Virus genome (UHGV): UHGV-0335424
DNA length: 41,085 nucleotides
Reading direction: 5' to 3' (one strand)
From: a virus
Position numbers and translations under genes: made by a program. The notes beneath the pieces are model-generated. The model ran no database searches. It saw nothing but the letters and a program-made list of their open reading frames with translations, and had not been told where the DNA came from. This document shows, in pieces, positions 1 to 41,085 of the stretch (positions are counted from its first letter, which is position 1; every line of letters starts with the position of its first letter).

Positions 1-491
1 ATATAAAAAATGGTGGTAATGCTACTCAAGCCGCCATTAAAGCAGGTTATAGCAAACGATCAGCAAGAGTAATAGGTAAGGAAAACCTAACTAAACCTAA
101 CATAATACAGTATATTAATGAACGGCTAAATCCTATCGAAAAGAAGCGCAAATTAAGTGCTGAGGACGCTTTAAATGAATTGATAGATATTTGGCAAGGA
201 GAAGTACAAATAAGCGTGAGCAAGCAAATAGACCGCTTGGAGAAAAACAAGGTTATTAAACATATGCAATATGAATATACACCAGATTTAGAAAGCAAAT
301 TGAAAGCCTTGGATTTGTATTTGAAGTATAAATCGCTGTTATCACAAACGCAATTAGAAAAAGCTCAAACAGAAATAAAATTAATGCAAGCAAAATTAGA
401 ACAATTACAGATAAACTCAGAGCGTTCTACCGAAGAAAAACTTGATGAGTTGTTAGAAAAGATTAGTGGTGAATTAGATGGGACTAGTTGA
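1..491 (+). CDS. terS: Terminase small subunit, C-terminal part. The ORF is split by linearisation of a circular genome; the 5' part is at 41043..41085.
   Basis: Frame beginning at nt 3 reads IKNGGNATQAAIKAGYSKRSARVIGKENLTKPNIIQYINERLNPIEKKRK…, typical of a phage TerS (Terminase_2-like). It is open to the window edge and joins in frame to the window end. Confidence 0.75.
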   Translation, partial: IKNGGNATQAAIKAGYSKRSARVIGKENLTKPNIIQYINERLNPIEKKRKLSAEDALNELIDIWQGEVQISVSKQIDRLEKNKVIKHMQYEYTPDLESKLKALDLYLKYKSLLSQTQLEKAQTEIKLMQAKLEQLQINSERSTEEKLDELLEKISGELDGTS

Positions 492-1722
492 TATTTATAA
501 CCCAAAGCAAATCGACGTGTTAAATAAAACCATTAAGAATGATTGGTTTATTACTTTATTACATGGAGCAAAACGTTCTGGGAAAACAAAAATAAACAAT
601 GATTTGTTCTTGTTTGAATTGCGACGTGTGCGAAAGATTGCCGATGAAGAAGACATTAAGGAACCAATGTATATCCTAGCAGGAGTTTCAAGTGCAACAA
701 TCCAAAAGAACATCTTACAGGAACTATACAACATGTACAGCATAGAACCTAAATTCGATAAACATGGAAACTTTAAGTTATTTGGCGTTAAGGTCGTACA
801 AGCTTATACAGGAAACATTGGCGGTGTTGGTGCAATTCGTGGTATGACAGCATATGGCGCTTATATCAATGAGGCATCACTAGCTAGACAAGAAGTATTT
901 GCTGAAATCGTTTCACGTTGTTCAGGAACAGGAGCGAGAATCCTAGCTGACACAAACCCTGACAACCCGGAACACTGGCTGAAGAAAGAGTATATCGACA
1001 ATTCAAGTAAAAACATTCAATCGTTCCACTTTGAATTGGATGATAATACTTTTTTATCTGAACGCTATAGAAATAATATTAAAGAATCAACACCAAGCGG
1101 CATGTTTTATGATCGTGATATCAAAGGTTTATGGGTTTCTGCAGAAGGTGTCGTTTATCGTGATTTTGATGCTAGCAAGCACTACATCCAGTCAAAAGAC
1201 TTACCACCTTTGAGCAACTTTTATTGTGGTGTTGACTGGGGATATGAACACTGGGGTTCAATCGTAGTTATAGGTGAAACGGATGACGGAACAGCTTATT
1301 TAATCGAAGAACATGCTACTCAATTTGAAGAGATTGATTATTGGGTAGATATAGCAAAAGGCATTCAAGAGCGTTACGGCTTACGAGTGCCTTTTTATTG
1401 TGACTCTGCGAGACCGGAGCATGTGGCTAGGTTTGTAAGAGAAAAGATTAATGCTAAAAATGCTCATAAAGCACGGTTATCTGGAGTTGAGGAAGTCGCC
1501 AAGAGATTTAAACAAGATAAATTGTTTATCTGTCAAGATAGAGTGATGAAATTTCGGGATGAAATTTATCAATACATTTGGGACAAGAAAAAAGGTGAGC
1601 CAATAAAAGAATATGATGATGTGCTAGACTCCGTTCGATATGCGATATATACTCATGAGCTTCTTAAGAAACCAAAAGTTAATGTCAACGAAAAGATTAA
1701 ACGTGTTAAACGTATGTTTTAA
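478..1722 (+). CDS. terL: Terminase large subunit, PBSX-type.
   Basis: 414 aa with a Walker A motif (HGAKRSGKT) and a C-terminal nuclease region. Its start overlaps the terS stop. It sits in the canonical position before the portal gene. Confidence 0.9.
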   Translation: MGLVDIYNPKQIDVLNKTIKNDWFITLLHGAKRSGKTKINNDLFLFELRRVRKIADEEDIKEPMYILAGVSSATIQKNILQELYNMYSIEPKFDKHGNFKLFGVKVVQAYTGNIGGVGAIRGMTAYGAYINEASLARQEVFAEIVSRCSGTGARILADTNPDNPEHWLKKEYIDNSSKNIQSFHFELDDNTFLSERYRNNIKESTPSGMFYDRDIKGLWVSAEGVVYRDFDASKHYIQSKDLPPLSNFYCGVDWGYEHWGSIVVIGETDDGTAYLIEEHATQFEEIDYWVDIAKGIQERYGLRVPFYCDSARPEHVARFVREKINAKNAHKARLSGVEEVAKRFKQDKLFICQDRVMKFRDEIYQYIWDKKKGEPIKEYDDVLDSVRYAIYTHELLKKPKVNVNEKIKRVKRMF

Positions 1723-1734
1723 GGAGTGTGAGAA

Positions 1735-3234
1735 ATGGATAAGGTAAACGAATTTGAATACGGTACTGATATACATTATTCGAACGACGTGAACACAAAT
1801 TATGTAAAGTTTAGCGTAGAATCAAATCTTCACTATAGATTTAGCTCAGCAGAAGATTTACTTAACGATTCAAATACTTTAGCAGCAATGATAAAACATC
1901 ATCATGAATATCAGGTAAAGCGGCTTAGTGTATTAGATGATTATTACAAAGCTAGAAATACAAATATCATGGATAACCGTAGACGTAGAGAAAAGGAAAA
2001 AGCGGATCACCGATCAGCACATAACTTTGGAAAAGTTCTTTGTACGTTTGATGTTGGGTACAACACAGGCAATCCCATAAAAGTGCAAATCGAGGATACA
2101 AATCAACAAAAAGAAATCGAAGAGTTTAATACTAATAATGACATAGATGGGTTAAATGCTGAACTCTGGCTTGATATGGATAAGTATGGGAGAGCCTATG
2201 AGATTATCTATCGAGATTCAGATGATACAGATTATGTTGATTTGGCTAATGTATTTGAAACGTTTGTTGTATATGATACTACAGTAAAGCGAGAGCCTAT
2301 TTTGGCTGTACGGTATCCTAAGACAAGATTCAACAAGGATGCTGATAAGCAGTACATTCAACCAATCGTATACACAAAAGAAAAAAGTATCACTTATGAT
2401 GAGACGACACTAACAGCAATTGAATTGAAGAATCCTCAAGATGAACCGCATGAATATAAAGAGGTACCTATTACAGAGTATTCTCCTAATCGTTTTCGGA
2501 TGGGCTTGTATGAAGATGTACTATCTTTGATTGATCTATACGATGCAGGGCAGTCTGATACCGCCAACTATATGACTGATCTAAACGATGCTCTTCTAGT
2601 TATTAGTGGTGATATTGAAGCATCAGGACTGTCCACAGAGGACGCCATCAAGCAGAAAGAAGCGAATATGCTTTTGCTTGAATCTGGAACTGATGTGAAC
2701 GGTAATAAAACAAGTGTGACTGCAGGATATATTTACAAACAATATGATGTGAACGGTGTAGAAGCATACAAAGACAGAGTACGCAAGGATATCCACGAAA
2801 TCTCAATGGTTCCTGATCTTACTGATGACAATTTTTCCGGAGTGCAATCAGGAGAAGCGATGAAATATAAATTATTTGGATTTGAACAAATGACGGCAAC
2901 AAAGCAAAGGCTATTCAAAAAGGGTCTTATGCGGCGTTATCGTCTTTTATTTAGCCTAAAATCAAGTATTTCTGAAATGGATAACTCCGATTTGAAAGGC
3001 TTACGTGTAATATTTACGCCTAATCTACCTAAAGCCATTCTGGAAGAGTTGAAATCTTTGGTTGATGCTGGAGCTGAACTCAGTCAAGAGACGATCTTAG
3101 GACTCGCTTCTTTTGTTCCAGATGTACAGGCAGAGTTGAAACGAGTAAATAAAGAAACGCAAAAGCAGATTGGCATTTTTGATTCAGATGGTGAAGAAGT
3201 AATTAACAACAAAAAAGATGAAACAGGGGAGTGA
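1735..3234 (+). CDS. Portal protein, SPP1 gp6-like.
   Basis: 499 aa immediately after terL. Acidic C-terminus. An RBS (GGAGTG) precedes the start. Confidence 0.8.
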   Translation: MDKVNEFEYGTDIHYSNDVNTNYVKFSVESNLHYRFSSAEDLLNDSNTLAAMIKHHHEYQVKRLSVLDDYYKARNTNIMDNRRRREKEKADHRSAHNFGKVLCTFDVGYNTGNPIKVQIEDTNQQKEIEEFNTNNDIDGLNAELWLDMDKYGRAYEIIYRDSDDTDYVDLANVFETFVVYDTTVKREPILAVRYPKTRFNKDADKQYIQPIVYTKEKSITYDETTLTAIELKNPQDEPHEYKEVPITEYSPNRFRMGLYEDVLSLIDLYDAGQSDTANYMTDLNDALLVISGDIEASGLSTEDAIKQKEANMLLLESGTDVNGNKTSVTAGYIYKQYDVNGVEAYKDRVRKDIHEISMVPDLTDDNFSGVQSGEAMKYKLFGFEQMTATKQRLFKKGLMRRYRLLFSLKSSISEMDNSDLKGLRVIFTPNLPKAILEELKSLVDAGAELSQETILGLASFVPDVQAELKRVNKETQKQIGIFDSDGEEVINNKKDETGE

Positions 3235-3238
3235 TTAA

Positions 3239-4165
3239 ATGAACTCCCAAGAATATTGGATCAAACGGGAAAAGGAATGGCAAAAGCAACAAATTAAAGA
3301 TGATAAAAAGCGCATGGCAGAAATTAAAAGTCGCATGCAATACGCACAAGATGCGATACAAAAAGAAATAGACGCGCAGTGGGACAGTTTCTCCAATGGT
3401 CAGAAAATCACTCGTAGCGAAGCGATGAAGCGTGCTAGTGAAATGGACGTCAAAGCATTCGCTCGCAAAGCAAAGAAGTATGTTAAAGAGAAAGATTTTT
3501 CTCCTACAGCAAACCAAGAATTAAAGCTATACAATCTTACGATGCGTGTAAATAGATTAGAGCTCTTAAAAGCTAATATCGGACTTGAACTGATTTCACT
3601 GTTTAATGAATTGGATAAGTACTTTTCGAATGAATTAACAAAAGCTGGTTTAGCTGAATTGAAGAGACAAGCCGGCATTTTAGAAATGACTATTGCTTCA
3701 AGTGGATATGCAAAGCTGATAGAACTAGTAATAAACAGCTCCTTTTTGAGTGATGACGTGTCTTTTAGTGATCGCTTATGGATGTATCAATCTGAATTGA
3801 AATCAGAATTAGATAGGTTGTTAGTCAGAAGTATAACGATGGGGAAAAATCCCAAGCAACTTGCATCTAAATTGGCAGAATATTTAACAGCTGAAGGACG
3901 AGAAAACACTAAGTTCAACACTCAACGTTTGATGGTGACTGAAACGACTAGAGTTCAGGTAGGAATCCAAGAACGAAGTTACAGAGATGCAGGCATTACC
4001 CAGTACATCTATATAGCAGAACCAACGGCGTGCAAACTATGTATACCGTTAAATAATCAAGTTTTTGATGTTGCCGATATGCAGCCAGGAAGTAACGCTC
4101 CTAATATGCATCCATTTTGTCGATGTAGTACAGCACCTTATATAGAACGAATATCAAGCCGTTAA
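3239..4165 (+). CDS. Head morphogenesis / minor head protein, SPP1 gp7 / Mu F-like.
   Basis: 308 aa. The C-terminal motif …NMHPFCRCSTAPY is typical of the Phage_Mu_F family. Its position after the portal gene fits. Confidence 0.75.
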   Translation: MNSQEYWIKREKEWQKQQIKDDKKRMAEIKSRMQYAQDAIQKEIDAQWDSFSNGQKITRSEAMKRASEMDVKAFARKAKKYVKEKDFSPTANQELKLYNLTMRVNRLELLKANIGLELISLFNELDKYFSNELTKAGLAELKRQAGILEMTIASSGYAKLIELVINSSFLSDDVSFSDRLWMYQSELKSELDRLLVRSITMGKNPKQLASKLAEYLTAEGRENTKFNTQRLMVTETTRVQVGIQERSYRDAGITQYIYIAEPTACKLCIPLNNQVFDVADMQPGSNAPNMHPFCRCSTAPYIERISSR

Positions 4166-4187
4166 TACAAATTAACGGCTTTTTATT
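4158..4187 (+). terminator. Rho-independent terminator.
   Basis: GCCGTTAAT-acaa-ATTAACGGC hairpin followed by TTTTTATT. Confidence 0.6.
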
Positions 4188-4291
4188 GTGCCTTCTTACA
4201 GCTTACAGGCGTTAAAGAGAAAGCTATTTTCGGCTGACCGGCGTAACTGGTCAAATTTATCGGGTAGCGGCGTAACCGTGGAGGATTAATC

Positions 4292-4894
4292 ATGAAAAAA
4301 CGTTTATTTATGCCAATGAACTTACAATTTTTTTCTGAACCAGGAGATGGTGGATCTGGTGATGAGGGACAACAAGGAAACTTACCAGCTGGCTCACAAG
4401 AGACACCGACCGAAGCAAAAGAAGAAAACAATACTGGCAAAACATTTTCTCGTGATGAAGTAGCGAAAATGATCGCTGCTGAGACGAATAAAGCAAAAGC
4501 AGCGTGGGAAAAAGAACTAGAAGCAAAAAAAGAAGAAGCTAAAAAGCTGGCAAAAATGAATGCGGAAGAAAAACTACAGCATGAGTTGGAACAAAAAGAA
4601 GCTGAAATCGCTGAATTAAAGCGTGGACAGGCACTATCTGAAATGACGAAAGAAGCTTCTAAAATGCTGACAGATGCAAATTTACCACACGATGATGATT
4701 TACTTGGTCTGATTGTTTCTGATGATGCAGATGCCACAAAACAAGCTGTAGCAGTCATCACTAACTTTGCTTCTTTGATTAAGAGAGAAAACGCAAGACA
4801 AACACCACCAAATGAAGGTGGACAATTTACAGCATCGAAAAATACTAAAGAAACAGTGGCTAAACTAGCTGCTAAAAATCGAATTATCAAATAG
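4292..4894 (+). CDS. Scaffolding protein.
   Basis: 200 aa, acidic, rich in predicted coiled coil (EKELEAKKEEAKKLAKMNAEEKLQHELEQKEAEIAELK). Lies between the head morphogenesis and capsid genes. RBS GGAGGA. Confidence 0.7.
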   Translation: MKKRLFMPMNLQFFSEPGDGGSGDEGQQGNLPAGSQETPTEAKEENNTGKTFSRDEVAKMIAAETNKAKAAWEKELEAKKEEAKKLAKMNAEEKLQHELEQKEAEIAELKRGQALSEMTKEASKMLTDANLPHDDDLLGLIVSDDADATKQAVAVITNFASLIKRENARQTPPNEGGQFTASKNTKETVAKLAAKNRIIK

Positions 4895-4908
4895 GAGGAA
4901 TAAACAAT

Positions 4909-5796
4909 ATGGCACAAACATGGAATCCAGATAATGTAACAGTTTATGAAACTAAAGAGGGTAAAATCCCTGACAAGTATAATACTTTGATTATCAACGA
5001 CATTATGGAAAACTCGAAAGTAATGCAATTGGCGAAATACGAAGAAATGACAGATAAGGAAAAGAAATTTGAATACTTTGCTGAAGGTCCTGGCGCATAC
5101 TGGGTTGGTGAAGGTGAGAAGATTCAAACATCTAAACCTAAATGGTTGCAAGCGACAATGGTAGCTAAAAAGCTAGGCGTGATTATTCCTGTGTCTCGTG
5201 AATACTTGCACTACAAAATGTCAGATTTCTTCACTGTTATGCAACCTAAAATTGCTGAAGCTTTCTACAAAAAGTTTGATGCGGCTGCATTACTAAACAC
5301 TGACAATCCGTTTCCACAGTCTTTAGAAGAATCTGTCGTTGCAGCGGCTAATGTTATCAAAGGTCCTTTGACTTATGACAACATTTTGGCATTAGAAGAT
5401 GCTTTAGGCAAAAATGAATTTGAACCAAATGCGTTCATCTCAAATCGTAAAAACCGCACAGAATTGCGTTCTGCCGCTCAAACAGTCGGTACAAACGTTG
5501 AATTTATCTATGACCGCTCGGCGAATACGATTGATGGTCTTCCTGTGGTTGACTTGAAAGCATTGGGTAAAGGTGAATTGTACGCTGGTGACTTTAACTA
5601 TATGTTCTATGGTATCCCATTCAACATTTCGTTCAAGATTTCAGAAGATGCGCAATTATCTACGCTTAAAAACGAAGATGGCACTCCTGTAAACTTGTTT
5701 GAACAAGAGCTGGTTGCGTTGCGTGCAACAATGGATGTCGGCTTTATGATCGTCAAAGATGCTGCGTTCGGTAAAATTGAACCGGCGGGGGAGTAA
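4909..5796 (+). CDS. Major capsid protein.
   Basis: 295 aa directly after the scaffold gene. RBS AGGAGGAA. Conserved-looking motifs (GPGAYWVGEGEKI, MDVGFMIVKD). Confidence 0.8.
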   Translation: MAQTWNPDNVTVYETKEGKIPDKYNTLIINDIMENSKVMQLAKYEEMTDKEKKFEYFAEGPGAYWVGEGEKIQTSKPKWLQATMVAKKLGVIIPVSREYLHYKMSDFFTVMQPKIAEAFYKKFDAAALLNTDNPFPQSLEESVVAAANVIKGPLTYDNILALEDALGKNEFEPNAFISNRKNRTELRSAAQTVGTNVEFIYDRSANTIDGLPVVDLKALGKGELYAGDFNYMFYGIPFNISFKISEDAQLSTLKNEDGTPVNLFEQELVALRATMDVGFMIVKDAAFGKIEPAGE

Positions 5797-6074
5797 CAAT
5801 CCCCGTTATAGGCGTTACTGTAACGCCTAAAACCTCAAGCGCAGTTGCGGGGACTGCTGGCAATAGACAATTAACAGCCACCGTTGCGCCACAAAACGCA
5901 ACAAATAAAACAGTGACGTATTCAATTGCGCCAGTAACAAGCGGATTGACAGTTTCTTCTAGCGGTAATATCACTTGGACTGACACAGTACCAGCCGGTA
6001 AATACACGACAACAATAAAAACGGAAGATGGATCACACACAGATACTCACGTTTTGACACTGACTGAGCCGTAG
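5781..6074 (+). CDS. Big_2 (bacterial Ig-like) domain ORF with no start codon, in the -1 frame. Predicted to be a C-terminal extension of the major capsid protein via programmed frameshift at GGGGG (5787..5791).
   Basis: Frame 0 is open from 5781 to TAG at 6072..6074. It reads …VIGVTVTPKTSSAVAGTAGNRQLTATVAPQNATNKTVTYSIAPVTSGLTVSSSGNITWTDTVPAGKYTTTIKTEDGSHTDTHVLTLTEP, a textbook Big_2 signature. There is no ATG/GTG/TTG start and no RBS. The capsid frame ends GCG GGG GAG TAA inside a G5 run. Confidence 0.6.
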   Translation, partial: TGGGVTIPVIGVTVTPKTSSAVAGTAGNRQLTATVAPQNATNKTVTYSIAPVTSGLTVSSSGNITWTDTVPAGKYTTTIKTEDGSHTDTHVLTLTEP

Positions 6075-6089
6075 GAAGGATAGGTACGA

Positions 6090-6419
6090 ATGGTAATTAA
6101 AGATGACGTTAAGAAGCTTCTAAGCGGTTCTACAGATGATAAGCTAGAAGTTATCGAGAGACGAACTAGAGAGCGCTTAGCGTCATTGCTAGGCGTTTCT
6201 GTTACACCAGAATCACTAGAATACATCGTTTTTGACGTAACGAACAAACGTTTTAACCGAATTGGGCAAGAGGGCATGACTTCATACGCTCAAGAGGGTT
6301 TATCTATGGCTTTTCCTGATTCGGATTTTTCAGAGTATCAAAATGAGATTGACGAATTTAAGCGTAAAGATCAGGAAGAGTTGTACAAGCCAAAGCGAGG
6401 GAGGTTTAAATTTATATGA
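6090..6419 (+). CDS. Head-tail connector protein, gp6/gp15-like.
   Basis: 109 aa. RBS GGAAGGA. Resembles Phage_connect_1 (…LEYIVFDVTNKRFNRIG…). First gene after the capsid gene. Confidence 0.65.
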   Translation: MVIKDDVKKLLSGSTDDKLEVIERRTRERLASLLGVSVTPESLEYIVFDVTNKRFNRIGQEGMTSYAQEGLSMAFPDSDFSEYQNEIDEFKRKDQEELYKPKRGRFKFI

Positions 6420-6742
6420 GATTTACAGATGAAATTATATTTGTTAAACGTTCATCTGACTCTAAATATGATCCAGATCTCGGTGAGTGGGTTGAAGGCA
6501 AACCAGAAAGAACAAGAACAGAGGCAAACGTGACAGATATTGGCACTGATAGAAGTGTGACTATTTTTGGTAGTGTGGAAGAAGGGGCGAAGGTCATTAG
6601 GACGCAGCCTCTTTTTTCTATCCCTACATTTGACTATATCGAGATTGAAGGAAAGACTTGGCAACAAAAAACAGCTAGAAATCCAGCATATAGAAATAGT
6701 CTAATTGTGCAAGAGGTGGTTCTTGATGAAGGCACAACTTGA
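6416..6742 (+). CDS. Head closure / head-tail adaptor protein, SPP1 gp16-like.
   Basis: 108 aa with overlapping start (ATGA). Position and size fit. Confidence 0.6.
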   Translation: MRFTDEIIFVKRSSDSKYDPDLGEWVEGKPERTRTEANVTDIGTDRSVTIFGSVEEGAKVIRTQPLFSIPTFDYIEIEGKTWQQKTARNPAYRNSLIVQEVVLDEGTT

Positions 6743-6956
6743 ATATAAAGGAATCGATCAGCTGATGCGACATCTGAAAAAAGCAGCAACGCTTAATGAC
6801 GTTCAAAAAGTCGTGAAAAGTAATACTGCTGAAATGACTGAACGAATGCAAAAAGGTGCGCCAGTGGATACAGGTTACTTACGAAGATCAATAAACATGA
6901 ATCTTTTAGAAGCTGGTTTAACTGGTATTGTAGGACCGACAGCAGAGTACGCGCCT
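6726..6956 (+). CDS. HK97 gp10-family tail completion protein, exon 1. Joins to 7960..8067 after intron removal.
   Basis: Reads MKAQLEYKGIDQLMRHLKK…GPTAEYAP. In the unspliced sequence the frame ends YAPC*. Exon 2 restores the conserved [12 protein letters not shown] core. Confidence 0.7.
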
Positions 6957-7959
6957 TGCTAAGATAGGGCGGACGTATGGTAACATACGGTTTGGAATCG
7001 ACCAAAATCGGTAAAAATCTTATTATAACAACGCGCAATCGAACTTGGAACATGGTATAATTAGCTTAAGGAGGCGGTACCATGTTTGAAGTTATTGATG
7101 TGCACAAAAGAAAAGGAAATGGGTTTGATAACTTGACAGGGAGACGGTTCGGTAAGTTGACCGTGATAGGGCTCTCTGCTAAAAAAGCAGGCAGGAAATC
7201 TTATTGGGTATGCCAATGCGATTGTGGCAATAAACACCTTGTTAGAAGCGATTCTTTAAAATCCGGAAACGTTCAATCGTGTGGATGCTTAAAGAAGGAA
7301 CAAGATAGTCTAAACTTAAGACGCACTACACACGGAGATACGGTTGGTGGGGAGAATCGGCTCCACGTGACGTGGCAAGGGATGAAGCAAAGGACAACAA
7401 ATCCGAACAACACAAGGTTCAATCGTTATGGTGGCAGGGGAATCACAATGTGTGATGAGTGGTCAGATTACGAAAATTTTAAATCATGGGCTTTATCTCA
7501 CGGATACAACGATTCATTAACGATTGAAAGAGTTGATGTGAACGGTATGTATTGTCCAGATAATTGCGTGTGGATTCCTTTTAAAGAGCAAGCAATTAAT
7601 CGAACAAGCACTGTTTGGATTGAGTGGAATGGTGAGCGGAAAAGTATAAAACAGTGGTCTGATGTTTTAAAAATAAATTACGGAACTCTTCATTCTAGAT
7701 ATTATAGAAGCGGTATGCGCCCACCTGAACTATTTGAACCTGTTAAAAATAAGAAAATACCGAGGTAATCAGTAAAATTAAAAATTTGCTGACACCGTAG
7801 AGCATAGGGGTTGAACCTATGCTTTTTTGTATAAAAAGCATAGAATAAAACACTCCCACGAGTGGTCGACAACCATAAAAACATGGTTGAAAATGTATGC
7901 CGAACTTACTGGTAACAGTAAGAGGTAGAGGATAAAAAGCCTTTACGATAACATAAATG
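6957..7959 (+). mobile_element. Group I self-splicing intron (1003 nt) carrying a homing endonuclease ORF.
   Basis: Exon 1 ends in U (6956) and the intron ends in G (7959). Intron 6962..6966 AGATA is complementary to exon-2 5' TATCT (P10). Intron 6967..6971 GGGCG pairs with exon-1 3' CGCCU using a U.G wobble (P1). Splicing restores the reading frame. Confidence 0.65.
7082..7768 (+). CDS. Intron-encoded homing endonuclease-like protein, with a Cys-rich N-terminal region and an HNH/AP2-like C-terminal region.
   Basis: 228 aa. RBS AAGGAGG. Motifs FGKLTVIG…YWVCQCDCGN…SCGC and RYGGRGITMCDEWSDYENFKSWALSHGY…NCVWI. Lies wholly inside the intron. Confidence 0.55.
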   Translation: MFEVIDVHKRKGNGFDNLTGRRFGKLTVIGLSAKKAGRKSYWVCQCDCGNKHLVRSDSLKSGNVQSCGCLKKEQDSLNLRRTTHGDTVGGENRLHVTWQGMKQRTTNPNNTRFNRYGGRGITMCDEWSDYENFKSWALSHGYNDSLTIERVDVNGMYCPDNCVWIPFKEQAINRTSTVWIEWNGERKSIKQWSDVLKINYGTLHSRYYRSGMRPPELFEPVKNKKIPR

Positions 7960-8067
7960 TATCTAGAATATGGCACTCGATTTATGTCGGCACAGCCTTA
8001 TGTTAGACCAGCGTTTAATTACCAAAAAGTCAAATTTATGGCTGAAATGAAAGCCTTGGTGAAATGA
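7960..8067 (+). CDS. HK97 gp10-family tail completion protein, exon 2.
   Basis: Reads [35 protein letters not shown]. The spliced product is 112 aa. Confidence 0.7.
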
Positions 8068-8459
8068 TGATTAAGACAAGAGATCAATCGATTTTTGATG
8101 AACTTTTTAAAATATCCCAAAACAAACTTGGATATAAAACATACGATTACAAAACTTTAGAGGATGTTGGTTATCCCTTTGTGGAATTTGAGAACACTCA
8201 GACCATCCATGAAGTAAATAAAACTGACATTAAAGGGTCTGTGATTGTGGTTTTATCCGTTTGGGGATTACAGAAGAAACGAAAGCAGGTGTCAAATATG
8301 GCATCTGCTCTTTTTAATGAAGCTAGATTGATAGAAGCCACAGAAGGCTATTATTGGGCTTTAAATTATCAAGCAAGTGGAATTCAAGTGATGGACGACA
8401 CAACAACGAATACACCGCTAAAGCGGGCGGTTGTCACACTTGAATTTAGAATTAGATAG
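8064..8459 (+). CDS. Tail terminator / tail component protein (putative).
   Basis: 131 aa. Its start overlaps the exon-2 stop (ATGA). Sits between the connector genes and the major tail protein gene. Confidence 0.45.
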
Positions 8460-8469
8460 GAGGAAGAAC

Positions 8470-8982
8470 ATGGAAGCACTAAAAGGTATTGATGTCATTT
8501 TGCTTTATCGCTTATTGAAAAAAGAAACTCAGGAAGCTGCTTGGAAAATGGCATTTCAAACAGAACACGAAAATGGTTTATCAAGAGATTCAGACTCTAC
8601 AGTGACAAAAGACGGAAACGTTCAAAGTTTAAGTCCAGTTGAATATGATTTTTCGGCTACTTCAATAGTTGCTAAAGGAGATTCTCATGTAGATGAAATG
8701 AAACAAGCCTTATTAAATGGCGATATCATTGAAATTTGGGAAATCAACAAAGCAGAACAGGGAACAGATGATAATGCAAATAAGTACAAAGCTACTTATT
8801 ACCAAGCATATGTGTCTGAATTTACTCCATCGGCTGCTGCAGAGGATAACGTTGAATTAAGTTTATCATTTGCAGTAAATGGTGTTGGTCAAGATGGTTA
8901 TGCAACCTTGACAGAAGATCAAGCCGATGTTGTTCAATATGCATTCAAAGATACCGTGAAAGCAACTTCGACAGGAGCATAA
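8470..8982 (+). CDS. Major tail protein.
   Basis: RBS TAGGAGGAAGAAC followed by ATG at 8470. 170 aa, acidic. Followed by a terminator-like hairpin. The ORF-track start at 8431 lacks an RBS. Confidence 0.7.
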   Translation: MEALKGIDVILLYRLLKKETQEAAWKMAFQTEHENGLSRDSDSTVTKDGNVQSLSPVEYDFSATSIVAKGDSHVDEMKQALLNGDIIEIWEINKAEQGTDDNANKYKATYYQAYVSEFTPSAAAEDNVELSLSFAVNGVGQDGYATLTEDQADVVQYAFKDTVKATSTGA

Positions 8983-9010
8983 GAGGGCTTAGATGCTCTC
9001 TTTTTTATTT
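8980..9010 (+). terminator. Putative terminator / attenuator after the major tail gene.
   Basis: Imperfect hairpin AAGAGGGC…GCTCTCTT followed by TTTTTTATTTT. Confidence 0.35.
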
Positions 9011-9027
9011 TAGGAGGATGAAAAACA

Positions 9028-9396
9028 TTGAAATTAAAAATTAAAGGTAAAGAATATTCGTTTAAATTTGGCACTAAATTTGTACGTGAATTAGACAAAG
9101 TGATGCCTTTCATCGATGGAAATATGGAATTCGGAATGGGACTCTCAGCAAAAGTCTTACCGGAATTACGTTCTTATAATGTCAACACGTTGTCACGAGT
9201 CTTAGAAATAGCAAATAGAACAGAAGAAGAAACTATTACGTTGGATGAAATGGATGATTACATCGATGAAGTTAAAGACATCGAAAAATTGTTTGATGAA
9301 GTCCTAAAAGAATTGGCGGAGTCGAACGCGGGAAAGTTAGCGGTCCGAAACCTGAATCAGAAATTGAAAGAAGCGGAAAAACAACAAGCGGAATAG
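9028..9396 (+). CDS. Tail assembly chaperone, gpG-like.
   Basis: TTG start after AGGAGG. 122 aa, acidic. Immediately upstream of the -1-frame ORF and the tape measure gene. Confidence 0.7.
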   Translation: MKLKIKGKEYSFKFGTKFVRELDKVMPFIDGNMEFGMGLSAKVLPELRSYNVNTLSRVLEIANRTEEETITLDEMDDYIDEVKDIEKLFDEVLKELAESNAGKLAVRNLNQKLKEAEKQQAE

Positions 9397-9737
9397 ATTC
9401 TGCACTGGCATACGAACAAATTCTTATCAATTCTTTTCGATATTTGGGAATGACCAATATCTCAGATATCGAAAGAATGACTTTATATGAATACAACATT
9501 CGTATGACTGCAGCCCAGTTATCTTGGCTTGACAAAGAAAAGTTGATTCACGAATTAGCGTGGGCAAATCAGCAAGTCCAAGCGGAGAAAAAAGTAGGCA
9601 AAAAGACAGTTCCTGTATATCGATCCTTTGAAGAATTCTTCAATTATCAAAAAATCGAAGATTCAATCATGGGAGTTTCCGAACTTTCAAAACAAGATAA
9701 AAAATTCCAAAGCTTACTAACTAAAGCTAACTCTTGA
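9300..9737 (+). CDS. Tail assembly chaperone gpT-like segment, expressed as a G-T fusion via -1 frameshift at G_GGA_AAG (9330..9336).
   Basis: The -1 frame is open from 9300 and has no RBS or credible start. A canonical slippery heptamer sits in correct phasing inside G. The ORF ends 17 nt before the tape measure start. Confidence 0.65.
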   Translation, partial: SPKRIGGVERGKVSGPKPESEIERSGKTTSGIDSALAYEQILINSFRYLGMTNISDIERMTLYEYNIRMTAAQLSWLDKEKLIHELAWANQQVQAEKKVGKKTVPVYRSFEEFFNYQKIEDSIMGVSELSKQDKKFQSLLTKANS

Positions 9738-9753
9738 GGAAAGGAGGAAAATC

Positions 9754-12576
9754 ATGGAACAATTTTCTGTTGAAGCCTTATTAAAAGCCACAGATAGTGG
9801 ATTTGTAAAGACTTTTAAAGATGCACAAGATGCTGTTAAAACTTTTGAAAAGAATTCAAATAGTATGACAACCGCTGTTGGTAAAGTGATGCAAGGTACT
9901 GGTGCCGCAATGACAAAGTATATTACCACACCTCTTATAGGAGTAGGCGTAGCAGCTGCTAAAGTTGGTGGTGACTTTGAAGCACAAATGAGTCGTGTAA
10001 AAGCTATATCGGGAGCAACTGGCGACACATTCGAACAGATGAAACAGCAAGCGATTGATCTAGGAGCAAAAACTGCTTTTAGCGCAAAAGAATCAGCTGC
10101 TGGAATGGAAAACTTAGCTTCTGCTGGATTTAGCGCACAAGAAATCATGAAAGCAATGCCGGGTCTTTTAGACTTAGCAGCTGTATCTGGAGGGGATGTG
10201 GCTCTAGCTTCTGAAAATACTGCTACTGCTTTGAGAGGATTTGGTTTAGAAGCAAGTGAAGCAGGACATGTCGCTGATGTATTTGCTCGTGCTGCTGCGG
10301 ATACCAATGCTGAAGTTGGAGACATGGGAGAGGCATTGAAGTATGTTGCTCCTGTAGCCAATTCAATGGGTATTTCTTTGGAAGAAACTGCAGCAGCTAT
10401 TGGTATTATGAGTGACGCAGGCATTAAGGGTTCTCAAGCAGGTACAACGTTGCGAGGAGCATTGTCTAGGTTAGCAAGGCCAACAAAGGCTATGCAAGAT
10501 ACAATGGATAATTTAGGTGTTTCGTTTTATGATGCTGACGGTAAAATGAAACCTTTAAAAACTCAAGTAGAATTACTTAAAAAAGCTTTTGAAGGCCTGA
10601 CGCCTGAACAACAACAAAATGCTTTAGTAACACTATATGGGCAAGAATCATTATCAGGGATGATGGCTTTGATTGATAAAGGACCTGATTCATTGGGCAA
10701 ATTAACAAAATCTCTGAAAGATTCTGATGGTGCAGCTGACGATATGGCTCGGACCATGCAAGATAATATGAATTCTTCCATCGAGCAAATGTTTGGAGCT
10801 TTTGAGTCAGCAGCTATTGTGATTCAAAAGATTCTAGCACCATCCATCAGAAAAGTAGCAGATGCTATTTCTGGCTTAGTAGAGAAATTTGTGAGTGCAC
10901 CAGAATCAACTCAAAAATTAGTGGTTGCTATCGGCTTAATCGTTGCTGCTATAGGACCGTTAATTTTTATGATTGGTTCAGTAATTATATGGATCAATAA
11001 GGTGAAAGTAGCTTTTAAAGCTTTAAGTGAAAGTTCAAAATTGTTTAGTGGATTAAGTAAAGCAATGGGTCTTCTTACAAATCCGGTTTTTCTGGTTATA
11101 GCTGCGGTAGCACTACTTGTTGTAGGTTTCATCTATCTTTGGAATACGAGTGAAGATTTTAGAAACTTTTGGATTGGCTTATGGGAGGGAATCAAGTCTG
11201 CTGTAAGCTCGGCAGTAGAATGGATTCAGAATGCATGGAAATCTACAGGAGAATGGTTTAACAATTTATGGAAGTCCATTAAAGAAGGCGCAGACAATGT
11301 TTGGACTACAATTCAAGAAGCCCCTGGAAAAGCGGCAGATTGGATCAAGAATAAATGGACTGAAACAAAAGAGTTCTTTTCGAGTATATGGGATGGCATC
11401 AAAGAAGCTGCCAGTTCCGCTTGGGAAGGAATTGTAAACATTCTAGCACCGTATGTTATTGCCATAAAAAATGTCTTTCAGCCAATGATTGATTTCTTTA
11501 CGAACCTATGGTCTCAAATTGGATCAATCGCAGGATCTGCATGGGAAATTATAAAAACTGCTGTAATGGGTCCAATTCTACTTTTGATTGATTTGATAAC
11601 AGGCAATTTTAATCAGTTAAAAGAAGATGCATCGATGCTGTGGACTACATTAACTACAAATATCCAAAACATTATCACAACGTTTGTAGATATAGTTGTT
11701 GGTTATTACACAGCCTTAAAGGATACTGTGATAAATATCTGGAATGTGTTGACTTCTACCATCAAAGATGTGTGGAATTCTTTTACCACATGGATCAAAG
11801 AGACAACTAACAATATTGTAAATAGTATTAAACAGGGATGGAATAACCTAAAACAAGGGACAATCGATCTGTTTAATAATATGATTCAAGGAGCGAAAGA
11901 TTTATGGAATTCTTTCAAAGCTTGGTTTATTAATCTAGTTATTGGAACTAAGGACAACATCATTCAGGGATGGGAAAACCTAAAACAAGGTACTATAGAT
12001 ACTTTCAACAATTTAGTAAATGGTGCTCAAGAGGCATGGGATAATTTAGTAAATGCTGTTAGTGATACGGTGGATAGAGTAACTGGCTGGTTTGATAACT
12101 TGAAAAATATCGACTTATTAGCAGCCGGAAAAGCTATCATGGATAGTTTTCTAGAAGGGTTACAAAATGCATGGAAATCTGTGCAAGATTTTGTTGGAGG
12201 TATTGGTGATTGGATTCGTGAACACAAAGGACCTATCCAATACGATAGAAAGCTATTGATTCCAGCTGGTCAGGCTATTATGAATGGTCTGCATAAAGGT
12301 CTGATGGGAGGATTCAATGATGTACAGAATACTGTTGGAAGTATGGCAGACTTTATCGCGGAACTTTTCAATGCAAATCCTGATGTAGATATAGCTGCAA
12401 ATCTGAAAAATGCAAATAAAAACATTGGTGCACAAGTTGAACATAAAGTAAATATGGGCGGCTCTACTAAACCAGCTGTATTTAAATTCAATCTTGGAAG
12501 ACAATCGTTTAGATTATTTTTGGACGATATTGCACAAGCTATGGGCGAAGGTGCAGACATTAATCTAGAATTTTAG
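9754..12576 (+). CDS. Tail tape measure protein.
   Basis: 940 aa. N-terminal TP901-type TMP region, central transmembrane segments, and long W/N/K-rich periodic repeats (NxWxxLKxG…). Confidence 0.9.
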   Translation: MEQFSVEALLKATDSGFVKTFKDAQDAVKTFEKNSNSMTTAVGKVMQGTGAAMTKYITTPLIGVGVAAAKVGGDFEAQMSRVKAISGATGDTFEQMKQQAIDLGAKTAFSAKESAAGMENLASAGFSAQEIMKAMPGLLDLAAVSGGDVALASENTATALRGFGLEASEAGHVADVFARAAADTNAEVGDMGEALKYVAPVANSMGISLEETAAAIGIMSDAGIKGSQAGTTLRGALSRLARPTKAMQDTMDNLGVSFYDADGKMKPLKTQVELLKKAFEGLTPEQQQNALVTLYGQESLSGMMALIDKGPDSLGKLTKSLKDSDGAADDMARTMQDNMNSSIEQMFGAFESAAIVIQKILAPSIRKVADAISGLVEKFVSAPESTQKLVVAIGLIVAAIGPLIFMIGSVIIWINKVKVAFKALSESSKLFSGLSKAMGLLTNPVFLVIAAVALLVVGFIYLWNTSEDFRNFWIGLWEGIKSAVSSAVEWIQNAWKSTGEWFNNLWKSIKEGADNVWTTIQEAPGKAADWIKNKWTETKEFFSSIWDGIKEAASSAWEGIVNILAPYVIAIKNVFQPMIDFFTNLWSQIGSIAGSAWEIIKTAVMGPILLLIDLITGNFNQLKEDASMLWTTLTTNIQNIITTFVDIVVGYYTALKDTVINIWNVLTSTIKDVWNSFTTWIKETTNNIVNSIKQGWNNLKQGTIDLFNNMIQGAKDLWNSFKAWFINLVIGTKDNIIQGWENLKQGTIDTFNNLVNGAQEAWDNLVNAVSDTVDRVTGWFDNLKNIDLLAAGKAIMDSFLEGLQNAWKSVQDFVGGIGDWIREHKGPIQYDRKLLIPAGQAIMNGLHKGLMGGFNDVQNTVGSMADFIAELFNANPDVDIAANLKNANKNIGAQVEHKVNMGGSTKPAVFKFNLGRQSFRLFLDDIAQAMGEGADINLEF

Positions 12577-12587
12577 GAGGGAATATT

Positions 12588-13376
12588 TTGGATCAGCGAG
12601 AAAATAAAATGTACTCATTCAAAGATACAACCATTAATCTCACTAGTTCTAAACGATTCCTTCCGACGTCTGCCATGATGTACGATGGAATGTATTTAGA
12701 AGATTTGATTGAGGGGTATCAAACACTCACGGTGGAAGGTAGAGAAATGCTTTCTGTAGAAGTTGAACAGCAAGATATACAAATTGGTTCAATCATTACA
12801 AATCAGAAAATACCTTCAAGAACACTAAAAATAACATACAAGTTGGAAGACAGAGATCCAGAAAAACTACAGTTTAAATTCAAAGAGCTGTTGAATTATT
12901 TATACCGGAATGAAGACGTGGAAATTAGGTTTCATGATGAATTAGATTTTTATTACTACGGTCGCTATACATCAACTGATACTGTTCCAGGAGACTCCAA
13001 CTCTATTATTTCGAGTTTTAATGTATTCTGTGCGGATCCACTAAAGTATACGAAAGAATGTGTTAGTGATGGCTATATTGGAAATCCGATACAGTTTCCT
13101 ATAACACCAAGAAAAATTGAAGTTACTTTATCCATGAATAATTCAATCAAAATTACAAACGGAGAACAAAATATCACGATAACTGATGCGGCAATAAAAA
13201 CAGGAGACGTGTTGGTTTTTGATTTTTCCGATGAGCAGGTAACTGTAAACGGAGAAGATTGTACTTCTATGATTGATTTAGAAAGTGATTTTGAGAACTT
13301 TTATCTTAAGCAAGGTCAGAAGATAACTAGCAATAATGGGAAGCTTAAAATATTCTATAGGGGGGCGACAATTTGA
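12588..13376 (+). CDS. Distal tail protein (Dit).
   Basis: 262 aa immediately after the tape measure gene. TTG start after AGGAGGG; an ATG at 12609 is an alternative. Siphovirus tail-component-like N-terminus. Confidence 0.75.
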   Translation: MDQRENKMYSFKDTTINLTSSKRFLPTSAMMYDGMYLEDLIEGYQTLTVEGREMLSVEVEQQDIQIGSIITNQKIPSRTLKITYKLEDRDPEKLQFKFKELLNYLYRNEDVEIRFHDELDFYYYGRYTSTDTVPGDSNSIISSFNVFCADPLKYTKECVSDGYIGNPIQFPITPRKIEVTLSMNNSIKITNGEQNITITDAAIKTGDVLVFDFSDEQVTVNGEDCTSMIDLESDFENFYLKQGQKITSNNGKLKIFYRGATI

Positions 13377-16219
13377 GTGAGACAGTTTATTTCTTTGATC
13401 ACTTGCAAAAACTTATTAAAAGGAAAAATACAAGAAGTTTGATTGAAGTCTCCCAAGAAAAAGAAATTAGTTCTGATAAGAGCGATCTAATGAAAGATAC
13501 TCTATACGTTACGACAAAATATGATAAAGAAATAGAGGATGCAAGATATATGGCGATTCGTGAAAACGAGTCGTCTTTTTCGTTGTATCGAATTACTAAA
13601 GTTAGCGACCCATCTGAAACATTAGAGTTTACAGGGTTAGGATTTGCAACAAATGAATTAGATGCTTACATCATCAAAGATATTAGACCGAGTGGGCAGC
13701 CCTTAAAAAATGTCCTTGATCGATTGATTGAATTTACTGAAGGAAATTGGCGCGTTGGTCACGTAGAAGCAATGTTACCAGCAGTAACTGCAACTTTTTA
13801 CTATGTCTCTGTAAAAGAAGCGTTGAAAGAATTGCAAACCTTAGGTATGGAATTTGTCTTTAGGTGTTCTTTGAATTCTGATGGAATAAAGGATAAATGG
13901 ATCGAAGTATATGAACAAATTGGTGAAGAATCGAATACACGTTTTGTATATGGTAGTAAAGCATTAACAGTTGTAAGAGAGATAGATCGAAGCTCAATCT
14001 CAACTTCAATGATAGGTCGCGGGCGAGGCGAAGAGGTCGGCGACGGATACGGTAGAAGAATTGAATTCACTGATGTTGAATGGAAAAAGTCGAATGGTGA
14101 TCCTTTAGATAAGCCTAAAGGCCAAAATTGGCTTGAAGATCCGGAAGCAACTCAAAAGTATGGGATACCACAAAAAGATGGATCAATGAGAAAACGAGAA
14201 ACCGTAGTAGTGTTTGATGATATAGATGATCCAACAGAATTACTTAAAAATACTTATTCAACCTTAATCGATTCTGCTAGACCGTTAGTACAATTCAAAG
14301 CTGAAGTCACTGGAGGAGATGTGATAGGAAATACAGTGACTATTCACAGATACGATAAAGGTTATCACTATAAAACTCGTATTTATAAAACTACATTCAA
14401 TCGGCTTACCGGTCAAACGAATATCGAACTAGGGGATAATTTAACACAAGATGTTAGAAAACAAACGGCTTCTATTGTCAATAATATTAATAGTTTAGAA
14501 TCTAGCAAAATGACATTTTACGAATCAACAGAGATTGGAAAATATCAAGATGACATTATGCGAGGCGCAGGAGATAATGGCGGTTCTATTTATTGGGTAA
14601 ATGGAATTGAATCTGGTGTTAGTGATAGTAGAGAAATCTATGAAACTGTTTATATGGATGGACCTAACATTCCTAGATCACGCTTTTTTATGGTCCAAAA
14701 TAACTCAGGAATATCTTTCAAACAGTGTAAAAAAGGTGAATGGCAAACAATCCAAGATGTACACAATGGCGATAGCACGACCGCGTGGACGTTGGATGGA
14801 ACTTTCAATGCTAATTTTATTAAAGCAGGAATTCTTTCAGGTATTCTCGTGCAAGGGGTAGCTTTAAAGACATTGGATGATAAAGATTTCCAATTAGTGG
14901 CAGAAGGAGGACAACTTTCTTTTGAAAAAAAGGTCATTTCAACTGGGCTTGACGATGTTCACGGAGAATCGCTTGGATCCATCGTAGCAACTTATGGAGG
15001 CGGAAAAATAAATGGGTTTGCTGTATGGAAAGAACCAAACTATATTTTTTCCATTAACGCTGGGGACGGCGGCGATCGAGGGAATCCTGTTTTTCAAATT
15101 CCAGCAGACGTTACTGCTGATAAGCGCAAATATAATCTTTACGGTGATGGTAAATTTTCAGAAGGAAATATAACCATAGATGGCCGTCTAGATGTCAAAG
15201 AATTATATGTGAACGGCGTTAAAATCGATACAAACGGTGGAGGCAATACTGGAGGAGACAATACTGGAGGAAACGATAACGGTTGGAATGGACAATATCC
15301 ACCAGAAGTAACTACCGATCGGGATAAACGTTATTGGCAGATTTGGGCAATGGCAATAGGTGCTGGCTTTACTAAACAAGCTGCTGCAGCCTTACTTGGA
15401 AATGCTCAAGGAGAATCAGATGCTAATCCAACCGCCGATGAGGGCAATGGCGCACCAGGATTCGGTTATGGTGTATGGCAATGGACGAATTCCACAGGCG
15501 CAACTAGCGGACGTGTTTACATGATCAATTTAATGACAAAGGCTGGCATCAGTGATGATCCAGACACGATCACGGCACAGTTCAAATTGTTGATGTGGCA
15601 TGCACCAAATGGTCAATGGATCGCAACTAGCGCTTATCCTTATACATGGACACAATTCATGAATCTGACCGATATCAACACAGCAGCACAAGCATTCGTG
15701 GCTAACTTTGAACGTCCACGTGATCCACATCCAGAACGGACGACATGGGCACAAGAATGGTACGACAAATTCAAAGATTTGGAAATTCCTGCATCAAAAG
15801 GGTATATAAAACCAATTGCAGATCCAATCAGAGTGACGAGTGAATTTGGCTGGCGCACTTCTCCAATTACAGGCGCACAAGAATTTCATAACGGTATTGA
15901 CCTTGTAAATGGAAATCCTAATACACCTATTTTTGCATCAGCAGATGGCGAAGTGATTGTTGCAGGGGATGCAAACTATTATGACTGGTATGGAAATTGG
16001 ACAGTAATCAAACACGCTGATGGAATGTATACAGGCTATGCTCATCAAAGCCGTGTGGATGTCTCAAAAGGACAAAAAGTAACTGCTGGTCAGCAAATTG
16101 GGCTGATGGGAACAACTGGACCATCAACTGGAGAACATCTTCATTTCCAATTTATGGATGAATTTTATCCATCTTCTTCTGGCCATTTTCATAATGCAAG
16201 AGACTATATTAATTTCTAA
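13373..16219 (+). CDS. Tail-associated lysin (Tal) with a lysozyme-like segment and a C-terminal M23 (LytM) peptidase domain.
   Basis: 948 aa. N-terminal prophage-tail endopeptidase-like region. M23 motifs are present (HNGIDL, EHLHFQF). A Gly-rich linker (GGGNTGGDNTGGNDNG) separates the regions. Confidence 0.85.
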   Translation: MSETVYFFDHLQKLIKRKNTRSLIEVSQEKEISSDKSDLMKDTLYVTTKYDKEIEDARYMAIRENESSFSLYRITKVSDPSETLEFTGLGFATNELDAYIIKDIRPSGQPLKNVLDRLIEFTEGNWRVGHVEAMLPAVTATFYYVSVKEALKELQTLGMEFVFRCSLNSDGIKDKWIEVYEQIGEESNTRFVYGSKALTVVREIDRSSISTSMIGRGRGEEVGDGYGRRIEFTDVEWKKSNGDPLDKPKGQNWLEDPEATQKYGIPQKDGSMRKRETVVVFDDIDDPTELLKNTYSTLIDSARPLVQFKAEVTGGDVIGNTVTIHRYDKGYHYKTRIYKTTFNRLTGQTNIELGDNLTQDVRKQTASIVNNINSLESSKMTFYESTEIGKYQDDIMRGAGDNGGSIYWVNGIESGVSDSREIYETVYMDGPNIPRSRFFMVQNNSGISFKQCKKGEWQTIQDVHNGDSTTAWTLDGTFNANFIKAGILSGILVQGVALKTLDDKDFQLVAEGGQLSFEKKVISTGLDDVHGESLGSIVATYGGGKINGFAVWKEPNYIFSINAGDGGDRGNPVFQIPADVTADKRKYNLYGDGKFSEGNITIDGRLDVKELYVNGVKIDTNGGGNTGGDNTGGNDNGWNGQYPPEVTTDRDKRYWQIWAMAIGAGFTKQAAAALLGNAQGESDANPTADEGNGAPGFGYGVWQWTNSTGATSGRVYMINLMTKAGISDDPDTITAQFKLLMWHAPNGQWIATSAYPYTWTQFMNLTDINTAAQAFVANFERPRDPHPERTTWAQEWYDKFKDLEIPASKGYIKPIADPIRVTSEFGWRTSPITGAQEFHNGIDLVNGNPNTPIFASADGEVIVAGDANYYDWYGNWTVIKHADGMYTGYAHQSRVDVSKGQKVTAGQQIGLMGTTGPSTGEHLHFQFMDEFYPSSSGHFHNARDYINF

Positions 16220-16232
16220 AGGAGGGATAGTC

Positions 16233-17978
16233 GTGGCAGAAACGCAACATAAAATGGTCCTATCCACCACAGAACCAAATAACGGAATAAATTTGGTTCG
16301 GATTCGGCAAGGGGATGTTTTAACTCAAAAGTTCGTTGTTGAAGTGGTGGAACATGGCAAACTAAAAACATTCGATGGCCTAGTGCCATTTTTTATTAAT
16401 ACAACAAAATTTGGCGAAAACCAACCTGTTGAACAAAAAGTACAAGAATACAGTCCAGCACAAGCAAGGCTTGTTTACACCTTAAGTGAGCCTGACTGGC
16501 AATGGGGTGGTGAAAACACCGCACATTTCAGTTTCCGATCACTTAATGGTGATGGAACTTGGAGTGAACAATTTAGCACACAGGATTTTACCTATCGAGT
16601 CGTTTCTGGAATATCTAGAAGCCAGTTACGCGACTCTGGCTATGTGTGGACCTTTGAGGATTTGCTAAGAAAATTCAAAGATTACATGGATCAGGGTAAA
16701 AATGACTGGGAGCAGTGGTTAGAAGATAATCGTGAAATACTGGAAAATATCGATCCAGGTGGTACGATCATTAACATTTTGAATGAAGCAAAAGGAGATT
16801 ATGACAGTTTAGCCGCTCGCTTAGACGACATTCAAAATAAAACATTCAATGTTCCTAAAGGTGCAGAACAAGTGCCAATCAAAAGAGACAAACTTTTCTA
16901 CGACAGAGGCGCGTATAACTGGGTTCGTCCTACTAACTTAGATACAGTGATCGCACAAGCGGACAAAACTAAGTTTAACATGGGATTTATGACGGATATC
17001 CACGTCGATTCACACGAGCAATTCTTAGATCACTTCGACCAGAAAGACAAAACAGAACGTCGTTGGAGCATTGTCGGACAATTCAGGACGCTAGAAACCT
17101 TTGCGGACGCGATGGTGTACGGCGGGGATAATATCGACGGATACAGTGGAGGAACAGCGTCGGGTATTTACCCTTATACCGAACAAGAAAGACGCGCGAA
17201 GAACTTACACGTGTTGAAACGCTTTGCTAGCGTAGCGACAGCAGGCGCAGAAGTTCCGATCATTCTTTGCCGTGGTAACCATGAAACAGGTAAAATCCCA
17301 TACGCAAATGACGGACGTTCGCGGCTTGATTCGTTGACAGGTTCGGATATTGCCGTAGCATATGATAGCCGTTACGGTCCTACTTTGTTCCCTAGTAAAA
17401 AAGTTGCAATTTATCGTATTGACACCGACGATTTCGAAGACGCTACGAACTCGCAAGGAAAATTCATCGAGTTTTCTGGATATTACAATGGCGCTGAGTT
17501 CCCTCATGGAAAACTAGGACAAAACCAATTGCATGCCTTTGGACAATGGTTAGAACAACTTGACAGAAGCTATCATGTTGTAATCGTAGGACATGTGCCT
17601 ATGGAAAGAGAAAACGACGTAGCAAACGTGACGAAATTAGGAACCTTACTAGACGGCTTCAAACAAGGAGCAAGCGTGACAATCGACTACAATTCTATGC
17701 AAGGATACAATCCGAACCCAATAGGGCAAAAGACTTACAACTTCGCAACAAAAGGACGCGGAACAGTTGCGGCAATCTTTGCGGGGCATTGGCACTATGA
17801 AACAGTGAAATATCTAGGTACAACGCAAATCATTGTAGGAACAAAAGCCTTCCCTTCCGAAGAGGAATACAACACAGCGAATGAAGCGGGGTTCGCAAAC
17901 GTACAAATTGATACAGCAAAACGTATGATTAAAGTACAAGGCATAGGTCACTATACTAACCGCAACTTCTCGTATTAA
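16233..17978 (+). CDS. Baseplate upper protein: BppU N-terminal domain fused to a calcineurin-like metallophosphoesterase domain.
   Basis: GTG start after AAGGAGGG. N-terminus (…LSTTEPNNGINLVRIRQGDV…YVWTFEDLLRKFKDYMDQGKNDWEQW) resembles TP901-1 BppU_N. C-terminal half has phosphoesterase motifs DIHVD, GGDNIDG, CRGNHE and GHWH. Confidence 0.7.
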   Translation: MAETQHKMVLSTTEPNNGINLVRIRQGDVLTQKFVVEVVEHGKLKTFDGLVPFFINTTKFGENQPVEQKVQEYSPAQARLVYTLSEPDWQWGGENTAHFSFRSLNGDGTWSEQFSTQDFTYRVVSGISRSQLRDSGYVWTFEDLLRKFKDYMDQGKNDWEQWLEDNREILENIDPGGTIINILNEAKGDYDSLAARLDDIQNKTFNVPKGAEQVPIKRDKLFYDRGAYNWVRPTNLDTVIAQADKTKFNMGFMTDIHVDSHEQFLDHFDQKDKTERRWSIVGQFRTLETFADAMVYGGDNIDGYSGGTASGIYPYTEQERRAKNLHVLKRFASVATAGAEVPIILCRGNHETGKIPYANDGRSRLDSLTGSDIAVAYDSRYGPTLFPSKKVAIYRIDTDDFEDATNSQGKFIEFSGYYNGAEFPHGKLGQNQLHAFGQWLEQLDRSYHVVIVGHVPMERENDVANVTKLGTLLDGFKQGASVTIDYNSMQGYNPNPIGQKTYNFATKGRGTVAAIFAGHWHYETVKYLGTTQIIVGTKAFPSEEEYNTANEAGFANVQIDTAKRMIKVQGIGHYTNRNFSY

Positions 17979-17991
17979 GGAGGTTTAAACA

Positions 17992-18750
17992 TTGGAAAAA
18001 GAAACGAAAGAAATGCGCGAGGCTATCGACTGGATTTTACAACAATTAGAAATTCATTTCGATGGCACACCACAACAAGCGCACGTAGACGCTACGCCGT
18101 TAAATGCCGGCTTTTGTACGCCAGAAATCGCAATGAACGCGCGTGGTATTGCTTTGAAGGATAACGAACTAGGTCAGAAGTATACTAACGTGTACGACGT
18201 TCCACCGGGCTTTTATGCCACCACTAACCAATGGTATAAAAACGGACAGATAACGATGTTCGGCGATGGTTCGTTCATGCTACTAGGCGTCATGCAAGAA
18301 CACAACGAGCGTAAATTGTTTTGGGCTTCGGACGGTTACGGCGGAAACATCTACATCGCACGCACGCATGGTAAAGACGGCGGCTATAACAGTCCGGGTT
18401 TCCGAAAAGTCGTGACAACCTTCGAACTATTCAAAGGTGAAAAGCACGGCGTAGGCACAACGATCGAGTTAAACGATAGTATGAAACATTACACTTCCGT
18501 TCGTATTCACATTCAAGGTTGGGGCGGTCAGGTGTACGAAGCAAACAACGTGACTGGGCCAGTTGTCATGTTCACTAACTTATATGACGATGCCGGCGGT
18601 ATGGAAATGTATGAGTTGAAATTAGAACGTGTGACGGATACAAGCTACAAGATCGTTCGTTCTGCTCAAGTAGCAATCACTGAAAATATGAACTACCACA
18701 AAAGCACAAATGCAGAAATCCAAATCGTTAGAATAGAGGGTGTGAAATAA
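17992..18750 (+). CDS. Baseplate / tail structural protein (hypothetical).
   Basis: TTG start after AAGGAGG. 252 aa. Between the BppU-like gene and the receptor-binding protein gene. Confidence 0.45.
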   Translation: MEKETKEMREAIDWILQQLEIHFDGTPQQAHVDATPLNAGFCTPEIAMNARGIALKDNELGQKYTNVYDVPPGFYATTNQWYKNGQITMFGDGSFMLLGVMQEHNERKLFWASDGYGGNIYIARTHGKDGGYNSPGFRKVVTTFELFKGEKHGVGTTIELNDSMKHYTSVRIHIQGWGGQVYEANNVTGPVVMFTNLYDDAGGMEMYELKLERVTDTSYKIVRSAQVAITENMNYHKSTNAEIQIVRIEGVK

Positions 18751-21350
18751 TGGTGCAAATCATTAAAAGTGGGACAATAAAAGTGCCTACGCAACCGAAA
18801 GATTTTGATTTGAAAGCAACTGGATTAGTATTCAAATCATATGATAACCAAGTGGCACTAGAATTTAATGTGGAAAAACAAGACGGCACACCCGCAGACT
18901 TGTTAGGCGCTAACTTACGCTTATTAATGTTTATCTATGACGAAATAGACGGAACAGTGACCAAAGAGCCAATTCCGTTTATCACGAAAAATCTTATCAC
19001 TGAAAGCTTTCTAAATGGACATGTCGTGTACATCTTGCCAGAAGCCATGAAAGCTTATAACGGCATGGTGGAAACTTATGTGTATATCGAATATTCAGAC
19101 GGATCAACGAGCGATAACTTAGGTTTCACGTTCCGTATGCAACGTTCTAAGATTGATGGATTGGCACAAGATAAAGCAGACTACTTCATTACAGACTTCC
19201 AACAACTACTCGATGCAGTTAAACAAAAAGCAGCAGATGCAGTAAATGAGACACTAGCAAAAGTTGAAGCTGTTTCTGAAAATGTTAGTTCAGCGCAAAA
19301 TGATCTAACTATACTTGAAGATCGTATTGATCAAACCAATCAGGAAATCGCAGCGGTGCTTTCTGACGTAAATAAATATAATATTGATAAGGTAAATGAC
19401 CGTATTGATCAAACCAATCAGAAAATCGACGAGGTTATTTCTAGCTCAGATGAATTCCGCACAGATATCGACACACTTAAAATTAATAAAGCAGATAAGG
19501 CATTTGTTACCGCACAGTTGGAACAAAAGGCGGAACTAAGTTATATTGATTTGAGGGTGGCTGGAGTGGTAAGTGGTGCGCCTATCGTTGCTTCACTTGC
19601 TGTCAATATGACAGATAGATCCAAAAATTATATTTATGTAGGTTCTGAACCGGGGTATATTGCGGGTCATTGGTACTGGTGGAGCGGTTCTGCATGGACA
19701 GACGGTGGTGTTTATTTAAATTCGCAAGATATTGACGTGAGAAAAGACATGTACACGAAATCAGAGAACCTCTTAGATACCACAAAATTGTTAGTTGGAT
19801 ATGATATTTATACTTGGAATTTAGAAAATCTAACCACATCAGACTACACATATAATCAGGCAGACTTTGTCGTCACACCAGTAATGCCTGGTGTACCTGG
19901 TGAACAATTTGTTATATTCGATTCAAAAGGAAAAGCATTAGGTGTGACCAATATTATATTCTTTGATAAGGCAGGAAAGTACGTATCAAAAAATACAGGT
20001 GTAAACACAGGGAATAACATTATCATTCCAGCAGGAGCAACATTTTGGTCATGTACCGTAAGTAAAACCACAATGCCAGCCATGATTGTAAAAACTGGAA
20101 GCAGGACAGATAGGAGTTATGTGCCATATGGCTATGTTTTTAAAGGTGTTACGGCTACTGACCTAAAGGAAATTTCAAACGATACGCAAGCCAAAATTGA
20201 CAAAGTATCTAGTTACCTGAAATCCAGAAGTTCGAACATTTTAGACTTGGATAATATTTTAAAAGACACTGACTTGGCAACTTGGAAGAAAACTGATGCG
20301 GAAAGTACGTACGCTTCAACTGGTAAATATACTACGCCACTAACAAATGTGACTGCTGGTGATATCTTCAGAACGGTTAATAAAAACGGAACATACAGCA
20401 CGAATATCGGTACAATCATGTACTTTGATGCTAACAAAAACACTGTTTCTTACGAAAATACGAAAAGTGTCTTTACTGTACCTGCTGGCGTTACTGGTCT
20501 AAGATTTGCCTTTGCGAACGCCGAAAACATGCCTGACGCAATAGTTAAGGTTCCCAGTGTTGACACTATCCCAAGTTATCAGCCTTATTATATTGATAAC
20601 TTCCAAAGAGCTATCATTAATGAAAAGCCTCTGGATAATATTGATAAATCAGGTGGGTATACTTCCATATTCCATAAAATCGGAGTAGTTGGCGATAGTC
20701 TGGCAAGTGGAGCAATTCAAATTAATGCACAAGGGATTGCACTAGATAGACCAGAATATTCATGGGGTGCCTGTATTGCTAGAGCAACCGGATGTGAAGT
20801 TAAGTTATTTTCAAAAGGTGGTATGCAAGCTGCTCGCTGGAACACTGATAAATTGGGTCAGGACGCCGTACTTCCAGAGAATTTATGTACAGCTTACATT
20901 ATTGCTTTAGGGAATAACGACCAAAGTTTGACGATAGGAACAACCGCAGACATTAACCTTACTGATTACACCAAAAACGCAAATAGTTTTTATGGGAACT
21001 ACGCAAAAATCATTCAGCGATTAAAAGAAGTTCAGCCAAAAGCGAGATTCTTTCTGACTATATATCCATATAAAACGTGGGTTGATAGTGGAGTTAATCA
21101 AGCCATTAAGGATATATGTGCAATGTTTTCTAACTGTTATTTAATCGACCTCTATCAATATTCACCATTTGTATATGGCGCACCAAATCCATATATGACT
21201 GGAAGTATCCATTTGAATACAGTCGGTTATCAGCGATGGGCATGGCAAATTATGTCTTACATTGATTACATTGTCAGAAATAATATAAGTGACTTTACAG
21301 ATGTTGAATTGATTGGCACAACGTATGATGAAGACAAAACTTATGTTTAA
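18750..21350 (+). CDS. Receptor-binding / tail fiber protein with a C-terminal SGNH/GDSL hydrolase domain.
   Basis: 866 aa. Coiled-coil neck with the repeat DRIDQTNQ(E/K)I occurring twice. C-terminus has GDSLASG (block I) and GNND (block III). Confidence 0.7.
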   Translation: MVQIIKSGTIKVPTQPKDFDLKATGLVFKSYDNQVALEFNVEKQDGTPADLLGANLRLLMFIYDEIDGTVTKEPIPFITKNLITESFLNGHVVYILPEAMKAYNGMVETYVYIEYSDGSTSDNLGFTFRMQRSKIDGLAQDKADYFITDFQQLLDAVKQKAADAVNETLAKVEAVSENVSSAQNDLTILEDRIDQTNQEIAAVLSDVNKYNIDKVNDRIDQTNQKIDEVISSSDEFRTDIDTLKINKADKAFVTAQLEQKAELSYIDLRVAGVVSGAPIVASLAVNMTDRSKNYIYVGSEPGYIAGHWYWWSGSAWTDGGVYLNSQDIDVRKDMYTKSENLLDTTKLLVGYDIYTWNLENLTTSDYTYNQADFVVTPVMPGVPGEQFVIFDSKGKALGVTNIIFFDKAGKYVSKNTGVNTGNNIIIPAGATFWSCTVSKTTMPAMIVKTGSRTDRSYVPYGYVFKGVTATDLKEISNDTQAKIDKVSSYLKSRSSNILDLDNILKDTDLATWKKTDAESTYASTGKYTTPLTNVTAGDIFRTVNKNGTYSTNIGTIMYFDANKNTVSYENTKSVFTVPAGVTGLRFAFANAENMPDAIVKVPSVDTIPSYQPYYIDNFQRAIINEKPLDNIDKSGGYTSIFHKIGVVGDSLASGAIQINAQGIALDRPEYSWGACIARATGCEVKLFSKGGMQAARWNTDKLGQDAVLPENLCTAYIIALGNNDQSLTIGTTADINLTDYTKNANSFYGNYAKIIQRLKEVQPKARFFLTIYPYKTWVDSGVNQAIKDICAMFSNCYLIDLYQYSPFVYGAPNPYMTGSIHLNTVGYQRWAWQIMSYIDYIVRNNISDFTDVELIGTTYDEDKTYV

Positions 21351-21404
21351 AGTAAGTCACAATTGAACCAAACTGTGAACTAACTGAAAACAAAATGAAA
21401 GCGA

Positions 21405-21431
21405 GGTAGTCGAGAAATCGGCTGCCTTTTT
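21405..21431 (+). terminator. Rho-independent terminator of the tail operon.
   Basis: GGTAGTCGA-gaaa-TCGGCTGCC hairpin with a GNRA loop, followed by TTTTT. Confidence 0.55.
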
Positions 21432-21455
21432 ATATTGAGAAAAGGAGAGTGATAA

Positions 21456-21521
21456 ATGGTAAATAGGAAATTAAAACAAGATCTACAGAAAGTTTCCAAC
21501 AAGCGACCTAGTGACTTCTAG
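21456..21521 (+). CDS. Small ORF (21 aa) with a strong RBS; hypothetical.
   Basis: AAAAGGAGAG then 6 nt then ATG. Reads MVNRKLKQDLQKVSNKRPSDF. Confidence 0.2.
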   Translation: MVNRKLKQDLQKVSNKRPSDF

Positions 21522-21604
21522 GGTGCTTTAGGGTGTCACTTAAGGGGGATTACAGTGCATGAGTTGGGAATGGCTAGTAGGTTTGTTAATTGGAGGTGAG
21601 TAGT

Positions 21605-21742
21605 ATGTTTAGTTTTAGCGATGTGAAAATGATGTATGATTGGGGCTGTTTTACTGACGATCAAGTTCGTCTATTTGTTCCACTCTGCATCACAGAAGAT
21701 GAAGCAGACAAAATTATTAGCAAAGAAGAGAGCGCATCTTAA
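21605..21742 (+). CDS. XkdX-family small phage protein.
   Basis: 45 aa (MFSFSDVKMMYDWGCFTDDQVRLFVPLCITEDEADKIISKEESAS). RBS GGAGGTGAG. Sits before the holin, as in PBSX. Confidence 0.5.
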   Translation: MFSFSDVKMMYDWGCFTDDQVRLFVPLCITEDEADKIISKEESAS

Positions 21743-21756
21743 GTGATGCGTTTTTT
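21733..21756 (+). terminator. Terminator hairpin.
   Basis: CGCATC-ttaagt-GATGCG followed by TTTTTTATTTT. Confidence 0.45.
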
Positions 21757-21779
21757 ATTTTGATTTAAGGAGTTGCAAT

Positions 21780-22073
21780 ATGATTAATTTAGGGGAATGG
21801 GGAGCGATAGCAGGATCAATAACTGCTATCGTTTCTTTGATTTTATTAGTAATTAGACCGATTGTCGCATCATTTACAAAAATTACGAAAACACTATCAC
21901 AAGTGAGTTACAACTTGGAACTATTAACAAAAGATTTAGAATCAAGTAAATCAGATCGATTGATGATTCATGAAGAACTAAAGAAACACGATGAAAGATT
22001 AGATACACATACAGAAAAATTGGTAGAACACACGCAACAAATTAAAACTTTATTTAGAGAAAGATCTCGGTAA
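21780..22073 (+). CDS. XhlA-like lysis accessory membrane protein (putative).
   Basis: 97 aa. N-terminal transmembrane helix plus a C-terminal coiled coil. Sits between the XkdX-like gene and the holin. Confidence 0.4.
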   Translation: MINLGEWGAIAGSITAIVSLILLVIRPIVASFTKITKTLSQVSYNLELLTKDLESSKSDRLMIHEELKKHDERLDTHTEKLVEHTQQIKTLFRERSR

Positions 22074-22095
22074 AAAAGAAAGGAGTTAAGAAGAA

Positions 22096-22293
22096 ATGAT
22101 TTTACCCGATAAGTATTATCAAGTCATTAAATGGACGGTTTTAACAGTATTACCAGCTGCATCTGTTTTAGTAGCCACGTTAGGAAAAGCATATGGATGG
22201 AATGAAACTGATATGACAGTATTAACCATCAATGCAATTGCTGCATTTTTAGGAATTATAACTGGTGTGTCGACATATAATTTGAAAAAATAG
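22096..22293 (+). CDS. Holin, class II, two predicted transmembrane helices.
   Basis: 65 aa with two hydrophobic helices. RBS AAAGGAG. Directly upstream of the endolysin. Confidence 0.65.
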   Translation: MILPDKYYQVIKWTVLTVLPAASVLVATLGKAYGWNETDMTVLTINAIAAFLGIITGVSTYNLKK

Positions 22294-22302
22294 GAGGAAA
22301 AT

Positions 22303-23322
22303 ATGAAAAAGAAAATTACTATTACTGCGATGAGCCTATTAATGGCTCTTTTTTTATTGCCAATTAACGGGTTCGCCTATACGATTAACAATGAATTCAA
22401 TTTAGGTGCAAATGAAGGTAGCTCACAAGTAGCAAATAATCAGTACATTTTACTGCATGAAACGGCTAATGAAACAGCAACAGGACGCAATGAAGCGCAG
22501 TATATGCAACGTTCATGGACTAGTGCTTACACTGCTTACATTGTGGGAGACGGTGGAATTGTTTATCAAGTCGGACAACCTGGTTATGTACAGTACGGTG
22601 CTGGTTCGTATGCTAATGCCAATAGTCCTGTGCAGATTGAGTTACAACACACACATAATAAAGCAACTTTTGAAAAGAACTATAAAGCATACGTTGAATT
22701 GGCTAGAGATTCAGCAATAAAATATGGTATTCCATTAACATTAGACACTCCTTATAACCAACCAGGAATCAAATCGCATTTATGGGTAACACAAAATATT
22801 TGGGGCGATCATACAGATCCTTATGGATACTTGTCAGAAATGGGTGTGAGTAAGGAAAAACTGGCTTACGATTTAGCCCATGGATTTACAGATGAAAATC
22901 CGACAACTTCCGATGATAGACCAGTCATTGATCCAACTAGAGCAGGTGCTGCAAATCCTACACTTACAGATGGAACAAATTATGCCCACATTGATCAGTT
23001 CGGAGAAATCGAAAATGCGAACTTGCATGTTGCTGGATGGCACATCGCTAACTATAAATACGAGTATGTTTTCATTATGGACTATAATACTGGAAAAGAA
23101 TTAGCTCGAGTAAGAGCTGATGGAATTTATAGACCAGATGTAAATCAAGCTTACAATACTTATGGAAAAGTTGGTTATCATGTATCGTTCAACATGCGTA
23201 ATTTCCCCAACAAGAAAGTATACGTCATGATGCGTGCAACGAATGATCCAGAAGGGAACACTAAAGGCGGAGCACAAGATTTTCATGATAAGCGTTGGTA
23301 TTTGAATATTCCACAACGATAA
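22303..23322 (+). CDS. Endolysin: N-acetylmuramoyl-L-alanine amidase-type catalytic domain with an N-terminal signal peptide and a C-terminal cell-wall-binding region.
   Basis: 339 aa. N-terminus MKKKITITAMSLLMALFLLPINGFA|YT looks like a Sec signal peptide. Amidase-like motifs (ILLHETANE, YGAGSYANANSPVQIELQH). Confidence 0.75.
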   Translation: MKKKITITAMSLLMALFLLPINGFAYTINNEFNLGANEGSSQVANNQYILLHETANETATGRNEAQYMQRSWTSAYTAYIVGDGGIVYQVGQPGYVQYGAGSYANANSPVQIELQHTHNKATFEKNYKAYVELARDSAIKYGIPLTLDTPYNQPGIKSHLWVTQNIWGDHTDPYGYLSEMGVSKEKLAYDLAHGFTDENPTTSDDRPVIDPTRAGAANPTLTDGTNYAHIDQFGEIENANLHVAGWHIANYKYEYVFIMDYNTGKELARVRADGIYRPDVNQAYNTYGKVGYHVSFNMRNFPNKKVYVMMRATNDPEGNTKGGAQDFHDKRWYLNIPQR

Positions 23323-23361
23323 AAATAGCCCCTCGATGAGGGGCGGTACATATATTATATT
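23321..23361. repeat. Direct repeat copy 1, 41 bp, containing the hairpin GCCCCTCgatGAGGGGC.
   Basis: Matches 24406..24445 at 41 of 42 positions. Immediately follows the endolysin stop. Confidence 0.7.
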
Positions 23362-23388
23362 AATTAAAATAATAAATTAAATATGCAT

Positions 23389-23417
23389 TGACAGCGGTGA
23401 AATGTAAAGGTAAGATT
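23389..23417 (+). promoter_or_regulatory. Sigma-A-type promoter of the moron cassette.
   Basis: TTGACA, 17 nt, TAAGAT. Confidence 0.45.
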
Positions 23418-23447
23418 TATATATCGGCGGCTTTAAGGAGAACAGGC

Positions 23448-23981
23448 GTGGAACGAAAAGAAAATTATGCAAAATCTATAAAAAATTGGTTAACAGTTAT
23501 ATCATCTGTTAGTTTTTTAGTGAGTACATATAAAGTGGCAACTATCGATGCCGTTTTTTTGTATGCTTTTACTTATTTGTCTTCGATAGGCTTAGCTTTT
23601 TATAATCTAACACCGCAAGGCAACCAAGCAAAAATAAGGCGTAAAAGAATGATTGAATTTGCCATAGCAAGTGTAGCGTTTATCTTTATTGGTATTACCT
23701 TAGGCACAATTCACCCTATAATTAAAATGAGTATGCTATACTTAATTAAAGCTACTTATGTGATTTTTGCTGTGTTAGCAGTCATATACACCTTTAAGGA
23801 CGATCTTGATACAGAAAGTATTGAAGAAAAAGATGCGAAATCAAGCGTGAGGAAAAGTTTGCAAGAACAGGAAAAAACCAAGCCTTTTAAAGAAAGAGAA
23901 AAGAGATCGGTGGAAAATAAAAGAATCAGAAAATTTTTATTAAAAAAGAAGGATTCTAGAAGCAGGGAGGACATAAGATGA
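23448..23981 (+). CDS. Membrane protein with four predicted transmembrane helices and a highly charged K/E/R-rich C-terminal tail (moron gene 1).
   Basis: GTG start after AAGGAG. The ORF-track TTG at 23388 coincides with the -35 hexamer. Confidence 0.5.
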   Translation: MERKENYAKSIKNWLTVISSVSFLVSTYKVATIDAVFLYAFTYLSSIGLAFYNLTPQGNQAKIRRKRMIEFAIASVAFIFIGITLGTIHPIIKMSMLYLIKATYVIFAVLAVIYTFKDDLDTESIEEKDAKSSVRKSLQEQEKTKPFKEREKRSVENKRIRKFLLKKKDSRSREDIR

Positions 23982-24355
23982 ATGCTATTATAATTTTTGT
24001 AACATCGTTGCTAGTTTATTATAGTGGACTTATGTATTTAACTCGTGCTACATTCAAAAAGAATAATATAAAGTTGAGTGTTTTAATGACTTTATTTGTT
24101 CCTTTCTATATTCTCAAAACGTATCTATCAGTAGCTTATAAATATAAAAAACAATCACGAATTAGAAATCATGCAATTTTAGAATTGCTTTTTGGATATA
24201 CTGCGGGCTTAGCGATTTTCGTAGAAATTGTACGTTTTGGATTTGAGAATAAATATATTGTCTCAGAGAAGAAAGAACCAAAAGGCCTCTCATCTTTAAT
24301 TTCTAAAGCGAGAGAACCTTTTTCTAATACTTTAAATGAATATTTAGCTTATTAA
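23978..24355 (+). CDS. Small membrane protein with three predicted transmembrane helices (moron gene 2).
   Basis: 125 aa. Start overlaps the preceding stop (ATGA), suggesting translational coupling. Confidence 0.5.
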   Translation: MNAIIIFVTSLLVYYSGLMYLTRATFKKNNIKLSVLMTLFVPFYILKTYLSVAYKYKKQSRIRNHAILELLFGYTAGLAIFVEIVRFGFENKYIVSEKKEPKGLSSLISKAREPFSNTLNEYLAY

Positions 24356-24397
24356 AAAAGAGCCTCTAATTATAATGAGGTTCTTTTTTTTTATTTT
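24353..24397 (+). terminator. Rho-independent terminator of the moron cassette.
   Basis: AAGAGCCTC…GAGGTTCTT stem followed by a T10 run. Confidence 0.6.
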
Positions 24398-24405
24398 AAG
24401 TTATA

Positions 24406-24445
24406 AAAAAATAGCCCCTCGATGAGGGGCGGTACATAATTATAT
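24406..24445. repeat. Direct repeat copy 2, hairpin-containing.
   Basis: Matches 23321..23361. Confidence 0.7.
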
Positions 24446-24480
24446 TGAAAACTATAAAAATCATTCGATAAAATAGTGAT

Positions 24481-24538
24481 GTTGTCGCATATCTTCACTA
24501 TCACTCATAAATAGTCACACTCCAAGATATGCGATAAC
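24481..24538. repeat. Inverted repeat (GTTGTCGCATATCTT / AAGATATGCGATAAC) with a 28-nt spacer.
   Basis: 11-bp perfect core with imperfect arms. About 50 nt upstream of the tRNA. Confidence 0.4.
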
Positions 24539-24584
24539 AGGTTTGTTGCCACACATTCTACTGGTTGACTGTTTATGGCTTTCC

Positions 24585-24658
24585 GTACCCTTAGCTCAGT
24601 TGGTTAGAGCAGACGGCTCATAACCGTCCGGTCGTAGGCTCGAGTCCTACAGGGTACA
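24585..24658 (+). tRNA. tRNA with anticodon CAU, either elongator Met or Ile2 (lysidine); not an initiator.
   Basis: Hand-folded cloverleaf: acceptor GTACCCT/AGGGTAC, D-arm GCTC-AGTTGGTTA-GAGC, anticodon arm GACGG-CTCATAA-CCGTC, T-arm GTAGG-CTCGAGT-CCTAC, discriminator A. No encoded CCA. Confidence 0.75.
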
Positions 24659-24732
24659 TTAATGTAGCCATTTGAATCGTTCTGTGTTAGAATTTTTTGA
24701 AGAGTATTATACAAGCTAAAGCTTTTCTTCAT

Positions 24733-24760
24733 TGCCACTCAAATGAGTGGCTTTTTTATG
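24733..24760 (+). terminator. Rho-independent terminator downstream of the tRNA.
   Basis: GCCACTC-aaat-GAGTGGC followed by TTTTTTA. Confidence 0.65.
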
Positions 24761-24881
24761 TATCCTTTTATGGATTAATGAAAGGATGTTTCACATAGTT
24801 ATACTTCTGTATATTTGAAAAGTTTTACTTTGATTTTTAAATAGAAAGACATTTGGGTTATATTGTGAGATAATAATAAAG

Positions 24882-24941
24882 AAGAGTTTAAAGCGTTCCC
24901 CAAAAACCACTCCCCAAAAGTGTGTTACGCTTTAAACTCTT
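24882..24941. repeat. 14-bp perfect inverted repeat AAGAGTTTAAAGCG / CGCTTTAAACTCTT enclosing a 32-nt loop with CCCCAAAA twice.
   Basis: Seen directly in the sequence. T-rich on both flanks. Confidence 0.5.
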
Positions 24942-25147
24942 TTATATTTGAAGCCATTAAAAAGCATACCATATAACTGTAAAAAATAATGGGAAAAAGG
25001 CTTACAATTGGAGTGATAGTTAATTAGTGACTTATTTTTGATTTTATAGCACTGATACTATAAAATATAGATATCATCATATTACACAATCTTAATACCA
25101 ACTTAAAAAATATCTCCTTTCATAAGTATGGTGATAAAATCCATTCC

Positions 25148-25169
25148 GGGCTACCTTTTTAGGTAGCCT
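25148..25169. terminator. Hairpin GGGCTACCT-tttt-AGGTAGCC immediately 3' of the minus-strand operon.
   Basis: 9-bp stem adjacent to the stop of 25173..25472. Confidence 0.4.
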
Positions 25170-25172
25170 ACT

Positions 25173-25472
25173 TTAATCTTTGTATCTTTCTGGATCAACG
25201 AAAGTATACTTTATATAGTCATAACGCCGATGATCGCTTCGAGCGTCTGGCACGTCAGTCACGACATCAAACAAAAAATATACATCTTTCTTCATTCTAG
25301 TTTTCGCAGCAGGAATTTTAAAGTAGTTCTTATTAGAATAGTAGAGATTGATTAATAAGCTATCTTCGATTGCTAAAAAGAAAACTTCTGAATTCCATAC
25401 TTTATAAAAATCTTTGATAAATCTATTCGAAGGATCGAATTTAAACCATAATTGCGTCTCATTAAAAAGCAT
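25173..25472 (-). CDS. Hypothetical protein (99 aa); second gene of a minus-strand accessory operon.
   Basis: ATG at 25472 with GGAG 8 nt upstream. The track start at 25478 has a poor spacer. No family recognised. Confidence 0.45.
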   Translation of the reverse strand: MLFNETQLWFKFDPSNRFIKDFYKVWNSEVFFLAIEDSLLINLYYSNKNYFKIPAAKTRMKKDVYFLFDVVTDVPDARSDHRRYDYIKYTFVDPERYKD

Positions 25473-25486
25473 AACCATTACTCCAA

Positions 25487-25717
25487 TCAGTTTTTAAACT
25501 TAGTTTCTACCTCTAATATATATCGAGTTTTTATTTTACCTTCAGAGAATACCGTTTCTTTTTTTGCAGTTACAGGTTGTTTATTTTCGGAAAAAGCTAA
25601 TATAGCTAAAATTGAAACATCCATCTGGAATTTATCTTTTTTGCTGCTTTGCTCATAAAAATCTGCATATTCATCACTGATATTTTTTCTAATAAAGTCT
25701 TCCATCATAAAAATCAC
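25487..25717 (-). CDS. Hypothetical small protein (76 aa) with a central hydrophobic segment; first gene of the accessory operon.
   Basis: RBS GAGGTGA. Preceded by a consensus promoter. Confidence 0.45.
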   Translation of the reverse strand: MIFMMEDFIRKNISDEYADFYEQSSKKDKFQMDVSILAILAFSENKQPVTAKKETVFSEGKIKTRYILEVETKFKN

Positions 25718-25726
25718 CTCAAAACG

Positions 25727-25755
25727 ATTATACGAACTTATGTTCTGACTGTAAA
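25727..25755 (-). promoter_or_regulatory. Strong sigma-A-type promoter (TTTACA, 17 nt, TATAAT) driving 25717..25173.
   Basis: Read on the minus strand. The spacer is exactly 17 nt. Confidence 0.55.
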
Positions 25756-25766
25756 GCGATATTTGA

Positions 25767-25788
25767 GGGGCAAAAAAGGGGCAAAAAA
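25767..25788. repeat. Tandem GGGGCAAAAAA x2.
   Basis: Two exact 11-mers. The same motif recurs at 25981..26002. Confidence 0.7.
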
Positions 25789-25825
25789 CTCTTACTAGTC
25801 CGTTCTAGCCTAATAATTTTAAGTA

Positions 25826-25854
25826 TTATCAACGTTGTTTTTTCTTGATATAAT
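25826..25854 (+). promoter_or_regulatory. Promoter: TTATCA, 17 nt, TATAAT.
   Basis: Perfect -10 hexamer with a 17-nt spacer. Confidence 0.45.
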
Positions 25855-25861
25855 GGGATTT

Positions 25862-25962
25862 TTGTCCAGTACGTACAAGCTAAAAACGTTTGTCTTGATG
25901 GGCGGTATGATGTAGTAATTAAGAAAGAACCCTGTTAAAATAGGGTTCTTTCTTCTTTTTTT
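25862..25962 (+). ncRNA. Candidate small RNA of about 100 nt between the promoter and a strong terminator.
   Basis: No RBS-supported ORF; the longest ORF is MGGMM. Ends in a 13-bp perfect stem followed by a U-run. Confidence 0.35.
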
Positions 25963-25972
25963 GTTTTATTTT
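25921..25972 (+). terminator. Rho-independent terminator.
   Basis: AAGAAAGAACCCT-gttaaaat-AGGGTTCTTTCTT followed by CTTTTTTTGTTTTATTTT. Confidence 0.7.
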
Positions 25973-25980
25973 AAGCAAAA

Positions 25981-26002
25981 GGGGCAAAGAAGGGGCAAAA
26001 AT
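25981..26002. repeat. Tandem GGGGCAAAGAA / GGGGCAAAAAT.
   Basis: Second pair of the GGGGCAAA motif. Abuts the integrase stop codon. Confidence 0.7.
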
Positions 26003-26003
26003 A

Positions 26004-27152
26004 TCAAAGGCTATTTAGTTTATCAATTACTTGTTGTTTGGCTCTTTTTGTTACATGGTTATAAATAGACAGAGTTGTGTTTGCATCAGAATGCCCTACA
26101 CGCTCCATAATGGCTTTAAGAGGTACGCCTAATTCAGATAATAGTGAAACGTGGCTATGTCTGAATATATGTGAGGATAGACTTTTTTCTAATTCCAACT
26201 CTTCCTCTACTTTATGGAGTATAGCGTTAAATGAGTGCAGCGTAAGCGGGGTGCCACTTGTAGATATAAATATATATTGATCGGGATCTGTGGGTCTACC
26301 TTCAAGAATATTGTCAGCTATCACACTTTCAATCAATTCTTTTGCACGATTGGGTAATTGCACTTCACGTTGCGAATAAGTATTTTTTGGAGTTGTTTTT
26401 ATAGCATTATCCATTTTCATAGATGTGTAATCTAAGGTCCCATTAATGGAAATTTTCCCATCCTCATAGTCCTTCATTTGCAAAGCTAGCAATTCCCCAT
26501 ATCTCAAACCAGTTAAATATAGAAACTCAGCTATTCTGCCGTGTAGTTTTCTGCGAGGATTGGAGTATAGCTGTTTCAGTATTTGATCAATTTCTTCTTT
26601 CTCCAGATATTTTTTATTCATAGAAAGCCTTCTTTTTTCTTCTTCCACTTTTTTAGGATGGATTTTAACTGCTAGCGCAGGGTTTCTTTGAATGTATTTT
26701 CTATCGATTGCATAATTTAGCATAACAGATAGAGTTGTTTTTGTTTGTTTTGTGTAGTTCAGTGAGAGGTCACCAAACGTATACATATCTTCAATTATCT
26801 TATTAATGAGTGTCTCATCAATGTTTCTAACGATCGTATCATCGCTTATGTGCTTAGAAACATGTTTCATCATCATTGGAACCTTCAAATAGCTAGTACG
26901 TTTAACATGCTGCTTATAATATTCATGCCATTCTTTATACAGCTTACCAAAAGTGATATCTGATTTATTGTAATCTTCGAGTGCTTCTTTAATTTTTTTA
27001 TCTAGAATTTTCTGAGCTTTTTTCCACGCTTGTGGTGAATTACTTGTAAGTGTTGTAGATTTTTTCCGTGTTTTTTCTGTATAAGGATCTACATATCTTT
27101 CAATAAACTTGAATCGCCCATCTTTGGTTTGTTCAACCCACACTTTTAACAT
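26004..27152 (-). CDS. int: Tyrosine integrase.
   Basis: 382 aa. C-terminal catalytic motifs (…HIFRHSHVSLL…VGHSDANTTLSIYNHV). The likely true start is the GTG at 27143, which has 9-nt RBS spacing. Confidence 0.9.
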   Translation of the reverse strand: MLKVWVEQTKDGRFKFIERYVDPYTEKTRKKSTTLTSNSPQAWKKAQKILDKKIKEALEDYNKSDITFGKLYKEWHEYYKQHVKRTSYLKVPMMMKHVSKHISDDTIVRNIDETLINKIIEDMYTFGDLSLNYTKQTKTTLSVMLNYAIDRKYIQRNPALAVKIHPKKVEEEKRRLSMNKKYLEKEEIDQILKQLYSNPRRKLHGRIAEFLYLTGLRYGELLALQMKDYEDGKISINGTLDYTSMKMDNAIKTTPKNTYSQREVQLPNRAKELIESVIADNILEGRPTDPDQYIFISTSGTPLTLHSFNAILHKVEEELELEKSLSSHIFRHSHVSLLSELGVPLKAIMERVGHSDANTTLSIYNHVTKRAKQQVIDKLNSL

Positions 27153-27250
27153 CTCCTATCATTTGCTATAATAGGCATAACAAATAGACCTATATAGGTT
27201 TGTTTTCTAAAAGCACGCTCTTACTCTGGACGGTGGGGCGTGTTTTATTA

Positions 27251-27556
27251 TTACTTAATTTCTTTAATGTATTTTTGGTATTGTTTTTTAGAAACTTCAA
27301 ACTTATTATCACAGGCTTTACACGTCACGCTATAATTTTTTTGTAATAAAGGAACAAAAAAAGATAATAGCATCATTATTCCTCCTAAAGGAATCATTAT
27401 TAACCATCCAATTATAGGAATCCAAAAGCCGAAACTTAGAAGCATTAGTCCTATAAAAAAAAGCATACAACCATTTGATCTAGGGGACGTTACAGAAACT
27501 CTGTTACTGCCACAATTTTTACATGTAATAATATGTTGACCTAAATTTTTTTCCAT
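27251..27556 (-). CDS. Zinc-ribbon membrane protein with two CxxC pairs flanking two predicted transmembrane helices.
   Basis: CKNCGS…(transmembrane x2)…CKACDN. Confidence 0.55.
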   Translation of the reverse strand: MEKNLGQHIITCKNCGSNRVSVTSPRSNGCMLFFIGLMLLSFGFWIPIIGWLIMIPLGGIMMLLSFFVPLLQKNYSVTCKACDNKFEVSKKQYQKYIKEIK

Positions 27557-27616
27557 CCTAACTCTCCATTTCTATGGTAAAATAGATTTGACTTTTTAAA
27601 TGAAGTCGCTCTCATG

Positions 27617-27647
27617 AGCCCGTGTTGCAGCACGGGCTTTTTTTTAC
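27617..27647 (+). terminator. Plus-strand rho-independent terminator embedded between minus-strand genes.
   Basis: AGCCCGTG-ttgcag-CACGGGCT followed by T9. Confidence 0.5.
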
Positions 27648-28078
27648 TGTGCATAAGAGTATTTTTTCTTGAAATATGACTGGCAAACATTAAAACATTC
27701 TGTTCTTAACTTATTATTGATAGAGTAGAACTTCATGAAATTTTCTAATTTGAACTGAGTTTCATCAGTCAGTTCGTTCTCAATAAAGATATTTAGTAAA
27801 ATCATAATTGCAATTTTATCAGCTTCAGTTTCGAATTTTGAATGAAAAGTTGCAGAGTTATCGTACAGTACTGAATATTCAAAATGTGAAGCAATGAAAT
27901 GACCGAGCTCATGGGCTAAATGAAAAGCTTCAGAACTGTCTTCGTGTAGTTTTTCATTCAAAAATACTATTCTTGGTTTTGGATAATAAAAACCTGGTTC
28001 TTCCATTTCCATATAGATTAACTTTAAATTATACTCACTCAGCATTTCTTTCAACTTTAAATACATACAACCCATCAC
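27644..28078 (-). CDS. ImmA/IrrE-family metalloprotease.
   Basis: HELGHFIASHFE (HEXXH). Confidence 0.8.
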   Translation of the reverse strand: MMGCMYLKLKEMLSEYNLKLIYMEMEEPGFYYPKPRIVFLNEKLHEDSSEAFHLAHELGHFIASHFEYSVLYDNSATFHSKFETEADKIAIMILLNIFIENELTDETQFKLENFMKFYSINNKLRTECFNVCQSYFKKKYSYAQ

Positions 28079-28083
28079 TCCAA

Positions 28084-28407
28084 CTATTCATTTTCTTCTA
28101 AAGCTTTAGCAATTGCAATCGCTTTACGCATTGTCTCCTTAGATATTTCTTTTCCATCAAAAGAAAATACAGTATCATCTTCTGATAAATCCACGTGTTT
28201 AGGGGTCTCTTTTTCTTCTCTACCTAGAAGATAGTCTACAGAGACATTGAAATAGTCAGCAATTTCTTGCAATTTTTCAGCGGATGGTTGTTTTCCACTT
28301 TTTAAACTATAGAAATAGTTTTCACTGTATCCTAAATCAATTGTTACTTGTTTCATTGTTTTTGAATGTTTTTTTGCAAGAAATTTTATCCGCTCAAATA
28401 CTGTCAT
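28084..28407 (-). CDS. cI-like repressor, XRE-family helix-turn-helix.
   Basis: 107 aa. N-terminal helix-turn-helix. Divergent from the cro-like gene. Confidence 0.85.
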   Translation of the reverse strand: MTVFERIKFLAKKHSKTMKQVTIDLGYSENYFYSLKSGKQPSAEKLQEIADYFNVSVDYLLGREEKETPKHVDLSEDDTVFSFDGKEISKETMRKAIAIAKALEENE

Positions 28408-28462
28408 ACCAGCATTCTCCTTTTTTCTTTACAAAAAACCAATAAAAAAGTGTAGTTTTGCG

Positions 28463-28491
28463 TTGACATAAACAATACTATAGTGTATATT
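28463..28491 (+). promoter_or_regulatory. Early rightward promoter (TTGACA, 17 nt, TATATT) with operator O1 (ATACTATAGTGTAT, 28474..28487) in its spacer.
   Basis: Consensus -35 hexamer. Palindromic core ACTATAGT. Confidence 0.6.
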
Positions 28492-28609
28492 GGTTTTGTA
28501 AGTTAATTGGATAGAAAAAAAGCAAACTAAAAACACACCTTATAGCATTAAGTTTGGCGACCGATTGCATAATAAAGGGTTTGTTGTAGGCTTATTTAAC
28601 TATGACTAT

Positions 28610-28639
28610 ATACTACACTATAGTATAGTTTGCAGTCAA
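28610..28639 (-). promoter_or_regulatory. Candidate leftward promoter (TTGACT, 18 nt, TAGTAT) with operator O2 (28612..28625, an inverted copy of O1).
   Basis: Read on the minus strand. O2 matches the reverse complement of O1 at 12 of 14 positions. Confidence 0.4.
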
Positions 28640-28690
28640 CTAAAAATATACTTTTCTATCCAATTTTCTTTCTAAACAAAAAGAAAGGAA

Positions 28691-28891
28691 GTGTGTGAAG
28701 TGAGTAATATCGATAATGGGCGGGAAGCCATCAAAGAATTTATGAAAGCAAATAATATTTCAGAATACGATTTGGCCACTGCATATGGTAGATCGAGAAC
28801 TTGGATTCAGCGTGTTTTAAGTGGAAAAGATAAAGGTCCAGCTGTTAACGCCTTTATTCTGGAAGTTATTCGCGATCATAAAATTCGATAG
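28691..28891 (+). CDS. Cro-like helix-turn-helix regulator.
   Basis: GTG start after AAAGGAAG. 66 aa. Confidence 0.55.
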   Translation: MCEVSNIDNGREAIKEFMKANNISEYDLATAYGRSRTWIQRVLSGKDKGPAVNAFILEVIRDHKIR

Positions 28892-28902
28892 GAGAGAAAT
28901 AG

Positions 28903-29061
28903 ATGGAAAATAAAAAAACTGAATTAATAACTGTAGAAATAATCGGAATTGATGATGCAACAAAAAAAGCTGAAAGATATATTGAGTTATTAAAAGAAGC
29001 CAAAACGTTGGCAGACGAATTGGCTTCAAAGGAATTTGAAATTGAGATTAAGCAGGACTAA
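28903..29061 (+). CDS. Hypothetical small protein (52 aa).
   Basis: RBS TAGGAGAG. Below the ORF-track size cutoff. Confidence 0.35.
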   Translation: MENKKTELITVEIIGIDDATKKAERYIELLKEAKTLADELASKEFEIEIKQD

Positions 29062-29246
29062 ACCTTGCCCTTGAAATCAATTTCAGCTCCGCAATATTTA
29101 CACTTGTTTTTTCCATTAGATATTTTAATTTTTTTACCACAGGAAGGACAAGTATAATCGACGCCCTTTTTTAAAATCTTGTTTGCTTCGGATTTTATGA
29201 TTTTTTCAAGGTCGCCACTGATTTTAACACTGGTTTTTCTACTCAT
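29058..29246 (-). CDS. Zinc-ribbon small protein (CPSCG…CKYCG), antisense to the early operon.
   Basis: RBS GTGAGGTGG. Extended -10 promoter TGGTATACT upstream on the minus strand. Confidence 0.5.
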   Translation of the reverse strand: MSRKTSVKISGDLEKIIKSEANKILKKGVDYTCPSCGKKIKISNGKNKCKYCGAEIDFKGKV

Positions 29247-29296
29247 AGATCCACCTCACTTTCAATAGTGAGTATACCAGAGAAGGAGGTAACAAC

Positions 29297-29452
29297 ATGA
29301 AAATTAGCATTGAAGCAACGCCACAAGAAATAGCAGAATTGCTCCAAGCTATTGCGAGTAGCCAGGAGCACACTAAACGCAAACATCCAGAATCGAAAAT
29401 AGAATATGATCCGCAGACGGGTGAAGGAAAGCTTATTCCTCAAAATAAATAA
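29297..29452 (+). CDS. Hypothetical small protein (51 aa).
   Basis: Excellent RBS AGAAGGAGGT with a 7-nt spacer. Preferred over the overlapping minus-strand ORF 29243..29443. Confidence 0.45.
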   Translation: MKISIEATPQEIAELLQAIASSQEHTKRKHPESKIEYDPQTGEGKLIPQNK

Positions 29453-29684
29453 TAACCTTCTTGCTTCGTACCGGTATTGTCTGATTGAATTTACGGTTCG
29501 AATAGATAGTTAAAAACTCACTATCACGAGCAACGCATATTACAGTATCATCTTCGAATTCTTGAAGAATCATATCGTGGTTGAAAGTAAATAATGTACG
29601 AGTTTTATCTGGCGCCTCAATTTTGAATTCATTTACGAACTCTATGGGCAATTCAGACTGGAAATCCAATTTATAGTCTTTCAA
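29433..29684 (-). CDS. Hypothetical protein (83 aa from the TTG start), antisense to the early operon.
   Basis: RBS AAGGAGGTGG. Extended -10 promoter TTGGTATAAT at about 29735..29750 on the minus strand. Confidence 0.4.
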   Translation of the reverse strand: MKDYKLDFQSELPIEFVNEFKIEAPDKTRTLFTFNHDMILQEFEDDTVICVARDSEFLTIYSNRKFNQTIPVRSKKVIIYFEE

Positions 29685-29759
29685 AGTTGCCACCTCCTTA
29701 TCAATTATTTCAGCCTGTCACACTGATAAGGAAATTATACCAAAGAAAGGAATGAAAAA

Positions 29760-30509
29760 ATGAACACACCACAAATTTTCAATTTCGAACAAAACGAAGT
29801 TCGAACTATTTTAGTAAATGACGAGCCATATTTTGTAGGAAAAGACGTTGCAAGTGTTTTGGGTTATTCAAACACTAAAGATGCTTTGTCGCGGCATGTA
29901 GATTTGGAAGATAAGATGGGGTCGCGAATCACGACCTCAGGTCAATCGAGAGAGATGACGATTATCAACGAATCAGGTCTATACAGTTTAATACTTAAAT
30001 CCAAGCTACCAAACGCAAAGAAGTTCAAACGTTGGGTAACGAGTGAAGTCCTTCCAACAATTAGAAAAACAGGTAGCTATTCAAACGTACCTCAAAGTTT
30101 TGCACAAGCATTGCGTTTAGCAGCGGATTTAGAAGAAAAGAACCAATTACTCGAACAACAAATTGCCGAGTACGAACCAAAGATTAGCTACTTAGATACG
30201 ATTCTTTCATCGACAGATACGGTAGCGACTTCTCAAATTGCAGCTGATTACGGAATGTCGGCAATTGCTCTAAACAAATTGCTTAACGAGTTAGGTGTTC
30301 AACATAAAGTTAGCGGACAATGGATACTTTACCGAAAACATATGAACCAAGGATACACAAAATCGCACACAAGTGAGATTCCGAAAGCCGATGGCGGCAC
30401 TAAAGTTGTAATGAATACCAAATGGACACAGAAAGGGCGAGTGTTTATTTACAACTTATTAATCGCAGAGGGCTATTACCCTCAAATGGATTTAGAGGAA
30501 ATTTGTTAG
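29760..30509 (+). CDS. Antirepressor with Bro-N and KilA-C domains.
   Basis: N-terminus FNFEQNEVRTILVNDEPYFVGKDVASVLGY. C-terminus YLDTILSSTDTVATSQIAADYGMSAIALNKLL. Confidence 0.8.
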   Translation: MNTPQIFNFEQNEVRTILVNDEPYFVGKDVASVLGYSNTKDALSRHVDLEDKMGSRITTSGQSREMTIINESGLYSLILKSKLPNAKKFKRWVTSEVLPTIRKTGSYSNVPQSFAQALRLAADLEEKNQLLEQQIAEYEPKISYLDTILSSTDTVATSQIAADYGMSAIALNKLLNELGVQHKVSGQWILYRKHMNQGYTKSHTSEIPKADGGTKVVMNTKWTQKGRVFIYNLLIAEGYYPQMDLEEIC

Positions 30510-30523
30510 AAAGGAGTTTTAGT

Positions 30524-30727
30524 ATGACTGACATTGCAGAAATCACTCAACGAGATAGAGAAAAAATCAAAGAATATGTCGAAAGTTCGAAGTTCTTAAC
30601 TTACACCATGCTTGCTGAAAGATTTGGAATTAGTAAAAGCTATTTATCTTTAATTTTAAACGGTAAAAAGACTTCTGCAGAAGCAAACAGAATTATAGAT
30701 TCGATTATCACTATGTACGAATTGTAG
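30524..30727 (+). CDS. Small helix-turn-helix DNA-binding protein.
   Basis: RBS AAAGGAG then ATG at 30524. The track ORF extends upstream without an RBS. Confidence 0.5.
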   Translation: MTDIAEITQRDREKIKEYVESSKFLTYTMLAERFGISKSYLSLILNGKKTSAEANRIIDSIITMYEL

Positions 30728-30741
30728 AGGAGGAAAACGAA

Positions 30742-31041
30742 ATGAAAAAACCAACGCTTTCGGAGTTGATAGAAGCTACTGAGAAGGCAGCAAACCCAGA
30801 CGATTGGTATCGTCAAAGTTTGATCTTGGAGAAGTTCCACGGCATGTCAAAAACTACTTTAGTTGAATACTGCAAGGAAATGGAAACAATTCCTGAATTT
30901 TCAGAAGGAATTGTTCGTCCAGGACATTCAACCACATTTATTCATTACCATACTTTTATTTGGTTTTTAAAATGGAAAGACGCAAATAAATATCGTGTAA
31001 AAATATTGTCTCCTTCAGATGTTTTGAAGGAAGCAAGTTGA
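30742..31041 (+). CDS. Hypothetical protein.
   Basis: RBS AGGAGGAAAACGAA. Confidence 0.45.
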   Translation: MKKPTLSELIEATEKAANPDDWYRQSLILEKFHGMSKTTLVEYCKEMETIPEFSEGIVRPGHSTTFIHYHTFIWFLKWKDANKYRVKILSPSDVLKEAS

Positions 31042-31088
31042 TTATTTTCAGAGTAAAAAGTAAACAAAAATATTAGGAGGAAAATTTG

Positions 31089-31373
31089 ATGAAGATTACA
31101 GTACCAGATGAATTGATAGCAGATGAGTTGACAGAACAAATAGTAAGAAAGGTTTTAGATGCACTTGATGAACGACTGAAGGTAATGAACAAGTCAGTGG
31201 AGCTTCCTCCGTATCCAAACAAATCAGAGGTGAAAAAAATTTTAGGCATTGGTGATGACAAATTAACACATTGGATAAACCTAGGCTTAAAAACACAGCA
31301 GTGGAGCAAGTTAGACATCAGAATTGAACGATCGGAACTCCAAAGATTTTTGAAAGAAAACTTTGAGTTCTAA
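31089..31373 (+). CDS. Helix-turn-helix protein, excisionase/MerR-like (putative).
   Basis: RBS TAGGAGG with an 8-nt spacer. Confidence 0.45.
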   Translation: MKITVPDELIADELTEQIVRKVLDALDERLKVMNKSVELPPYPNKSEVKKILGIGDDKLTHWINLGLKTQQWSKLDIRIERSELQRFLKENFEF

Positions 31374-31393
31374 AGGCAAAGGAGAATGATTTT

Positions 31394-31582
31394 ATGTCTT
31401 ACACATTGCAACAAGAACATCAAATTCTCCGTTTGATTAAACAACGCAGGAAACAATTACAAGATGATCGTGAAGCGCTTAGAAAAGCCGATGAGCTATC
31501 AGATAGACAAGATGAACTAATTGCTTCTGAACTTGAGGATTTGAGAATGCTAGAAATAAAAAATAGGGAGATTAGATTATGA
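31394..31582 (+). CDS. Small coiled-coil protein.
   Basis: 62 aa. RBS AAAGGAG. Confidence 0.4.
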   Translation: MSYTLQQEHQILRLIKQRRKQLQDDREALRKADELSDRQDELIASELEDLRMLEIKNREIRL

Positions 31583-31752
31583 AGAAGACAGACACACTTT
31601 TTATAGGATTCATTTTGGGGCTATTAGTGATAGTAGCACACCAAAGTATTATCGGGGGAAGTTTGTTCGCAGCATTGATGGTTTTAATCAATCTGCTTGA
31701 TTCAAAAGAAAGGAGCAACTATGGCACGAGAAGAAGCACTAAAAATCGGTAA
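31579..31752 (+). CDS. Small membrane protein with two predicted transmembrane helices (57 aa).
   Basis: ATGA overlap with the upstream stop. Below the track size cutoff. Confidence 0.35.
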   Translation: MKKTDTLFIGFILGLLVIVAHQSIIGGSLFAALMVLINLLDSKERSNYGTRRSTKNR

Positions 31753-31849
31753 AGTGATTGCTGATAATTGGTGGACCAATAACCGTCCTATTATTTTAAG
31801 CAAGCAACATATCGAAAAGAAAAAAGCATGGCAACAAATAAAAAAGTGA
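31721..31849 (+). CDS. Small ORF (42 aa).
   Basis: RBS AAAGGAGCAACT. Confidence 0.3.
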   Translation: MAREEALKIGKVIADNWWTNNRPIILSKQHIEKKKAWQQIKK

Positions 31850-31907
31850 CTCCGCCGACCAAAGCAATGAGTCACTCAAAAAATCATAACTAAGGAGATT
31901 TTAACAT

Positions 31908-32249
31908 ATGGAAAATGAACTTTCCACTCTAGATCAATATTTGGCCGATCCTGATTGGGGCAAATCGAATAGTAAGGAAACAAACAACCGAAAAATCAGA
32001 CGAAATCTTTTTACAAATGAAGAACTAGCATGTGATCAAGATGACTTGGGAAACTTTGTGAGTATTTGGGATCATGTTTACCTTATCCATCTATCGAAAC
32101 ATTCGAATAAACCTGAATATATTTATGTCGCCGAAGATGGCTTGATTGATGCGCTCGAAGAGTACGAAAGGGATAACTTGATTGATATCTCTTATTACGG
32201 ACAAGGCAAAAAATACATCGCTGAAATGGAGGCAGAATTTGATGAGTGA
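31908..32249 (+). CDS. Hypothetical protein.
   Basis: RBS AAGGAG. Confidence 0.45.
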   Translation: MENELSTLDQYLADPDWGKSNSKETNNRKIRRNLFTNEELACDQDDLGNFVSIWDHVYLIHLSKHSNKPEYIYVAEDGLIDALEEYERDNLIDISYYGQGKKYIAEMEAEFDE

Positions 32250-32988
32250 AAAGGAACAACCTTTGAAAAATAGAAGTGATAATACGCTTTTTAATAGCTT
32301 ATACAAAATAAATGTGAAAGATGTTACTGAAAAACGAAATAACCTCACTTATCTTTCGTGGGCATGGGCTTGGGCAGAAGTTAGCAAAGTGTGTGAGGCA
32401 GTAGATTATGAAATCTATCGTGATCCAGAAACGCATCGTCCATACCTCTTTGATGAAAAAACAGGCTATATGGTTTTTACCAGTATCACAGTCAACGGAG
32501 TAAAGCGTGACATGTGGTTACCAGTCATGGATGGTGCAAACAAGGCAATGAAAGATGAGCCATATACCTACGAAGTCAATGATTATCAGTGGAATAACGA
32601 AACGAAGAAAAAAGAGATTGTTGGAAAAATCGAAAAGCGAGTTGAAGCAGCAACTATGTTTGATATCAACAAAACGATCATGCGCTGTCTTGTAAAAAAT
32701 CTAGCAATGTTTGGGCTAGGGCTATATATATTTGCTGGCGAAGATATGCCAGAAGATGTCTCGATGCTTGAACCAGCTACTCAAAGAAGCAAAAAGCTAT
32801 TCTTGGATGCTTTACAACTGGTTGCTAACAAGTACGAAAAATCAATTGATGAAGCAATTGTTGCATTGACTGATGCGGCTTCTATAACCGCTGATGACAG
32901 TAAATGGACCAAGAGAGACTTGGGCATTCTAAAACGAGGCGTTAATTGGCTTGAAGATCAGTACAGAGAAGAAACAAAAGAGAAGTGA
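32242..32988 (+). CDS. Single-strand annealing protein, Rad52/Sak-like (DUF1071-like).
   Basis: Motif NLTYLSWAWAWAEV. Position just before the replication genes fits. Confidence 0.55.
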   Translation: MSEKEQPLKNRSDNTLFNSLYKINVKDVTEKRNNLTYLSWAWAWAEVSKVCEAVDYEIYRDPETHRPYLFDEKTGYMVFTSITVNGVKRDMWLPVMDGANKAMKDEPYTYEVNDYQWNNETKKKEIVGKIEKRVEAATMFDINKTIMRCLVKNLAMFGLGLYIFAGEDMPEDVSMLEPATQRSKKLFLDALQLVANKYEKSIDEAIVALTDAASITADDSKWTKRDLGILKRGVNWLEDQYREETKEK

Positions 32989-32993
32989 TATGA

Positions 32994-33680
32994 GTGTTTA
33001 AACCACTAATAGATTCATACTCGGCGGTACTAAAGAAATTTAAAGGTAACGACATTGGTGCAACAATCAACGAAGAAGTAAATATCGAACGGCTGAAAAC
33101 GATGTATGACGGCTATGATGGCGATCGAATCATTGAAATTCGCTTTATTGATCCACGTCGGTTCACAGTACAGCAAAGAAACTTCATCTATGCGCTCATA
33201 GGCGATATTTTCATCGATACAGGCATGCCAACGGACTTCTGGAAGGAATTCTTCTACTTCCGTTTCGAAGGTGTCACAGGGCGCGAAATAAGCCTCAAAG
33301 ACGAATCGAGCACAACCGTGAGTGATGCCAATATCTTAGCGAATATCATCCTAGATTTTATCTTTGAACATCATATTCCTTTCAAAGAAGGTTATGAGAT
33401 TTTACCAGCTAATCAAGAATATTACTTCTACAAATGCATCACAAAAAGAGTCTGCTGCATCTGTGGCAAAACAGGAGCTGATATCGATCACTTTGATAAA
33501 GCGTTAGGAAGACGAAAGCGCAAAGAAGTTGATCATTCAGAGTACACATTTGCAGCACTCTGCAGAATCCATCATACGGAGAAACACAAAATAGGTGTGA
33601 TCAATTTCAAAAATAAATATCAAATCAAAGGGATCAAGTTAAACCAGGAAACAATCAAAAAGTTAAATATTGGAGGGTAA
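32994..33680 (+). CDS. HNH-motif (His-Me finger) protein.
   Basis: CCICGKTGADIDH…ALCRIHHTEKH. Confidence 0.45.
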   Translation: MFKPLIDSYSAVLKKFKGNDIGATINEEVNIERLKTMYDGYDGDRIIEIRFIDPRRFTVQQRNFIYALIGDIFIDTGMPTDFWKEFFYFRFEGVTGREISLKDESSTTVSDANILANIILDFIFEHHIPFKEGYEILPANQEYYFYKCITKRVCCICGKTGADIDHFDKALGRRKRKEVDHSEYTFAALCRIHHTEKHKIGVINFKNKYQIKGIKLNQETIKKLNIGG

Positions 33681-33682
33681 AA

Positions 33683-34432
33683 ATGACAGAACATCGAAGT
33701 TATTATGCGATTATACCAGCCAACGTAAGGTACGACAAAAGACTTAAACCAAATACTAAGTTGTTATACGGAGAGATAACGGCCTTGTGTAATGAAAGAG
33801 GCTTTTGTTGGGCAGGCAATGAGTACTTTGCAGATTTATATGGTGTGAATAAAGAGACCATATCGCGATGGGTAAGTGATTTGATTAAGTTTGGATACTT
33901 GAATCGGGAAATCATTTACAAAGAGGGTACCAATCAAATAATCAATAGGTACCTACGAATTAATCAATACCCTATTGACGAAAAACGCAATACCCCTATT
34001 GACGAAAAAGTCAAAGATAATAATACATCTTTTAATAATACATTTAATAATACAAAAGAATATATAAGAGAGTTACCGCCTTCGAAAAAATCGAAGGCTA
34101 AGCCTATCCGTCATAAATACGGAGAGTATAAAAATGTGCTTTTGTCAGAAGACCAAATGGAAAAACTCAAAATAGAATTCCCTAATGACTATCAAGAACG
34201 AATAGAACGGCTATCTGAGTATTGTGAATCATCAGGTAAGACTTATAAAAACTATTTGGCAACTATTCGAAGTTGGGCAAGGAAAGAAAAAAGTGAACCT
34301 AAGAACGCAAGCAGTGGATACAAGCGCACAGGAAGACGAGAGAAGCTTCCTGAATGGGCAATCGACCAAGAAGCCTATCAAAAGAAAAAAGCGCTAGAAC
34401 GAGCTAATAGACAATCCAAAGCACCATTCTAA
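33683..34432 (+). CDS. Replisome organizer / replication initiator (Phage_rep_org_N plus a DnaD-like region).
   Basis: N-terminus YYAIIPANVRYDKRLKPNTKLLYGEITALCNERGFCWAGNEYFA. Contains internal iterons. Confidence 0.8.
   Translation: MTEHRSYYAIIPANVRYDKRLKPNTKLLYGEITALCNERGFCWAGNEYFADLYGVNKETISRWVSDLIKFGYLNREIIYKEGTNQIINRYLRINQYPIDEKRNTPIDEKVKDNNTSFNNTFNNTKEYIRELPPSKKSKAKPIRHKYGEYKNVLLSEDQMEKLKIEFPNDYQERIERLSEYCESSGKTYKNYLATIRSWARKEKSEPKNASSGYKRTGRREKLPEWAIDQEAYQKKKALERANRQSKAPF
33968..34048. repeat. Putative origin of replication: iterons CCCTATTGACGAAAAA x2 (24-nt period) followed by AT-rich TAATAATACAT repeats.
   Basis: Exact 16-mer at 33970 and 33994, then three AATAATACA copies. Confidence 0.55.
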
Positions 34433-34443
34433 GAGGTGGAAAA

Positions 34444-34713
34444 TTGAAAATCGATTATCTAGAACTGATCAATGAAATAGCAAGTTACAAAACTGGTGAG
34501 GAAATAGAGATTCTGAGAGACGTTTATGAACAACTTGATGAAGCTGGAATCGAACGAATTAAGAATGATCGTTCAAGTTGGAGTAAACTCAGATACTATT
34601 TCGCACTTTATATCGATGCAACACAATTAAGAAATTTAGCTTATATAAAATTACTATTTGTTGATTGCGTTAAAGGATTGCAAAAACATCTTAGTGAACT
34701 TGAGCAGGTGTAA
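34444..34713 (+). CDS. Hypothetical protein.
   Basis: TTG start after GAGGTGG. Confidence 0.4.
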   Translation: MKIDYLELINEIASYKTGEEIEILRDVYEQLDEAGIERIKNDRSSWSKLRYYFALYIDATQLRNLAYIKLLFVDCVKGLQKHLSELEQV

Positions 34714-34717
34714 TCAG

Positions 34718-34882
34718 ATGGATCTAAAAACATTTACAGCACAGATCGAACTAATGCATCAAGAAGCTTTAAGACAAAGCGCCTCGTACGAAGACAAGTG
34801 GCTCAACACGTTCCATGGTGGACGTGAGAGCGCACTTGATCAAGTACTCAAATTATTGAAAGGGGAACGTCGGGATGGATAA
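34718..34882 (+). CDS. Hypothetical small protein.
   Basis: First ATG in the frame. Confidence 0.3.
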   Translation: MDLKTFTAQIELMHQEALRQSASYEDKWLNTFHGGRESALDQVLKLLKGERRDG

Positions 34883-35177
34883 GAAAGCGGCAATGCAGCG
34901 AATTATCGAATTGACTTATTCAGAAGATTGGCAAAATGACAAAGAAGCTGCTTCGGAAGTGATGAGACTTGGAAGAGAGATGTGGGCAGACAAGAGCAAC
35001 AAGCCAAGACCGCGAAAAATCGCAATCTGGCATGGCGACAAAATTCTAGTCACAGGAACTGCCCAGCAGTTAGCAAGTCTCACAGGCTTGCACGAGAAAA
35101 TCGTGAGGAAAAGAGCAAGGTGTGGCTACACAGACGCTAAGAAGAGAACGTTTAGATACGTGGAGGAATCATCATGA
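34875..35177 (+). CDS. Hypothetical protein, paralog A of a tandem pair.
   Basis: Shares PRKIAIWHGD(K/R)ILVTGTA and FRYVEE with 35332..35637. Confidence 0.5.
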   Translation: MDKKAAMQRIIELTYSEDWQNDKEAASEVMRLGREMWADKSNKPRPRKIAIWHGDKILVTGTAQQLASLTGLHEKIVRKRARCGYTDAKKRTFRYVEESS

Positions 35178-35335
35178 CAACAGAAGAAGTGATTCAAATG
35201 CGTATTCGAAGCATTCAACGTGAAATTGACGATCTGGAGCGGACAAAGGCAGTGATGGTCAATGAAACGGCTAGAAAGGCAATCGATTTGCACATAGAGA
35301 ACTTAAGAAGGGAAATTCGTAGATTGGAGGAATGA
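35174..35335 (+). CDS. Small coiled-coil protein between the paralogs.
   Basis: ATGA overlaps at both ends. Confidence 0.4.
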   Translation: MTTEEVIQMRIRSIQREIDDLERTKAVMVNETARKAIDLHIENLRREIRRLEE

Positions 35336-35637
35336 GCGTGGATAAGAAAGCGACAATGAAACGAATTGCTGAATTAACCAAGTCAGAATCTTGGCAGGAA
35401 GACAAAGAAATAGTTGCAGAAGTCCAAAAGCTCGGTAAATCAATGTGGACTGAAAAGCCTAAACGGAAAACGCCGAGAAAAATTGCAATCTGGCATGGTG
35501 ATCGAATTCTAGTAACGGGTACAGCTGAACAGTTATCTGAAATTACTGGACTGAGCAAAAACATTATCTGGGATAGAGCTAGGAGCTTATGGATTGATTC
35601 AAAAGGAAGACAGTTTAGGTATGTGGAGGAGAAATAA
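35332..35637 (+). CDS. Hypothetical protein, paralog B.
   Basis: About 50% identical to 34875..35177 by eye. Confidence 0.5.
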   Translation: MSVDKKATMKRIAELTKSESWQEDKEIVAEVQKLGKSMWTEKPKRKTPRKIAIWHGDRILVTGTAEQLSEITGLSKNIIWDRARSLWIDSKGRQFRYVEEK

Positions 35638-35639
35638 AG

Positions 35640-35852
35640 ATGAAAATATCAATTGTAACACTACAAGGAATTATAAATGAAAGTAAAAATGATTTGACTG
35701 TAGATGAATTACTAGCTAGAGCCAATATCGGAGAAGATGATATCGATTGGGAAGATTACGAAGTGTTACGAGAATGGACAAGCGTGTTAGTTAACGAAGC
35801 ACTAGATGCAATATTGATGAGAAGTGCGTTTTGTGCTGTGGAGGAGAAATAA
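35640..35852 (+). CDS. Hypothetical protein.
   Basis: 70 aa. Confidence 0.4.
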   Translation: MKISIVTLQGIINESKNDLTVDELLARANIGEDDIDWEDYEVLREWTSVLVNEALDAILMRSAFCAVEEK

Positions 35853-36169
35853 TGGATCTCATTACACAATACAGTGACATCATCCTCAAGAAAATCATGA
35901 TGAAGATTCAGAAAGATAAAAAATCAAAAGAACGAGCGGAATTAGTTAAGTTGGAAATGGCTGAAACAGGAGCAGGAGTGCGAAGTAGCAGGCATTGGAA
36001 AGCAGCAGCAAACATTGAATTTTATTACAACGAAATTCAAAAAGGGTTCGATCAGATGCGTGAGCTGGATCGACAAACAAATTGGAGCAAGAAACTTCAT
36101 CAAGATCGTTTCAAATTTTTAGAGAAATATAAAGAGATATTAGACGAATACTTGGAGGAACAGCGATGA
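35852..36169 (+). CDS. Hypothetical protein.
   Basis: RBS GGAGGAGAAATA then ATG at 35852. Confidence 0.45.
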   Translation: MDLITQYSDIILKKIMMKIQKDKKSKERAELVKLEMAETGAGVRSSRHWKAAANIEFYYNEIQKGFDQMRELDRQTNWSKKLHQDRFKFLEKYKEILDEYLEEQR

Positions 36170-36234
36170 ATAAACAGGAATTGATTGATAAATACGAGAT
36201 AGAAGTCGAACTTGGGTAAGGAGGAATAAAAAGA

Positions 36235-36582
36235 ATGAACACATTAGATTTTAAAGAAGGTCAAACATATATTTGTACAAAATCAGATAAACGATGGTGG
36301 AAAGTAGGTAAAGAATATAAGGTTGTGTTGGATGATGTCAATGAAGCAGTGCTTTTAGATGATGAAAACAGCCACTGGTCTTCAACTGAGTTGGCAACAC
36401 ACAATCTTAAATTCAAACTAAAGGAGGAACAACCAAAAGTAATGATGAAAGAGTTAAAAGAAAAAGATGTAGAACACAAGTATACACCATGTGACGTTAA
36501 TAAAATAATTATCAAAGCTTATCAAACATATAACAATGACGCACAACGCTTAGCATTTATAAAAGGGTATTTTGCGAAATAA
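36235..36582 (+). CDS. Hypothetical protein.
   Basis: RBS AAGGAGGAA. Confidence 0.45.
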   Translation: MNTLDFKEGQTYICTKSDKRWWKVGKEYKVVLDDVNEAVLLDDENSHWSSTELATHNLKFKLKEEQPKVMMKELKEKDVEHKYTPCDVNKIIIKAYQTYNNDAQRLAFIKGYFAK

Positions 36583-36769
36583 AAAGGAAAAATGGCTTCT
36601 ATTTTGAAGGAGGAACAGCGATGAATAAACAGGAAATAATCAAAAAGTTAGAAAGTATTAAATCGATAGGAAATGATGCAATAGCTGCTTGCTATAACGA
36701 GAGTATAAATTCAGGTATTACGTTAATGAAAAAATAGACGAACCGCAGAAACCAGTTATTCCACAACTC

Positions 36770-37189
36770 GTGGCCGGTTGGCTTGAGAAATTTACGGACC
36801 CTTTTACAAAAGCTGAAAAAATAGCGTATTTAATCAAATCTAAAGATGGTGATTCATATTATTTCTGTGATTGGTTTGTGCGAGATGGCATATTGACGCA
36901 AGAACAAGGAGAAGAATTACTCGCTTGGGCAACGAGACAATCATATGAAACACTATTGAGCCTATACAACGGCTACGAGGTTGAGAAAGAACCGTTGTAT
37001 GAAGTTATTATTGGTGACTTATATCTTATCAAGAAATTTAATAACAGAAATGATTTCTGTTTTGATATTAGTCGCTCGCTATGTACTTGGGAAAAATCTG
37101 CTTATCAGCTAACAGAAGCGGAAATCAAAGAAATTGATGAAAGATACTGGCCATTTGCTGTGCCAGTGGAAGAGGTGGTAGAAAGATGA
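36770..37189 (+). CDS. Hypothetical protein.
   Basis: 139 aa. Confidence 0.4.
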   Translation: MAGWLEKFTDPFTKAEKIAYLIKSKDGDSYYFCDWFVRDGILTQEQGEELLAWATRQSYETLLSLYNGYEVEKEPLYEVIIGDLYLIKKFNNRNDFCFDISRSLCTWEKSAYQLTEAEIKEIDERYWPFAVPVEEVVER

Positions 37190-37485
37190 GCGATTACTTA
37201 ACAGCAGAACAATATGAATATGCTAGAAAAACAGGAGATTGGGAATCGGGTAAAGTTCTCACTCATGGACAAGCGCTCAACGACAACCAGAAAATCGTGT
37301 TGGAGTGGTTAGAAGAATATTACGCAAAATCACAATGGCCGTTTCCTTTTTATGTGTTAAAGCATGCAGCAAACGATATGCCGACGAATATTTTTGGTTT
37401 TTATGATGATTTTACTATGAAAGAAGAATTTGAAGTTCTAGCAGCATTCGCTCAATGGGGATTAAAACAGGAGGAAGCGGAATGA
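37186..37485 (+). CDS. Hypothetical protein.
   Basis: ATGA overlap. Confidence 0.4.
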   Translation: MSDYLTAEQYEYARKTGDWESGKVLTHGQALNDNQKIVLEWLEEYYAKSQWPFPFYVLKHAANDMPTNIFGFYDDFTMKEEFEVLAAFAQWGLKQEEAE

Positions 37486-37679
37486 ATAAACGCCAAAAAA
37501 ATAAACAATTTAAAAAGCAGTTAATCAAAAACGGTTATCCAGATAAGAAAGTGAAACTTTATTGTTCAGAATGTGGAAACAGATTGAGTTTTAAGAATGA
37601 ATACCATAAAAGACATCTATTGTGTAACGAATTTTGCTTTATGCATAGCGTAGGTCTTGGGTGGAATGATTTTCTATGA
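37482..37679 (+). CDS. Small Cys-rich (zinc-finger-like) protein.
   Basis: ATG after the repeated cassette AAAACAGGAGGAAGCGGA. CSECGN…CNEFC. Confidence 0.45.
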   Translation: MNKRQKNKQFKKQLIKNGYPDKKVKLYCSECGNRLSFKNEYHKRHLLCNEFCFMHSVGLGWNDFL

Positions 37680-37694
37680 TGAGGAGGAAGCGGA

Positions 37695-38000
37695 ATGAAT
37701 GTTCAAGTTTATTTAAAAAGAGATTTGGCCAGGTTTCCTCGAAGCTGGGATGAATATTCCTGCCCATTCGAGGCAGAAGAAGAGAGCTATCTAATGTCTG
37801 CTAACATGATAGAAATTACAAGAGATGATGCGGATGAGTTTGATAAAAAAAGATCATGGTACTCGGTTTCGAATCCAATGTATACGGCTGTAATAGAAGA
37901 TTATCATATATCCGACAGATTTATTCTGGTTGATCTAGAAAGACCTAAGAAACGAATTAAACAGTATAGACGTTGCGGGTTTTCAACAAAGAAATGGTGA
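37695..38000 (+). CDS. Hypothetical protein.
   Basis: Preceded by GAGGAGGAAGCGGA. Confidence 0.45.
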   Translation: MNVQVYLKRDLARFPRSWDEYSCPFEAEEESYLMSANMIEITRDDADEFDKKRSWYSVSNPMYTAVIEDYHISDRFILVDLERPKKRIKQYRRCGFSTKKW

Positions 38001-38023
38001 AAATTAAAACAGGAGGAAGCGGA

Positions 38024-38320
38024 ATGAAACTAAAAGACGGATTTTACTCCAGCAGCCACGGCATCGGCGGTTTAATGCTAGATATGCCGACAAAGAACCC
38101 TAAAACACGTAAGAAACCAAAATTCAAAGTCGGCGACATGGTTCGATGTGAAGCAGAAGGATTCATCTATCCATTTCGTGGATATGTAGAACATGTTTAT
38201 AATCACTCAGCGATCATTCGTATTGAAAACACGATGGAATGCGACAAGTGGTTAGCGAAAAGCAAAGAGAATTTAGCTGTAGCGAGATTGGTGGATATTA
38301 AACTAATCAATGACAAATAA
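38024..38320 (+). CDS. Hypothetical protein.
   Basis: ATG after AAAACAGGAGGAAGCGGA. The track start at 37973 lacks an RBS. Confidence 0.45.
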   Translation: MKLKDGFYSSSHGIGGLMLDMPTKNPKTRKKPKFKVGDMVRCEAEGFIYPFRGYVEHVYNHSAIIRIENTMECDKWLAKSKENLAVARLVDIKLINDK

Positions 38321-38392
38321 AAAAGCCGGATCGCTCCGACTGATCTAATAAATTCCACAAGTTTATTATATCACATAAAGGAGCGGTTTGAC

Positions 38393-38812
38393 TTGATGCA
38401 ATTGTTACGAGAGGTAGATTTCAAACAGACAAGATGTAATGCGAGAGATGTGCTGAAGAACTTTCGGCGCTTGGAGCGGATGGCAGGTCGCTCTTTGATA
38501 GACATTAAGTCGCCTATCATAACCGATATGCCGAAGGCACCAAAGCACGTCAATAAGGCAGAAGACGCGATCATTCAAATGATGGATATAGAAGCAGAGA
38601 GAGACGCGATTTTAGCGGCTTTGATGGCTCTCAGTCTGATTAGTCGTCAGATACTCTACTACAGCTTCTGTGACGTAAATAAGCACTCTAATTATGAAAT
38701 AGGTCAATTGATACGAGGATACGGAGAGAAGAATGTAGAGAAGCTGAAATCCATCGCATTGATCGAATTTGCTGAAGCATACAAAAAAGGCGTATTAGTT
38801 CAGTATCGTTGA
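38393..38812 (+). CDS. ArpU-family late transcriptional activator.
   Basis: About 139 aa. Position before the packaging genes fits. Confidence 0.65.
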   Translation: MMQLLREVDFKQTRCNARDVLKNFRRLERMAGRSLIDIKSPIITDMPKAPKHVNKAEDAIIQMMDIEAERDAILAALMALSLISRQILYYSFCDVNKHSNYEIGQLIRGYGEKNVEKLKSIALIEFAEAYKKGVLVQYR

Positions 38813-38958
38813 TTTTGTAGGGTTTTTGTAGGGATAGTGTAGGGTTTTTGAGTGTTTTAACGTGATATTATGGTAGTGTCGAAAGATTAGTGATAGGTCT
38901 GAGACAAAATAATAATAAAAGGAACATCGTTTTATTATTGTTTCACAATTAAGCTTCG

Positions 38959-39046
38959 ATAGACAGCAACGGAAATATTAAGAATAAGGATGTGAATTTC
39001 AACTCCTTCTGATTGTTCTTATTATCTATCATCCGTTGCTGTCTAT
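38959..39046. repeat. 14-bp perfect inverted repeat ATAGACAGCAACGG / CCGTTGCTGTCTAT with a 60-nt spacer that is itself partly palindromic.
   Basis: Seen directly in the sequence. Confidence 0.6.
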
Positions 39047-39072
39047 TAATTTATGTATTGGAGGGAAAACGA

Positions 39073-39288
39073 ATGGATAAAGAAATCAAAGCAACTTTCA
39101 AATTAGATTTGACTGAACTAAAAGAACTGCTCAACAAGGCTAGTGACCAAGTCGAACAGTTACAAGAAACTTTAGATGAAATTGCTAATTTTAAAATCCA
39201 AGTTTCAAATAGAGAAGCAGATGAAACTGCTCCTCAAGACAGCGATGGGAATCTTTACGATTTCACTTCTCAGCCTAGGACGAACTAA
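39073..39288 (+). CDS. Hypothetical acidic protein (71 aa).
   Basis: RBS GGAGGGAAAACGA. Confidence 0.4.
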   Translation: MDKEIKATFKLDLTELKELLNKASDQVEQLQETLDEIANFKIQVSNREADETAPQDSDGNLYDFTSQPRTN

Positions 39289-39292
39289 AAAC

Positions 39293-39574
39293 TTAAAAAA
39301 TATTATTGTTAATATACTCCCATTGTTTGTCTGTAAGCCAACCTTGATTGTGATTAACGATTTCGGTAACAAAAAATTTATCACCCTTATCTAAGTATGG
39401 TTTGAGCTTATCTAACATTTGATTGGGAGTTAGGTTAGATCTTAGTAAATACGATGATTTCCAATAGTTACACCACACACCATTTGAAATTTCTTCTTTA
39501 ATTACTCGAATAACATCGTCGTATTTTTGACCAGGATTATTTAAATCGTAAGTTAACATATATGCTTTACTCAT
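39293..39574 (-). CDS. Hypothetical protein (93 aa) in reverse orientation, with its own promoter (39626..39653: TTGTGA, 16 nt, TATAAT).
   Basis: RBS AAAGGAG. Consensus -10 hexamer on the minus strand. Confidence 0.5.
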   Translation of the reverse strand: MSKAYMLTYDLNNPGQKYDDVIRVIKEEISNGVWCNYWKSSYLLRSNLTPNQMLDKLKPYLDKGDKFFVTEIVNHNQGWLTDKQWEYINNNIF

Positions 39575-39668
39575 AAAAATTCTCCTTTCAGTTTTATTTC
39601 AGCGGACCACTCGCTGATAACTAAAATTATACGCTTAGTATTTATTTTCACAATATTAATTTGTCACT

Positions 39669-40259
39669 GTGGCGGAAAGGGTAGACGCATGGATGAAGTA
39701 TCCCACTTATGACTGCGTTTTTTATTTTGGGAATATTGCTTGGGAGGTAATGAAAATGGTTGGAACTAGTCGCGAGATGGTCAAGCACATTCAGAAAAAC
39801 AAAGATAAAGTGAGTTACGACATTGAAACAGGAATTGTTACGACAGAAAAAGGTACTCATGGGTTTATATGTTCATCAACCGGCTACATTAGATTTAGGT
39901 TGGCAGGGAAAGTTGTACAGGCTCATACTTTTTTTGGTGTTTTGATATTCGGATCGGATTTGGAAGGTATGACTATAAACCATAAAAATGGTAATAAATT
40001 AGACAATCGCCAAGAAAACTTGGAGATAATGACGCTAGAAGATAACGTTAAGCATGAATGGCAGACGGGATTATGTGTTGCGAAGAAACCTACCAATCGA
40101 AAAAGAGTAATTCAAAAGGATTTGCAAGGAAGAAAAATAAGAGAATTTGAGAGTATTACTGAAGCCAGTAAATTTCACAATGTGAATCCACAAAGAATTA
40201 GATATGTTTGTATAGGAAGAACTGTTCAAGTAAATGGTTCTTCCTTTTGTTTTGCTTAA
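39669..40259 (+). CDS. HNH homing endonuclease with a C-terminal helix-turn-helix (NUMOD/IENR-like).
   Basis: INHKNGNKLDNRQENLEIMT (HNH core); …EASKFHNVNPQRIRYVCIGR. Confidence 0.7.
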   Translation: MAERVDAWMKYPTYDCVFYFGNIAWEVMKMVGTSREMVKHIQKNKDKVSYDIETGIVTTEKGTHGFICSSTGYIRFRLAGKVVQAHTFFGVLIFGSDLEGMTINHKNGNKLDNRQENLEIMTLEDNVKHEWQTGLCVAKKPTNRKRVIQKDLQGRKIREFESITEASKFHNVNPQRIRYVCIGRTVQVNGSSFCFA

Positions 40260-40268
40260 ATATTTTAT

Positions 40269-40340
40269 TGACGTGAAGCATCTGTGGTGATACGTCTGAC
40301 TTTTAATCAGAAGGTGCAGGTTCGAATCCTGTCACATCAA
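40269..40340 (+). tRNA. tRNA-like element, possibly a degenerate tRNA-Lys(UUU).
   Basis: Canonical T-arm GCAGG-TTCGAAT-CCTGT. Perfect anticodon stem TCTGA-CTTTTAA-TCAGA. Acceptor stem pairs at 6 of 7 positions and D-stem at 3 of 4. Position 8 is A rather than the usual U. Confidence 0.35.
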
Positions 40341-40526
40341 TTAGTAACCGAGGGGGGTATGAACTCGTGTGGTGCGAGCCCTAGGGAGGAACAGGATAAC
40401 CGCCTGTGTGTAGGTTGCTATTACATAGTTGGTTAGGTTAGATTGAGTTTTGGGATTTGGTACAAATGAATCGTCAAATGACTCAAGCACAGGATCGGAA
40501 ACGTCCCTGCCTGTGCATTACATATG

Positions 40527-40556
40527 AGATCACTCTTTGAGTGGTCTTTTTATTTT
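40527..40556 (+). terminator. Rho-independent terminator.
   Basis: AGATCACTC-tttg-AGTGGTCT followed by TTTTTATTT. Confidence 0.55.
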
Positions 40557-40572
40557 GAAAGGAGTTTTATCT

Positions 40573-40785
40573 ATGAATGAAAACCAATTAAGAGAGTTAT
40601 TTAAAACGAATGAAGCAAACCAAACCATGGAGGCGACATTCTATGAAACTCAAAAAAGCTTAGCGTTAATCGCAAAACAAGCTAAGTATTTCTACGATCA
40701 GCTTATTCTACAAGGGTTTAATGAAGGACAGGCTATGGAATTTATGATGCGAACCTTTTCTGCCAATAACCAACAGAGAGAGTGA
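40573..40785 (+). CDS. Hypothetical protein (70 aa).
   Basis: RBS AAAGGAG then ATG at 40573. Confidence 0.45.
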   Translation: MNENQLRELFKTNEANQTMEATFYETQKSLALIAKQAKYFYDQLILQGFNEGQAMEFMMRTFSANNQQRE

Positions 40786-40791
40786 TACATA

Positions 40792-41016
40792 ATGAGAAAC
40801 TACTGGTATGTATCATTATCAAATAAATATCCGCAACCAAACGCAGATGATCCAATTAGAGTTGTCCAATCAGTCCAAATCAAAAAGAAGTACTCCATCA
40901 TTGAAATGACCAGAGAAGCTACACCGAAAGAGATCGATAAGTACAATCTTCGTTACTGTGGCCATGGATATTTTAGTGAGCAGAACATACAGACAAATAT
41001 TGAGAGATATTGTTAA
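40792..41016 (+). CDS. Hypothetical protein.
   Basis: 74 aa. Confidence 0.4.
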   Translation: MRNYWYVSLSNKYPQPNADDPIRVVQSVQIKKKYSIIEMTREATPKEIDKYNLRYCGHGYFSEQNIQTNIERYC

Positions 41017-41042
41017 TAAAATTGAAAGGTGGTGGCTTGAAT

Positions 41043-41085
41043 GTGGTAAATTTGACACCAAAACAAAAAGCTTTTGCGGATGAAT
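41043..41085 (+). CDS. terS: Terminase small subunit, N-terminal part; continues at 1..491.
   Basis: GTG after GGTGG with a 7-nt spacer. Reads …NLTPKQKAFADE and joins in frame to window position 1. Confidence 0.55.
   Translation, partial: MVNLTPKQKAFADE

Follow-up and report, generated by a model that had tools for sequence, protein, structure and literature searches.

Results

An open reading frame in the -1 frame overlaps the 3′ end of the capsid gene

The window analyzed here, a 41,085-nucleotide stretch of DNA (UHGV virus genome UHGV-0335424), represents a complete temperate siphophage of Enterococcus faecium/lactis with a GC content of 37%. Four features of its head module are central to this work:

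4909..5796, + strand: major capsid protein gene, HK97-type, zero frame (295 aa, 33.1 kDa; PF05065 E=1.7e-34, PHROG 10)
5781..6074, + strand: start-less -1-frame ORF of 97 codons plus stop, with a He_PIG match, an AlphaFold (AF2) fold and a -1 coding signature
5787..5793, + strand: proposed slippery heptamer G_GGG_GAG, conserved at the 3′ ends of unrelated capsid/tail-tube genes
5794..5796, + strand: zero-frame stop UAA, directly 3′ of the heptamer

The capsid protein matches positions 5-278 of the 280-position PF05065 profile, as expected of an HK97-type capsid, and its gene lies in a head module, with a DUF4355 scaffold gene on one side and a gp6-like connector gene on the other. The exact protein is present on 335 contigs of E. 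faecium/E. lactis genomes and is indexed by 617 blocks of a public collection.

The capsid coding sequence ends CCG GCG GGG GAG TAA, with a run of five guanines at 5787-5791. In the -1 frame, a TGA at 5778-5780 is followed by 97 open sense codons (5781..6074), and the interval available for a slip is only 13 nt long (5781-5793) and contains the G run. The first ATG, GTG or TTG in the -1 frame is the GTG at 5913, in the middle of the encoded domain. This layout, including the missing start codon, had been put forward in the initial annotation and is read directly from the sequence, whereas the accompanying claim that the ORF has no ribosome binding site holds only in part, as GGGGGAG is Shine-Dalgarno-like and lies 5 nt upstream of an ATC at 5799. 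An ORF that overlaps the capsid 3′ end without a canonical start of its own, as at a frameshift site, is also found in classes A and B of the related loci. Gene callers disagree on how to treat this ORF, giving 53 aa, 88 aa, 91 aa (from ATC), 102 aa (from ATT), nothing, or an antisense ORF, which is expected of an ORF that has no real start. Sequencing error in the G run was considered and rejected, because six independent assemblies, complete chromosomes among them, and more than 30 IMG/VR contigs all have the same G5 and TAA.

The -1 frame encodes a predicted Ig-like domain

In Pfam, residues 13-95 of the 97-residue -1 product match He_PIG (PF05345; 29.6 bits, E=9.8e-7), above the gathering threshold of 24 bits, while the match to Big_2 (PF02368; 16.2 bits, E=0.01) falls under the threshold of 22.8 bits. 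A homologous domain in L038 and L039, 67-68% identical, does clear the Big_2 cut-off with 27.2 bits. The AF2 model of the domain has nine strands and a pLDDT of 96.2, and its top Foldseek match in the PDB is the Big_2-CBM56 structure 7quz (TM 0.79, rmsd 1.9 Å, 39% identity), followed by phi29 capsid gp8, T5 pb6 and the C-terminal domain of lambda gpV (E 4e-5 to 4e-3). Judged by this model, the domain is an Ig-like β-sandwich of Big_2 type that is borderline between He_PIG and Big_2 by HMM. The label of a textbook Big_2 domain therefore stands at the level of the fold but not at that of PF02368, where He_PIG passes instead.

The domains of phi29 gp8, lambda gpV and T5 pb6, which the predicted fold resembles, sit at the C-termini of major structural proteins and are exposed on the surface. 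They are constitutive, in-frame and present on every subunit, whereas only a fraction of subunits would carry one here.

A conserved heptamer and stop end unrelated genes ahead of -1 extensions

The heptamer G_GGG_GAG does not follow the canonical X_XXY_YYZ pattern. After a slip, P-site pairing would be perfect (GGG to GGG), and A-site pairing (GAG to GGA) would include one G:U pair in the middle position; the class B heptamer G_GGG_AAG likewise needs one G:U pair. The heptamer is part of the sole GGGGRAGTAR in the window and lies in a series of rare codons: GCG accounts for 13% of Ala codons, GGG for 10% of Gly codons and GAG for 20% of Glu codons. A stop codon, TAA or TAG, adjoins its 3′ side in all classes except L014, in which TAA is changed to CAA and the zero frame ends five codons later. 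The initial annotation had proposed that tRNA-Gly slips from GGG 5788-90 to 5787-89, and reading does continue from there as ...EPAG-GVTIPVIGVTVTPK...; the site is nevertheless better read as the heptamer G_GGG_GAG than as a tRNA-Gly slip on G5 alone.

A close counterpart is the GGGGGAA "five-two" motif annotated in approximately 1000 SEA-PHAGES phage chaperone frameshifts (PMC10885494). The tail assembly chaperone G/GT site of actinobacteriophages (PRFect, PMC10885494) shares the heptamer type, G_GGG_GAR, and there too the A-site tRNA-Glu re-pairs to GGA through a G:U pair, as proposed here. However, that motif serves chaperone genes in phages of high-GC hosts, whereas the heptamer of the window ends in G, is followed directly by a stop and lies in the capsid gene of a phage with 37% GC. 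A full-text literature search for GGGGGAG together with "frameshift" returned only irrelevant human-genetics papers. The window phage's own chaperone gene uses G_GGA_AAG.

Among related loci, capsid and tail-tube genes that are unrelated to one another repeatedly end in G_GGG_GAG or G_GGG_AAG with a stop directly behind it, and a start-less -1 extension follows in every case. The upstream genes encode differently sized PF05065 capsids, a Phage_cap_E capsid, the XkdG-like capsid of EG-TP1, PF04630 tail-tube proteins and others; the -1 product always begins GGV.. and continues into an Ig domain, a 23-aa peptide, a HeH-like domain or an SLT domain. Homologous extensions also stand behind canonical heptamers, namely C_CCA_AAA (L001, L051 and L041), G_GGA_AAG (the IME197 tail gene) and A_AAA_AAA (the phiEf11 capsid), which thus alternate with G_GGG_GAG at this position. 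The motif by itself is not diagnostic, since only 16 of the 81 matches to GGGGGAGTAA-N3-4-CCCC in viral contigs end ORFs of at least 100 codons; the other 65 do not close a long ORF and are mostly intergenic terminator-type hairpins.

The start-less stretch evolves as -1-frame coding sequence

The region between the capsid stop and the first potential start was compared across 16 distinct sequences. The ratio of synonymous to nonsynonymous changes is 872:615 in the -1 frame, 177:1149 in the capsid (zero) frame and 134:1257 in the other frame, and variable columns are distributed 12/9/25 over the three -1-frame codon positions, with most in third positions. By this sequence signature, the stretch behaves in evolution as a coding sequence read in the -1 frame. 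Relatives share the slip site and the relation of the frames, and the new frame is under coding constraint.

Related phages carry the same kind of extension without a frameshift. Capsids of Lachnospiraceae prophages that are 70% identical end in an Ig-like domain encoded in frame (PF18316, E ~1e-14), and L038, with G6 in place of G5, has one uninterrupted reading frame for a capsid-Big_2 protein of 461 aa, while the domain is out-of-frame in the window and its relatives. The short-extension class behaves in the same way, being in-frame in the phiEf11 tail gene and frameshifted in the IME197 tail gene. Such C-terminal extensions of capsid or tail proteins, with homologues both in-frame and out-of-frame, belong to the class described by Fraser et al. 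2006. The conserved slip site across unrelated genes, the interchange of heptamers, the -1 coding signature, the in-frame Ig domains of relatives and the G6 ORF of L038 all favor the capsid-Ig fusion by -1 frameshifting that was suggested at the outset.

A candidate RNA stem downstream of the heptamer

Folding of the region 3′ of the stop gave three elements:

5800..5805, + strand: 5′ arm UCCCCG of a candidate stem, 6 nt past the heptamer, in MFE and consensus folds
5848..5853, + strand: 3′ arm CGGGGA of the candidate stem, which outer pairs 5797-98/5855-56 lengthen
5809..5829, + strand: inner 9-bp hairpin UAGGCGUUA-CUG-UAACGCCUA, inside the candidate stem, in predicted folds

The 5′ arm, which can alternatively pair with the G run at 5788-5792, contains CCC, the rarest Pro codon (4%), and is one of only nine C4 runs on the + strand. 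At the 3′ arm, every frameshift-dependent Ig ORF reads GCG GGG ACT without variation, the adjoining Gly codon wobbles, and self-initiated Ig homologues, which serve as a control for codon choice, have GGT or GGA where the frameshift-dependent ORFs have GGG, a difference that supports the stem. The stem recurs across slip-site types, and with RNAalifold it pairs in 9/9 Ig-class sequences, where it is invariant and shows no covariation. As a single sequence, the region folds with a z-score of -1.8, with 13 of 200 shuffles folding equally well, and the corresponding z-scores among the loci are modest, ranging from +0.2 to -4.1. Given that stems of at least 7 bp occur at 20% of random positions in the stem-search null, the C4:G4 stem with its 6-nt spacer is a weak candidate for a stimulator and its role is hypothetical. 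The inner hairpin was rejected as a stimulator, being weakened or absent in L015-type loci, EG-TP1 and L039, and is probably not essential. No known frameshift element and no intron came up when 5500-8300 was searched against Rfam (E up to 1).

Proposed mechanism and alternative explanations

We propose, with a probability of roughly 80%, that a -1 programmed frameshift on G_GGG_GAG adds the Ig-like domain to the capsid C-terminus in a longer, minority product. Most ribosomes would stop at UAA 5794-96 and release the 295-aa capsid, while a minority, if slip efficiency is as we infer, would move back one base on the heptamer (5787-5793) and read the -1 frame to 6071. The slip could occur in tandem in the P and A sites, tolerating the G:U pair, with -1 reading from 5793 and the junction peptide IEPAGEVTIPVIGVTVTPK; alternatively, tRNA-Gly may slip in the P site while the A site awaits the uncommon GAG codon, with -1 reading from 5790 and the junction peptide IEPAGGVTIPVIGVTVTPK, which insertion of a G would equally produce. 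The junction ...EPAGGVTIPV... predicted in the initial annotation fits the P-site slip, but a tandem slip would give ...EPAGEVTIPV... instead. Either slip would probably be aided by the stop directly 3′ of the heptamer and by the stem 5800-5805/5848-5853. The long product would have 388 aa (42.5 kDa) and consist of the HK97-type body, a short Gly/Val/Thr/Pro linker and the Big_2/He_PIG-type Ig-like domain. It may co-assemble with the short form and display its Ig-like domains on the outer head surface, where they could plausibly provide weak adhesion to cell-surface or mucosal carbohydrate.

An improbable alternative is that the Ig ORF is an independent small gene, translated from a non-canonical start (ATC 5799, or by termination-reinitiation after the UAA) with GGGGGAG as Shine-Dalgarno sequence, to give a free decoration protein of approximately 91 aa. 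The 5-nt spacer between GGGGGAG and ATC 5799 would suit this, and annotations of the kind exist: NCBI lists a 91-aa "MPVIGV..." protein from ATC for an E. faecium homologue (P0001), and the E. gallinarum annotations have proteins of 102 aa that begin at ATT. EG-TP1 has a GTG a few codons in, and a separate gene is conceivable in the L039 class, where a -1-frame ATG, preceded by an AGAGG motif, lies 22 nt ahead of the stop. Yet the annotated starts lie at differing positions and the putative start codon itself varies, being ATC in the window and L039 classes and GTC in L026, L030 and EG-TP1. The same heptamer and stop also precede start-less 23-aa extensions, which cannot be independent genes, and C_CCA_AAA and A_AAA_AAA at equivalent sites are not Shine-Dalgarno-like. 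Ig genes that truly are separate, in the tail regions of IME197 and phiEf11, have a normal ATG, a ribosome binding site and an extra N-terminal domain.

That the fusion is made without ribosomal slippage, by RNA polymerase adding one G in the G5 run or by an in-frame G5-to-G6 subpopulation at the DNA level, is quite unlikely. The product would be identical to that of the P-site slip, the G6 allele of L038 yields an in-frame fusion, and in the ENA contig P0052 changes at two homopolymers join the frames; these two cases may, however, be homopolymer sequencing errors. A run of five G is far below the lengths known to support transcriptional slippage in bacteria, class B has G4 only, and G5 was the same in the assemblies and contigs compared above. 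The interchange with the classical ribosomal heptamers C_CCA_AAA and G_GGA_AAG points to the ribosome. Finally, it is very unlikely that the ORF is an untranslated relic of a once fused or separate gene, with GGGGGAG...UCCCC forming a hairpin for attenuation or mRNA stability: the G run can pair with UCCCC 5800-5804 and in other phages this pattern mostly marks a terminator-like hairpin between genes, but the ORF is under strong -1-frame purifying selection in 16 distinct sequences, stays intact down to 67-68% identity and has a high-confidence fold prediction, and no U-tract follows the hairpin in the window.

Discussion

The frameshift proposed for this capsid gene is most likely a new example of a known phage strategy. 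The close relatives L001 and L051 carry, at the equivalent position, C_CCA_AAA, which we take to be the heptamer of Lactobacillus phage A2. For A2, the 2004 work of Garcia and colleagues is said to have found both head-protein forms in the virion, with a frameshift reportedly proven by experiment and essential. The extension of A2 is unrelated in sequence to that of the window, whose proposed heptamer is G_GGG_GAG rather than C_CCA_AAA.

Frameshift-added Ig-like capsid extensions are established in T3, A2 and the Listeria phages A118 and A500 (reviewed in PMC5009743). In the A2 gene for gp5A/gp5B, a -1 shift one or two codons before the capsid stop produces a longer capsid species with an Ig-like C-terminal extension (PMC5009743), and T3 10A/10B and Listeria A118/A500 also make two capsid products per gene by -1 frameshifting, with an Ig-like extension in T3 (PMC5009743). 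The capsid lineages, hosts and slip sites of T3 and A118/A500 differ from those of the window. Ig domains occur in-frame in some phages and out-of-frame in others (PMC5009743; Fraser et al. 2006), and the same pattern is found around the window. Enterococcus phage phiEf11 is likewise an enterococcal siphophage, and its ORF10 has a -1 site immediately 5′ of the capsid stop, as in the window, with a GCCCCG/CGGGGC stem from 5 nt downstream of the slip site. It differs in its heptamer (A_AAA_AAA), in its capsid family and in its extension of 21-23 aa without an Ig domain. Two head-protein bands were seen on SDS-PAGE of phiEf11, and mass spectrometry found no extension peptides (PMC5221750).

More tentatively, G_GGG_GAG, the stop and the C4...G4 stem could form a portable recoding cassette that recombines together with its downstream module (Ig domain, 23-aa peptide, HeH-like domain or SLT domain) onto unrelated virion genes (capsid, tail-tube and others) across Firmicute phages. 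As part of this possibility, a three-way competition between the G run, C4 and G4 might serve as an RNA switch governing how much long product is made relative to short.

If confirmed, the frameshift would correct the annotation of a very common capsid module of E. faecium/E. lactis prophages, for which at least five mutually incompatible calls of the Ig ORF now exist, and G_GGG_GAG-stop would join the working list of slippery sites in phages of low-GC Gram-positive bacteria. In T7, the 10B extension serves as a display site; the capsid C-terminus would be a natural display site on these enterococcal phages. A surface-displayed Ig-like domain may also affect the adsorption or mucosal retention of enterococcal phages, which are of interest for therapy.

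Layout of the capsid 3′ end

The window carries a complete temperate siphophage genome of ~41 kb, with genes for terminase, portal, MuF, DUF4355 scaffold, capsid, connector, tail tube, chaperones, tape measure and integrase. Its capsid protein is present, residue-for-residue, in 335 contigs of Enterococcus faecium and E. lactis genomes and occurs in 617 indexed blocks of the assembly collection. Two reading frames meet at the capsid 3′ end:

4909..5796, + strand: capsid coding sequence, 295 aa (PF05065, E=1.7e-34)
5781..6074, + strand: -1-frame Ig ORF, 97 codons, the frame being closed just upstream by TGA 5778-80

The initial annotation described a start-less ORF overlapping the capsid end and a run of five G in the last capsid codons, and both are confirmed: the capsid ends CCG GCG GGG GAG TAA, with the G5 run at 5787-5791, and the earliest ATG, GTG or TTG of the Ig ORF is GTG 5913, in mid-domain. 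Because the -1 frame is closed before 5781, a frame change from the capsid must fall within 5781-5793, the site of the G-run. The junction is not a sequencing error, as it recurs unchanged in six independent assemblies, complete chromosomes among them, and in many IMG/VR contigs. Public calls for the Ig ORF take different starts, namely the mid-domain GTG (52-56 aa), ATC (91 aa) or an ATT 5′ of the G-run (102 aa); one call is of 88 aa, and other records leave the ORF out or call an antisense ORF instead. This antisense ORF (95 aa, 5753..6040, minus strand), lying opposite the Ig ORF and annotated as a gene in some E. faecium genomes (loci L191, L192), is almost certainly spurious.

The -1 frame encodes an Ig-like domain

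The domain had been described as a textbook Big_2, a label that fails by HMM (PF02368, 16.2 bits versus a cut-off of 22.8); the predicted fold is Big_2-like. The ORF passes Pfam He_PIG (PF05345, 29.6 bits versus a cut-off of 24), and a homologue at 67-68% identity clears the Big_2 threshold. An AlphaFold2 model built with 49 homologues is of very high confidence (pLDDT 96.2, pTM 0.85) and has nine strands; its top PDB match is the Big_2-CBM56 crystal structure (39% identity, TM 0.79, rmsd 1.9 Å), with the phi29 capsid protein, T5 pb6 and the lambda gpV C-terminal Ig-like domain among the other leading matches. PHROG matches are C-terminal Ig regions of major tail proteins and "structural protein with Ig domain". 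The ORF is thus a genuine phage-type Ig-like module bordering Big_2 and He_PIG.

From the stop to the first canonical start (116 nt), 16 distinct Ig-class sequences were compared. The first, second and third codon positions of the -1 frame have 12, 9 and 25 variable columns, and pairwise synonymous:nonsynonymous codon differences were 872:615 in the -1 frame, versus 177:1149 and 134:1257 in the others. Since both variation and synonymous bias follow the -1 frame, this stretch appears to be translated in -1, though nothing can initiate there.

The same heptamer ends unrelated virion genes

Junctions were sorted for Ig ORF relatives in 45 viral contigs and GenBank phages. G_GGG_GAG with an immediate TAA or TAG terminates PF05065 capsids of several lengths, the Phage_cap_E capsid of contigs L039 and L040, the unrelated XkdG-like capsid of phage EG-TP1, PF04630 tail-tube genes in L036 and L037, and further ORFs, with two such sites in L043; in one capsid lineage G_GGG_AAG takes its place. 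In all these G_GGG_GAG-stop genes the -1 frame reads on as GGV[T/I/V].P..., followed by either an Ig domain or a 23-aa peptide (GGVTxPxIxNVTPTTDGAVIxLT). A pattern scan found the heptamer and stop at the end of yet other PF05065 capsids, with a 94-aa beta-rich domain (L130) or a 52-aa HeH-like domain (L106, L122) in -1, and after a 500-aa protein in L117, where an SLT transglycosylase/lysozyme domain follows in -1. The string GGGGGAGTAA-N3-4-CCCC(C) is not diagnostic alone, because most of its occurrences in phage contigs (L069-L148) are intergenic hairpins of terminator-like type.

In contig L014 (2507-2531), CAA replaces the TAA after the heptamer and the capsid frame extends 5 codons to TAG. 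As heptamer and -1 ORF are both intact there, the immediate stop may not be essential.

The site also alternates with classical heptamers. The closest GenBank phages, vB_ElaS_B1578 and "D2SVT" (flanks 98% identical, capsid 87% identical), and the similar Enterococcus sp. AZ126 prophage end the capsid with TCC CCA AAA GCG TAA (C_CCA_AAA), followed by a different Ig-like ORF in -1, also without a start. The heptamer before the 23-aa extension is G_GGG_GAG for the IME197/EFC-1 capsid and G_GGA_AAG for the IME197 tail tube; L041 has C_CCA_AAA, the phiEf11 capsid has A_AAA_AAA, and the phiEf11 tail tube carries the extension in-frame. A study of phiEf11 reported two bands of head protein and proposed a -1 shift, without detecting an extension peptide (PMC5221750). 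Capsids of Dorea and Lachnospiraceae prophages, 70% identical to that of the window, carry an in-frame C-terminal Ig-like domain of ~90 aa (PF18316, E ~1e-14). In L038 (~2500), G6 for the G5 of L039 (2501) makes Phage_cap_E capsid and Big_2 one 461-aa ORF, which could be a naturally occurring locked-long allele or an assembly error in the homopolymer.

Several observations accompany this survey. A conserved 21-23-aa peptide (..SPxVGxVTPTTDGAxIxL[ST]) appears to be added by -1 frameshift to the capsid as well as the tail-tube protein in phages of IME197/EFC-1 type (L004 3882-3953 and 5907-5978; L068 2618-2689 and 4650-4715; L036, L043, L045); it looks like the linker and first strand of the Ig ORF, and at tail-tube loci with the short peptide an Ig domain lies on the next gene, which has its own start. 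The in-frame loci L053-L066 (capsid ORFs to ~2656-2752), from Lachnospiraceae, Dorea and Mediterraneibacter prophages, have an SbsC_C-type Ig-like C-terminal domain, and L059 instead has a 125-aa extension without a Pfam match. "Acinetobacter phage D2SVT" (L002, PQ554527.1; stated host A. baumannii) has the search statistics and locus coordinates of Enterococcus phage vB_ElaS_B1578 over the module, and flanks 98% identical to the E. faecium phage of the window; its host assignment looks wrong, or the sample contaminated.

Proposed slip and candidate stimulatory RNA

Recurrence of the heptamer, its alternation with classical heptamers, the -1 coding signature and the in-frame relatives support the originally proposed joining of the Ig-like domain to the capsid, and we put the probability that the fusion is made by -1 ribosomal frameshifting at roughly 80%. 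The ribosome would slip -1 on G_GGG_GAG, with the zero-frame stop directly after, and read on into the Ig ORF. A tandem slip would give the junction ...FGKIEPAGEVTIPV...; a P-site-only slip (or a G insertion), the version of the initial annotation, would give ...FGKIEPAGGVTIPV.... In silico analysis cannot separate the two, and either predicts a 388-aa product of ~42.5 kDa beside the 33.1-kDa short form.

G_GGG_GAG fails the canonical-heptamer rule. It belongs to the same type as GGGGGAA, which the PRFect authors found in ~1000 curated SEA-PHAGES chaperone frameshifts and in which the A-site tRNA-Glu re-pairs on GGA given an allowed G:U pair (PMC10885494). G_GGG_AAG fits the GGGGGAA rule: tRNA-Lys would re-pair on GAA through one G:U pair. 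The phage makes little use of the three zero-frame codons found at the site (GCG 13% of Ala, GGG 10% of Gly, GAG 20% of Glu).

The tail assembly chaperone pair has a classical lambda G/GT-type G_GGA_AAG at 9330-9336 in the correct frame, and the -1 frame of chaperone gene 9028..9396 runs on into ORF 9444..9737. Because that pair has its own heptamer, the phage would use two different slippery sites.

When the sequence downstream of the heptamer is folded alone, UCCCCG (5800-5805, separated from the heptamer by a 6-nt spacer) pairs with CGGGGA (5848-5853), in a stem lengthened by 5797-98/5855-56 pairs and enclosing a hairpin (5809-5829); with the heptamer included, the G-run pairs with UCCCC, and the predicted folds suggest mutually exclusive pairings. 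In favour of the stem, the MFE structures for most sites, in both extension classes, have a C4:G4 stem 4-7 nt 3′ of the site, with counterparts GCCCCG/CGGGGC at the A_AAA_AAA site and ACCCCAGU/ACUGGGGU and CGCCUGCU/AGUAGGCG at C_CCA_AAA sites. The 5′ arm contains CCC, the rarest Pro codon (4%), and frameshift-dependent Ig ORFs invariably have GCG GGG in the 3′ arm, where self-initiated homologues use GGT or GGA. Against the stem, the fold z-score is only -1.8 (13/200 shuffles fold equally well), our stem search finds stems of at least 7 bp at 20% of random positions, and neither covariation in the stem within the class nor an Rfam family match for the element was found. As a stimulator, the stem is plausible but unproven.

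Alternative explanations

The main alternative is independent initiation of the Ig ORF at ATC 5799, with GGGGGAG acting as the SD. The ATC codon is GTC in several lineages, however, the 23-aa peptides are also preceded by the G_GGG_GAG-stop site, and the equivalent C_CCA_AAA or A_AAA_AAA sites lack an SD-like sequence. Transcriptional or DNA slippage in the G-run would give an identical protein, but the run is short (G5 or G4) and the site alternates with classical ribosomal heptamers, which favours the ribosome. The -1 coding signature contradicts a reading of the ORF as a relic next to a hairpin.

In the Phage_cap_E class (L039 2486, L040 2110), an ATG in the -1 frame, with AGAGG ahead of it, is found 22 nt 5′ of the capsid stop, and the ORF from this ATG is called as a 102-aa protein (record P0022; cluster of 44 member sequences). 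Frameshifting and independent initiation might coexist in this lineage.

A split tail-completion gene

Elsewhere in the genome, with phage vB_ElaS_B1578 as the reference, a 1,002-bp insertion interrupts an HK97 gp10-like tail-completion gene:

6705..6962 and 7957..8067: pieces of the tail-completion gene
6958-7959: insert
7082..7768: insert ORF, 228 aa; CapR-homology domain, and an N-terminus that is Cys-rich and homing-endonuclease-like

As in a group I intron, U is the last base of the upstream exon and G that of the insert; Rfam gave no intron match for the insert at E up to 1.

Relation to known systems

Frameshift addition of Ig-like domains to capsid or tail proteins is established in T3, Lactobacillus phage A2 and Listeria A118 and A500 (PMC5009743), and so is their in-frame or out-of-frame placement, which looks random (Fraser et al. 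2006, as cited in that review). The window locus agrees with this class feature by feature, the misfits being the canonical-heptamer rule and the Pfam Big_2 threshold and nothing else, and its place as a further member is well supported. The searchable literature yielded no report of a G_GGG_GAG site in enterococcal phages. The modest novelty is a G_GGG_GAG-stop unit that behaves like a portable cassette common to unrelated virion genes.

Follow-up and report, generated by a model that had tools for sequence, protein, structure and literature searches.

A probable mobile group I intron with IA-type P7.1/P7.2 helices in the HK97-gp10-family tail-completion gene of an Enterococcus temperate phage

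Introduction

The introns known from phages of Gram-positive bacteria include that of the Bacillus phage SPO1/SP82 DNA polymerase gene with I-HmuI, those of Staphylococcus phages Twort and K, and the terminase intron of Lactobacillus phage LL-H. Group I introns carrying HNH-type homing endonucleases in such phages have been listed (PMC3706429, PMC11878797). Introns have also been described in genes for virion components, namely in the capsid and tail genes of Cluster J mycobacteriophages (PMC3706429), where the ORF of the capsid intron was reported to be LAGLIDADG-like and on the opposite strand, in the capsid gene of lactococcal phage Tuc2009 (cited in PMC3706429) and in Twort orf142, later identified as the tail tube gene (PMC11878797). 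An original prediction made for the locus considered here from its sequence had called introns in virion genes known but uncommon, which agrees with the literature (PMC3706429, PMC11878797, PMC6507118).

The locus lies in a 41,085-nt stretch of viral DNA, genome UHGV-0335424, referred to below as the window. An insert of 1,003 nt is located on the plus strand inside a tail-completion gene of the HK97-gp10 family. Insertion polymorphism, exact restoration of the gene, a conserved and covarying RNA core, the P1, P10 and terminal-G features, and signs of horizontal spread at the population level were all observed or computed directly, and the insert at 6957..7959 is, with high confidence, a mobile group I intron with IA-type P7.1/P7.2 helices residing in this gene of an Enterococcus temperate phage.

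Results

The insert and the interrupted gene

The gp10-family ORF ending in PTAEYAPC does stop early, at 6962, owing to the TAA at 6960-6962, and its reading frame was found to pick up again at 7960 and to run to 8067, both as predicted. Joining 6726..6956 to 7960..8067 gave 339 nt encoding 112 aa, which equals the length of the intact gene in Enterococcus phage vB_ElaS_B1578. The protein expected from splicing matched TIGR01725 (HK97-gp10) with 66.9 bits (cutoff 30.8) over model positions 2-120 of 120, PF04883 with 38.8 bits (cutoff 21.4), and phrog_5 from end to end (E = 9e-30); exon 1 alone covered only profile positions 5-72 of 78. The anticipated alignment of the spliced product to the HK97 gp10 family, with a restored core, was thus obtained at full length. 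Homologues do not end naturally at YAPC, the intron-less alleles reading straight through this point.

Two intron-less phages, vB_ElaS_B1578 and D2SVT, have the gene in one piece of 339 nt and are 97% identical to the window in the flanks, and the intron-less allele in PQ283533 reads GCAGACTATGCTCCTTATGTAGAATATGG around 7330-7370. As T6957 and T7960 are the same base, the intron boundary is formally ambiguous by 1 nt (6957..7959 or 6958..7960). Since exon 1 should by rule end in U and the intron in G, the former is selected, in keeping with the predicted ends at T6956 and G7959.

At the identical site in a prophage of Enterococcus dongliensis, the intron is 85-89% identical to that of the window, compared with 56-66% for the exons and 62-70% for neighbouring genes. 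All seven intron-bearing alleles share their bases at -10, -7, -4 and +4, and markers from +15 to +63 vary, so that the flanking markers appear to form a co-conversion-like gradient. Mobility of the intron is indicated by these marker gradients and by its being more conserved than the exons between two Enterococcus phages. In the collection index, 219 blocks contain a protein identical to that of the ORF, in mosaic phage backgrounds. In Staphylococcus phage ROSA, Oenococcus phage Krappator149, the E. dongliensis prophage and two further loci (L022 and L129), the intron is likewise located at the conserved ...YA.|[Y/F].E.GT... site of a gp10-like gene.

Table 1. Positions of the exons, RNA helices and coding features in the window
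Feature	Position	Strand	Details
Exon 1	6726..6956	+	77 codons; final 5 nt (6952-6956, CGCCU) form the P1 5' strand
Group I intron (probable)	6957..7959	+	1,003 nt; missing from otherwise 97%-identical phages
Internal guide sequence	6962..6971	+	AGAUA 6962-6966 (P10, exon 2) and GGGCG 6967-6971 (P1, exon 1, U6956.G6967 wobble)
P2 hairpin	6974..6989	+	CGUAUG-GUAA-CAUACG
P3 5' strand	6998..7004	+	Pairs with 7863-7869 across the ORF; compensatory changes in 7/7 pairs
P4 5' strand, J4/5, P5 5' strand	7008..7024	+	P4 7008-7013; J4/5 AAAA 7014-7017; P5 UCUUAUU 7018-7024
Extended -10-like box and Shine-Dalgarno	7053..7074	+	TGGTATAAT 7053-7061; AAGGAGG 7068-7074; inside L5, ahead of the ORF
Putative homing endonuclease ORF	7082..7768	+	228 aa, in L5; phrog_374 'HNH endonuclease'
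P5 3' strand, P4 3' strand	7748..7763	+	P5 AAUAAGA 7748-7754; P4 UACCGA 7758-7763; both within the ORF end
P6 hairpin	7764..7796	+	
P7 5' strand	7800..7806	+	G7800, bulged A7801, GCAUA 7802-7806; pairs with 7896-7901, forming a pseudoknot with P3
P7.1 and P7.2	7807..7856	+	P7.1 7807-7811 with 7852-7856, enclosing P7.2 hairpin 7817-7827 with 7833-7843; IA-type extension between P7 and P3'
P3 3' strand	7863..7869	+	
P8 hairpin	7870..7889	+	
P7 3' strand	7896..7901	+	UAUGCC
P9 hairpin	7905..7922	+	CUUACUG-GUAA-CAGUAAG
Terminal hairpin and intron end	7925..7959	+	7925-7931 with 7940-7946; invariant loop GGAUAAAAAGCC; invariant GAUAAC; terminal G7959
Exon 2	7960..8067	+	35 codons and stop; first 5 nt (7960-7964, UAUCU) form P10

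Guide sequence and ribozyme core

Both halves of the predicted internal guide sequence, P1 with its U.G wobble and P10, were found to pair with the exons exactly as proposed (Table 1). The bases at 6953 and 7963, which differ from those of the intron-less allele, create P1 and P10 pairs. The final UG of the intron was kept in all 16 aligned family members.

The same 16 family sequences, partly picked by eye, made up the covariation alignment, the ORF loops having been removed by hand in three rows, that of the window among them. RNAalifold independently returned P3, P4, P6, P7.1, P8, P9 and the terminal hairpin, with compensatory changes in 36 of 49 pairs. When the P7 pseudoknot was added, 96.2% of cells across the 16 sequences were paired, as opposed to 34-41% in slid controls, and changes on both sides were seen in 38 of 55 pairs. 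The covariation score was 0.634 against 0.07-0.125 for the controls, and the observed values were reached by none of 500 shuffles. Two P7 positions covary without exception (AU in nine and GC in seven sequences at one, AU in 11 and GC in five at the other). In the window itself every pair is standard and intact, including those of P3, P4 and P5 that span the ORF; the P3-P9 core on which the original prediction depended is therefore foldable. The conserved group I core is present, comprising the P4-P6 stack, the P3-P8-P7 stack and the P3/P7 pseudoknot, as are the extra P7.1/P7.2 helices between P7 and the P3 3' strand that go with subgroup IA. All five P7.1 pairs covary, and the inner P7.2 hairpin varies in length among family members. 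With the ORF deleted, the intron folded at -85.8 kcal/mol (z = -8.0).

The ORF had been described as flanked by 125 and 191 nt of non-coding sequence. These lengths are correct, but a simple division into non-coding ribozyme and coding ORF does not hold, given that core strands lie within the end of the ORF: its last 21 nt (7748-7768) double as the P5 and P4 3' strands and the start of P6. A terminator-like hairpin at 7799-7825, followed by a T-run and competing with P7, is present in the centroid fold and could lower splicing. An association of this hairpin with ORF presence was considered and discarded as too weak (8 of 32 insert-bearing versus 2 of 21 ORF-less members).

The 228-aa ORF

The ORF was located between the two gene pieces at the predicted coordinates. 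Of the earlier description of the element as a group I intron with a homing-endonuclease ORF, the intron stood, whereas the nuclease label comes from context and the PHROG name. Pfam HNH families were detected neither in the window ORF nor in any of 41 homologues, NCBIfam gave no match to the window ORF, and comparison of its sequence with solved structures, including I-HmuI, gave no detectable match. The N-terminal part contains a CapR-type Cys4 domain, residues 146-173 a predicted beta-beta-alpha element, and the C-terminal part is helix-turn-helix-like. Among the homologues, R150 is invariant at the position of the first His of the HNH motif, as are N161 and N173. A distant fold match to PacI was obtained, which together with the PHROG label lends weak support to assignment of the ORF to a nuclease class; its family numbers more than 7,900 relatives and has no solved structure. 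TATAAT boxes similar to that ahead of the window ORF also precede the ORFs of L004, L006, L014 and L136.

It was also considered that the intron is real and that its ORF never was, or no longer is, a DNA endonuclease, being instead a DNA-binding or maturase-like protein in an element spread by ordinary recombination only. This is judged distinctly unlikely.

An intron family of Gram-positive phages

The 3' 200 nt of the insert matched about 70 phage records, in which terminase, tape-measure, DNA-polymerase and gp10-like genes are split, and the conserved intron motif was found in at least 119 viral contigs. The two arms of the insert outside the ORF belong to an intron family of Gram-positive phages that is large and poorly annotated. 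To this family belong introns of Staphylococcus phages ROSA (ORF049/ORF019), BE20 and 6ec (large terminase), Oenococcus phage Krappator149, the prophage of E. dongliensis K4, Alicyclobacillus phage MMB025 (DNA polymerase), and Streptococcus phages Javan355 and phiJH1301-1 (tape measure). As the large terminase, tape measure and DNA polymerase are essential genes and are split in phages recorded as isolated and propagated (for example 6ec, PT1-1, SpP and Krappator149), the family probably splices in vivo.

A match to Rfam RF00028 (Intron_gpI) had been expected, yet the search of the window gave none, either at the gathering score or at E values up to 10, the likeliest reason being that the core is split by the 720-nt ORF loop in L5. 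A like loss of RF00028 signal in ribozymes broken up by a nuclease loop has been reported (PMC11878797). Two ORF-less family members were aligned to all 253 model positions, L008 with 37.9 bits (E = 4.5e-8) and L003 with 41.1 bits (E = 2.9e-9), both below the gathering score of 50 bits, which is the curation threshold of one model and not a biological definition. The ORF-less member L012 gave no match to RF00028. Nor was RF00028 returned when 6, and then 13, family loci were searched whole with Rfam, even at the annotated intron of phiCD211; the Rfam filters become stricter with more sequence, and RF00028 matches were obtained from short sub-regions only. In relation to this Rfam family, then, the likeness lies in the full-length alignment of ORF-less relatives and the difference in the window copy going undetected.

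Two further readings of the insert were weighed. According to the first, the intron is a decayed one in a defective prophage, splicing inefficiently, for instance because a hairpin traps the P7 strand, so that the tail-completion gene is a pseudogene. The competing hairpin at 7799-7825 in the centroid fold would fit such a state, as would the prophage features of the window, among them an integrase-sized ORF on the minus strand. All helices of the window are intact, however, and so is the ORF, with an identical protein throughout the 219 collection blocks. Furthermore, in the E. dongliensis copy, which is about 12-15% divergent, compensatory changes in P6, P7.1 and the terminal hairpin have preserved the helices, which indicates selection on RNA structure, and the same terminator-like arrangement occurs in L004 and L009, which split essential genes of isolated phages. 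Decay is therefore held to be very improbable.

The second reading, a split gene without splicing, is the least credible of those weighed here. In that case a free-standing endonuclease gene with flanking DNA would have been inserted, and the 78-aa and 36-aa pieces would be translated separately and reassemble, in the manner described for certain phage genes into which mobile endonuclease genes have been inserted. An in-frame ATG (7957-7959) directly precedes exon 2 and recurs in the E. dongliensis copy, and the ORF is preceded by a promoter-like box and a ribosome-binding site of its own. Upstream of this ATG, however, no Shine-Dalgarno sequence is suitably placed, the nearest GAGG lying over 22 nt from it. 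Moreover, family members in unrelated host genes and reading frames keep the 3'-terminal UG, often as UUG and out of frame, and such conservation irrespective of gene and frame marks an intron 3' end rather than a start codon. A split gene would also leave unexplained the set of 55 covarying pairs joining both flanks across the ORF, the complementarity of P1 and P10 to both exons, and the occurrence of ORF-less forms at the identical site (L008). Interpretation as a group II intron or as an intein was rejected in view of the in-frame stop two codons into the insert, the lack of a reverse-transcriptase ORF and the group I core.

Discussion

For the group I intron preferred here, the following mechanism is proposed. 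The late transcript would adopt the P1-P10 ribozyme fold with the ORF looped out of P5. An exogenous guanosine would attack after U6956, in the U.G wobble of P1, and the freed 3' OH of exon 1 would then attack after G7959, with exon 2 aligned by P10. Ligation of the exons would yield the mRNA for the full 112-aa protein; on unspliced RNA, translation would end at the TAA, two codons past the exon 1 boundary. Most likely, the 228-aa ORF encodes a site-specific DNA endonuclease, expressed from a TGnTATAAT promoter-like box and a ribosome-binding site belonging to it, and this enzyme would cut intron-less alleles near ...GACTATGCTCCT|TATGTAGAA....

Copies of GCAUAG/CUAUGC at 7802-7807, 7817-7822 and 7838-7843, together with the P7 3' strand (7896-7900), may constitute a switch, in which the terminator hairpin would sequester the P7 5' strand and end endonuclease-gene transcripts. 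A small but real chance is given to the ORF being a beta-beta-alpha-Me variant with Arg for the general-base His, or to the GCAUAG/CUAUGC triple being a splicing switch. The former, if true, would be a new class of homing endonuclease; the latter would make endonuclease expression and splicing mutually exclusive on one RNA.

Public assemblies of this widespread Enterococcus prophage type give the tail-completion gene as a truncated product of 78 aa and miss exon 2, an annotation that recognition of the intron corrects. A like correction applies to split genes in phages of Staphylococcus, Streptococcus, Oenococcus, Clostridium/Clostridioides and Alicyclobacillus. The family falls below the Rfam gathering score; a covariance model built for it would bring to light many phage introns that now lack annotation. 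The window and vB_ElaS_B1578/D2SVT, with flanks that are 97% identical, form a natural donor/recipient pair suited to homing experiments in Enterococcus, and the intron ORF offers an entry point to a very large and structurally uncharacterised family of putative nucleases.

The unannotated relatives of the window intron, those of ROSA, BE20, Krappator149, E. dongliensis, 6ec, Javan355, phiJH1301-1 and MMB025, have homologous 5' and 3' ribozyme arms and the same helices. The ROSA ORF is related to that of the window through a DNA match over its 3' half. Compared with the Staphylococcus and Oenococcus copies, those of Enterococcus have their 5' splice site shifted downstream by 1 nt (codon phase 0 instead of 2); the former are only about 66-80% identical to the window intron, and some family copies have no ORF.

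A literature search found no paper on an intron in a tail-completion gene. The introns of Cluster J, Twort orf142 and Tuc2009 resemble that of the window in being of the group I type in a late virion-assembly gene, with exon 1 ending in U and the intron in G, and some carry endonuclease genes, as the window intron putatively does. They have been confirmed by RT-PCR, whereas the window intron is known from its sequence and is likened to them by description.

With the introns of SPO1/SP82, Twort, K and LL-H, the window intron shares the P1-P10 architecture with P7.1/P7.2 between P7 and P3', an ORF looped from a peripheral helix with its end overlapping core strands, a position in an essential phage gene where the codons are highly conserved, and a presence that is polymorphic among close relatives. 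It differs from them in its host gene, which serves tail completion (HK97 gp10-like) and not DNA metabolism. The window intron is unannotated, yet it is a familiar kind of element, and the current understanding of group I introns is unchanged by it.

Insertion site and exact boundaries

The reading frame at the gp10 position ended in ...PTAEYAPC* (TAA, 6960-6962), the gp10 frame resumed at 7960 and continued to a stop at 8067, and the 228-aa ORF (7082..7768) lay between the two pieces, all coordinates being those of the original prediction. When 6000..8900 was used as a megablast query against phage genomes, two records 97.4% identical across the flanks gave matches that fell about 1 kb short of the query length: Enterococcus phage vB_ElaS_B1578 and one entered as Acinetobacter phage D2SVT. 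Both carry an annotated, uninterrupted 339-nt 'tail completion protein' gene flanked by head-tail adaptor and tail-terminator genes, so that homologues do not naturally end at YAPC. Joining 6726..6956 to 7960..8067 likewise gave 339 nt, with 9 positions differing from these alleles, which sets the length of the insert at exactly 1,003 nt. Because T6957 equals T7960, its boundary could formally be 6957..7959 or 6958..7960, of which only the former yields an exon 1 ending in U and an insert ending in G. Exon 1 alone matched positions 5-72 of 78 of the Pfam HK97-gp10_like profile, and the joined 112-aa product positions 5-78. The latter also covered positions 2-120 of 120 of NCBIfam TIGR01725 (66.9 bits, cutoff 30.8) and aligned over its whole length with PHROG 5 ('tail completion or Neck1 protein'). 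In unspliced RNA, an in-frame TAA two codons inside the intron would halt ribosomes.

In assemblies containing the exact ORF (L143-L148), exon 1 was called as a 78-aa gene or left uncalled and exon 2 was never called; the tail-completion gene is thus consistently mis-annotated in public assemblies. The D2SVT record (PQ554527.1) is labelled as an Acinetobacter baumannii phage; its identity to the window over the head-tail region (97.4%) equalled that of vB_ElaS_B1578, its tail-completion gene was identical to that of the latter and gene order was shared. Its host label looks doubtful.

Coordinates of intron elements and other features in the window
Feature	Position	Sequence	Remark
P1	6952-6956 with 6967-6971	CGCCU with GGGCG	U6956.G6967 wobble included
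P10	6962-6966 with 7960-7964	AGAUA with UAUCU	
P3	6998-7004 with 7863-7869		
P5	7018-7024 with 7748-7754		
Extended -10-like box	7053-7061	TGGTATAAT	in L5, 5' of the ORF
Strong Shine-Dalgarno	7068-7074	AAGGAGG	in L5, 5' of the ORF
Intron 3' end	7959	G	
tRNA-Met (CAT)	24585-24658		
tRNA-Lys (TTT)	40268-40341		lower Rfam score of the two tRNAs, 46.9 bits

The insert is a group I intron

The splice-site hallmarks, comprising the terminal U and G and the guide sequence forming P1 and P10, were found as described, U.G wobble included. Of the four substitutions relative to the intron-less allele that lie closest to the junction, two replace a mismatch to the guide sequence with Watson-Crick pairing: T to G at 6953 (P1) and G to C at 7963 (P10). 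In the Enterococcus copies the 5' splice site lies between codons (phase 0, 6956/6957); the homologous site of the Staphylococcus and Oenococcus copies (L006, ~1346; L008, ~1716; L022; L129) has it 1 nt further upstream (phase 2). Independent insertions could account for this difference, as could a sliding intron boundary.

An alignment was made of 13 ORF-less members of the RNA family and of the window, ROSA and Javan355 introns with their ORF loops cut out. Unguided RNAalifold analysis of this alignment returned P3, P4, P6, a P7.1-type helix, P8, P9 and a 3'-terminal hairpin, 36 of the 49 pairs showing compensatory changes, and two positions of the P7 pseudoknot covaried without exception (AU:9/GC:7 and AU:11/GC:5). 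With P7 added, the resulting 55-pair structure had standard pairs in 96.2% of cells, compared with 34-41% when the 3' partners were slid by 1-3 columns, changes on both sides at 38 pairs, and a covariation score of 0.634 against 0.07-0.125 in the slid controls; none of 500 shuffles reached any observed measure. In the window every pair was standard, P3 bridged the ORF with all seven pairs covarying, and P5 enclosed it with seven perfect pairs, so the P3-P9 core proved foldable. With the ORF loop replaced by a GAAA tetraloop, the intron folded at -85.8 kcal/mol (shuffles, -49.5 +/- 4.5; z = -8.0), and its MFE fold contained P2, P4, P5, P6, P7.2, P8, P9 and the terminal hairpin. An extra helix separating P7 from the P3 3' strand is characteristic of IA-type introns in the Michel-Westhof scheme, and the intron is classed accordingly.

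The suggested Rfam comparison succeeded in part: RF00028 did not detect the window copy in a search of the window, but the ORF-less copies of an Oenococcus phage (L008; 37.9 bits, E = 4.5e-8) and a Streptococcus suis phage (L003; 41.1 bits, E = 2.9e-9) matched 253 of 253 model positions, both beneath the gathering score of 50. RF00028 is reported likewise to lose ribozymes interrupted by a nuclease loop (PMC11878797).

A large RNA family

The 3'-terminal ~200 nt of the insert (7746..7959) matched about 70 phage records at 66-93% identity, usually immediately 3' of an ORF with an HNH or homing endonuclease annotation. At every locus with named flanking genes the match sat between the halves of one split gene; some loci bore hypothetical proteins alone. 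The split genes were the large terminase (Staphylococcus phages 6ec, S-CoN_Ph2 and SpP; Arcanobacterium phage TPWB06), the tape measure (Streptococcus phages Javan355 and phiJH1301-1; Clostridium phage phiCD211), DNA polymerase (Alicyclobacillus phage MMB025) and a gene in the tail-completion position (Staphylococcus phages ROSA and BE20; Oenococcus phage Krappator149). At least 119 viral contigs contained the invariant motif GGATAAAAAGCC-N5-GATAAC. In several members the 5' and 3' arms were nearly adjacent, and these are thus ORF-less versions. The family is under-detected by the standard Rfam model.

The phiCD211 tape-measure gene appears to hold two different group I introns separated by an exon of ~25 nt: the first (1745-2015) belongs to this family and escaped Rfam detection, and the second (2040-2304) is the depositor-annotated Intron_gpI (RF00028, 41.7 bits). 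Three copies of the 3' motif on one strand within ~1.4 kb of IMGVR_UViG_3300026549_000061 (422-1857) suggest several family introns packed in one gene region.

The intron ORF and its expression signals

The ORF matched PHROG 374 and 3377 ('HNH endonuclease'; E = 2e-76 and 1e-44) and had more than 7,900 relatives, nearly all unnamed. No curated nuclease model matched it or any of 41 homologues, and it matched no PDB sequence. Its sole Pfam match was an N-terminal CapR-type domain overlapping four invariant cysteines (C44, C46, C67 and C69). AlphaFold modelling (whole-chain pLDDT 86; 92 over residues 88-228) predicted a strand-strand-helix element at residues 146-173 bearing invariant R150, N161 and N173. 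The ORF product is best read as a putative homing endonuclease of a distant beta-beta-alpha-Me type.

Within the P5 loop (L5), the promoter-like box and Shine-Dalgarno sequence suggest that ORF transcription may start inside the intron. TGNTATAAT occurred just 7 times in the window against ~3 expected by chance, and comparable TATAAT boxes preceded the ORFs of four other members (Javan355, ROSA, BE20 and the E. dongliensis copy).

A terminator-like hairpin, whose stem at 7799-7825 is followed by a run of T, is built from the 5' strands of P7 (GCAUAGG) and P7.2 and hence competes with both helices (7799-7843, 7896-7901); the centroid fold favoured it over P7/P7.2. Among 53 distinct family members, 10 shared the arrangement (8 of the 32 with an L5 insert and 2 of the 21 without an ORF), and Staphylococcus phage 6ec has an annotated rho-independent terminator at the equivalent place.

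Mobility

The intron also occurred, as a 1,009-nt copy, at this site in a prophage of Enterococcus dongliensis K4, where the P1 and P10 sequences are identical to those of the window. Its intron arms and ORF were 85-89% identical to those of the window, compared with 56-66% for the exons and 62-70% for neighbouring genes, indicating that the element is younger than its host gene and moves independently. The exact 228-aa protein was indexed in 219 blocks of an assembly collection, with constant position and differing adjoining capsid and tape-measure modules; among exact-ORF contigs, three different capsid families were seen beside the same intron-bearing gene. Of 128 distinct family members, 7 lay at the gp10-type site.

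The bases at -10, -7, -4 and +4 were common to all seven intron-bearing alleles and distinct from intron-less ones, and the markers at +15, +21, +33, +54 and +63 varied among contigs. As L143, one of the exact-ORF assemblies, was of the intron-less type at all five outer markers, its tract ends between +4 and +15. Such a marker pattern would be expected for co-conversion tracts of variable length during homing. Substitutions relative to vB_ElaS_B1578 also clustered downstream of the gene (6 in 29 nt at 8135-8163; 7 in 100 nt at 8400-8500), so that background divergence is patchy and the junction cluster is to be read accordingly. Between the window and vB_ElaS_B1578 a sharp mosaic boundary lay at ~6300, with 16-42 differences per 100 nt upstream (capsid region, ~4900-6300) and less than about 1 downstream.

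Splicing and relation to known introns

In phages whose records were deposited as isolated viruses, essential genes are interrupted by members of the family, implying in vivo splicing within the family; splicing of the window copy is predicted. That this copy is a decayed, non-splicing relic is unlikely, given that no helix is disrupted, that the ORF is intact and that compensatory changes have preserved the helices in the diverged E. dongliensis copy. The covarying helices spanning the ORF, the P1/P10 pairing, the ORF-less copies at the same site and an ATG at 7957 that lacks a ribosome-binding site contradict translation of the split gene as two peptides without splicing.

A literature search found no intron described from this Enterococcus phage group or from a tail-completion gene, and in public annotation exon 1 is a truncated 78-aa gene. 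The window intron was thus previously unannotated, but is of a kind already known: group I introns that carry endonuclease ORFs are well documented in phages of Gram-positive bacteria, a few of them in virion genes (PMC3706429, PMC11878797), in keeping with the original prediction that such introns are known but uncommon there, and introns have been noted in staphylococcal morphogenetic genes (PMC6507118).

Follow-up and report, generated by a model that had tools for sequence, protein, structure and literature searches.

Between its endolysin gene and a tRNA gene, this phage carries two genes for membrane proteins that lie between two copies of a hairpin-containing repeat. This raises the question of what kind of unit this is, how it came to lie there and what its products might do. 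The window, i.e. the whole stretch of 41,085 nt that was analyzed, is the circular 41-kb genome of an Enterococcus temperate phage, and the phage type carrying the cassette is an Enterococcus temperate siphophage. On balance we favor the reading that the cassette is a moron in a post-endolysin slot, which is exchanged at the hairpin and encodes a membrane module whose lysogen-protecting function we infer.

Anatomy of the site and its cassette

The site and the phage genes referred to below comprise the following features.

22303..23322, plus strand: endolysin, Amidase_2, 339 amino acids (Pfam PF01510, E = 6.5e-13); left anchor of the site
23321..23361, unstranded: left repeat copy (HP-L), stem-loop at 23328-23344, then GGTACATA
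23388..23416, plus strand: predicted sigma-70/SigA-type promoter, TTGACA-17-TAAGAT, 10 of 12 consensus matches
23448..23981, plus strand: ORF1, membrane protein, 177 amino acids; GTG start, ribosome-binding site AAGGAG at 23435-23440
23978..24355, plus strand: ORF2, membrane protein, 125 amino acids, 3 transmembrane (TM) helices; its ATG overlaps the ORF1 stop (ATGA)
24354..24397, plus strand: predicted intrinsic terminator, the cassette's own (-16.3 kcal/mol, z = -4.1)
24407..24446, unstranded: right repeat copy (HP-R), stem-loop at 24414-24430
24585..24658, plus strand: phage-borne tRNA, anticodon CAT (ARAGORN; Rfam RF00005, 67 bits); right anchor of the site
32182..32988, plus strand: Sak-type (Rad52-like) single-strand annealing protein (Pfam PF06378, E = 3.8e-46)

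The direct repeat is exact over 32 nt (23321-23352 and 24407-24438) and extends to 23361 and 24446 with 40 of 41 matches and one 1-nt indel, an extra T at 23353. By chance, approximately 5e-11 such repeats would be expected in 41 kb. Both copies given in the preliminary description are real, but the second (24406..24445) was placed one base off and the count of 41 of 42 identical positions is approximate. The A-run of the left copy shares bases with the stop codon of the endolysin gene (TAA, 23320-23322), and the 3' continuation of HP-R, ATTATATTGAAAAC..., is the sequence found after the single hairpin in phages with an empty site.

Each copy contains the hairpin GCCCCTC-GAT-GAGGGGC with a perfect 7-bp stem, a 3-nt loop and a folding energy of -13.8 kcal/mol. 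Due to the A-run upstream and the lack of a T-run downstream, the consensus scan called this hairpin as a terminator on the minus strand only. As a stop for the endolysin transcript it is weak at best, and late transcripts may read into the gene pair because the hairpin has no plus-strand T-run. The earlier view of a duplicated endolysin terminator hairpin thus holds for the presence of two copies after the endolysin gene, but neither for the orientation nor for a one-off duplication: the repeat is a conserved boundary element of many Enterococcus phages and brackets several unrelated cassettes.

The discrete unit measures 1086 bp (one hairpin copy plus 23362-24406), and the repeat copies enclose a promoter, a terminator and, between these, the two membrane-protein genes, which overlap. 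The promoter does not belong to the repeat, and no counterpart of it follows the right copy. For ORF1 the most likely start is GTG 23448; the mechanically assigned TTG 23388 coincides with the -35 box of the promoter. ORF1 is predicted to form 4 hydrophobic (TM) helices, followed by a C-terminal tail of 61 residues with 21 K/R and 15 D/E. The terminator consists of an A-run, the stem GAGCCUC/GAGGUUC and a T-run. The cassette has a GC content of 29.5%, whereas the genome reaches 37.0% and the endolysin gene 38.1%. The promoter, the terminator, the translational coupling, the predicted helix numbers and the charged tail all agree with the preliminary description. Its designation as a moron is borne out by the predicted own promoter and terminator, the lower GC content and the one-hairpin empty sites in relatives.

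Further candidates for mobility signals were considered. A transposon with terminal inverted repeats (23355-23376 and 24387-24408, 18/22) was rejected, as its arms are purely A/T and a transposase is missing; by our estimate the 18/22 complementarity of these A/T arms was judged compatible with chance level. With respect to insertion-sequence hallmarks, no transposase was present and the duplication of 41-45 bp is not of the short target-site type. A scan against Rfam returned no family besides the tRNA. Among recombinases, just a phage-type tyrosine integrase is encoded in the vicinity, convergently and 1.6 kb from the site. The tRNA was rejected as attP, since homology with the integrated prophages L004 (GCA_016767635.1), L006 (GCA_964189765.1) and L011 continues past the tRNA and DUF5960 genes to position 25756; the attP of this phage is therefore located elsewhere.

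Presence, absence and recent exchange at the hairpin

Precise empty sites were found in at least nine related phages (L001, L021, L031, L050, L051, L058, L067, L068 and L073). There, the left and right flanks are 33-36 nt apart, and the endolysin gene, exactly one hairpin and the tRNA leader are contiguous, so that the comparison proposed in the preliminary description, presence or absence exactly at the repeat, yielded single hairpins without an insert. The hairpin itself occurs in 63 IMG/VR phage stretches (69 copies), nearly always with the 3' end of an endolysin gene upstream and with 24 different downstream continuations, each of which begins directly after GTACATA. None of these 63 stretches carries the gene pair of this study. 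At least five other cassettes are likewise bracketed by two hairpin copies:

Cassette B, minus strand: proteins of 104 and 53 amino acids (L012, L035, L063)
Cassette C: three-gene PD-T4-9-like SecB system (L038)
Cassette D: protein of 211 amino acids (L046)
Cassette E, opposite strand: protein of 341 amino acids (L055)
Cassette F, opposite strand: protein of 193 amino acids (L066, L073, L078)

In L012, cassette B and the membrane-pair cassette are arranged in tandem on one contig, and filled and empty states of cassette B also exist in another right-hand context. The right-hand hairpin copy of L066, L073 and L078 holds a remnant of the 3' end of another endolysin gene, and in L002 a cassette lies between two tRNA copies. 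Cargo of the slot includes AbiD (4 clusters), DUF3800, MazF, SocA/Panacea, PIN, PBECR4, PD-T4-9 and PDC-S02; as judged by these family assignments, predicted defence and toxin-antitoxin (TA) families dominate. Diverged homologues of the pair without a right-hand repeat are present in L014, L082, L085 and L086, which indicates that hairpin bracketing is a trait of this phage lineage and not of the gene family. The preliminary description had regarded the same genes without flanking repeats as speaking against a moron. Such homologues exist, but the moron status is unharmed, as these copies keep their own promoter and the post-endolysin cargo position.

Between positions 23327 and 24383 (1057 nt) the window shows no difference to L004, L006 and L011, and differences resume at 24449. 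The flanks differ by 6-13% from those of diverged carriers, with 5-15 differences per 100 nt in the endolysin gene and an endolysin dS of 0.44. At this flank divergence, the probability of finding no difference in the cassette is approximately 5e-36. Cassette B shows the same pattern, with 99.0-99.5% identity versus 83-93% in its flanks. As identity switches at the hairpins, the cassette was exchanged recently.

These data are consistent with a cargo slot that has the endolysin gene on one side and the tRNA/attP region on the other and would be opened by a conserved element consisting of the A-run, GCCCCTCGWTGAGGGGC and GTACATA. This element would act as a terminator of minus-strand orientation, thereby shielding the late operon, and could double as a portable homology of 26-45 nt common to many phages. 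Cassettes would enter, leave and swap via recombination at the hairpin element, probably by short-homology recombination aided by the Sak annealing protein as candidate enzyme; an occupied site would then have two hairpin copies and an empty site one.

Site-specific recombination at the hairpins would be a different route, with the repeats serving either as pseudo-att sites of the integrase (hairpin plus GGTACATA, resembling a tRNA 3' end) or as integron attC-like sites. It would account for homology breaking at one position, directly after GTACATA, in 24 contexts, and a duplication of 41-45 bp has the size of an att core, with a tyrosine integrase 1.6 kb away. Moreover, the 3' end of the phage tRNA (...CAGGGTACAT) resembles the hairpin flank (...GGCGGTACATA), and tRNA 3' ends also serve as cassette boundaries, as seen from the two tRNA copies in L002 and from the pair following a tRNA in L086. 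However, this 7-nt resemblance is post hoc, the perfect 7-bp stem shows neither attC-like bulges nor R/L boxes, and an IntI-type gene is not adjacent. The cassettes have promoters, the attP is located elsewhere because prophage homology passes the tRNA to 25756, and the endolysin remnants in L066, L073 and L078 fit homologous or illegitimate exchange rather than site-specific capture. We therefore regard site-specific recombination as very unlikely. An assembly artefact or an inconsequential chance duplication deserves practically no weight. The window does stem from a metagenome assembly (ERZ783501 NODE_57, 41140 nt = 41085 + a 55-nt terminal overlap), but the same structure, with 99.7-100% cassette identity, occurs both in independent NCBI assemblies and in contigs from ENA and Logan with different phage backbones, which already refutes this explanation, and the chance expectation is about 5e-11. 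Exchange by short homology at the hairpin thus remains the preferred reading. It is conceivable, though rather doubtful, that hairpin and GTACATA form a dedicated PeSL- or att-like 'docking box', possibly mimicking a tRNA 3' end, for the trading of defence cassettes, and that ORF1 and ORF2 are founders of a new two-component exclusion/Abi system conserved by endolysins in Lactobacillales prophages.

The membrane-protein pair and its possible function

Both proteins belong to a small family of the Lactobacillales that lacks annotation and evolves under purifying selection; it includes 32 representatives of ORF1. The pN/pS ratio of ORF1 is approximately 0.3-0.4 versus homologues, and as pN is far below pS against three homologues, the genes are real coding genes. 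In every homologous locus examined, the ORF1 homologue is accompanied by a partner of matching size and identical overlap. Homologues with identities down to 22% are always located close behind a lysis cassette, with three unrelated types of endolysin and holin, and the pair, the overlap and the own promoter are kept downstream of all three endolysin types. A strong own promoter is retained in four of five diverged loci; those of L014, L086 and L085 are of the form TTGACT-17-TATGAT / TAAAAT / TATAAT. In L086, another cassette and a tRNA are situated between the endolysin gene and the pair, which begins directly after the tRNA. All occurrences of the pair were in phages or prophages, and none was on a plasmid.

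The preliminary description had assigned neither protein to a recognised family, and searches of Pfam, PHROGs, PADLOC and NCBIfam gave only sub-threshold noise for both. No PADLOC-DB 2.0 family was hit at E<=1 by either protein, no Pfam holin family at E<1, no PHROG holin and no immunity, transporter or TA family. No match emerged when both proteins were compared with 50,697 GenBank phages and ORF1 with 72,556 plasmids by tblastn, or when the cassette was compared with plasmids by blastn. An alignment of close ORF1 relatives led to no confirmed match in GTDB species genomes, nor did two distant family members in IMG/VR; a protein search with a wide family alignment returned 9 proteins. AF2 models were poor (pLDDT 69 for ORF1 and 57 for ORF2), the best Foldseek match in the PDB had E = 0.13 and, like the others, was a generic helical bundle, and the family profile found nothing among PDB sequences. 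Sequence, profile and fold comparisons gave no link of the pair to known defence, exclusion or Abi proteins.

The genes are presumably transcribed in the lysogen from their own SigA promoter and would yield two translationally coupled inner-membrane proteins that most likely act as a complex. According to the positive-inside rule, ORF1 would adopt an N-in/C-in topology with a long basic tail in the cytoplasm. Such a complex might guard the lysogen against other phages, through superinfection exclusion at the membrane or, alternatively, through abortive infection with membrane depolarisation. Judged by location and architecture, defence would be the most likely function of the pair.

Two other functions have to be weighed against protection of the lysogen. 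An accessory role in lysis, i.e. a holin- or antiholin-like timing regulator expressed with the late operon and hence kept by the endolysin gene, would be in line with the constant position of homologues close behind lysis cassettes of three unrelated types. It also agrees with the holin-like traits of both proteins, which are small, have 3-4 TM helices and carry charges at the C-terminus, and with possible read-through from the endolysin gene at a hairpin without a plus-strand T-run. However, at least nine phages have the same holin and endolysin but not the pair, which makes holin-antiholin the least supported of the functions proposed earlier. The pair is missing from all 63 IMG/VR hairpin stretches, keeps a strong own promoter in four of five diverged loci, is parted from the endolysin gene by another cassette and a tRNA in L086, and matches no Pfam holin family at E<1, and this phage already encodes an XhlA-like protein and a Dp-1 holin, as assigned by Pfam. 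A lysis function is thus quite unlikely. Lysogenic conversion unrelated to phages is unlikely as well; the pair would then confer bacteriocin or membrane-stress immunity, form a small transporter or channel, or stabilise the prophage as an addiction-type membrane toxin with its antidote. The region from lysin to attachment site in Firmicutes prophages is the classic home of conversion genes. The own promoter, the TA modules MazF, PIN and SocA in the same slot and the lack of a defence model matching the pair point in this direction. However, the pair matches no immunity, transporter or TA family, most identifiable slot neighbours are anti-phage (AbiD, PD-T4-9, PDC-S02), and the pair is confined to phages and prophages, never occurring on plasmids.

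Prophages of the Enterococcus faecium group shape the outcome of phage therapy, and the post-endolysin hairpin provides a simple sequence handle for locating their variable defence cargo. The locus supplies natural pairs of filled and empty sites together with a candidate short-homology route by which cargo could move between diverged phages. The gene pair itself is a compact, uncharacterised membrane module of about 1 kb with natural knock-out comparators.

Comparison with known systems

Morons were reportedly described by Juhala and Hendrix in 2000 as promoter-gene-terminator units, from comparisons of HK97 and HK022. Like these, the cassette adds genes between features that are adjacent in relatives, has a predicted promoter and terminator of its own as well as a deviant GC content, and is dispensable. 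Unlike classic morons, it contains two coupled genes instead of one and is bracketed by a duplicated 32-41-nt hairpin that also bounds other cassettes. The defence hotspots of P2/P4 prophages and satellites, said to have been reported by Rousset in 2022, share with this slot a fixed location, conserved flanks and highly variable cargo rich in defence and TA genes, whereas the boundary in this different phage group is a specific short hairpin duplicated between cassettes. As in integrons, hairpin-forming repeats separate cassettes and tandem arrays exist (L012). An integron cassette with attC was nevertheless rejected because IntI is lacking, the perfect short stem has neither R/L boxes nor extrahelical bases, and the cassettes, which have promoters, are found on both strands.

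Phage mosaicism is driven by Rad52-like recombinases, for which approximately 23-27 bp of identity suffice (PMC3945230). A nearly 100% identical segment in diverged flanks and an encoded Sak-family annealing protein resemble this situation, but here the shared homology is limited to 26-45 nt and consists of a structured terminator instead of a diverged gene segment. In S. aureus prophages, the amidase gene is invariably followed directly by the gene for PdpSau, a membrane-anchored protein whose cytoplasmic domain is basic and which brings about abortive infection by depolarisation (PMC10127798). In common with PdpSau and lactococcal AbiP (PMC10127798), the cassette is accessory to a prophage, directly follows an amidase gene, has spread horizontally and encodes a membrane-embedded protein with a positively charged cytoplasmic C-terminal part. 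The likeness is one of location and architecture, as PdpSau is a single protein with one TM helix and an OB-fold, whereas the cassette encodes two polytopic proteins without a recognisable soluble domain.

Promoter-early stem-loops (PeSL) are mobile regulatory cassettes of T4-type phages; copies of the motif surround non-essential ORFs, and recombination between copies leads to insertions, deletions and replacements among close relatives (PMC2839356, PMC4122927). Similarly, the hairpin copies described here flank variable ORFs and mark the boundaries of indels and replacements between close relatives. PeSLs differ in being composites of promoter and terminator stem-loop, whereas only hairpin and GTACATA are repeated here and the promoter lies outside; they are also found in many hyperplastic regions of a virulent myovirus, in contrast to the one post-endolysin slot of a temperate Firmicutes siphophage. 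Should the hairpin truly serve for exchange, PeSL-type modular shuffling would no longer be limited to virulent T4-like phages but would include temperate Gram-positive siphophages. Overall, the cassette is a moron of a familiar type that shows a PeSL-like variation.

Architecture of the cassette and its phage genome

The window is identical to ENA contig ERZ783501 NODE_57 (41140 nt, equal to 41085 plus a 55-nt overlap) and represents the genome of a temperate siphophage in circularly permuted form; its relatives are Enterococcus faecium-group phages and prophages. The genes follow in the order terminase, portal, tail, XhlA-like protein, Dp-1 holin, Amidase_2 endolysin, insert, tRNA(CAT), DUF5960 pair, tyrosine integrase, repressors and replication genes. 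The endolysin N-terminus (22303-22385) reads MKKKITITAMSLLMALFLLPINGFA, followed by YT, and is signal-peptide or SAR-like, which suggests an exported enzyme that would need membrane depolarisation to become active. This Enterococcus-type endolysin region is also found at 84-92% nucleotide identity in GenBank OR846730, OR848098 and PQ554527 ("Listeria phage LM 4-11-1 / 4-14-1", "Acinetobacter phage D2SVT"), whose Listeria and Acinetobacter host labels look doubtful. A second phage-borne tRNA (Lys, TTT; 40268-40341) lies near the window end, just 3' of an HNH endonuclease gene.

The insert is bracketed by a direct repeat that is exact over 32 nt (23321-23352 and 24407-24438) and runs on for 8 further bases past one extra T at 23353, giving copies of 41 nt (23321-23361) and 40 nt (24407-24446). 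The chance expectation for such repeats in 41 kb is ~5e-11. The preliminary description had reported these repeats with the second copy shifted by one position. Each copy forms a hairpin (GCCCCTC-GAT-GAGGGGC, 7-bp stem, 3-nt loop, -13.8 kcal/mol), which had been taken for the endolysin terminator. It does lie directly 3' of the endolysin, but because an A-run precedes it and no T-run follows, the consensus scan predicts a terminator for the minus strand only. The features of the region are as follows.

23388-23416: promoter TTGACA-17-TAAGAT, predicted from sequence
23435-23440: ribosome site AAGGAG ahead of ORF1
23448-23981: ORF1, start codon GTG, 177 aa
23978-24355: ORF2, 125 aa; its ATG and the ORF1 stop overlap as ATGA
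24354-24397: predicted strong terminator, -16.3 kcal/mol, z = -4.1
24585-24658: tRNA(CAT), complete and phage-borne, annotated tRNA-Ile in phage 4995_1
25173-25717, minus strand: DUF5960 protein (101 aa, PHROG 16386) and a 75-76-aa partner

Hydropathy and AF2 secondary structure give ORF1 four membrane helices and a 61-residue tail with 21 K/R and 15 D/E, and ORF2 three helices. By the positive-inside rule, the N-terminus, KIRRKR loop and basic tail of ORF1 would be cytoplasmic. The unit described earlier, two translationally coupled membrane-protein genes with their own promoter and terminator, is thus recovered between the repeats.

The 3' end of the tRNA (...CAGGGTACAT) resembles the hairpin flank (...GGCGGTACATA). 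A tRNA serves as a cassette boundary as well: in the related locus L002, two copies (4210-4284 and ~6211) bracket a ~1.9-kb DUF3800 cassette. The DUF5960 unit between tRNA and attP is conserved in many related phages. Homology to integrated prophages ends at 25756. The sequence AGGGGCAAAAAAGGGGCAAAA at 25766 recurs with one change at 25980, so that its copies lie on either side of the likely attP beside the integrase (25756-26000); they may be arm-type binding sites.

Probable exchange at the hairpin

Comparison at the repeat, as proposed in the preliminary description, revealed empty sites. At least nine collected loci lack the insert, with left and right flanks 33-36 nt apart. In Enterococcus phage 4995_1 and the record "Listeria phage LM 4-11-1", a single hairpin comes directly after the endolysin stop, and the sequence that continues the right-hand copy of the window adjoins it without a gap. 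The 4995_1 stem carries a compensatory change (GCTCCTC/GAGGAGC), which indicates selection on the hairpin structure.

A pattern scan of IMG/VR located 69 hairpin copies in 63 phage stretches. Almost all of them adjoin an endolysin gene end (3') on their 5' side, and their 3' side shows 24 unrelated continuations, each beginning directly past GTACATA. Among these phages the hairpin serves generally as a boundary element. Five further cassettes lie between two directly oriented copies.

Further hairpin-bracketed cassettes (L numbers are related phage or prophage loci)
B: 104 aa and 53 aa, minus strand; L012, L035, L063
C: three genes (192 aa, 93 aa and, last, 149 aa, SecB-like); bracketed in L038 (10833-12138), also L049
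D: 211-aa single-pass protein; L046
E: 341-aa protein with C-terminal membrane helices; L055
F: 193-aa single-pass protein; L066 (2317-3115), L073, L078

L012 carries cassette B and the present cassette in tandem, in the order hairpin, B, hairpin, present cassette, and B is known in filled and empty states in another right-hand context also. The last gene of cassette C matches PD-T4-9_C (E=7.6e-13), which marks C as a predicted defence system of the toxin-antitoxin-chaperone type in Enterococcus phages. Among 36 representative proteins encoded between endolysin and tRNA, AbiD/Abi_2 accounted for four clusters, DUF3800 for two, and MazF, SocA/Panacea, PIN, PBECR4, SecB-like and PDC-S02 for one each, which makes this slot a hotspot of defence and toxin-antitoxin genes. 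In a diverged prophage of Enterococcus sp. AZ095b (L014, 5820-5897), a ~60-nt hairpin is nested in the loop of the post-endolysin hairpin (whole structure -33.5 kcal/mol).

Four carriers of the present cassette (L004, L006, L011, L013), on other phage backbones with different tail modules, were aligned to the window. Up to 23326, in the endolysin, every 100 nt contain 5-15 differences. From 23327 to 24383 there is no difference, three occur in the T-run and spacer (24384-24397), and divergence returns at 24449. Synonymous divergence is 0.44 in the endolysin and absent over ~900 coding nt of the cassette; at flank divergence, 1057 identical bases have a probability of ~5e-36. Cassette B likewise shows 99.0-99.5% identity inside vs 83-93% in the adjoining endolysin end. 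Judged from these alignments, near-identical cassettes inside diverged flanks indicate that the hairpin-to-hairpin segment was recently exchanged among diverged phages. The loop carries T in both L013 copies and A in both window copies, so the two copies are concerted within a genome. In the three cassette F loci a LysM-type lysin lies ahead of the left hairpin, and a ~100-nt remnant of an Amidase_2 endolysin 3' end lies ahead of the right one. This remnant is a trace left by recombination between phages whose endolysins differ, and fits inter-phage exchange rather than site-specific capture. At 32182-33680 the window has the gene of a Sak-family single-strand annealing protein (PF06378), followed by that of an HNHc_6 (HNH-type) nuclease; for this recombination module, the short homology at the hairpin could be a substrate. 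Rad52-like phage recombinases are a source of such mosaics and require only ~23-27 bp of identity (PMC3945230); Sak would be a candidate catalyst. In structure and evolution, the insert is very probably a moron cassette for which the hairpin is the place of exchange.

Family and possible function of the membrane-protein pair

Curated family libraries returned no match to ORF1 or ORF2, in agreement with the earlier impression that neither belongs to a recognised family. A word-indexed search gave five clusters for ORF1 and two for ORF2, and an exhaustive profile search over 1.8 billion representatives brought up 32 relatives of ORF1, each 165-225 aa long and built on the same plan; those with a named source come from Enterococcus, Lactococcus or Leuconostoc and are labelled hypothetical. 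The pair makes up a small family that is new and uncharacterised. Against three homologues, pN is 0.20-0.39 and pS 0.59-0.72 for both ORFs, values that point to purifying selection. Three endolysin types (Amidase_2 of 297 aa, Amidase_3, and Amidase_3+CW_7) have homologues directly 3' of them, with identities of 62%, 55% and 22%; every homologue has an overlapping partner of 125-130 aa and a 170-190-nt gap containing a hairpin and promoter TTGACT-17-TATGAT or TATAAT. In L086 (2733-2817) the pair begins directly past the tRNA with promoter TTGACT-17-TAAAAT, and a DUF3825 cassette separates it from the endolysin. The preliminary description had held that the same genes without flanking repeats would speak against its reading. 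Diverged copies indeed lack the right-hand repeat, but keep their own promoter and the post-endolysin or post-tRNA site. Bracketing is therefore a trait of the E. faecium-group hairpin system, not of the gene family.

AF2 models of both proteins were poor, and no sequence or fold link between the pair and a known mechanism was found. A prophage-expressed two-protein membrane defence, by exclusion or Abi, is tentatively favoured, at somewhat under even probability. It is suggested by the conserved strong housekeeping-type promoter, the insulating terminators, the Abi and toxin-antitoxin genes filling the slot, and the precedent of PdpSau. This protein is anchored in the membrane and has a basic cytoplasmic domain; its gene always lies immediately 3' of the amidase gene in S. 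aureus prophages, and it aborts Kayvirus infection with membrane depolarisation (PMC10127798). The context of the pair is exclusively phage or prophage, which also argues for defence; a conversion function unrelated to phage is unlikely. An auxiliary role in lysis, with which the position behind endolysins would agree, is less probable still; the pair is dispensable in phages with the same lysis genes, a further argument for membrane defence.

Comparison with known systems

The cassette shows every moron feature that can be judged from sequence, as the preliminary description had proposed. No defining integron feature was matched, and an integron-like reading was rejected. In its behaviour the hairpin system parallels the PeSL cassettes known from T4-type phages (PMC2839356, PMC4122927), but differs in one defining feature, as the PeSL promoter belongs to the repeat whereas here it lies outside. 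The moron itself is ordinary to a specialist; defence cassettes delimited by hairpins and recently exchanged are of moderate interest and open to direct testing.
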